Positions 1 to 64,000 of a stretch of 64,000 bases of DNA are shown here, in pieces (positions within the stretch are counted from its first letter, which is position 1; every line of letters begins with the position of its first letter). The notes under the pieces are model-generated. The model did no database searches. It saw only the letters and a program-made list of their open reading frames with translations, and was not told the DNA's origin. The translations under genes were made by a program, and so were the position numbers. Origin of the DNA: Heptranchias perlo (Eukaryota); contig NC_090344.1 of the NCBI RefSeq assembly GCF_035084215.1, positions 43,338,001 to 43,402,000 on the forward strand. The letters are read 5' to 3'.

Positions 1-45
1 GAGCAGCAGCAAGCGATTGGCACGCTCCTGGATGAGCTTGTTTGA
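1..45 (+). CDS. RNF122: RING finger protein 122, last codons of terminal exon (partial)
   Basis: Frame 1 reads EQQQAIGTLLDELV-TGA, matching the recalled human RNF122 C-terminus (..QNIGILLDELV*). RNF122 neighbours TTI2/MAK16 in human. Candidate AATAAA at 1156-1161, 1222-1227 and 1508-1513. Confidence 0.85.
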   Translation, partial: EQQQAIGTLLDELV

Positions 46-3000
46 TACATGTTAGAATTGGGACGGACACCAGAAGCTCGGAATAGCCAAGAATCAAGAG
101 TTTTCTATTTTTTTTCCCCATTGTGATTTGACTTTTGATTGGAACCACAGAGTGTGTGAGAGGATCTGAGTTGCACCAGACGCTGAAATCCCGTGACTGG
201 AGTAAGGCCTGGCAATGAGAAGTCATTGGGAAATTTCCTCTCTGAAAGACCTTGCAACACACCTGCTGAAGAATAGAACACTTCCAGCCTTACAGTTTCT
301 GACTGAGCTCCTTAATTCTGAACAGCAGCACTCCTGATGGGGGTCAGCACATTGCTGAACCACACAAACCAGAAGTTCCCAGGTCTGACTCCCGGTCTGT
401 GCTGAGTTGGTTGATCACAACTGGTGCAATAGTTGGGGCGCTGCGATTAGACAGTGCCCTGGGTTAGGGAGGGTTCCCATTCTGATCACGACTCAGTCAC
501 CCCTAGAGAAATGTGTGTGTGGACAGTGGGTGAGGACAGGATTAGGCTCAGCTGTGATGCTCTCCATGGCGAAATATCCTGCCAAGACTGACTAGGCTTA
601 CGCATGAAGATTGGCCGTCTGGGTGATGCAGCAGTGGACACGCAGCAGCCACGGAATTAAACCCCATTGAGAACTGGGGCCTTTGGGAGGGGAGGTGGAG
701 GTGGGGGTGGGGGAGAAAAATGGTGAGAAACAGAAGTGCTGAACGGTACTTAAAACAACAGAAATCAACGTGGTGCTTCACACACACAGCACAAGGATAA
801 CATGGCACTTTGTACACCCTGCCATATACACAGTGCAGGGACCAGACAGTGCTTCCTGCACCCTGCCGTATACATGGCAGGGCGACTTTTGGTGATTCCT
901 ACACCCCACCATACACAGGGCGCAGGGATCACACCATACTTCCTACACCTGGCATACACCCAGTGTAGAGTGCAGACTCTAACAAGACCCAGCAGTAGCC
1001 TGTGCTGCTCCGATGATAATATCCAGTATTACCGTCAGAGCATCCCAGGTCCCCCATATCTGTGTCTGCTACCACTCACTCGACGTGATTAGCTGGCGGG
1101 GTTGGGGGGAGGTGGGGAGATTATTGCAGAATCGTGTGTATAATCATTACTGAAAAATAAACCATCACTAACTACACCATTCAGATAAATATATATCTCC
1201 CTGCTGTTACTGCCAGCTTTAAATAAAGTGAAATAGCTCCCTCAGGCACAAAGTGACACTGAATTCATTAAAGGTCTCAGTCAGAGAGACTGTGAGGATA
1301 GCTGTGTGGGGGAATGGAAATGTCACACTGGTGTGGCTGAAAGTGCTCCTCTGAGCTCAGGATTAGAGCATGTTGTTAGAATAGAAGAGAGAGAGCTTCA
1401 CCCTGCAGTTAGCTGCAATGCTGAGCTCCACATGGGCTCTCTGATCGTGCTGTATATCGCACGTCTTTTGTTATTTACTGGGCACGACTGTTTTTGTATA
1501 TATTTTAAATAAACGCTTTGAATCTGTTCCTTTTATGAAGGATTTTCTTTCACTGTAAAATACTTTTAATAAATATATGGCTCCAGTGTATTTTTATGCT
1601 CTTACCTTGTGTGTTGTATGGGAGCTGGGATATGGATGAGCAGTGAGTCAGTGCATTCTGACCCCATCCAAAATGGATTTCAGGATTACTCACTGGCCGG
1701 TGTAGTGCCAGTCGAGACTAAGAAAGTCTGTGCTCAGTAGCAATATGCTGGGCAGGGTTCCCACTCCTGCTGACGAACCTGCTGGAAAGTTCCTGTGTGC
1801 ATCTCAGGTGAGGACAGAATTGTGCTCAGCTGTGATTCCCTCCACGGTTGAATATACCGACTACAGTTACTGTCACTCGCTAAAGTATGACTACTTGGAT
1901 GAGATATCAGAGGGTAGGTGGCACTGATCCCAGTAAGATATCAGCAGCTTAAGAAGGTGAGAATAGTGGGAAAGAACACATTAGAAGAATCCTATTGAGC
2001 TCCACGATGGCCCAGCTGACAAAGCCAGTGTATGACTGAAGATGCCGAGGTTACGAACGGTCTGATTCAACCTGAGAAAATGGCCACGGGAGGGGGTTGG
2101 AATCGGTAGCAAGGGAACAAAATTTGTGGCGGGCCAAAGACCCAAAGCTTCCCAATGTTTAATTGTAGGAAATTGCGGCTCATCTAGGACTGGATGTGGG
2201 ACAAGCAGAAGGAACCGGGACACAGGGCTCCCTGTGTGTTGTCTGGGCTCATACATGAAGGATGGCTATTTGGGTGATATACCAGAGGGTGCTTGTGCTA
2301 CTGTATCCCACCAAGGGGGCAACATCAGTAGAGGAGGGGAGAAAATTGTCAGGAAACAAGGATTCAAATTGTGCAATTGTTGCAGTTCCTGTCACTTCCC
2401 TTGAGCAAAAAGTTTCCTTTTTTACTGTAACGATTACTCAGTAACTGTGCAGCTGACTTTATAAAACAATACAGCACATCCCACCTGCTGTATTTTCAGT
2501 TATTTTTATCTGGAGCCCACCATGGTCACAGAAACATGGTGCTGTGTAACCACATGTGCCCCAGTTCTTTCTGTCCCGGTCTGCTTTTCCGCCATCCAGT
2601 TCTGGATCAGCTGCAATTTCCTCCGATTAAACAATGACCAAAGTCATTGGGCCATAATTTTCTGTGGCAGGGCATCTAATGGTGTCTGCGTTAGTTGGAC
2701 TTGCCCTTGCCTGTTTAGGTTATTAAATTTTTTGCATGGCAAGTTGCTGAAAGTGTGATCTGATAATGTCATAGCGAGGGGAAACAGGGCGCCTGGGACG
2801 TGAGTGAAGAGGGCAAGCAAATATGTATCTCCTTAACCAGTCAGATTGAAGGATTGTGAAATTAACAGTGCAAGGACCTGGAAGGAAGTGCAAATTAGAG
2901 TGGGTGAATTCAATGTCAAATCAGGTACAGAAAGAAAAATAAAGGGAGGGAAAGATTGGATTAAGAGAGAAAAAAGAGACAGAAAGAATAAATATAAATA

Positions 3001-3214
3001 CAGGAGCTTCACGCCATTCAATGCATTTCAATGGTGAGGCAGGCAGTGAGATGCTGTTTTCACGAAGTTAACGGCGGAGCAGCACATCTCGGATCGCAAC
3101 TTTCCGATTTCCCCGTTTAACTGCGCACCTGTCCCTCGCCTGAAGTTGTAGCATTTGCGCATAAGTAATGGTGAACGTGATTAGCCTCACCATTATTTTG
3201 ACAGCTCTGTTCCC

Positions 3215-3968
3215 TCACCCTGGCCATTGTCTCAGGCTGAACCAGACCATTTGCAACCTCAGCGTCCTATTTGACCACGAGCTGAGCTTCTGACCTCATC
3301 TACATCAACAAGAATGCCAACTTCCACCTCCATAACATTGCCCGTCTCTGCCCCTGCATAACTCCATCTGCTGCTGAAACCCTCATCCGTACTTTTGTTA
3401 CCTCTAGACTTGACTATTCCAACGCGAGCCGGCCTTCCACCTTCCACCATCCATAAAGTTGAGCTCATCCAAAACTCTGCTGCCCATATCCTAACTCGCA
3501 CCAAGTCCCGTTCACCCATCACCCCTGTGTTTGTTGACCTACATTGGCTCCCGGTCCAGCATCGCCTCAATTTTAAAATTCTCTTCCTTGTTTTCAAATC
3601 CCTCCATGGCCTCACCCCTCCCTATCTCTATAACCTTCTCCAGCCCTACAACCCTCCGAGATCTCTGCGCTCCTCCAATTCTGGCCTTTTGCACATCCCC
3701 AATTTTAATCGCTGCACCATTGGCGGCCGTGCCTTCAGCTGCCTGGGCCCTAAGCTCTGGAATTCCCTCCCGAAACCTCTCCCCTTCTCATCCTCTCCTT
3801 CTTTAAGATGCTCCTTAAAACCTCCCTCTTTGACCAAGCTTTTGATCACCTGTTCTAATATCTCCTTATGTGTCTCGGTGTCAAATTGTGTTTGATAATC
3901 GCTCCTGTGAAGCACTTTGGGACGTTTTACTATGTTAAAGGCGCCATATAAATGCAAGTTGTTGTTTT
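3215..3968 (+). mobile_element. L2-clade LINE, 5'-truncated 3' part
   Basis: Translation ..[56 protein letters not shown] is the typical L2 ORF2 C-terminus; tail ataaatgcaagttgttg. Confidence 0.85.
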
Positions 3969-4050
3969 GTTCCTGCACCAGGTATTATTAGCCCTTTAAA
4001 TCCAATATGAGAGGTTTGCAGTGTGTGGGACGTTCGACTCAATATTAGGG

Positions 4051-4228
4051 TGACGTCATCACGTAACTGCATATATTTACATATTTAATATCCACCGGTT
4101 TGGCAGCAATTTTTCGAATTAAAAGAAAACAACCAAGAAACTGTTACTGAAAACCTACTCAGTGTCCGTGTCCCGACCACAAGAGCCCGCGGGAATGCGA
4201 CTGTTCGGTTCACCGTGACCTAAAACGG
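4051..4228 (+). promoter_or_regulatory. snRNA-type Pol II promoter of U13 (DSE-like region + PSE)
   Basis: PSE-like TCACCGTGACCTAAAACGG at 4210-4228, about -61 to -43 from 4271. CRE TGACGTCA at 4051-4058 and octamer variant ATTTACAT at 4075-4082 lie at about -200 to -220. Confidence 0.75.
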
Positions 4229-4270
4229 GTTTCTTGGAGAACACACTCCAGCCGACGGATGTTATCATTG

Positions 4271-4368
4271 ATCCTTCTGGTTCAGCAATGTGATGAGTGG
4301 GTTTATCTCGCCTGTGCGTGATATGTGCCGTCCCTACTGTTACGACAGGGCACACGACCCGTCTGACG
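4271..4368 (+). ncRNA. SNORD13: U13 box C/D snoRNA (guide for 18S rRNA cytidine acetylation)
   Basis: 5' ATCCTTCTGGTTCA is antisense to the 18S 3' end. Box C GTGATGA 4290-4296, second guide TGTTACGAC 4338-4346, GTGCC/GGCAC stem, ACCCGTCTGA with box D at 4363-4366. Colinear with recalled human U13, has an upstream PSE and is syntenic with TTI2/RNF122. Confidence 0.93.
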
Positions 4369-4944
4369 CTGAGCTGGTCGGTGACCGATTGTTTGTTCGC
4401 TTTGTGTGAGGGCGTTTGCTCACTGTTTCCATCTGTTGGTTTTAGGGTGGATTTGCATGTTTGTTGTAATTACTGGGACGTTTTTCTGATACTTGAAAGT
4501 AACCAAATGTCAGCTGGTCTTCTACGCTACCGAGCAACTCAAATTGTGATTTTATTGCACAAGATTTTAACGCATCAGGAAGACTGAAGCTCATTTCTCC
4601 TTTTCTGGCCTCTGGTGCAGGCTCAACCAGGTCGTTTAAAACTGTTGCAACCCATTTGACCCACAGTTGAGTTTCAAATCCCACATTTAAAGGTGCTATA
4701 TAAATGCAAATCTTTATCTTATTTCTGTCTTTACAACATTTCCGGCCCTTGTCGTAATGTTTAAACACATTCGCACTTTTTCCATTTCTGAACTCGATTT
4801 TTTCAATGCCCTGCTTGCTGGCCTCCCATTCAGCAACTAACTTGTTCAAATCTCAGCTGTTCTTAACCGCACCTGTTATCCCCAACAGATTGAATTTAAA
4901 TTCCTTGTCCTCGTCTTCCTCCCTGGTCTGTTCCCACACTACTT

Positions 4945-6430
4945 AGGAACATAGGAAATATAGGAACAGGAGTAGGCCATTCAGCCCCTCGAGCCTGCTC
5001 CGCCATTTGATAAGATCATGGCTGATCTGTTATCGAACTCCATATACCTGCCTTTGGCCCATATCTCTTAATACCTTTGGTTGCCAAAAAGCTATCTATC
5101 TCAGATTTAAATTTAGCAATTGAGCTAGCATCAATTTCCGTTTGCGGAAGAGAGTTCCAAACTTCTACCATCCTTTGTGTGTAGAAATGTTTTCTAATCT
5201 CACTCCTGAAAGGTCTGGCTCTAATTTTTACACTGTGCCCCCTACTCCAAGAATCCCCAACCAGCGGAAATAGTTTCTCTCTATCCACCCTATCTGTTCC
5301 CCTTAATATCTTATAAACTTCGATCAGATCACCCCTTAACCTTCTGAACTCTAGAGAATACAATTTGTGTAATCTCTCCTCGTAACTTAACCCTTGAAGT
5401 CCGGGTATCATTCTAGTAAACCTACACTGCACTCCCTCCAAGACCAATTTGTCCTTCCGAAGGTGCGGTGCCCAGAACTGCTCACAGTACTCCAGGTGCA
5501 GTCTAACCAGGGTTTTGTATAGCTGCAGCATAACTGTACTCCAGTCCTCTAGATATAAAGGCCAGCATTTCATTAGCCTTATTGATTATTTTCTGCACCT
5601 GTTCATGACACTTCAATGATCGATGTACCTGAACCCCTAAGTCCCTTTGGACATCCACTGTTTTTAACTTTTTACCATTGAGAAAGTACCCTGTTCGATC
5701 CTTTTTTGATCCAAAGTGGATGACCTCACATTTGCCTACATTGAATTCCATTTGCCATAGTTTTGCCCATTCATCTAATCTATCAATATCCCTTTGTAAT
5801 TTTATGTTTTCATCTATACTGCTTACATTGCCACCAATCTTTGTGTCATCGGCAAACTTAGATATGAGACTTTCTATGCCTTCATCTAAGTCGTTAATTA
5901 ATATTGTGAATAATTGAGACCCCAAGACAGATCCCTGCAGGACTCCACTAGTCACATCCTGCCAATGTGAGTACCTACCCATTATCCCTACTCTCTGTCG
6001 CCTTTCGCTCAGCCAACTTCCTAACCAAGTCCATACTTTTCCCTCGATTCCATGGGCTTCTATCTTAGTTAACAGTCTCTCATGTGGGACTTTATCAAAT
6101 GCCTTCTGGAAGTCCATATAAATAACATCCATTCACATTCCCCTTTCCACTACTTTAGTCACCTCTTCAAAAAATTCAATCAGGTTTGTCAGGCATGACC
6201 TACCTTTCACAAATCCATGCTGGCTCTCTCTGATTAACTGAAAATTCACAAGGTGTTCAGTCATCCTATCCTTAATTATGGACTTCAGCATTTTTCCCAC
6301 AACAGATTTTAAGGCTAATTGGTCAAAAATTCCCTGGTTTCCCTCTCTCTCCTTTCTTAAAAAGCAGAGTGACATGTGCAATTTTCCAATCGAGAGGGAC
6401 AGTTCCTGAATCTGGAGAACTTTGAAAGAT
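4945..6430 (-). mobile_element. CR1-clade LINE, 5'-truncated (RT + 3' UTR), frameshifted
   Basis: SQHGFVKGRSCLTNL, YMDFQKAFDKVPH, QGSVLG and KFADDTK motifs split across three ORFs; (ttcctatg)-type tail. Confidence 0.93.
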
Positions 6431-6667
6431 TAGCCTTCAGTCCTGCTCTGCACCCGGTGGAACTCTAATTCTGGTGATCTGTGAGAGATACTACATAAAT
6501 GCAAATTGTTGTCTCGGCATCACATTCTGTGATTGCAGTCCATAAATAAATCTGTATCCTTGACCATCAGTATTGGATTGTAATCACAACTTTCATTTAT
6601 TCCATGGGCCTATTTAAACAATCACTTTTAACTTGCAGAACCCAGTTTGTGACAACAGTTGAATTCT

Positions 6668-6795
6668 GCGCCATCCGGTGGCCACAGAGGTGTACTACAC
6701 GATTTGGCGCCACCGCGCCACCAAGTGGCCGACACCAGGTACTACACCACCGATTGATACCGCGCCATCAAGTGGCTAAAGTAGGGTACTACACC
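6668..6795 (-). promoter_or_regulatory. Three tandem 47-bp units, each a CTCF-like core plus upstream motif
   Basis: GCGCCAYCMRGTGGC cores start at 6668, 6715 and 6762, each followed by GTACTACAC. On the minus strand this reads TGTAGTAC..GCCACTTGGTGGCGC. Confidence 0.6.
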
Positions 6796-6799
6796 GAAT

Positions 6800-8812
6800 C
6801 CAAAGCAAAATACTGCGCATGCTGGAATTCTGAAATAAAACCAGAAAATACTTAAAACACTCAGCAAGTCAGGCAGCAACTGGAGAGAAAGAAACAGAGT
6901 TAACGTTTCAGGTTAATGACCTTTCGTCAGAACTGGAAGAAGTTAAAGAGTTAACAGTTTTTAAGCAAGTACAGAGCGGGGGATTGGGGGGAGTGAGGAA
7001 GGGAAGGGGAGGAAAGAACAAAAGGGAAGGTCTGTGATAGTGTGGAGGGCACGAGTGATTTAATGACAAAAGGGACGATGGTGCAAGGCAAGGAGGGTGG
7101 TAATGGGACAGGTTAAGAAACAAAAGGTGAGTCAAGAGGAGCTGTAAATGGCAACAGCAGGACCATTACCAGCACCTACTGTCCGGCAAATTGGGAACAG
7201 TAGTTATGATTTGAAGTTATTGAAATCAATGTTGAGTCTGGAAGGCTGTAAAGTGCCTAATAGAAAGATAAGATACTGTTCCTCGAGCTTCATTGGAACA
7301 GTGTAGGAGGCCGAGGACAGAGAGGTCAGAGTGGGAGTGGGCAGGAAATTGGACATGATTTTAGATTTGAGGTTAGGACCAGATCAGCCATGATCTTATT
7401 GAATGGCGGAGCAGGCTCAAGGGGCCGATTGGCCTACTCCTGCTCCTATTTCTTATGTTCTTATGTTCTTATGTTCTTATTAAAATGGCAAATGACTGAA
7501 AGGTCAGGATCATGCTTGCGGACTGAGCAGAGGTGTTCAGCAAAGCGATCACCCACTCTGAGTTTGGTCTCCCCAATGTAGAGGAGACCGCATCACCAGC
7601 TGTGAATATTAAATTGAAAGAAGTACAAGTAAATCGCTGTTTCATCTGGAAGGCGTGTTTGGGGCCCTGGTGGGAAGGAAGGAGGTGAAAGGGCAGGTGT
7701 TGCTCGTATGGGAAAGTGCCGTTGGCAGAAGAGCAGGTGTGGGGGTTGATGGAAAAGTGGACCAGTGTGTTGCGGAGGGAATGGACCCTTCTGAATGCTG
7801 AAAGAGGAGGGGAGGGGAAGATGTTTTTGGTGGTGGGATCACGCGGGAGGTGGTGGAAATGGCGGAGGATGATCCGTTGAATGTGGAGGCTGTTGGGGTG
7901 GAAGTTGAGAACAAGAGGGACTCTAGCGTGGTTCTCGGTGGGAGGGGAGGGGTGAGGGTGGAAGTGCAGACAATGGGACAGACATGGTTGAGGGCCCTGT
8001 CAACTACAGTGGAGGGGAATCCTTGGTTGAGGAAAAAGGAAGACATATTGGAAGCACTGTTGTGGAAGGTGGCATCATCAGAACAGATGCAACGGAGAGG
8101 GAGAAACTGAGAGAATGGAATCGAGTCCTTACAGGAAGCGGGGTGGGAGAAAATGTAATCAAGGTAGCTGTGGGAGTCATTGGGCTTAAAATAGATATTG
8201 GTTGACAGCCGATCCTCAGAAATGGAGATAGAGAAGTCGAGGAGGGGAAGGGAAGAGTTGGAGATGGACCAATTGTACACGGTCACTCCGTGTGGCCAGT
8301 GTACATGGTCACTGCGTACGGCCACTGTGTACACGGTCACAGTGAGTTGGCTGCTGCGCGGACAGTCCACATGGACAGGTCACCATCTGGAGTGTCAACC
8401 TGTCCTTTGTCTCAGGTGCTGTTTATTTCCAGCATTTTCTGTTTGGAGCTCAGGTTGTTTGAGCCGCAGTCCCGGCTCCGGGGACCTGCACATCCCGGGA
8501 CCGTGTGAAGGCAGGGGAAGGGTGGAAATTGGAAGCAAAGTTGATGAAATTTTCCAGCTCAGGGTGAGAGCAGGAAACTGCACCAAAACAGTCATCGATG
8601 TACCGGAAAAAGAGATGAGGAAGGGTTCCTGAGTAAGACTGGAACAAGGAATGTTCCACTTACCCCACAAAAAGGCAGGCATAGCTGGGACCCATACAGG
8701 TTCCCATAGCGACACCTTTTATTTGGAGGGAGTGAGTGGAATCAAAGGAGAAGTTGTTCAACGTGAGAACAAGTTCAGCCAGGTGGTGGATGGGGACAGG
8801 TTGGGCCTCTGT
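6800..8812 (-). mobile_element. Penelope-like element (RT + GIY-YIG), decayed, with pLTR; interrupted by two inserts
   Basis: FFRYIDDCFG (RT), LDFSISI..IYFKPNDSHSYLDY..SHP (thumb) and CGLLYIGETKLRVGDRFAEH (GIY-YIG, about 7540-7595). pLTR at about 6800-6940. Inserts: CR1 tail 7352-7478 and a non-Penelope segment at about 8271-8505. Confidence 0.9.
6898..6934 (-). ncRNA. Minimal hammerhead ribozyme motif in Penelope pLTR
   Basis: Minus strand AGTT-CTGACGA-A-AGGT(CATTA)ACCT-GAAA-CGT-T-AACT: catalytic core, stem II, palindromic stem III (AACGTT) and stem I. Confidence 0.7.
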
Positions 8813-8815
8813 TCA

Positions 8816-8990
8816 GGATACTGCACCATTGAGCGACACAGCGCCACCAAGTGGCAGAGTCGGGCACTACACCAATGTGCGACACAGCGCCACCAAGTGG
8901 CAGAGTCGGGTACTAGGAGAACGGGGCGGGAGCAGCGAGATCTCGCGAGAAGCTGCGCGAGTTGCCTTGAGGAAGATGGCGGCTGTCTGA
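8816..8990 (+). promoter_or_regulatory. MAK16 CpG-rich promoter
   Basis: Two more CTCF-like units (cores at 8841 and 8887, 46-bp period), GC box GGGGCGGG at about 8923, TCTCGCGAGA (BANP/CGCG element) at 8941-8950, and GAAGATGGCGGC (YY1/TISU) at 8972-8983. Confidence 0.75.
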
Positions 8991-9030
8991 TGTTACATGT
9001 GCGGCTGGATGTGAGCGGCGAGCGGGAGCG

Positions 9031-17422
<8,392 letters not shown>

Positions 17423-17689
17423 CGGCTTCGATTGAAGCGTTGGTCGTACTGAGGGTGAGGAGCGGACTCTTAACTCCATTGCACAGACGTTATAAGGCAA
17501 AGCGGCTTTCACGGTCTGCCTGGTGGAAGGAGGTGGGGGGCAGCATTGCTGCTACTGTCGGGTATCACGGCCTGGACTGGAGAAAGCTAGAACCATTTTT
17601 AAACATTTTTATCGTGTGACCCGCCCACGGGTTTATGTTTCCCCTCCCTTGTTAGTCTTGATCAGCCCCACTTGTATAAAAACTGTACC

Positions 17690-17695
17690 AATAAA
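17690..17695 (+). terminator. MAK16 polyadenylation signal
   Basis: AATAAA about 270 nt after the stop codon. Confidence 0.65.
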
Positions 17696-19087
17696 GGATG
17701 TGATTGAACAGTGCGTAAATAGTTTTAGAAAAGTACTCCATTATCGTCTAGTTTGACACAGCTGCCAGGGTCCCAGCCTGTGTCTCAGTCCAGAACTCTT
17801 CAAACTGTACCACTGGCCAACAAAAAGCTGGTGCCAGAACCCAGACTGCGGCTGACTGCTTGCTGAAGTTGTCAGAATGTCCGAGGTTCACTCTCTGCTG
17901 TGTGCTTAGTAGAGCAACTGGTATTTTGGGAGAGTGGGGGAGGAATGCTACACACACAGGTCAGTGTTGGGCTGTGACTTCCCATCTCTGGCCGAATATC
18001 CCACCAATGCTCACTGCCTATGCTCGGACATTCCAACTGGCTACCGGGGTGAGGTAGTGGAGGGTGCCCGTCGCCTGTGGGACTGTATCCCAGCAAGGAG
18101 TCACCACGCCCAAGAGAGCTGGAGTACAGCCGTGCCAGGGATGGGGAACTTCTATTTTTAGCATCCAGTGACGGCGAGCACTCCCAGGTCAGGTATGGTT
18201 AGATTCAGAATAAAAGACCCTCTCCTGTGCACTGACAACAGGCCCAAAGAGTACCCCCAATTCTCATCCTGGTGTTCAAATCCCTCCATGGCCTCGCCCC
18301 TCCCTATCTCTGTAACCTCCAGCCCTGCAACCCCCGAGATCTCGGAGTTCCTCCAATTCTGGCCTCTTGCGCATCCCCGATTTCCTTCGCCCCACCATTG
18401 GCGGCTATGCCTTCAGCCATCTAGGCCCTAAACTTTGGAATTCTCTCTCTGTCCTCCTTTAAAACACTCGTTAAAACCGACCTCTTTGTCCCAGCATTTG
18501 GTCACCTGTCCTAATGTGTAGCTCGATGTGAAATTTTGTCCGGTTATGCCTCGTGAAGCGCCTTGGGGCGTTATATAGATGCAAGTTGTTGTTCTTTGAA
18601 GTTATTTCTGCATTTTGCACACTGACTAACTCCGTGGGCTCCTTCAGTGAACTGTCCATTTCTCATGGGGCCTTGGTCTGGGCTGGACTTGAACCCAGAC
18701 CCCGATGACAGAAGTGTCCAACTGCCACCCAGTTTCCCTGCCTCATTTTCTGTTTACACTGATTGTTGACAGCATCCTTGTTGGGGGAATACGGGATGGG
18801 AGGAGTCAGTCCGCACTATTTTCACTGACATTTAGAGTTTTGGGAAAGGAGCACCAAAACCAACCTCCGGTAACTGCAATACGCCACCTGTCTGATGGTC
18901 TTAATACATCTCCTCAAACTGCTCCCATGCCCAGTGACAACGCTGCAACCACCAATATTTCATCCCAGTGTTGTACAGCTCAGGATGCTTTCTCCAGACA
19001 CAGCCGAGGTTTGGAGGGACAGAATGTAAAATTGTTCTGCTGCGAGATGTAGTGTGAACATCTCACACGTGCATTCTACTTTAAAAG

Positions 19088-19505
19088 GAAATAACTTGCA
19101 TTTATATCGCGTCCCAAAGCGCTTTACAGCTAGTGAAGTACTTTTTGAAGTGTAGGAAACTCGGCAGCCAATTTGCATATAGCAAGCTCCCACCAACAGC
19201 AATGTGATGATGACCAGATAACCAGTTTTAGGTGTTGGCTGAGGAATAAATATTGGCCAGAACAGCGGGGAGAACTCCCCTGCTCTTCGCAATAGTGCTA
19301 TGGGATCTTTTACATCCACCTGAGAGAACATACAGGGCCTCAGTATAACGTCTCATCTGAAAGACGGCACCTCCAACAGTGCAGCACTCCCCTGCTGCTG
19401 AACTGGAGTGTCAGTCTAGATTTTTGTGCTCAAGTTTGTGGAGTGGGACATGAACCACAACCTTCTGACTCCAAGACAAGCATGCTACGCACTGAGCTGC
19501 GGCTG
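19088..19505 (-). mobile_element. tRNA-derived Deu-domain SINE (SacSINE1-like)
   Basis: Reverse complement of the 28327-28800 copy: tRNA-like head, GATGAGACGTT..GTAAAAGATCCCA core and L2-like tail. Confidence 0.8.
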
Positions 19506-19731
19506 ACTGCAACCCAGTGACAACACTGCAGAGCTGATTAGGGGTGAATGAACATGTTAAACCAGCTGTCGTGACTGTTGATGGGTTAATCCCCGTGCCT
19601 GGATCCAGCTAGCGAAGTTTATCCTAAACAGCTGGATTTATTCGAGACTTGCAATGAGGCTGCGCTAGACGACAGTGAAGATTTGCTTATGTTTATTAAG
19701 CTTCTGTACAGTTACAGTTCTCTGTGATGTG

Positions 19732-19812
19732 TTACACGTCTTGCTGTACCCTCTGCAGGCAGTCCAGCACTGTTGCGTTCTCACAGCTCTGGCGCACTCC
19801 TTCCAGGAGAAC
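19732..19812 (-). CDS. TTI2: TTI2 terminal coding exon
   Basis: tttag|VLLEGVRQSCENATVLDCLQRVQQDV-TAA. Confidence 0.9.
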   Translation of the reverse strand, partial: VLLEGVRQSCENATVLDCLQRVQQDV

Positions 19813-30816: not shown

Positions 30817-33730
30817 TAATCGCTCCACCATTGGCGGCGGTGCCTTCAGCTGCCTCGGCCCTAAGCTCTGGAATTCGTTCCCGAAACCTCTCTGCCTCTC
30901 CACCTCTCTCTCCTCCTTTAAGATGCTTCTTAAAACCTATATCTTTGACCAACCTTTTGGGCACCTGTCCTAATATCTCCTGATGTGGCTCGGTGTCAAA
31001 TTTTGTTTTATATTCGCTCCTGTGAAGCGCCTTGGGGACGTTTTACGACTGTAAAGACACTACAGAAGTGCAAGTTATTGTTGTTGTTGTGGTGTCTAGG
31101 CCAATATTTATGCCTGAACCGACATCACTAAAACAGATTATCTGGTCATTATCACATTGCTGTTTGTGGGACCTTGCTATGTGTTTGGCTGCTGCATTTC
31201 CCTACATTGCAGCAGTGAATATACTTCAAAAAGTACTTCATTGGCTGTAAAGCGCTTTGGGCTGTCCTGAGGTGGTGAAAGGCGCTATATAAATGCATGT
31301 TGTTGTTATTCTGCTGGGAGCTGCAGCTGCTGAAATCTGCTGCCATTAGACTGTCGCCGTGGCAGCAAGTCCTGTAATATCACAGCCGATCTGACTTGGA
31401 AATTTAATAATCGTGGATTACTCACAAAGCTCTTTCAAACAGCACTGTACACACTGTAACCAGGAACAGAGAAGGACTCCTTATCAGGCTGCACTCACAC
31501 AGTTTCAATCAGATTCTAGTGACGAAGGCAAGTATCAAATCCAGCGAGGCAAAAGTTCAGCCCGGCTGTGGACATCGATTAATCACACAAAGGGGACCTG
31601 GCATGTTCGCCTGACGTGATATTTGTTCACCTGCCGCCCGGACAGTTGTCTGTTCATTCAGTGAAAGATAACAAAGGGTTCTTTATTTCCTTATATTTAT
31701 GGAAGGTGTACGTCAGTAAACCGATCAGCAAACTCCAGTCTCTCAGGCTCGGGATACAGGTTATGAGAAATAAGGAATTGGGAAAAAGCCATCAGCCTCA
31801 AACTAGCCCGTCCCTTTTTCATGGATCAACCCGGCCAACCCAGATTCTCAATCCCTTCTCTCTCCAGAAAGACATCTGATTGTGTCTGGAACCCATTGAT
31901 ACCTTCTGCCTCAGTCCTTCCCTGATATCCTATTCCACAATTCTATTACTCTTCCGCCTGACGTCCCTTATTACCCCTAACGTTCCTAATTTATAACTTG
32001 TGTCCCCTGGTATTTGATCCTGAACAATTTGCCTCAGTTTTGTCAGGTCTCCTCATGATCTTTAAAACTTCAATCAGGTCACCTCAAGTGTTTAGCAAAG
32101 AAAACCAGTCCAATTTCCTTAACTTTTCTCAGATCCTAACTTCCAATATCTTAGTTACTTGCCTCTGGGAGATGAGGAGAATTTTTTTTTAATGCAGTGA
32201 GTTGTTATGACCTGGAATGCACTGCCTGAAAGGGTGGCGGGAGCAGATTCAACAGTAAGGGAATTGGATATCTACTTGAAAATGAATCAATTGCAGGGCA
32301 ATCGGGAAAGAGCAGGAGAGTGGGACTAATTGGCCAGTTCTTTCAAAGAGCCGGCACAGGCACGGAGGGCCGAATGGCCTCCTTCTGTGCTGTATCATTC
32401 GATGATTCTTATCTCCCCTCTGGTTCTTTTGCCAATTATCTTAAATCTGTGTCCTCTGGTTACCGACCCTCCTGCCAGTGGAAACAGTTTCTCATTTAAT
32501 TGATTAAAACCCCTCATGATTTTGAACACCTCTATTAAATCTCCCCATAACCTTCTCTGCTCCCCAAGGAGAACAACACCAGCTTCTTTAGTCTCTCCAC
32601 GTAACTGAAGTCCCTCATCCCTGGTATTCTGGTCAATCTCCTCTGCACCCTTTCCAAGGACTTGACATCCTTCCTAAAGTGTGGTGCCCAGAATTGGACA
32701 CAATACTCCAGCTGAGGCCTAACCAGTGATTTGTGAAGGTTTTGATTTTATTGGCTGGCAGAGAGTTCAGATGAGAAGTGGGGCACTGTGCCTACCTCAC
32801 CTCTGGTCCTGGTTCCAAGGAGGTTCACATTATTCACATTGCTACTCAACCATTGCAAGGCCTGTGGTGGAAATTGGTGGGAGAAAAGGTGAAAACAGAA
32901 AAAGCTGGGTTGTCATCTCCATAACCTCCTCCAGCCCTCCAAGAACTCTGCGTTCCTCCGACTCTGACATCCCCCACTTCCTTCGCTTTACCATTGGTGG
33001 CCGTGTCTTCAGCCGTCTAGGCCCTAAGCTCTGGAATTCCTTCCCTAACCTTCTCCCTCTGTCTCCACCTTTAAGACCCTCCTTAAAACCGACCTCTTTG
33101 ACCAGCCGTATGGTCACCTATCCTAATGTCTCTCTCCTTAACCCGGTGTCAATTTTTTTGTCTGATTACGCTCCTGCGTAGCGCCTTGGGACATTTGACT
33201 ATTTTAAAGGCGCTGTCTAAATGCAGGTTGTTTGATTCCTACAGAAGGGAGTTTGATACTAAGTTCTGCTTTAAGGGGACCCTCTTCAGTTTGAATGCAG
33301 TGACGTTCCACGCTGTCCCAGTGCCACCAACACACTGAGGGCGAACGACCTGCACGTTCCTCGTCTGACAAAGGACAGTTCCATGTCACCCGATAAGATG
33401 CTTCTGTGAAATAAACCACATGGAAATGAAATCCCACAGGCACAGTGCAGTCCTGGGCACGGCTCCAATGACACTGATTCATACGTGCAGTTTGAAACAG
33501 TCACCTCTGAATGAATGAAACTGTATAAAAGGTGTCAGCAGCACCGTGCGCGTGTCCACAGAGAGGACCCATTTGTGAAGAGAAGTGGAATAGAATTCCA
33601 ATCAAGTGCTGCCTGTGTAACCAGGGCCATTGTTTGACTTTCTTTATTCTGCTGATTCTGATCAGTTCTGGCTACTCGGTGAATTCCTGTCACTCAATGC
33701 TCAGGTCTCCTGCATTACAATAAGTAGCAT

Positions 33731-34116
33731 TGTAAACAATTTTACAACACCAAGTTATAGTCCAACAATTTTTATTTGAAATCTACAAGCTTTCGGAGGC
33801 TTCCTCCTTCCTCAGGTAAATGTTCAGGAGCTCCTCGAAGCCTACGCATTTATACATATAGAACAATACATGGTGTTTACAGACTGCCCCGGCAACTGCC
33901 CGTTGCCAAGGCAATCACCGTGTTCAGACAGAGAGCTGTCACCTACAGAACCCCCGAATACACATTCAACAAAAAAACAAACAGCTCCTGAACATTTACC
34001 TGAGGAAGGAGGAAGCCTCTGAAAGCTTGTAGATTTCAAATAAAAATTGTTGGACTATAACTTGGTGTTGTAAAATTGTTTACAATTGTCAACCCCAGTC
34101 CATCACCGGCATCTCC
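33731..34116. mobile_element. Non-autonomous Penelope-type insertion with inverted pLTRs and two hammerhead motifs
   Basis: 104-bp inverted arms at 33729-33832 and 33983-34086 (one mismatch seen), a short 3' extension, and a 14-bp direct repeat ACAATAAGTAGCAT at 33717-33730 and 34117-34130. Confidence 0.85.
33994..34034 (+). ncRNA. Minimal hammerhead ribozyme motif (mirror copy on minus strand at 33781-33821)
   Basis: ATTTAC-CTGAGGA-A-GGAGG(AAG)CCTCT-GAAA-GCT-T-GTAGAT. Confidence 0.7.
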
Positions 34117-35689
34117 ACAATAAGTAGCATGGCAGTGCAAACAGCTGCAGAATATACCCTTATCCTGGGGTTATTTTTGCAGCCATTCCTTATTATTGCT
34201 CTGTGTACCATCCCACTTCTTCTCAATCAATACCAGACGGTGTCTGCTGCAGCCAAGTCGGTTAAAGTATCTCCTAATCTAACTGACGCTCACCCCCTCA
34301 CTGACTCACAGTGGTCACTGAGTTCACGGATGGACTCAGGATGTGCTAGTCAGCAATTGTGCCTGCAGCTCCCCCAGATCAGGTGGTTTTTGGTCCCAGC
34401 ACGGCGGCAGGAAGAGGGAGGGGAGCTCGGAGGCCGGGTACTGAGCAGCTGCTCGTGGAGAGGGCACGGCCAAGGCCTGACCGGGAAAGAGCAAGGAAAT
34501 GGCATTGCATTGGAATAGATAGATTCAGAGCACAGGCACAATGGACTGAATGGCCTCCTTCTGCGCTGAAATTCTTGTGATTTTATGAGACGGCCAGTTC
34601 TTTGCTCTCTCGCTGTTCAGTTATTATTCAAAGAAGGGCAGGTGGAGTTCTTCCCGGTGTCCTGCACAATATTTATCCCTCAACCAACACCTAAAACAGA
34701 TGATCTGGTCATTTATTTCATTGCTGTTTGTAGGAACTTGCTGTGTGCAAATTGGCTGCTGTGTTTTTTACATTATAGCAGTGACTACACTTCAAAAGTA
34801 CTTCACTGGTTGTAAAGCGCTTTGGGACATCTTGGGGTCCTGAAAGGCGCTATACAAATGCAAGTCTTCCTTTCTTTCTTTACACTAGATTTTATTTCCA
34901 TGCTGATTTTTGCCCTTCCTGTCCAGTTGCTGAGGGCTGGAGTCATTCTCTAATACCTCACCCACGTGGCCAATCCTTGTTGCTGTTGAAGGTATCAGAG
35001 ATGATCTGTCTTCACCTGATTTCTAGCAGGTTCACTGGATTGCGATCAGGAATCTTAACTCTTAACCCAGGAGCAGGAAGGATAATAGTAGCATTCCTAC
35101 CCAGAGCCGACTGAGAATCGAACTTGGGACTTTTCTGGTCTCTATAGCTCAGCTACTCAATGGATAAACTCACTAAATCACTGGGAAATCCCCAATAAAT
35201 ATAAAATTGTTCTCTCTCTCTCTTTATATAGAAATCCCCAAGTTTAAATGTTTAAATGGAATGCATTAGCAAATGGCAGCAGACCCATTTGAGCCCTGCA
35301 GCTCAAAACACAAGCTCTCTGTTCTGTCAGAATGACACACAAAAGAGTAGGTGAACATTATTTTAACTTTTTTAATCTAGAATAAAACAACATGAAGGAG
35401 AAATTAGTAATACAATGGATCTAAAAACCTGGGATAATGTGTTCCAGTTACGGGGATGGAATTCAGGCACAGTTATACAAAGTTTATTCACTTGGCAGTC
35501 AAAATGCACAGTTCGAGGTACAGTAAGAAAGGTCAGGATCACGCTGTCTAACAGATAACTACTGACAATCACTGTGCATCATACGTGAGGAATCGCAGCC
35601 TGTAGCTTGAGCTCTTCTCTCTTTGTACAAACGAGACCAGTTTCACAACATAATGTGTGAAGGAAACATTAATCAAGTAGATACAAGAT

Positions 35690-37066
35690 AGGGAACTATA
35701 GACCAGTTAGCTTAATGTCAGTGTTAGGAAAGACAATGGACTCTTTACTCAAAGATGTAATAGAAAAGCATCTAAAAACTGAAAATGTAATAAAGAGTAC
35801 TCAGCACAGATTTCAAAAGGGAAGGCCATGCTTGACCAACCTTATTGAATTCTTTGAAGAATTAATAGAAATAGTAGACAAGGGTAATGTAGTCGATGTA
35901 ATATATTTGGATTTTCAAAAGGCCTTCGATAAGTTACTACATAGTAAGGTCAGAGCATGTGGAGTCAGGGGACAAGCATCAGAATGAACAGCAAGTTGGC
36001 GACAGAACAGAAAACAGAGAGTAGGGGTTAAAGGTAGTTACTCAGACTGGCAAAAGATGGGAAGTTGTGTTCCACAGGGATCGGTGCTGGGACCACTGTT
36101 GTTCACAATTTACATAAACGATTTGGACTCGGGAATCGGAAGTACAATTTCAAAATTTGCGGATAACACCAAATTGGGGGGTATAGTAAATACTGAGGAA
36201 GACTGCAACAAAATACAAGAAGACATTAATAAACTTGCAGAATGGGAGTATAATTGGCAAATGAATTTCAATATAGATAAATATGAGGTGGTGCATTTTG
36301 GTAGGAAGAATAAGGAGGCGACAGACTGCTTGGTTAATAAGAGTCTAAATGGGGTAGAGGAGCAAAGGGATCAAGGGGTACAGATACACAAATCACTAAA
36401 AGTAGCAACACATGTTAATAAGGCCATTAAAAAAAGCAAACCAAGCACTGGGGTTCATTTCTACAGGGATATAATTGAAAAGCAGAGAAGTTATGTTAAA
36501 CTTGTATCGAACCTTGGTTAGACCATATGGAGTACTGTGCACAGTTCTGGTCTCCATATTATAAAAAGGATATGGAGGCATTGGAGAAGGTGCAAAAAAG
36601 ATTCACAAGGATGATACCGGAACTGAGAGGATATACTTATCAGGAAAGACTGAACAGGCTGGAGCTTTTTTCTCTAGAAAAGAGAAGGATGAGGGGTGAC
36701 CTGATCGAGGTCTTTAAGATTAAGAAGGGGTTTGATAGGATAGATGCAGAGAAGATGTTTCCACTTATGGGTGAGACCGGAACTAGCAGCCATAAATATA
36801 AGATAGTCACCAATAAATCCATTGGGGAATTCAGGAGAAATTTCTTTACCCAAAGAGTGGTAAGAATGTGGAACTTGCTACCACAAGGAGTAGGTGAGGT
36901 GAATTGCACAGATACATTTAAGGGGAAGCTAGATAAGTACATGAGGGAGAAAGGAATAGAAGGATATGTTGATAGGGTTAGATGAAGAGGGGTGGGAGGA
37001 GGCTCCTGTGGAGCATAAATGTCCAGTTGGGCCGAATGACTGTCGACTGTATGTAATTCTATGTAA
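35690..37066 (+). mobile_element. CR1 LINE, 5'-truncated, degraded RT
   Basis: NYRPVSL, YLDFQKAFDK, PQGSVLGP and FADNTK motifs with stops and frameshifts. Other CR1 3' pieces at about 16730-16962, 26375-26650, 32180-32720, 37635-38080 and 59500-59925. Confidence 0.9.
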
Positions 37067-37270
37067 TCTGATATCTCACTGCCTTTTTAAGTGTAACGAT
37101 TCCTTGTTGGTATCTCTATTGTCATGTTGTGTCCTGTCATGCAGTGCTGCCTGTTTGAGATTCTGTTTCTGAGCAGAACTGTGGTGTGGATTCATTGGAA
37201 GGGGTGACAGTGGAATGCAGGTATAACAAGCCTCTGTCTGACCAACCATACATCAGCCCTTGTTCTGAAT

Positions 37271-37384
37271 TTATTTCTTCCACTCCGCTTCCTCATTCCT
37301 GGCCTCTGACATCGGGAATTCCCACCTGTCCCTCTCAGCAGTGTAAAAATTTGTATTCGCAGCGTAGTCCTGTTGCAAAATCAC
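37271..37384 (-). CDS. SLC18A1: SLC18A1-like terminal coding exon
   Basis: tgacag|[40 protein letters not shown]; completes the KEEKM-VIL dileucine-like motif. Confidence 0.8.
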   Translation of the reverse strand: MILQQDYAANTNFYTAERDRWEFPMSEARNEEAEWKK

Positions 37385-40300
37385 CTGTCAGTAAAAGCAA
37401 AAGGATTAGCGTTTGACTCGAACACGGTATGCAATATTAGCGCACAAACACTGAACACATCATATGAAATTTACCTATCTGCTATTTTAGCAGAGGTGTT
37501 AAACCATTTAAAATAAACAGGTTAATGACTCCTTTAAAGAAGCAGACTAAGGAATTCCTTGAGAAGCGTTCATACATCAATATCTCACTCTAATTCCAAG
37601 ACTGCAGTTCAGTGGATTCTCTCCCTCTCAATTAGAACATAAGAAATAGGAGCAGGAGTAGTCCATTTGACCCCTCGAGCCTGCTCTGCCATTCAATAAG
37701 ATCATGGCTGATCTTCTATCTTAACTCCACTTTCCCGCCCTATCCCCATATCCCTTGATTCCCTTAGCATCCAAATATCCATCGATTTCAGTCTTGAACA
37801 TATTCAACGACTGAGCACCCACAGCCCTCTGGGGTAGAGGATTCCAAAGATTCACAACCCTCTAAGTGAAGAAATTTTTCCTCATCTCGGTCCTAAATGG
37901 CCGACCCCTCATCTTGAGACTATGACCTCTAGTTCTAGACTCTCCAGCCAGGGGAAACAGCATCTCAGAATCTACCTTGTCAAGCCCTCTAAGAATTTTA
38001 TATGTTTCAATGAGATCACCTGTTTTTCTTCTAAATTCCAGAGAATTATAGGCCCATTCTACTCAATCTCTCCTCACAGTACAACCCTTCTGTTCAAATC
38101 CCTCCATGGCCTTGCCCCTCCCTATCTCCGTAACCTCCACCTGCCCTACAATTCTCATCCTCATGTTCAAATCCCTCCATTGCCTCGCCCCCTCCCAATC
38201 TCTGTAACCTCCTCCATCCCTACAACCCGCTGAGATCTCTTCGTGCTTTTCCAATATTAGCCTTTCTGGCATCCCTGATGGCCGTGCCTTCAGCTGCCTT
38301 GGCCCTAAGCTCTAGAATTCCCTGCCTAAACCTCTCTGCCTCTCTCTCCACTTTTAAGGCGCTCCTTAAAAACTACCTCTTCAACCAAGCTCCAGATGGG
38401 GACTGACCTGAGCTCTCCACAGCTGTAACATAACTTCCACCCCTTTGTATTCCAGTCCTCTTGAGATAAAGAAGGACTTGTATTTGTACAGCACCTATCA
38501 CAACATTCCAAAGAGCTTTACAGCCAGTTAAATACTTTTGAATTGTAATCACGGCTGTAATGTAGGAAACACGGCAGCCAATTTGTGCACAGCAAGATCC
38601 CACAAATAGCAATGAGATAATGACCAGATAATCTGTTTTTTTAGTGATGTTGGTTGTGGGATAAATATCGGCCAGGACACGGGGTTCTTCTTCGAAATAG
38701 TCCCACTGGATCTTTTACATCCAACTGAGAGGTCCTCGGTTGAACTTCTCATCCGAAAGAGGGATGAGATGTTAAACCGAGGCCCCGTCTGCCCTTGAAT
38801 ATGCAGAGCCTGTCATCAGAAGGCAACCAAAACAAGACGTTCTATCATTTCTGCGGGAGGATGGGAGAAGTTGAGGTCAGTCCCCGTGTGAACACCAGCT
38901 GGGCTTTGACTGTCAAGACTGGTGCAACCTGCAGGCTGTACATTCACTCGAGGTGTGTTGTGCAGTTTGCTTCATTCCAAATGCCTTGAATTTTCTTTTC
39001 CTTCTTTCGAATCGCCCTGTCAGTATATTTGAGGCCTAAGGAACAGACACATCCTGTCCATCAGCTGCAGTGGTTTCATAGCTCACTGTAGTTAGAGCAG
39101 AATTGTGAATGGCTTTGGAGTTTCACTCACTCACTTGTTCTTCGCTCAACATTTGCTCACTTGCTCCTCGCTCACTTACTCCTCACTCATTCACCCTCTC
39201 CACACTAACTCATTTGTTCTCACTCATTTATTTGGTCCTCTCTCACTCAATCACTTCTTCACTCTCACCCTCCTCATTCAGCCGTGGCTCAGTGGTAGCT
39301 CTCTCGTTTCTGAGTCAGAAGGTGCTGGGTTCAAACCCCATTCCAGAGACTTGAGCACAAAATCCAGGCTGACACTCCAGTGCAGTGCTGAGGAAGTGCC
39401 GTCTATCAGATGAGATGATAAAGTGCCTTCTCAGGTGGGTGTAAAAGACCCCATGTCACCATTTCAAGAAGCGCATGGGAGTTCTCTCTGGTGCCCTGGT
39501 CAATATTTATCCCTCGACCAACATCGCTAAAAACCGAATGTCTAGTCATCTATCACGTTGCTGTTTGTGGGGCCTTGCTGTGTGCAAATTGGCTGCTGCG
39601 TTTCCAATATTACAGCAGTGACTGCACTTCAAAAAGTACTTTTTTGGTTGTAAAACATTTTGGGTCAGTCTGTCTGTCTGTCTGTCCTCACTCGCACTTA
39701 ACCTCCCTCCCTGTTCATGCTGAAGTAAATTGTCTTTATAAAATAACATCCGTTACCATTTTCTCTTCTTTGACAGGAGGATTTCTTAGGATGACACAGA
39801 GTGGAGCGTATGCCATGTTAATAGCACCAATGATGACCATTAGCCATTGGAACCCAATTGCTCTGACAATAGCTCCTCCGATTGAGGGCCCTGGATGGTA
39901 AGCAAAAATTATTAATCTTTAACATGTGACATCCACTGTTCTCAGATTAAATTAACCAGCGCAGCCTGTCTACAAAGGGCAGGAATCCCTCGATTTTCTT
40001 CGAGAACGTTAAAATAAAATAGTGGAAGTTCCTACAGTATTTGGATTTCCAGAAAGCCTTATGACAAGATCCCACAAGGAAGGCCGTTGGTTCAACTAAA
40101 ATCCATAGGATTCCATAGTATAATGTGGCATTTCATAAGAAAATTGAAAATGAAACAGGAATCCGAGAACTCGTGCGAGGTGTGATGTCAGCCTATGGAT
40201 CGAGGGAGACGCTGAGTGGAGTAATGCTGGGGTCGCTGCTTGGACTCTGGTGTTTCTACATGAATAACGAATGCAGAAATAAATTGAAAGCTTGATAAAT

Positions 40301-43300
40301 TTGCAAACAATACTGGGTACCTGGGCTTCTCCTCCCGCACTGGGAGTGCAGTAGGGACAGAGGATACAGTTAAGCGTTCCTTTCGGCCTGTTATAGAGAG
40401 TTGGGCAGGCAACCGTTTCTTGATGTTGGATGGTGGAATCGTGTGTGATTCCAAGACAACATCAGCAAGGTAATGAGTTGCACCGATGCTGGCCCTGCCT
40501 AGACGACACTTGCTGTCTTGGCTCACATACGAAGAATGAGTAAGGTACCCAGGAGTGTCAGGTGCCAGTGGAACTGACCCCCGGCAAGAGGCAATGCCTT
40601 CAGGGGAGGCAGGAGAAAACTGGGAAATAGAAGAAACCATAGAATATCATCACTGGATGGAAATGAGAAGCTGGGGGTTTGGCGCTGGGGAAATGGTTAA
40701 CACCGAGCAGCTGTGAGTTCGTTAAGTTTACAGCCCACCCCAGCACTATCATTGACCACTTTCAGAGAGAGAGGGAGAGGACTTGAATTTAAGCAAAAGC
40801 GCACCCAAGGAAACGCTGGCATCGACTCACCGATTGCAAATCCCATACAAAGCGCCACGTCAGCGATGGCGAAAACAGTTCCGTACACGGACACATGACG
40901 AATATCCACCAGGTAGCCCATTATGGGAATCATCGCTGAATCAATCATCCCTGGTCACATCAAAGGACACACTCAGAATTAAGGCTGCAACACACCCAGC
41001 AATATCTCCCTAATGTGGGATCAGATTGGAAGCAGCACCCTGTTCAGCTTGACAATAATGGAGAGCCCTTCACTGATATACACTCCCAGCCGTAAAATCA
41101 AACAGCTTTATGTACCCTCCCCGCCATGGGCTAGGTTCGATCTTTTCTCCAGGACTCTCTTTGTGGTGTCTTTGTTCAGGAGGGGGCCTGGCCCCTGGTT
41201 CAACCCTGTGCCTCTCATACTTATTGCTGGTTGATAACGTGAAACAGGCAGTGCTGAGATTCACTTTTGAATCAGTTCACTGAGCAGCTGACAACAAAAT
41301 AGGAGGTTTATTTTGGCTTTTAAAATTTTGAACATTGTTTAAAAAATCAATTCTCCCCTTCATATTCCACAAGCTGGACTCCAGCTGAAACTGTAGCAGG
41401 TCTCCAAGTTCATGAATGGGGTTTAGTAACAGGACCATTTCAAAACACTGACCTTTATTGGATCCCTTATTAAAGCTGTGTTGTGCCACAATCATTAGCA
41501 GGCAGCTCGAATCCCAGCCTCAGACTTAGGAGACTTGGCTCAAGGCCCAACCCCAATTGACACACACTTGGGTTCCCCAAAGATGAGATGTCAATCCTGG
41601 CTGAAGTGTCGGAGGAAGGTTCCTCACTGATGGGGATGAAGACTGTCATCGGGGCCCATGTCCTGGCTGCAGCTCCAAAAAAAAATAGACGTCCTCAGTG
41701 ACACCATGGCTGTTAAAGAAGGGCTCAGGCTGCCAATTCAGGAGGGCTGAGTGAGAGGACTTTGAATACAGACAGGACACATTGAAGGAAAATCCTTGCA
41801 GGATGTCAGAACAGAGAGCAATACTGTGGATGTTGGATTTAGGAGTACAGAAACAGAAGTAACTTTATCAGAAATACTGGACCCAGGGAGAGGAGAGGAG
41901 ATAGGAACAGCAGAGGAGACAGGAACGTGGGACTTGAACATGGAGTGGATTGTCTGTGCCACTGTGAGGGGTGCTGGAGGTTTCAGAGGACAGAAAAAGA
42001 TCAAATGACTTTATCACTGGTGGGTACGATTCCCATTGATTATACTCTGACCCGGCACAAGCTGCTGGTGTTTTTATTGAATGTGTCAATGTCCTCCTGT
42101 GGCATTGCTAAGTCAGAGGATAAAACAGGAGCGCGATATCATACGATGCACAATATTATTCTGTAGCCATGTGTAACTTGCTATGTCCCTTTCAGGCCAT
42201 AAAGTCGAGTTGCTGTAAACAGGACATGTGACGGTCAGTTAGAGGTTGTTCAGGAAGGAAGTTTGCAGATAGTGAGGTGCTTGTAAATTTTTGGCTCCCA
42301 GTCAACAGTAATCAGAAAGAAGTGACTTTTTGATTCTTTGAAGTATGAAGGACACAGAACTTCTGAATGGATAGCTAGCTAGCTGGCTAGATAGATGGCA
42401 GGGGGATGAAGGGTAACTGGCCCTGCCTCCTGTCTGATGCTGGTTTACAGGTGTAATCACATTTTTCTGCTACTGACCTATTGCGAGGCCTGCTCCAAAG
42501 CTTGGGACTATCAGTTCAAAAATGTTGGTTGCAAGAGGAACCTAAAGCACAAAAGGTATTTATATTAGAAACAAGAAAAACAAGCACTCAGTGGAGCTTA
42601 AAATTGTATAAAGTGTAAAGTGAAACATGCTTAAAATCAAATGCAGTGTCTCACACAGATGATACTGATCCCCAAAAGCACCATTCCGACCAGGGAGCAC
42701 AACCACCTGCAGATACAGAGAGAGCAAATGTTTAAACAAATGTACACACAGATGCTAACTGTCATGGTCGAGTATTCCTATCACTGAATCCGAGTTAACC
42801 TATACTTGCTTGGAGTAGAACCGAATGATTTCTATGAGCTGCACAAGACCATTGTCTGGAGTTTGTACCTCAGCCTTTTAAATCACTGGGGCTGTGGCAG
42901 AATGAAAGAATTGTTTAATTGTGCCTGAGCAATGATGAATATTTAGTGGCTGCCTGTATCCTATCCCGCACCAAGTCCCGCTCACCCATCTTCCCTGTGC
43001 TCGCTGACCTTCATTGGCTCCCGGTTCCCCAACGCTTCGAGCTGTTTGGTTTGGCGTGTAACCCAGTGGGTGTGAGAATCCCTACGTGGTCAGTTTTCAG
43101 TAAAATATTAAGATGCCTCCGTGGCAAAGAAGCAGAATGCAAAATGGTTAGAAAGGGTTAATTAGTTAGTAACTGAGATTGGTACAGGTGGCCTGGCCTC
43201 CTGCTGGGCCATATGTTTGCGTAGTCAGCAGGTTTGCATGGTCTTATCAATGTAGAATCTTTGATGTGATTCAAGGACTGGTCTGAATGTCTCCATGTTT

Positions 43301-46300
43301 ATGGCAGATCAATATAGGTAACGAGCTTAGCCAAAGTTGAAAGACATTCCAGGATGGGAGATAAGGAACAGAAGGAACAGGGAAGAACATTCCAAGTTGG
43401 AAGGTGAGGAAGTATCCCCTTTGATGTCTAACAGCAACATGGTCAGCACATGATTATCTATGATTGGCCGGAAATAATGTAACCTCGCATGGCAACCTGT
43501 GCCCGGCTTATGATTGGTGTTGACTCTTGTGTTAATGATGTTCCAACCCCTATCGATCTGTATAAAGGTATGAGTTTTTGTCTTTGTCTTTCTCTCCTTA
43601 TTCTGTTAGAATCATTCGGATTCTCTCAGGAATCTGAATTGAAGCTACAGACTAAGACCTGCTATTAAAGTTGTGTTGAACTTTAAAATGTATTCGACTT
43701 CAGTTTTTACTGAACCAGACTGAGGGGAAAGAATCCGGATCGTCAGGTGTGGGTCAGAATTAGAATGAAAGAAAGATCTTGCATCTCTATCGTGCCTTTT
43801 ACGACCTCAGGACGTCCCAAAGCACTTCACAACCAATGAAGTCCTTTTGAAGTGTAGTCATTGTTGTAATGAACCTGGCACCTTAAATACGGTGGGTGTT
43901 GATCCCATAGGACAGTTTATTGTTTCTCAAATACCACACTGTAAAGAATGACTGAGTTTCATCTCTGGCCCAGTCAGTGCACACGTCCCATATTGCTCCT
44001 ACCTGCCCATTTTGTTGGCAAGAACACCAAAGAGATTTGTGCCCATCATGTAGCTGATGGTGGATGGCAGGAAGGCCAAACCTACCAGAAGAGACAAAAT
44101 TGGGTTAATTCAGGTCAGAAAGCAAATGCAGAGCTTACTGGGGAGGCAGGGGGTGGAGGGAGGGAGTGGAGGAGATGGGGAGGAAGTTGACTGTGCCTTT
44201 ATCTCACATGTCACCAGACCTGCTGTTCGATAAAATCGTTTCAACTTGATCTCTGTGCAAACATACCCAGGTGCAGTTTAGGAGAACACATGGTCTTCAT
44301 CATCCAGATTGGCAGTGCCTGCTCCAGCATAGCGATGGCCATGTTTGAGAAGCACATGGTTCCTTGAAATAAACAAATACAGGCTCATTTATTAATTTCC
44401 ACATAGACTTATATTAATGCGTATTTGACAAATCAGTGTTGAAAGCCTGAACAAATGGGAGATTATTCCAGAGCATTTCAGATGAGAAATAAGCCAAACT
44501 GGTTCATTCACTTAGATCTTTCTCCATCTGTGTACTCCACAGGTCACACCATTATTGCAAGGTCGTGTGCAAGTGATTCAGCCCTTACTTACCTCACCAC
44601 TGAGCTAGTATTCACTCTCCGTACAGGGAGTCCCATTCAGCCCAGCAATTGTCAGCTGCTGAGGAGAATTGAGCTTCAACAAAATAAGGACTGGGATTTG
44701 GAACCTTATTGAAAGTTCAGCGCTTTACCATTAAAGGTATCAGACTACCCCTGTACAGTGGATTGGTGAATGGTTGCATCCAGCCTCAGATTGGCACACA
44801 CTCTTTGATCCAAATCTTTGAACAAAAATGACATACTCTTCCTTTGTATTCCTTTCTTACTTTAAAAAAAAAATCATTCTTGGGATGTGGGCGTCACTGG
44901 CAAGAACGGCATTTATTGCCTATTCCCAGTTGCCCCTGAGAATGTGGGCCGCCTTCTTGAATCACTGATAGCAGTTTGATACAACTGAGTGGCTTGCTGG
45001 ACCACCTCAAGGGGCAGTTAAGAGTCAATCACATTAGTGTGGGACTGGAATTATGTATAGACCAGACCGGGTAAGGACGGCAGGTTTCCTTCCCGAAAGG
45101 ACATTCGTGTACCAGTTGGGGTTTACAACAATCTGACAGCTTCATGGCCATTTGAACTCACTCTCTCTGGATTATCAGACCAGACCTCTGAATTACTATC
45201 CAATAACAACCATTACACCACCGTACCCATTATTTCATGGATTCTGATTGTGCCTCAGTCTCCGGAACATCCCTTGGAAACAAGCCTACAGAGCACAGGT
45301 ACAAGTAAACTGCCTTCTTTCCACAAGCTCCCTGTCATTCTTCCAGATTAACAGTCACACTTTATTGCCCAACAAAGGAAGCTATAGAGTATCTTAGAAA
45401 CCAGGCTTCCTGTATATTGAAAACCATCCCCAATAGATGGCAAAGTTAATGGGGGTAATTTTAACCCTCCCACAATGGGCGGGAGAGGGTCATGGGGGGT
45501 GGGGAATTGTTAAAAATATGAAAGCTGACCCTAACCCGCCATGAACTTTAACCAGGGCGGGCTGGGGGGCAACTCTGGAGAGATGGGTCCATCATTATAA
45601 AATGTTAACGAGGCTGCGTTCCTCAGATTTTGGGAGCCATTTGAATGTAATGACTGTGGGCCGAGTTTCTCAGGGCTCGGAAAACCCGCAACTAAAGGGA
45701 GGCAGAATCCAGCAGATAAATGCTTTCCCAGCACTGCTTGTAGGCCATGAGGAGCAGGAGTGCTTCCCCCCCGGCCCCTCAAGCCGACCCTCCCCCGCAA
45801 TCGGCCGATTTCCCCCCCCATCCCCACTATGCCCCAATCTTTGCTGATTGCCGGGGTCCGTCCCCAGTGCTCCCCGGCTGCAGCCTTCTACCGCAGGCTT
45901 TCCCGCCCGGCAGCCAGCCAGTCTCTCAATTTGGCCGGCTGCCGGGCGGGAAACAGAGTAAAAAAATATTATTGCGGTCCTGCCGAATTTAACGTTAAAT
46001 TCGGCAGGACCTCTGCCTGGCCGGCATTTCCAGGTTTCCGAGCCACAGACACGCGCCCCCGCTCCCTCCCCACCTCCCCGGAAATATCGGGGCCAAAGTT
46101 TCTCAAAAAACTGAACAAACTCTAAGATGATCTCAACTCTGCCTGCTACAATACACAGAGAACTGATCTGCTTACCGGCAGCAATCAGAATGTAGGGGTC
46201 TCTCAGCAGTGTTAGTAGCGACGTACCTTTCTGACTCTGTAACCATAGTAACAGAAATAGCAGTGAGGAGAGCTGCCATGTAAGCCCTCAGAGCATTGAA

Positions 46301-49300
46301 GAGATCCAGCAGTGGGGGCAGCTCGATTTCTGATAGAAGAGGCTAAGTGCTAATGTAGCAAATTGTTTATAGTGGAACATAAAGACGACTGGAGCATTAA
46401 CAGATGAAAGCATGTCCCAAAACTGAAGTAATGGGTTTCTTGTTAAAATCCTGAATATATTTTTCAGGTGTATTATAAATTCCTGATCCAGTGCTAAAAT
46501 GGAATTGGATGACATCTCACCTGTACTGCTCATATTATCTGTCTAATTCAGCATGTTGAACAGCTAGTTCTGTGAGTAGAACAGATGGAAAGACTGAGAT
46601 CAGTCTGCGAGTAGAACCCTGGTTGTAAATCCAGATTTTTAACCTTCACTGTCTGAATTGAAAGATACACCATTGAAGACTTTCTGCTCTTGTCTTCCTG
46701 CCATTTCCAATTCCTGTTCTGTCCCACTGCGGCCCTGCCCACTGGAATTCCCTCCCTAAACCACTCTGCCTCTCTCCCTCTCTCTCCTCCTTTAAGACGC
46801 TCCTGAAAACTTACCTCTGACCAAGCTTTTGGTCACCTGTCCTAATATCTCTTTATGTGGCTTGGTGTCAAATTTTGTCTGATAATGCTCCTGTGAAGTG
46901 CCTTCGGACATTTTACTGGTTTAAAGGCTCTTTATAAATGCAAGTTGTTGTTGTTGTGAAGGGCTCCATAGAAATATAAGTTACTGTTGGAGAAGAGAAA
47001 AGACTGGTTACTTACCTCTGCAACAGCCTTAGTGGGTTGAAGAATGCAGAGCTGGAGAACTAAGTAGAGACAGGAATTCAGTAATTCAATAATTAAAGCG
47101 AGTTGGTAGTTACAGTAAGTTATTAGGTAAAGCCCGTTATTTAAGCAAGTTACTAGTTAAAGTGAATTCTTTCAGTTGGGCTTCTCTTAAATTACAGACA
47201 TTCTCAGGTGTCATGTGCAGTGGCTCTATCTCTCCTGATTAATTTTCCCTCAATTTATTTCCTTGGATCCAAGACTGTGAAATGGAAATGGCCTGAGTGC
47301 AGAGTCTACAATCTGCCGATTCCTGGTTCAGTCAATGGACAGCAGCTGCCTGTCCATAGCCAGAGTCTCTTTCACGTGAGTTGTGCTCAGATTAACAGTC
47401 GTTCTTCTTAAAATGCACTGTGGTTACTAAAACAGGAGCAATTGCACAAAGCAAACAGCAGCTCACGCAGGGTGACCCTGTAAAAGGTTTAAAAGAAATA
47501 AATAGCTACATTCTGCAGTTCTTATTTCAGAATCTTTTCCTCCCTCCCATGCACTGTTTCCTAACAAAGGGGACAGGGAGATGATTTGCTCTCAGACCTC
47601 TGCGTCTAAAGATGCCCACATACTGGGCTGGCTCGTCTGCTGGTCTTTTCCTTCCCCAGTGGGAAAGGGGGCTGAATTCCGCTCTGGGGCCTTCCTAATT
47701 TCGTGGCTGAGGTAGAAACTCTATGAAACAATTAAGTACGGGCCGTAACTGTGAGTTTCTACCAGGGAATCTTCTGTGATAGTGACCAGTGTGGGAGCGG
47801 ATTGGAGAGAGGACCCTCTATCCACAGAGGTAAGACCCTCCGCATGTACCAGTCTACTCTGTAGGACTTCCTTTATTTGGTTTTGGAGATTTAGGTTAGA
47901 ACTGGCTAAACGATACACATGGAAAAGATGTCACTGCTGATGCAGGGAGAGGATCCAGTTCTCTTGGGTCAGGATAAATGTGGTGAGGGGAGCAACAAGA
48001 ATCAGATTTTAGCAAGGCTCTTCAGAATGACAATTTTGCCTGTCAACTGGTAAAATCGTATTTTGTTAACAAATGGCACACAATAAAACTAATTGAAGAG
48101 GGCTGCTTTGGAATGGCAGGCCGCAGACTTGCTGTGTGATTGCCCACATGGTCGTGGTCATTTCCAGAATCCTAGCTGGCACAACTGAGCAGAAGCACCT
48201 TTGATGGAAGGTGGAAAGATCTCAGACTGAGGTAGAAACTGGTTCAAGAACCGGGTTGACTCAGACTAGGTTGGAGATCAATTCCTGCTGTTTCCAGCAG
48301 TGAGGGCACTGTAGGGTGGAGGGGGCGGGAACGTACTATCTGCCTGATAATTATATCAAACTGCTCATTCATAGGAAATAGAACATTTAATTGGGAGAGC
48401 ATTTTGTCCATAAAATTTTCCAGTAAATCAGGGCTCCTTTATAATATAACAAAATTGTACCAACCTCCATTGAATAAGGACAAGGCTGCCAAAATCAGAA
48501 AGGGAGATGACTTTCCGACAAATTCATACATCACACTTCCAAAGGGCGCTCCAACTGCAAGCAATGAAATAATTGGAATGAATCCACGCCAGACACATAA
48601 AGTACCAGCTGTAAGTACCACCAGGTGGAGAAAAGATCATTCACTCCATCCCATTCCCGCTCTTGTGTTGCTCTGTCAGTGCTGCTGAGAATTGGCGCTT
48701 GGGAGGCGCATGAGAGCAATGCAGGTTTCTGGTCTCTTGGCTTATCCTCCCTGCTTCTGTTCTGCACCTCAACCTAGACAGCCTTGCTGAGATCAGAATC
48801 TCACCGTGTGGGGAAAACCCATGGCTGAAATGGTGCCTTTCTATTGAGCACCCTTAAAGAGGCGTTTAGCTCGCTGAAGCAGACACAATGGAAGCAGATG
48901 CTCAAATGTTTTGGTGCTTTTTGTTCCCACAAGTGTAGCAGCACACGGTTCAATGTAAGTGCAATGTACAAATTACTTACTGAGCACCCCCAATGCCACG
49001 CCTCCCAGCGCTATCCCCATGGCTTTGCCTCTTTCATTGTCATCTGTATAATTACTGGCTAACATTGCCAAACCTGCAGAGGGAAAAAATATTAGTAAAT
49101 ATTAACCCTTAAAGACAAACACTGAAACTCCATCTCCGACATTGCACCAGGCTGGTCTGTCTCTCTGTCCACCCACTTTACTGTTGTTTAGAGTTTCAGT
49201 GAACCTGTCACGTTTCAAAGCAGCTGATTATTTGGAACTCCTGACCAGTCTAGATTCAGGAGCCCAATGCTTCAGTGCTGGACTGGCCTGAGCTGTTTTT

Positions 49301-52300
49301 GGCTTCTGTTCATTATTTGACTGAGTTTATTAAAACTCTCTTAAATCCATTCCAGTTCACTCTTGTGGAAGCAGGCAGGAGTGAAGGTTATTATGACTGG
49401 AAGAAGGAAAACTGGCCAATCTAATCTCTAATCTCCATACAAGCTAAATTCCCCAACCCCATTCTGTTCAGCTCTTCTCACTGATCCTCCACTCTCTGGA
49501 CAACAGTCCTATTGGATTCCCTCCCATCATCCTTAAGATGCGTATGTCTGAACTTATGCCCTCCCGAAAGCTGTATCTAATTTCCTCTCTAATTGTTCTG
49601 TCTGTGGTGTGGTTGAGGGCTCATCCTTTAATTTGTTTTTTCTTTATCTTAGTTATTCCCCCTGACTCTGTTCTCAAAACCACTCTGTTCCATCTCAGTA
49701 ACATTTTCACTCATCATCGAACCCTATCCCCACTTTTGCTGACAATGCAATTCTACATTCATTAACTTCCTCCACAGCATGCCCTCAATGCTTGCAATCT
49801 ACAGTCTTCTTGAAGTACAATGGCTGAATCACTACATTTTAACGTCAGTTGGGCAATAAAACATTTCTTTCAATTCTTGAAAGGTACAGTTTCTTCAAAT
49901 CTCTTGTAAGCGTAACCAAAAGCTACCGCCTCTTTCCTTAGTTGGCTCCATCCTTCATCTATTGGCATTCTGGCTTCACGACATTCCCTGACCTCAAGTA
50001 GATCCCCTATTTCTAAATTTGTCTCCAAGAAGCTTGATTTTCCCTTTCATACCAAACAATTCTGTCCTTTTCAGAACTCATAACTCTCTGTTAAGCTCAC
50101 GATTTCAATACTGCTCCCCTGTCTGGGACACTCATCGAGCATCACATTCTTGGACAGATACAAACAATCTTGTCATCTGATAGGTGATTCTTCAGTCACC
50201 TCTTGCCTCGACTTCTCTCTTTCTCTCTCTCAATCACAACTTCATTGCTATGATAATGCCCAGTGCTCCTCTGAACTTCCCTCTCATGTTCCTTCTGCCC
50301 CAAATACAGTACCCTACAAGCTAATCTGCCTTCCTATCTCCCCTTTGTGTTAAGATCAAGGCTCATTATACAGTCTGCTACTCTATCCTTTCCCAAGATC
50401 TCAAAGTTCTTTTAAGTCCCTCAGTCTTTCCTTCTTCCTACAATCTCCAGCCTTTTAAAACCCAAGCTTGGTATCACCCAATCACTACTCTCTGATTACC
50501 TCAATTTCTCTTCTATCCTATTACTGGTGTCCTCCTCCACTGTGAACCTTGGCCCTTCACCTGGGTTTCTCAACACCTAAGGAAAAAATACCTGCTACCG
50601 AGGAAAACGATGAGCCAATTCCTTGAAGAGCGCGAGCAACAAATAGCCCGGGGTAGGTGGTCGAGAAAGCATACACTGTTGACAAGAAGAGAGGAAAATG
50701 AAGTGAAGTGAAGTCAACAGAACTTTGCTTGTGGGAAGAACATGAATGAGCTTTCCAAAAATGTGATGCATTGTACCACATCAAGGAAGGATACAGTTCA
50801 TTCTTTCAGTGAGGAGAACCTCACAAATCACGAGTGGGATGTATGTGTGGCATTCTTCTGTTTCTCTGCCCCCCCCCACCGCCCCCCCCGCCCCTGCTCA
50901 TGTTCTATTATGCCACTGTCCTCCAGTATATCTCCTTTATATCCCACTTGAACTCAGAAATATTTTGTACTGCAGTGTGATGACAAAATATTGTGATGAG
51001 AACTGACCCCTGGAGCTCTGCTCGTCACAGTTCTCCACTTGGAACTACTACTATTGACCACTGCCCAGTTTCTCCTATTATTCAGTCAGTTTATTAGCCA
51101 GTTTACAACATTCTGCTTTATTTCAAAATCTTGCATTTTGGTTCTTATCAAGTGCTTTCTGAAAGTGAGTTGGAGAACATGCACCACATTCCCATCACCC
51201 AGCAGTGTCCCGTGCATAATTTCTACCTTAAAATCGTGCGATTAAAACTACTCACTTAGTGTTGAGGCAAACAATATCACAAAACCAGTGAACATTGGAG
51301 TGTGATATCCAACCCTAAAAGAAAGAAAATACACTTTACACAAAGAGTGACGAGAGCTTCAGTATCCAGGAATATCCACATTGCTGTCTTAGTTGAAAGT
51401 CTTTACTGGAACAAAGTTTAAATATTATATCTTTAGTATGAAGGCAACGCCCTTTATACATTTCAACCACATCACTACTGATGAAGACTCCTGCTATCTT
51501 GACTGGGCAAATTGGTCAATTTGTTTATGAACAGAGGCCTTTTAAATTTCAGACCCTGTAAAGAAGACAGATCCAGTTGATTCAATTTCTAGAGATGAAC
51601 TCGTGTGATCGGTGCCAGTTTTAAAACAAAATAAAGTGATTTCCTGTCCTGGCTTTAGCTTTCCAGCTCACCCATTTGTCTGGTTTGAAGTTACATCAAG
51701 CTGCTCTCGTGCTGCCTCCACAGCTTGAGGGAGGAGCATGGACTTTCACTTTCCTTTAGCCTGGAATTAGTCCACAAAGGGTGCCATAAATTACAATCTT
51801 AAGCAAAGAGCCCAGGGCTTGCCTGCTGACAACCCCTATGCAGCAATTCCCAAAGCACAGGTACAACTTACCTGTACCAGGAATTCTCTGTTGTGGCAAT
51901 GAGCAGGAATTATATACCGGAATTCTCCATGAGGGAATGGTAGATTCCTTCTCGGGTCTCCCCCACCACAGGCACTGATCCCCAGCCAAGGGGCTGGCAG
52001 GGGGCACGCCCCAACCTTTGGCACTGCCTGGTTTGTTGTGGCTGGCGGGAGACGAGTGAGGGCATTGTGGGTGATTCAGCCATAGATTCTGTGCCACTTC
52101 AGGCCGTGACCTGTCTGTTGCGTGAGAAACTGAAAGCTCAAGCCGAATTTCAAGGGTCCATGAAATAGCACACCAAGCATGGCACAGTCCGCGCAGGTGC
52201 TCTGTGCAGCTTGATGCCCAGTACCCTTAAATTTCTATGCCTGAATTTACCCAGATTCAGTTACCTGCTGGTGTAAAGGGCTTCTGATTTACCTGTTAGT

Positions 52301-55300
52301 CAGTGGCCCCACAATTGGATTCACCAGGAGCTGCACAATGGCTTTCGAGGCAAATAACAAGCCAACTTGAACATTTTCCTCTGCAAGAAATGAATCATTC
52401 CAGCTGCAGTGGGACCCTCCAGTGGCCGGTGTCAAGCCGAGAATGGCAGCCTCGGTGGTGTTCCTCCATTCATCAGTCTCACTCTCAGCTCCTGCAGTGC
52501 TGTCCTCAATCGTAAGGTCCAAGTCACTGGAATAGGGGAAGCCAGGGGAAGGAGTGGGGAGCAGTGCTGGAGGCTGCTCTTGTGATGCTGAGGTATTCAT
52601 TTCTGCGTAATGTTTATCGTACAAGTAACTGGGGATGATGGGAACTGAAACAGAAAATAGATCATTATTATTGATCAGCGCTTAAATTCCCAATAGCTGT
52701 AGAATGAAAAGTTCCGGAGCATTTTTATTCTCTCCCGCTGGAGCCATTGTGGACTGGATCATAGTACATGGGAAAAGTAGTTCAGCTCTCTGATACAGAA
52801 GAATACAGCCTTAACCAAGGGCAATGGCTCTTTGTAACAACTGTAAGTTATCATTTGGAGGCACTTGCCGCTGGAGATATCTAAATGTATCATCTCTTTG
52901 CATTACTTAGAGATAAGATGGGGAAACAGCTCAACAACAGAAAGTGTTGTTCTGCCAACATGCTACCCTACTCAGTGGGAGGCTGTAGATTCCAACCATA
53001 ATTTCCCACATAATTTCTTCCTACATTCAAGTTGGTCGGGCAGACACCGAGCAAAGGCAAGGAATTTCCTTGGAGAAAAACTGCGGAGCACGTCAACCTG
53101 CTAAGGCTGGCTCGGAGGCCTGGGAGAAGACTGGGGGTAAAAAATAGCTAACGAAAATAGAGGAGGGGGAAGAAGAGCTGCTGTCAACTTTCTTGCTGCC
53201 CCTGCTGTTCCTTATGGTATGAGGAGCTGGATCATCTCATACTGTTCTCACCAGCTCAACAGACCAACTGGTGCAGTTGCCAGATTGTAAAATTGATTCA
53301 AAAATTGTAGATGGAAATCAACAGCACATCTGAGTGAGGGTAATGTGGTGATGTTTGAGGAATAATGGAACTGGTTCTTTCTTTGTAAAGGGGTTAGCAC
53401 TTGTCTGAGAAGCCGTGATGTTCCCTACTTACGGAGAATTTGCTTTTCCCAGTACTGCAGGAATGAAAGGGAACAGGTTGTAATGATAGTTGTTGCTGAG
53501 CTTCAAAAAGACACAAGCATCTATTACTTTGCTGAAGTCGTCAGTACAAATTGATTCCACATTAGTTGGACAGTTTACATGGTGCGTGAAAACAGGCAGA
53601 CGATGAAAAATACAGCACATTAAAGACTTTGGCCCCGATATTTACGGGGTGGGGGGAACGGAGGAAACTCGGCAAGGGCGGGGACGTGGAGGTCCTGCCC
53701 AATTTAACGGCAGAACCCGATGATAACTCTTCTGTCCCCCGCCCGGGCTGGCCGGCCTCCAGGCGGGATAACTAACTGCAGGAGGCTGCAGCCGAGGACC
53801 CTTGGAGACGGACCCAGCAATTGGGAGGAGAGCAAGCTGCAGATCAGGGTTTGAAGGGGGGGTGTCGGCAGTGATCATGGGTTGCAGATCGGGGCATGAG
53901 AGGGTGGGGGGGGAGTCTGGCAGGGGGAGAGCTGGAGGTTTGCTTGAGAGGCTGGGGGGAGCACTCCTGCTCCTCCTGGCCCACAGCGAGTGCGAAATAA
54001 AGCACTTACCTTCTTGAGCTGGCAGCTCCCGTCTCCATTTCGCTGCTGGGTTTCCCGAGCCTTGGGAAACCCAGCCGGCAGCAGTTAAATTTAAATCAGG
54101 CTCCCAACTGCCTGATTTAAATATGTTAATGAAGTGTCCCAAGATGGGACAAGTTACACAGCACGCTACCCACTGTGGTAAAAATGGCAGCAGACACTTA
54201 CGCGTCAGGTTGGGGGTTATGCTTCACATTTTTTAGGGTTTAACCTCCTCCCCAACCTTCTCCCGCCCGGCGTGGGGATTTAACATCGTGGACTGTGTGT
54301 CCCTAATACAAAGTGACTGAATAATATAGCAACTGTGATTTCTACCACAGAAATCTAACCAACAAGGCACGATGGTGTGCAAGCTGATTGGGTTGTCCAG
54401 TGTGAGAACCTCAGTTCCTTTAGTGTGCAAGGATGTTGGTCCCCTCAGTAGGTGAGAACCTCGTCCCTCGGTGTGTACGAGGCTTGGGCTCCTCAATATG
54501 TGAGCACCTCCAGCTCCTCAGTGTGTGACTTCAGCCCATTGGTATGTGTGAGTCTCGACACCCCCCCTGCAAGTCTCAACCCCCCCGCCGTGTGTGAGTC
54601 TCGACCACCCCCCCCCGTGTGTGATTCACGACCCCCCCCGAGTGTGAGTCTCAACCCCCCCCCCCCGTGTGTGAGTCTCGACCCTCCCGTGTGTGAGTCT
54701 CGACCCCCCCGTGTGTGAGTCCCGACCCCCCAACCGTGTGTGAGTCTAGCCGCCCCCCCCGTGTGTGAGTCTCGACGCCCCCCCCGCCACAGTGTGTGAG
54801 TCTCGATGTCCCCCACAGTGTGTGAGTCTTGACCCCTCTGTGAGTTTGAGTCTCGACCCCCCCCCGAGTATGTGAGTATTGACCCCCCCGAGTGTGTGAG
54901 TATTGACCCCCCGAGTGTGTGAGTATCGACCTCCCCCAGTGTGTGAGTATCGACCCCCCCAGTGTGTGAGTATCGACCCCCCCAGTGTGTGAGTATTGAC
55001 CCCCCCGAGTGTGTGAGTATCGACCTCCCCCAGTGTGTGAGTATTGACCCCCCCAGTGTGTGAGTATTGACCCCCCTGAGTGTGTGAGTATCGACTCCCC
55101 CAGTGTGTGAGTATCGACCCCCCCAGTGTGTGAGTATCGACCCCCCCAGTGTGTGAGTATCGACCCCCCCAGTGTGTGAGTATCGACCCCCCCAGTGTGT
55201 GAGTATTGACCCCCCCAGTGTGTGAGTATTGACCCCCCTGAGTGTGTGAGTATCGACTCCCCCAGTGTGTGAGTATTGACCCCCCCAGTGTGTGAGTATC

Positions 55301-58300
55301 GACCCCCCCAGTGTGTGAGTATTGACCCCCCCGAGTGTGTGAGTATCGACCCCCCCCCCCGAGTGTGAGTATCGACCCCCACCGAGTGTGTGAGAATCGA
55401 CCACCCCAGTGTGTGAGTATCGACCCCCCCAGTGTGTGAGTATTGACCCCCCCGAGTGTGTGAGTATCGACCCCCCCCCCCCCGAGTGTGAGTATCGACC
55501 CCCACCGAGTGTGTGAGAATCGACCACCCCAGTGTGTGAGTATCGACCCCCCCAGTGTGTGAGTATCGACCCCCCCAGTGTGTGAGTATCGACCCCCCCA
55601 GTGTGTGAGTATCGACCCCCCCAGTGTGTGAGTATCGACCCCCCCAGTGTGTGAGTATTGACCCCCCCGAGTGTGTGAGTATCGACCCCCCCCCCCCCCC
55701 CGAGTGTGTGAGTATCGACCCCCACCGAGTGTGTGAGAATCGACCACCCCAGTGTGTGAGTATCGACCCCCACTGTCTGTGAGTCCCTACCCCCCGTTTG
55801 TGAGTCCCGACTCCTCCCGTGTGTGAATCCTGAACCCACCCGTGTGTGAGTCCCGAGCCCCCCCCCAAGTTTGTGAGTCCCGACTCCCCCCGTGTGTGAG
55901 TCTCGACCCCCCCCCCCCCAGCATGTGAGTCTCGACCCCCTCAGCATGTGAGTCTCGACCCCCCCCAGTGTGTGAGCCTCGACCCCTCCCCAGTGTGTGA
56001 GCCTCGACCCCCCCGCAATGTGAGCCTCGACACCCCCCCCCAGTGTGTGAGCCTCGACCCCCCGCAGTGTGTGAGCCTCGACCCCCCCCCCGCAATGTGA
56101 GCCTCGACACCCCCCCCAGTGTGTGAGCCTCGACGCCCCCCCTCCCCAGTGCGTGAGTCTCGCCCCCTCTGCGAGTGAGGCGCCCGACCCCTCTGCGAGT
56201 GAGGCGCCCGACCCCTCTGCGAGTGAGGCGCTCGACCCCTCTGCGAGTGAGGCGCTCGACCCCTCTGCGAGTGAGGCACTCGACCCCTCTGCGAGTGAGG
56301 CGCTCGACCCCCCAGCGAGTGAGGCGCTCGACCCCCCAGCGAGTGAGGCGCTCGACCCCTCTGCGAGTGAGGCGCTCGCTCCCTCTGCGAGTGAGGCGCC
56401 CGACCCCTCTGCGAGTGAGGCGCCCGACCCCTCTGCGAGTGAGGCGCCCGACCCCTCTGCGAGTGAGGCGCCCGACCCCTCTGCGAGTGAGGCGCCAGAC
56501 CCCTCTGCGAGTGAGGCGCCCGACCCCTCTGCGAGTGAGGCGCCCGACCCCTCTGCGAGTGAGGCGCCCGACCCCTCTGCGAGTGAGGCGCTCGACCCCC
56601 CAGCGAGTGAGGCGCTCGACCCCTCTGCGAGTGAGGCGCCCGACCCCTCAGCGAGTGAGGCGCTCGAACCCTCTGCGAGTGAGGCGCCCGGCCCCTCTGC
56701 GAGTGAGGCGCTCGACCCCCCAGCGAGTGAGGCGCTCGACCCCCCCAGCGAGTGAGGCGCTCGACCCCTCTGCGAGTGAGGCGCTCGACCCCCCAGCGAG
56801 TGAGGCGCTCGACCCCCCAGCGAGTGAGGCACTCGACCCCTCTGCGAGTGAGGCGCCCGACCCCCCAGCGAGTGAGGCGCTCGACCCCCCAGCGAGTGAG
56901 GCGCTCGACCCCTCTGCGAGTGAGGCGCCCGACCCCCCAGCGAGTGAGGCGCTCGACCCCCCAGCGAGTGAGGCGCTCGACCCCCCAGCGAGTGAGGCGC
57001 CCGACCCCTCTGCGAGTGAGGCGCCCGACCCCCCAGCGAGTGAGGCGCCCGACCCCCCAGCGAGTGAGGCGCTCGACCCCTCTGCGAGTGAGGCGCTCGA
57101 CCCCCCAGCGAGTGAGGCGCTCGACCCCCCAGCGAGTGAGGCGCTCGACCCCTCTGCGAGTGAGGCGCTCGACCCCCCAGCGAGTGAGGCGCTCGACCCC
57201 TCTGCGAGTGAGGCGCTCGACCCCTCTGCGAGTGAGGCGCCCGACCCCTCTGCGAGTGAGGCGCCCGACCCCCCAGCGAGTGAGGCGCTCGACCCCTCTG
57301 CGAGTGAGGCGCTCGACCCCTCTGCGAGTGAGGCGCTCGACCCCCCAGCGAGTGAGGCGCTCGACCCCTCTGCGAGTGAGGCGCCCGACCCCTCTGCGAG
57401 TGAGGCGCCCGACCCCTCTGCGAGTGAGGCGCCCGACCCCTCTGCGAGTGAGGCGCCCGACCCCTCTGCGAGTGAGGCGCCCGACCCCTCTGCGAGTGAG
57501 GCGCCCGACCCCTCTGCGAGTGAGGCGCCCGACCCCTCTGTGAGTGAGGCGCTCGACCCCCCAGCGAGTGAGGCGCTCGACCCCTCTGCGAGTGAGGCGC
57601 TCGACCCCTCTGCGAGTGAGGCGCCCGACCCCTCTGCGAGTGAGGCGCCCGACCCCTCTGCGAGTGAGGCGCCCGACCCCTCTGCGAGTGAGGCGCCCGA
57701 CCCCCCAGCGAGTGAGGCGCTCGACCCCTCTGCGAGTGAGGCGCTCGACCCCTCTGCGAGTGAGGCGCCCGACCCCTCTGCGAGTGAGGCGCCCGACCCC
57801 TCTGCGAGTGAGGCGCCCGACCCCTCTGCGAGTGAGGCGCCCGACCCCTCTGCGAGTGAGGCGCCCGACCCCTCTGCGAGTGAGGCGCCCGACCCCTCTG
57901 CGAGTGAGGCGCCCGACCCCTCTGCGAGTGAGGCGCCCTACCCCTCTGCGAGTGAGGCGCCCGACCCCTCAGCGAGTGAGGCGCCCGACCCCTCAGCGAG
58001 TGAGGCGCCCGACCCCTCTGCGAGTGAGGCGCTCGACCCCCCAGCGAGTGAGGCGCCCGACCCCTCTGCGAGTGAGGCGCTCGCCCCCCAGCGAGTGAGG
58101 CGCTCGACCCCTCTGCGAGTGAGGCGCTCGACCCCTCAGTGTTTGGGAAGTTTATGCCCACCAGTGTCTGAGCCTCAGCCCTTCGATCTTTCTCCCCTGT
58201 TCTACCTGGAGGACAGAATGTTATGTTTTATTTGACTCTCTCCAGACAATATTAGACTTGAACTTACCAATGACTGTGAGCAGGGTATAGTCCAGAAAGA

Positions 58301-58391
58301 GTGCAATATAAACAATAACGAGCACCATTGTCCTGGACTGCCTCGCCTTCCTCAGCCATGGCCGTATTCTCCACTCCTTTATCCATGTCAT
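37271..58391 (-). CDS. SLC18A1: Vesicular monoamine transporter, SLC18A1/VMAT1-like (divergent), complete spliced CDS, 521 aa
   Basis: complement(join(37271-37384,39757-39890,40831-40950,42478-42541,42655-42706,44003-44081,44267-44362,46176-46236,47016-47059,48465-48554,48981-49073,50592-50675,51256-51314,52293-52644,58268-58391)) = 1566 nt with no stops, all GT-AG, 15 coding exons as in VMAT1/2. VMAT1-like diagnostics: [24 protein letters not shown] in TM12 and EFP in the tail. One-to-one orthology versus paralogy is not established. Confidence 0.85.
39757..39890 (-). CDS. SLC18A1: SLC18A1-like coding exon 14
   Basis: [44 protein letters not shown]. Confidence 0.95.
40831..40950 (-). CDS. 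SLC18A1: SLC18A1-like coding exon 13
   Basis: [39 protein letters not shown]. Confidence 0.95.
42478..42541 (-). CDS. SLC18A1: SLC18A1-like coding exon 12
   Basis: [21 protein letters not shown]. Confidence 0.93.
42655..42706 (-). CDS. SLC18A1: SLC18A1-like coding exon 11
   Basis: [17 protein letters not shown]. Confidence 0.93.
43073..43745 (+). mobile_element. Solo LTR (673 bp), retrovirus-like, antisense in an SLC18A intron
   Basis: Ends TGAG...GTCA with 4-bp TSD GGTG (43069-43072 and 43746-43749). Two ATTGG boxes, TATAAA at 43561-43566 and ATTAAA at 43664-43669. Confidence 0.8.
44003..44081 (-). CDS. SLC18A1: SLC18A1-like coding exon 10
   Basis: [25 protein letters not shown]. Confidence 0.95.
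44267..44362 (-). CDS. SLC18A1: SLC18A1-like coding exon 9
   Basis: [31 protein letters not shown]. Confidence 0.95.
44865..45230 (-). mobile_element. Non-LTR retroelement fragment sharing the 3' end of the 60510-63375 LINE family
   Basis: CATTCTTGGGATGTGGGCGTCACTGGCAAG..GCATTTATTGCC is the near reverse complement of 63320-63365. Confidence 0.65.
45451..46094. mobile_element. GC-rich non-autonomous DNA-transposon-like element (related inverted copy at about 53631-54285)
   Basis: Both copies share the GGCCCCGATATTT terminus and the internal GAGCACTCCTGCTCCTCCTGGCCCACA and GGTCCTGCC..AATTTAACG blocks. Harbinger-type assignment is inference. Confidence 0.6.
46176..46236 (-). CDS. SLC18A1: SLC18A1-like coding exon 8
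   Basis: [20 protein letters not shown]. Confidence 0.95.
47016..47059 (-). CDS. SLC18A1: SLC18A1-like coding exon 7
   Basis: [14 protein letters not shown]|gtaagt. Confidence 0.92.
48465..48554 (-). CDS. SLC18A1: SLC18A1-like coding exon 6
   Basis: [29 protein letters not shown]. Confidence 0.95.
48981..49073 (-). CDS. SLC18A1: SLC18A1-like coding exon 5
   Basis: [30 protein letters not shown]. Confidence 0.95.
50592..50675 (-). CDS. SLC18A1: SLC18A1-like coding exon 4
   Basis: [27 protein letters not shown]. Confidence 0.95.
51256..51314 (-). CDS. SLC18A1: SLC18A1-like coding exon 3
   Basis: [19 protein letters not shown]. Confidence 0.93.
52293..52644 (-). CDS. SLC18A1: SLC18A1-like coding exon 2
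   Basis: PIIPSYLY..luminal loop..[29 protein letters not shown]. Confidence 0.95.
54520..58140. repeat. 3.6-kb compound GC-rich minisatellite in the first coding intron of SLC18A
   Basis: ~21-22-bp GTGTGTGAGT(C/A)TCGACCCCCCA units grade into ~24-bp GCGAGTGAGGCGC(C/T)CGACCCC(TCT/CCA) units from about 56150. Confidence 0.97.
58268..58391 (-). CDS. SLC18A1: SLC18A1-like coding exon 1
   Basis: [41 protein letters not shown]|gtaagt. Confidence 0.88.
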
Positions 58392-60062
58392 CCTTTCGGA
58401 CCCAGCGGGTAGGTTTGATCAGCTCTTTTACACACCTGGAACAACTCATAACATTACTCATCAGATGCAGGCGACACCAGCCGCTGCCCCTAATAACAGC
58501 ATTAAATATCATAGGCTAATGAGAGGTATTGAGGAGAATCGAAACAGAAACAATCAGTAAGTCCAGCTTCTCTCTGCCCCAGCTGAGACTGGCATACTCC
58601 CACGTGGCAGAAACCTGCATACAGATGCAAATGGTAACTGGGATTTAGATATAGCTCTTTGGTTTAATAGCCCACCATTCCAATGCTGCAGTTGAAATAA
58701 CACTCAAAATATGTTGTTCCCATTTGCACCAGCTCAGGGCTCTTTCTGTGGTGTCATTGTGTAAACAGAAGAAATGTTGCAGGTAGTGAGGGATTGGAGG
58801 GGGGCAAGGGGGAGGGGAGGGGAGAGGTGGGAGGAGCCTGAACTTAATGCCTTCTGTCACAGGCAAATATAATACCAACTGTGCCAAGCTAACATATTGG
58901 CTTTACAGGAACAATGTGACGTGATCTTGAGTCTCCAAATCCAAGGGCTCATTAAACCTGCAACTGAATGTTGAATTCAGGGACTCCTTCATGAGTGCGA
59001 AGACTGTAACTCACAATCTGTGTGAGCTGTGAGCTCAGGGAAGCAGCTTAATCTGGCTCTTGGTGGCCAATTCCTCAGACAAGTCCAGCTTCAGCTCCCT
59101 TCACTTTGCAAGTGTCTTATTTGAGACCTCAGCAAAACCTCACCTCCAGTTTGGACAGTTCAACAGGAAGCACTCAGGATTCAGGGATGTTTTCCTGATA
59201 CAAATGCTATTGCTTTAAATGAATTGGATGGGCATTAGAAGTATTAGGGAACCAGATTCACCTGGTGTTTTGTGTGACCTCTCCTCACCCCTCTTAAATA
59301 GTGTGGAACTGATCAGTTGGATAATCAGAATTATGGGGTAAATTGGAAAAGAGAACAAAAGGGAGACAAACAGAGTGGAAATGGAAAAGTGAAATATTCG
59401 ACAACACAAAGAATAAAAGTACTGACTAGAAAAAACTAAATTCTCAGCTCAATGGAATATTGCCATCTGTTTGTAAAGTTGAAATCTAAAGTAGAAGCAC
59501 AGAATCATAGAATCTTACAACACAGAAGGAGGCCATTCAGCCCATCGTGCCTGTGCCAGCTCTTTGAAAGAGCTATCCAATTAGTCCTACTCCCCTGCAA
59601 TTTTTTCCTTTCCAAGTATTTATCCAATTTCCTTTTGAACGTTACTATTGAATCTGCTTCCACCACCCTCTCAGGCAGTGCATTCCTGATCATAACAACT
59701 CCCTGCGTAAAAACATTTCTTTTCATCTCCCGCTCTGGTTAGCCGGCGCGGACTCGATGGGCCGAATGGTCCTGTAACCTTTCTATGGTTCTTTTGCCAA
59801 TTGTGTTAAATCTTTGTCCTCTGGTTATCGACTCTCCTGCCAGTGGAAACAGTTTCTCCCTATCTATTCTATCAAAACACTTAATAATTTTGAACACTTC
59901 TGTTAAATCTCCCATTAACCTTCTTAATAGTTTGTGCAGAATAAACCTAAAGATGACCATCCAATTGTGGCTACATGTACATGACTAAGAGGCTTTGCTT
60001 TTTACCTTATTTAAGTTCAGCAGCAAAACAGCGTTTGTATCATTTAACAATTCAATGCTTAC

Positions 60063-60254
60063 CTCTTCCACAGTGTGCTGTGCTGCTGGAGTTAGCAGAC
60101 TGCTGTCTGCTTCGGTTTATGGTCTGCACTGTTTCAGCCGTCGTCGGATATGAAGAGAAACCTTTTTATGAGTAGAATCTAATAAAGGATCCCAAACAAA
60201 ACGTAGTCTACAAAGCTGCTGCTTCCCTGCGTCAGTGCAGGAGGAAATGAGTCA
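60063..60254 (-). promoter_or_regulatory. Putative SLC18A promoter and non-coding first exon
   Basis: Minus strand: AP-1 TGACTCA at 60248-60254, CRE-like TGACGCA at 60228-60234, TATA-like CATAAAAA at 60163-60170, then a strong donor GAG|GTAAGC at 60063/60062. Candidate acceptor for the ATG exon at about 58490. Confidence 0.5.
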
Positions 60255-60509
60255 GGTACAGGGCTTCGTTTGGACAGAACAAGGAGAGTTTAACATTGCT
60301 GTGATTTGTTTGCTCAAGAAGATAATCTCTATTCAAACCTATTCACCTTGCTTCTGCAGTTTGGTCATTTCAGATCTTCCATTGATCCTTTGAGGGTTGA
60401 AGCATCCATTGCAGAAAACTGTTGAAAACTTACAATTCTTTTTGTTAATTCAGACAGTTTACAATAAGAAATGTTCTTTTTTAAGTATGCTTCGTAGAAA
60501 ATAACGATA

Positions 60510-63375
60510 GAAGAATAAAACCGGACGGACCACCCGGCATCGGACCACTGGGCACCGGACACGACAAAGGCAAACCAAGCCTGTAAAGTCCTCCTCACTA
60601 ACATCTGGGGACTTGTGCCAAAATTGGGAGAGCTGTCCCACAGACTAGTCAAGCAACAGCCTGACATAGCCGTACTCACAGAATCATATCTTTCAGCCAA
60701 CGTCCCAGACTCTTCCATCACCACCCCTGGGTATGTCCTGTCCCACCGCCAGAGGTGGCGGTACAGTGATATACAGTCAGAAGGGAGTGGTCCTGGGAGT
60801 CCTCAACATTAACTCTGGACCCCATGAAATCTCATAGCATCAGGTCAAACATGGGCAAGGAAACCTCCTGCTGATTACCACCTACCGCCCTCCCTCAGCT
60901 GATGAATCAGTCCTCCTCCCTGTTGAACACCACTTGGAGGAAGCACTGAGGGTGGCAAGGGCACAGAATGTACTCTGGGTGGTGGACTTCAATTTCCATC
61001 ACCAAGAGTGGCTCGGTAGCACCACTACTGACCGAGCTGGCCGAGTCCTAAAGCACATAGCTGCCAGACTGGGCCTGCGGCAGGTGGTGAGTGAACCAAC
61101 ACGAGGGAAAAACTTACTTGACCTCGTCCTCACCAATCTACCTGTCGCAAATGCATCTGTCCATGACAGTATTGGTAGGAGTGACCACCGCACAGTCCTC
61201 ATGGAGACGAAGTCCCGTCTTCACACTGAGGACACCATCCAACGTGTTGTGTGGCACTACCACCGTGCTAAATGGGATAGATTCAGAACAGATCTAGCAG
61301 CTCAAAACTGGGCATCCATGAGCCGCTGTGGGCCATCAGCAGCAGCAGCAGAATTGTATTCCAGCACAATCTGTATCCTCATGGCCCAGCATATTCCTCA
61401 CTCTACCATTACCAATAAGCCAGGGAATCAATTCTGGTTCAATGAGAAGTGTAGAAAAGCATGCAAGGAGCAGCACCAGGTGTACCGAAAAATGAGGTGC
61501 CAACCTGGTGAAGCTACAACTCAGGACTACATGCATGCTAAACAATGGAAGCAACATGCTATAGACAGAGCTAAGCGATTCCACAACCAACGGATCAGAT
61601 CAAAGTTCTGCAGTCCTGCCACATCCAGTTGTGAATGGTGGTGGACAATTAAACAACTAACGGGAGGAGGAGGCTTTGCAAACATCCCCATCCTCAATGC
61701 TGGCGGAGTCCAGCACATGAGTGCAAAAGACAAGGCTGAAGCATTTGCAACCATCTTCAGCCAGAAGTGCCGAGTGGGTGATCCATCTCGGCCTCCTCCC
61801 AATATTCCCACCATCACAGAAGCCAGTCTTCAGCCAATTCGATTCACTCCACGTGATATCAAGAAATGGCTGAGTGCACTGGACACAGCAAAGGCTATGG
61901 ACCCCGACAACATCCTGGCTGTAGTGCTGAAGACTTGTGCTCCAGAACTAGCTGCACCTCCAGCCAAACTGTTCCAGTACAGCTGCAACACTGGCATCTA
62001 CCCGACAATGTGGAAAATTGCCCAGGTATGTCCTGTCCACAAAAAGCACTGTCATCGATAGTGCTATCAAGCGACACTTACTCACCAATAACCTGCTCAC
62101 CGATGCTCAGTTTGGGTTCCGCCAGGACCACTCGGCTCCAGACCTCATTACAGCCTTGGTCCAAACATGGACAAAAGAGCTGAATTCCAGAGGTGAGGTG
62201 ACTGCCCTTGACATCAAGGCAGCATTTGACCGAGTGTGGCACCAAGGAGCCCTCGTAAAATTGAAGTCAATGGGAATCAGGGGGAGAACTCTCCAGTGGC
62301 TGGAGTCATACCTAGCACAAAGGAAGATGGTCGTGGTTGTTGGAGGCTAATCGTATCAGCCCCAGGACATTGCTGCACGAGTTCCTCAGGGCAGTGTCCT
62401 AGGCCCAACCATCTTCAGCTGCTTCATCAATGACCTTCCCTCCATCATACGGTCAGAAATGGGGATGTGCGCTGATGATTGCACAGTGTTCAGTTCCATT
62501 CGCAACCCCTCAAATAATGAAGCAGTCCGAGCCCGCATGCAGCAAGACCTGGACAACATCCAGGCTTGGGCTGATAAGTGGCAAGTAACATTCGCGCCAG
62601 ACAAGTGCTAAGCAATGGCTATCTCCAACAAGAGAGAGTCTAACCATCTCTCCTTGACATTCAACGGCATTACCATCGCTGAATCCCCCACCATCAACAT
62701 CCTGGGGGTCACCATTGACCAGAAACTTAACTGGACCAGCCATATAAATACTGTGGCTACAAGAGCAGGTCAGAGGCTGGGTATTCTGTGGCGAGTGATT
62801 CACCTCCTGACTCCCCAGAGCCTTTCCACCATCTACAAGGCACAAGTCAGGAGTGTGATGGAATACTTTCCACTTGCCTGGATGAGTGCAGCTCCAACAA
62901 CACTCAAGAAACTCAACACCATCCAGGACAAAGCAGCCCGCTTGATTGGCACCCCATCCACCACCCTAAACACTCACTCCCTTCACCACCGGTGCACAGT
63001 GGCCACAGTGTGAGTTGCTGCACAGGATGCACTGCAGCAACTCACCAAGCAACTCTTCGACAGCACCTCCAAAACCCGCGACCTCTACCACCTAGAAGGA
63101 CAAGAGCAGCAGGTACAGGGGAACAACACCACCTGCATGTTCCCCTGCAAGTCACACACCATCCCGACTTGGAAATATATCACCGTTCCTTCATCGTCAC
63201 TGGGTCAAAATCCTGGAACTCCCTTCCTAAGAGCACGGTGGGAGAACCTTCACCACACAGACTGCAGCAGTTCAAGAAGGTGGCTCACCACCACCTTCTC
63301 AAGGGCAATTAGGGATGGGCAATAAATGCTGGCCCTGCCAGCGAAGCCCACATCCCATGAACGAATAAAAAAAAA
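60510..63375 (+). mobile_element. CR1/L2-group LINE with nearly complete APE endonuclease + RT ORF2 (few stops and frameshifts)
   Basis: PDIAVLTES, VDFNFHH, LDLVLTN, SDHRTV (APE); QFGFR, LDIKAAFDRVWH, PQGSVLGP, ADD (RT); ends CATCCCATGAACGAATAAAAAAAA. Confidence 0.92.
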
Positions 63376-63799
63376 GTGAATGACACACAGCTAATCCACT
63401 GCATGTACAGTGGTAAGGTTGCTGGGGAGGATGTCATTTTGGTTCATAGCAAGAGGTCAAACAGGGTCTATCAGGGTGCAGCCATAAGTACCCCAGACCA
63501 CGTTTTAAAAAAAAAGAATTTCCTTTGTTTGCACGGACAATTTTCGAATCTGTGAAAGCTGGGAAAGGACTGCAGGCCTTCTCCAGTCCCCCTTGTTAAC
63601 TGTTGGTGACGATTTTTCATTTAGTAACTGTGAGAGGGGGTCTGGCCAGTGTCTGATAACCATTATCTTGGCCAGCGTTAATAACGGAACAAATCTCATG
63701 TCCTCTTTGGATAACTTCACATTATCATCAAATATTCCCAGTGCAGGTAGCTCAAGGTGGAGCATGCAAGGTATCTTACCTTTCCACTGTTCACACCAA

Positions 63800-64000
63800 A
63801 TCCCGTTCACCCATCACCCCTATACTCGGTGACCTACATTGGCTCCGGTCCGGGACTGCCTCGATTTTGAACTTCTTATCCTTGATTTCAAATCCCTACA
63901 TGGCCTCGCCCCACCCTATCTCTGTAACTTCCTCCAGCCCGACAACCCTCCCAGATGTCTGCGCTCCTCCAATTCTGACCTCTTGCGCATCCCCAATTTT
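63800..64000 (+). mobile_element. L2 3' fragment
   Basis: Same family as 3215-3968. Other fragments at about 18260-18595, 32915-33235, 38090-38390 and 46720-46957. Confidence 0.8.

Follow-up and report, generated by a model that had tools for sequence, protein, structure and literature searches.

A VMAT1-type transporter of sharks and rays with altered pocket and gate residues

The 64,000-nucleotide stretch of Heptranchias perlo DNA analysed here (the window) carries a gene of the SLC18A family on its minus strand. Its 15 exons (58391-37271; Table 1) join to 1566 nt that encode 521 amino acids and a stop in an open frame, with GT..AG splice sites at 14 of 14 introns, and the translated product is letter-for-letter XP_067857639.1, 'chromaffin granule amine transporter-like [Heptranchias perlo]'. 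The exact exon join and the identity to the annotated protein bear out the open 521-residue frame over 15 exons of the preliminary description; the gene is already known and annotated, and is not an extra gene. The protein matches PF07690 (E 1.5e-47), and this match, the predicted model and the Foldseek matches place it in the SLC18A branch of the MFS transporters, with the 12-helix fold and the large luminal loop after TM1. The predicted structure (pLDDT 68.5) aligns to VMAT1 and VMAT2 structures with TM-scores of 0.95-0.97 over the target in the top 11 matches, the top matches in the ESM Atlas are VMAT clusters only, and the best PDB sequence match is VMAT1 (SLC18A1, the chromaffin granule amine transporter; 8TGG-8TGN; E 6e-199).

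Table 1. Exons of the Heptranchias perlo VMAT1-like gene; residues in shark numbering, with human VMAT2 equivalents or the corresponding change.
Feature	Position in window	Strand	Content
Exon 1	58268..58391	-	start codon, N-terminus, TM1
Exon 1 residues	58292-58290; 58289-58287	-	D34 (human D33); Y35 (N34Y); then T36 (M35T)
Exon 2	52293..52644	-	luminal loop, TM2; K142 (human K138)
Exon 3	51256..51314	-	
Exon 4	50592..50675	-	TM4; R193 (human R189)
Exon 5	48981..49073	-	TM5; R221 (human R217); V232 (L228V)
Exon 6	48465..48554	-	TM6; N266 (D262N), variable among sharks
Exon 7	47016..47059	-	
Exon 8	46176..46236	-	
Exon 9	44267..44362	-	TM7; N309, E316 (human E312), Q317 (P313Q), W322, L332/H333 (W328L/Q329H)
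Exon 10	44003..44081	-	TM8; F338, S341/T342 (A337S/S338T), Y345
Exon 11	42655..42706	-	
Exon 12	42478..42541	-	S392 (human N388); position is G in 18/22 species
Exon 13	40831..40950	-	D403 (D399), I407 (M403I), Y422 (Y418), F426 (Y422F), D430 (D426), L433 (F429L), F437
Exon 14	39757..39890	-	TM12 and beginning of C-terminal tail
Exon 15	37271..37384	-	tail and TAA stop

Residues are numbered in the text as in human VMAT2 by alignment to chain 8ucj, the shark protein being offset by +1 in TM1 and by +4 from residue ~107; the human numbering used in the preliminary description matches this alignment. The alignment likewise confirms the charged and pocket residues said to be retained (D33, K138, R189, E312, W318, F334, Y341, D399 and D426) as well as the substitutions listed there, N34Y, M35T, L228V, D262N, G307A, P313Q, W328L/Q329H, S338T, N388S, Y422F and F429L. 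The proton-coupling and amine-binding set of D33, K138, R189, E312, D399, D426, N305 and Y341 is complete in the sevengill protein, whereas every site of the canonical VMAT pocket set is altered (N34, L228, S338 and N388, the P313 helix break, and the Y422/M403 gate). The core is 72-75% identical to that of VMAT1 from lemur and bowfin, and L204, A236, F433 (F437 of the shark protein, a phenylalanine as in VMAT1) and N460 are common to the shark protein and bony VMAT1; the differences from VMAT1 are N34Y, M35T, L228V, P313Q, W328L, Q329H, A337S, S338T, N388S/G, M403I/V and Y422F. Fold and charged core are also those of VMAT2 (SLC18A2; PDB 8UCJ, 8THR, 8JSW and others), which the shark protein resembles at V232 and I308.

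Genome searches with a shark exon and a canonical bowfin VMAT1 as queries found three SLC18A loci, namely the VMAT1-like gene, a canonical VMAT2 and VAChT (3/3 and 28/28 candidates scored), counts that are lower bounds given a possibly incomplete assembly. Shark VMAT2, with the canonical LDNML motif, lies on another contig and shares 72% core identity with the VMAT1-like protein; shark VAChT is intronless, lies elsewhere in the genome and is 37% identical to it. Neither query revealed a second SLC18A1-like locus in the genome, so that the co-existence by which a new paralog would be recognised was not observed, and a motif scan and tblastn found none within 100 kb on either side of the window. 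Just beyond position 64000, where a second SLC18A1 had been thought worth seeking, the next 100 kb carries an ATP6V1B2-type gene and no VMAT exon. The VMAT1-like gene stands head-to-head with this neighbour, which is also the orientation of human SLC18A1 and ATP6V1B2; it adjoins the ATP6V1B2-type gene, as VMAT1 does, in single copy and apart from SLC18A2 and SLC18A3, the arrangement expected of a VMAT1 orthologue. In cattle, SLC18A1 and ATP6V1B2 fall within one 1-Mb window (PMC6097312). The tested exon of the shark neighbour is identical to mammalian brain-isoform V-ATPase B at 33 of 33 positions, while the two other V-ATPase B copies in the genome reach 88% and 79% to mammalian B2. A V-ATPase B paralog also lies ~200 kb upstream of shark VMAT2, and the linkage itself therefore predates the VMAT1/VMAT2 split. 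A search for the LZTS family (Fez1) gave a match 6.5 Mb from the gene, on its own contig, a distance at which it was not counted as synteny evidence. Taken together, the gene is very likely the single shark orthologue of SLC18A1 (VMAT1).

The substitutions extend to the whole clade. Across 22 shark and ray species (21 at positions 399 and 426 and others lost to one gapped row), none retains N34, P313, W328, L228 or N388 (0/22 each), S338 survives in 1/22, Y422 in 2/21 and M403 in 0/21. Position 34 is Y in 18 species, F in two, H in one and R in one; P313Q and W328L are fixed (22/22), position 388 is G in 18/22 and Y422F is found in 19/21. D33, K138, R189, N305, W318, F334 and Y341 are nevertheless retained in 22/22 and D399, Y418 and D426 in all 21 species with letters there, with E in 18 and D in four at position 312. 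In the comparison set of 129 bony VMAT1 and 59 VMAT2, N34, L228, S338 and Y422 are retained in all 129 bony VMAT1, and all 12 elasmobranch VMAT2 are canonical at the 28 tabulated sites. The preliminary description had reckoned that its reading would fall if the same residues were common in fish and shark SLC18A1 with normal monoamine uptake: they are common in the shark orthologues, but in those of bony fish N34, L228, S338, N388 and Y422 are unchanged. Three of the substitutions are, on their distribution among the aligned sequences, not distinctive, because they belong to the ordinary variation of VMATs (G307A in 27/59 VMAT2 and 7/129 bony VMAT1, F429L in 24/129 bony VMAT1) or because the original residue persists within the clade (D262 in 10/22 elasmobranchs). 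A single origin of the pocket and gate changes, in an ancestor that sharks and rays share, is likely. No chimaera, lamprey or hagfish orthologue is named, and no canonical elasmobranch VMAT1 occurs, among the matches listed from three protein searches (best 120 of 253, 120 of 2326 and 120 of 350).

The elasmobranch clade is recovered with full support (1.0 in FastTree, 100/100 in IQ-TREE) and the best trees place it beside bony VMAT1 (0.90 and 88/99, respectively), but AU tests leave two other placements unrejected, one with VMAT2 (p=0.295) and one outside the VMAT1+VMAT2 pair (p=0.175). It evolves ~5 times faster than shark VMAT2, with crown depths of 0.173 and 0.033, and core identity of Heptranchias perlo to 11 other species is 0.76-0.86 for VMAT1 as against 0.94-0.98 for VMAT2. 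The further variation at position 34 (F, H, R) and the speed of the clade inside its crown are as expected of relaxed constraint. Family-conserved sites are more often invariant within the clade than others (153/245 against 35/143, p=4e-13), and at the protein level the gene does not look like the decaying copy that had been envisaged as an alternative. Family-conserved sites lost across the clade number 24/245, and they show a borderline enrichment in the pocket (p 0.02-0.06): 7/38 sites named in the structural papers against 17/207 others give p=0.057, and stricter cut-offs 0.026 and 0.024. This enrichment is inflated, since the passages from which the site list was drawn up were located by searching for the changed residues themselves. 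Frog VMAT1 has a stem of 0.182 against 0.173 for elasmobranchs and loses 20 conserved sites, 3/39 of the paper-named ones; fast VMAT1 evolution is therefore not unique to elasmobranchs. Frog and shark VMAT1 share F429L and G307A, but the frog protein keeps N34, L228, P313, S338, N388 and Y422.

In VMAT2, the substrate amine is anchored by D399/N305/Y341 or by E312, and a rocker switch driven by protonation of D33/E312/D399/D426 operates between gates formed by W318/F334/F135 and, on the cytosolic side for Y422 and M403, by R217/Y418/M221/Y422/M403. N34 bonds the hydroxyl of 5-HT and N34A abolishes or halves uptake, although the structural literature has termed its role unclear (PMC10959523); S338 bonds a dopamine hydroxyl. 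Against a shift in specificity, S338T retains a hydroxyl, N34Q is neutral in VMAT2, and position-422 mutants still carry serotonin. Shark VMAT1 is predicted to be a 12-helix transporter that exchanges protons for amines across secretory-vesicle membranes, and by homology its retained acid/base core would couple protons and anchor amines as in VMAT2. The aromatic residue at position 34 may narrow the upper pocket and remove or replace the contact to the serotonin ring hydroxyl, and the hydroxyl of Y34 may make up for the lack of one at position 433. Space may be gained from the smaller side chains at 228, 388 and 429. By analogy with rat P314G/L, in which Vmax and Km are both higher according to a review, P313Q probably increases Km and Vmax, and Y422F with M403I-V would loosen the cytosolic gate. 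We lean, with modest confidence, towards a working proton/amine antiporter whose pocket and gates changed in the shark-ray ancestor and which would still load biogenic amines with altered affinity, rate or preference. The shifted specificity proposed in the preliminary description stays plausible because the changes, common to 22 species, fall on residues that contact substrate or gate VMAT2, and it extends to the clade as a whole.

An ordinary VMAT1 under relaxed constraint, drifting because VMAT2 covers most shark monoamine storage, with pocket changes that compensate one another and no meaningful change in function, is possible, if on the unlikely side. It accords with the lower cross-species identity of VMAT1, the comparably fast frog VMAT1, the borderline enrichment, and the presence of F429L, G307A and P313A/T in ordinary VMATs; it sits less well with the constancy of N34, L228, S338 and Y422 throughout the 129 bony VMAT1, frogs among them, whose subtree spans 4.5 substitutions per site, with the several new states fixed in 22/22 species, and with the conservative nature of the frog losses at paper-named sites (L37F, S200T, I395L), which N34Y does not share.

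That VMAT1 was re-purposed at the shark-ray base to carry another amine, with loss of the ring-hydroxyl contacts to serotonin and catecholamines, seems rather doubtful; if true, a member of the VMAT family would have switched specificity naturally in a vertebrate lineage, with VMAT2 as the sole classical monoamine store of sharks and rays. More doubtful still is the specific form in which both amine anchors are retained and the main cargo is histamine, a trace amine (phenylethylamine, tryptamine) or a small alkylamine, with catecholamines and serotonin left to VMAT2 alone; VMAT1 is the poorer histamine carrier, which counts against histamine as that cargo. Histamine binds the same pocket via E312 without the enlarged upper part that the serotonin indole requires (PMC12721464), and N34, which borders the upper opening, is replaced by a bulky residue in 22/22 species; yet the candidate substrates are hypothetical, shark position 433 is F and so without the hydroxyl through which VMAT2 holds histamine, and the 24 changes show no convergence towards VAChT (SLC18A3; 1/24 identical in the sevengill protein), alike though family and fold are. 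A separate SLC18A paralog, proposed earlier as a cartilaginous-fish duplicate and conceivable too as an old genome-duplication copy retained after loss of the true SLC18A1, is highly improbable: the AU tests, the linkage older than the split and the lower-bound locus counts leave it room, but it runs against the single VMAT1-like locus, the neighbour identical to mammalian B2 in the tested exon, the position beside bony VMAT1 that the best trees give it and the lack of a canonical elasmobranch VMAT1 among the matches listed.

The literature on VMAT1 evolution, elasmobranchs and chromaffin tissue within our coverage, which takes in few subscription papers, yielded nothing on shark VMAT1, transport assays included, and the main text of a catshark transcriptome paper leaves VMAT1 unmentioned (PMC11979771). 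No RNA data set is listed as containing exon 2, and in three runs from the same sample, presumed to be RNA, the best-supported rows include no sense exon-exon joint of the gene, a result that speaks neither for nor against expression; a putative antisense exon lies at ~39777-39897. A whole vertebrate lineage whose VMAT1 has an aromatic residue at N34 and changes at sites fixed in the sampled bony VMAT1 and VMAT2 thus appears to be undescribed. Natural variants that tolerate the loss of N34 offer a direct test of ring-hydroxyl recognition and gating coupling in VMATs, and make one ask by which transporter the granules of shark chromaffin and gut endocrine cells are filled: normal uptake would be a lesson in compensation, whereas a different cargo would add a branch to vesicular signalling by amines. 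Among 115 short fragments, three carry at least two of the clade signatures, one a shark fragment, one a frog protein and one a goby protein.

The VMAT1 gene joins across 15 exons and 14 introns, all GT-AG, into an open frame of 521 aa whose product is identical to RefSeq XP_067857639.1 (P0001, 'chromaffin granule amine transporter-like', Heptranchias perlo). The intact frame described earlier is borne out by this exon joining and identity, and the residues listed there as kept or changed (human VMAT2 numbering) are all confirmed in alignments with chain 8ucj of human VMAT2 and chain 8tgg of human VMAT1. The predicted model has the VMAT fold (43-sequence alignment, pLDDT 68.5, pTM 0.69), and among the family hallmarks examined the one the protein lacks is a canonical pocket. 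The gene is already annotated and is best filed as SLC18A1.

The substitutions were surveyed in 22 shark and ray species, one protein per species. P313Q and W328L occur in 22/22 each, F429L in 21/21 and Y422F in 19/21 (one isoform lacks the exon that holds both). Position 34 is Y in 18, F in 2, H in 1 and R in 1; 228 is V in 12, I in 9 and M in 1; 262 is N in 11, D in 10 and S in 1; 338 is T in 17, A in 4 and S in 1; and 388 is G in 18, M in 2, S in 1 and F in 1. In a top-hit, bird-heavy sample of bony VMAT1 (n=129), N34, L228, D262, S338 and Y422 are each kept in 129/129, N388 in 128/129, W328 in 123/129 (4 gaps) and P313 in 118/129 (3 gaps), while elasmobranch VMAT2 is canonical at the surveyed sites in 12/12. 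F429L (24/129 bony VMAT1) and G307A (27/59 VMAT2) are ordinary variants. The substitution set marks elasmobranch VMAT1 and is not peculiar to H. perlo. Manta and devil rays (Mobula proteins P0013, P0009, P0343 and P0344) carry H or R rather than Y at position 34, and M. birostris has several models on one contig, a possible sign of local duplication or of further relaxation. In the frog Hymenochirus and the goby Eucyclogobius, too, partial VMAT1-like proteins (P0232 and P0244) diverge around TM7-TM8, so VMAT1 copies with altered pockets may have arisen outside elasmobranchs as well.

Published VMAT2 work indicates what such changes might do. In human VMAT2, serotonin's amine is bound by D399, N305 and Y341 and its hydroxyl by N34, E312 and Y433, histamine adopts a reversed pose bound via E312, and N34A abolishes uptake (PMC12721464); a second study gives less than half for N34A, near zero for N34T, normal uptake for N34Q and about half for F429A, and assigns Y422 to the cytosolic gate, with N388 and S338 lying along a water wire (PMC10959523). 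Dopamine's catechol hydroxyls contact E312 and S338 (PMC11405867, PMC11695631), and M403 joins Y422 in the inner cytosolic gate. Y422C shifts the transporter toward the reserpine-bound state (PMC10770148), rat P314G/L increases Vmax as well as Km (PMC5940252), and tetrabenazine inhibition is about ninefold weaker in P314A (PMC9684503). Taken together, the engine and both amine anchors are intact in shark VMAT1, while, by inferred pocket geometry, the ring-hydroxyl contacts, TM7 helix break and cytosolic gate are altered. The outcome we predict, and favour by somewhat better than even chances, is that the protein still works as a proton/amine antiporter but that its affinity, turnover or rank order has changed.

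Residues of the charged core and the luminal gate persist across elasmobranchs: D33, K138, R189, N305, W318, F334 and Y341 in 22/22 species, D399, Y418 and D426 in 21/21, and E or D at E312. Family-conserved sites are far more often invariant within the clade than others (153/245 versus 35/143, p=4e-13), and the gene is therefore not decaying. Drift with compensation is the next contender, at perhaps one chance in four. Elasmobranch VMAT1 does evolve fast: its crown depth is 0.173 versus 0.033 in shark VMAT2, and 24/245 family-conserved sites were lost; frog VMAT1, whose stem is equally long (0.182), lost 20, of which the paper-named ones (3/39) are all conservative, and teleosts lost 8, squamates 8 and mammals 1. 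Losses fell on 7/38 sites named in papers versus 17/207 others (p=0.057; stricter cut-offs 0.026 and 0.024), a site list biased because the papers were searched with the changed residues. A new cargo is improbable.

The separate SLC18A paralog of the preliminary description is very improbable: searches of the shark genome with exon 13 (3 matches from 3 candidates) and canonical bowfin VMAT1 (19 from 28) are confined to the same three loci, a single one VMAT1-like, even though AU tests reject neither a position of the elasmobranch clade outside VMAT1+VMAT2 (p=0.175) nor one joined to VMAT2 (p=0.295). FastTree, run on 204 sequences (of 222 proteins, the 211 that reach 430 aa, together with the shark's own VAChT, less 8 dropped for gaps), unites 15 elasmobranch proteins in a single clade (1.0) whose sister group is the 129 bony VMAT1 (0.90), a grouping recovered by IQ-TREE on 31 chosen rows (88/99, not starred). 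Since the trees agree but fall short of proof, VMAT1 orthology rests on gene count and neighbour. V-ATPase B exons lie about 15 kb past the VMAT1 start codon on the opposite strand, and one exon of 33 residues matches the mammalian brain isoform (B2) throughout; the genome's other two of three copies are 88% and 79% identical to B2. One of these, about 200 kb upstream of VMAT2 and head-to-head, mirrors the VMAT1-ATP6V1B2 pair, which suggests a retained genome-duplication copy; because of it, the neighbour's B2 identity, not linkage alone, carries weight. In cattle, SLC18A1 and ATP6V1B2 fall within one 1-Mb window (PMC6097312). Search listings of the open-access literature yielded no paper on shark VMAT1. 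The altered-pocket protein is a real, new variant of a known transporter, short of the new paralog proposed, and is cheap to test.

Features of the locus and related loci (bare coordinates, window; G000, shark genome searched; C1, C23, C24 and C39, its contigs)
Feature	Location	Strand	Remark
VMAT1 gene (SLC18A locus 1)	C23; ATG at 58391, TAA ending at 37271	-	
Intron 1 block, 3.6 kb	54580-58137		fills most of the intron; 23- and 24-bp tandem repeats, about 65 and 82 copies
VMAT2 gene (SLC18A locus 2)	C24		canonical LDNML; exons 85-100% identical to a shark VMAT2; tail-to-tail with a C1-domain exon, presumably PDZD8
VAChT (SLC18A locus 3)	C39		intronless
Other V-ATPase B copies	G000 C24:16253267-16253365; C1:4067551-4067649		
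X2 match	39772-39897		exact
X3 match	39772-39822		exact
TTI2-like gene and acidic last exon	~17000-17420; ~21300-24450	+; -	downstream of VMAT1
Mab-21_C gene (ITPRIP-like)	G000 C23:43291415-43293067	-	single exon, 551 aa; further downstream
Frame presumed to resemble SNRNP200	G000 C23:43247077-43247694	+	further downstream

The TTI2-like gene has a PF10521 match (E 5e-5, below cut-off); the acidic exon, with no Pfam match, we take to be MAK16. Contigs X2 and X3 come from two presumed RNA runs; both depart from the genome at 39772, and their matched stretch overlaps VMAT1 coding exon 14. The plus strand there carries a pyrimidine tract, an AG that ends at 39776 and, at 39898, a GT donor; judged from match coordinates, 39772-39897 (+) resembles a spliced exon of an antisense transcript. 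The five additional letters that match are consistent with the plus-strand donor 26099 (26099/26100), the sole such site between 8800 and 39770, and from the unmatched lengths a candidate upstream antisense exon would start near 25970, where the sequence upstream of the TTI2-like gene is rich in GC.
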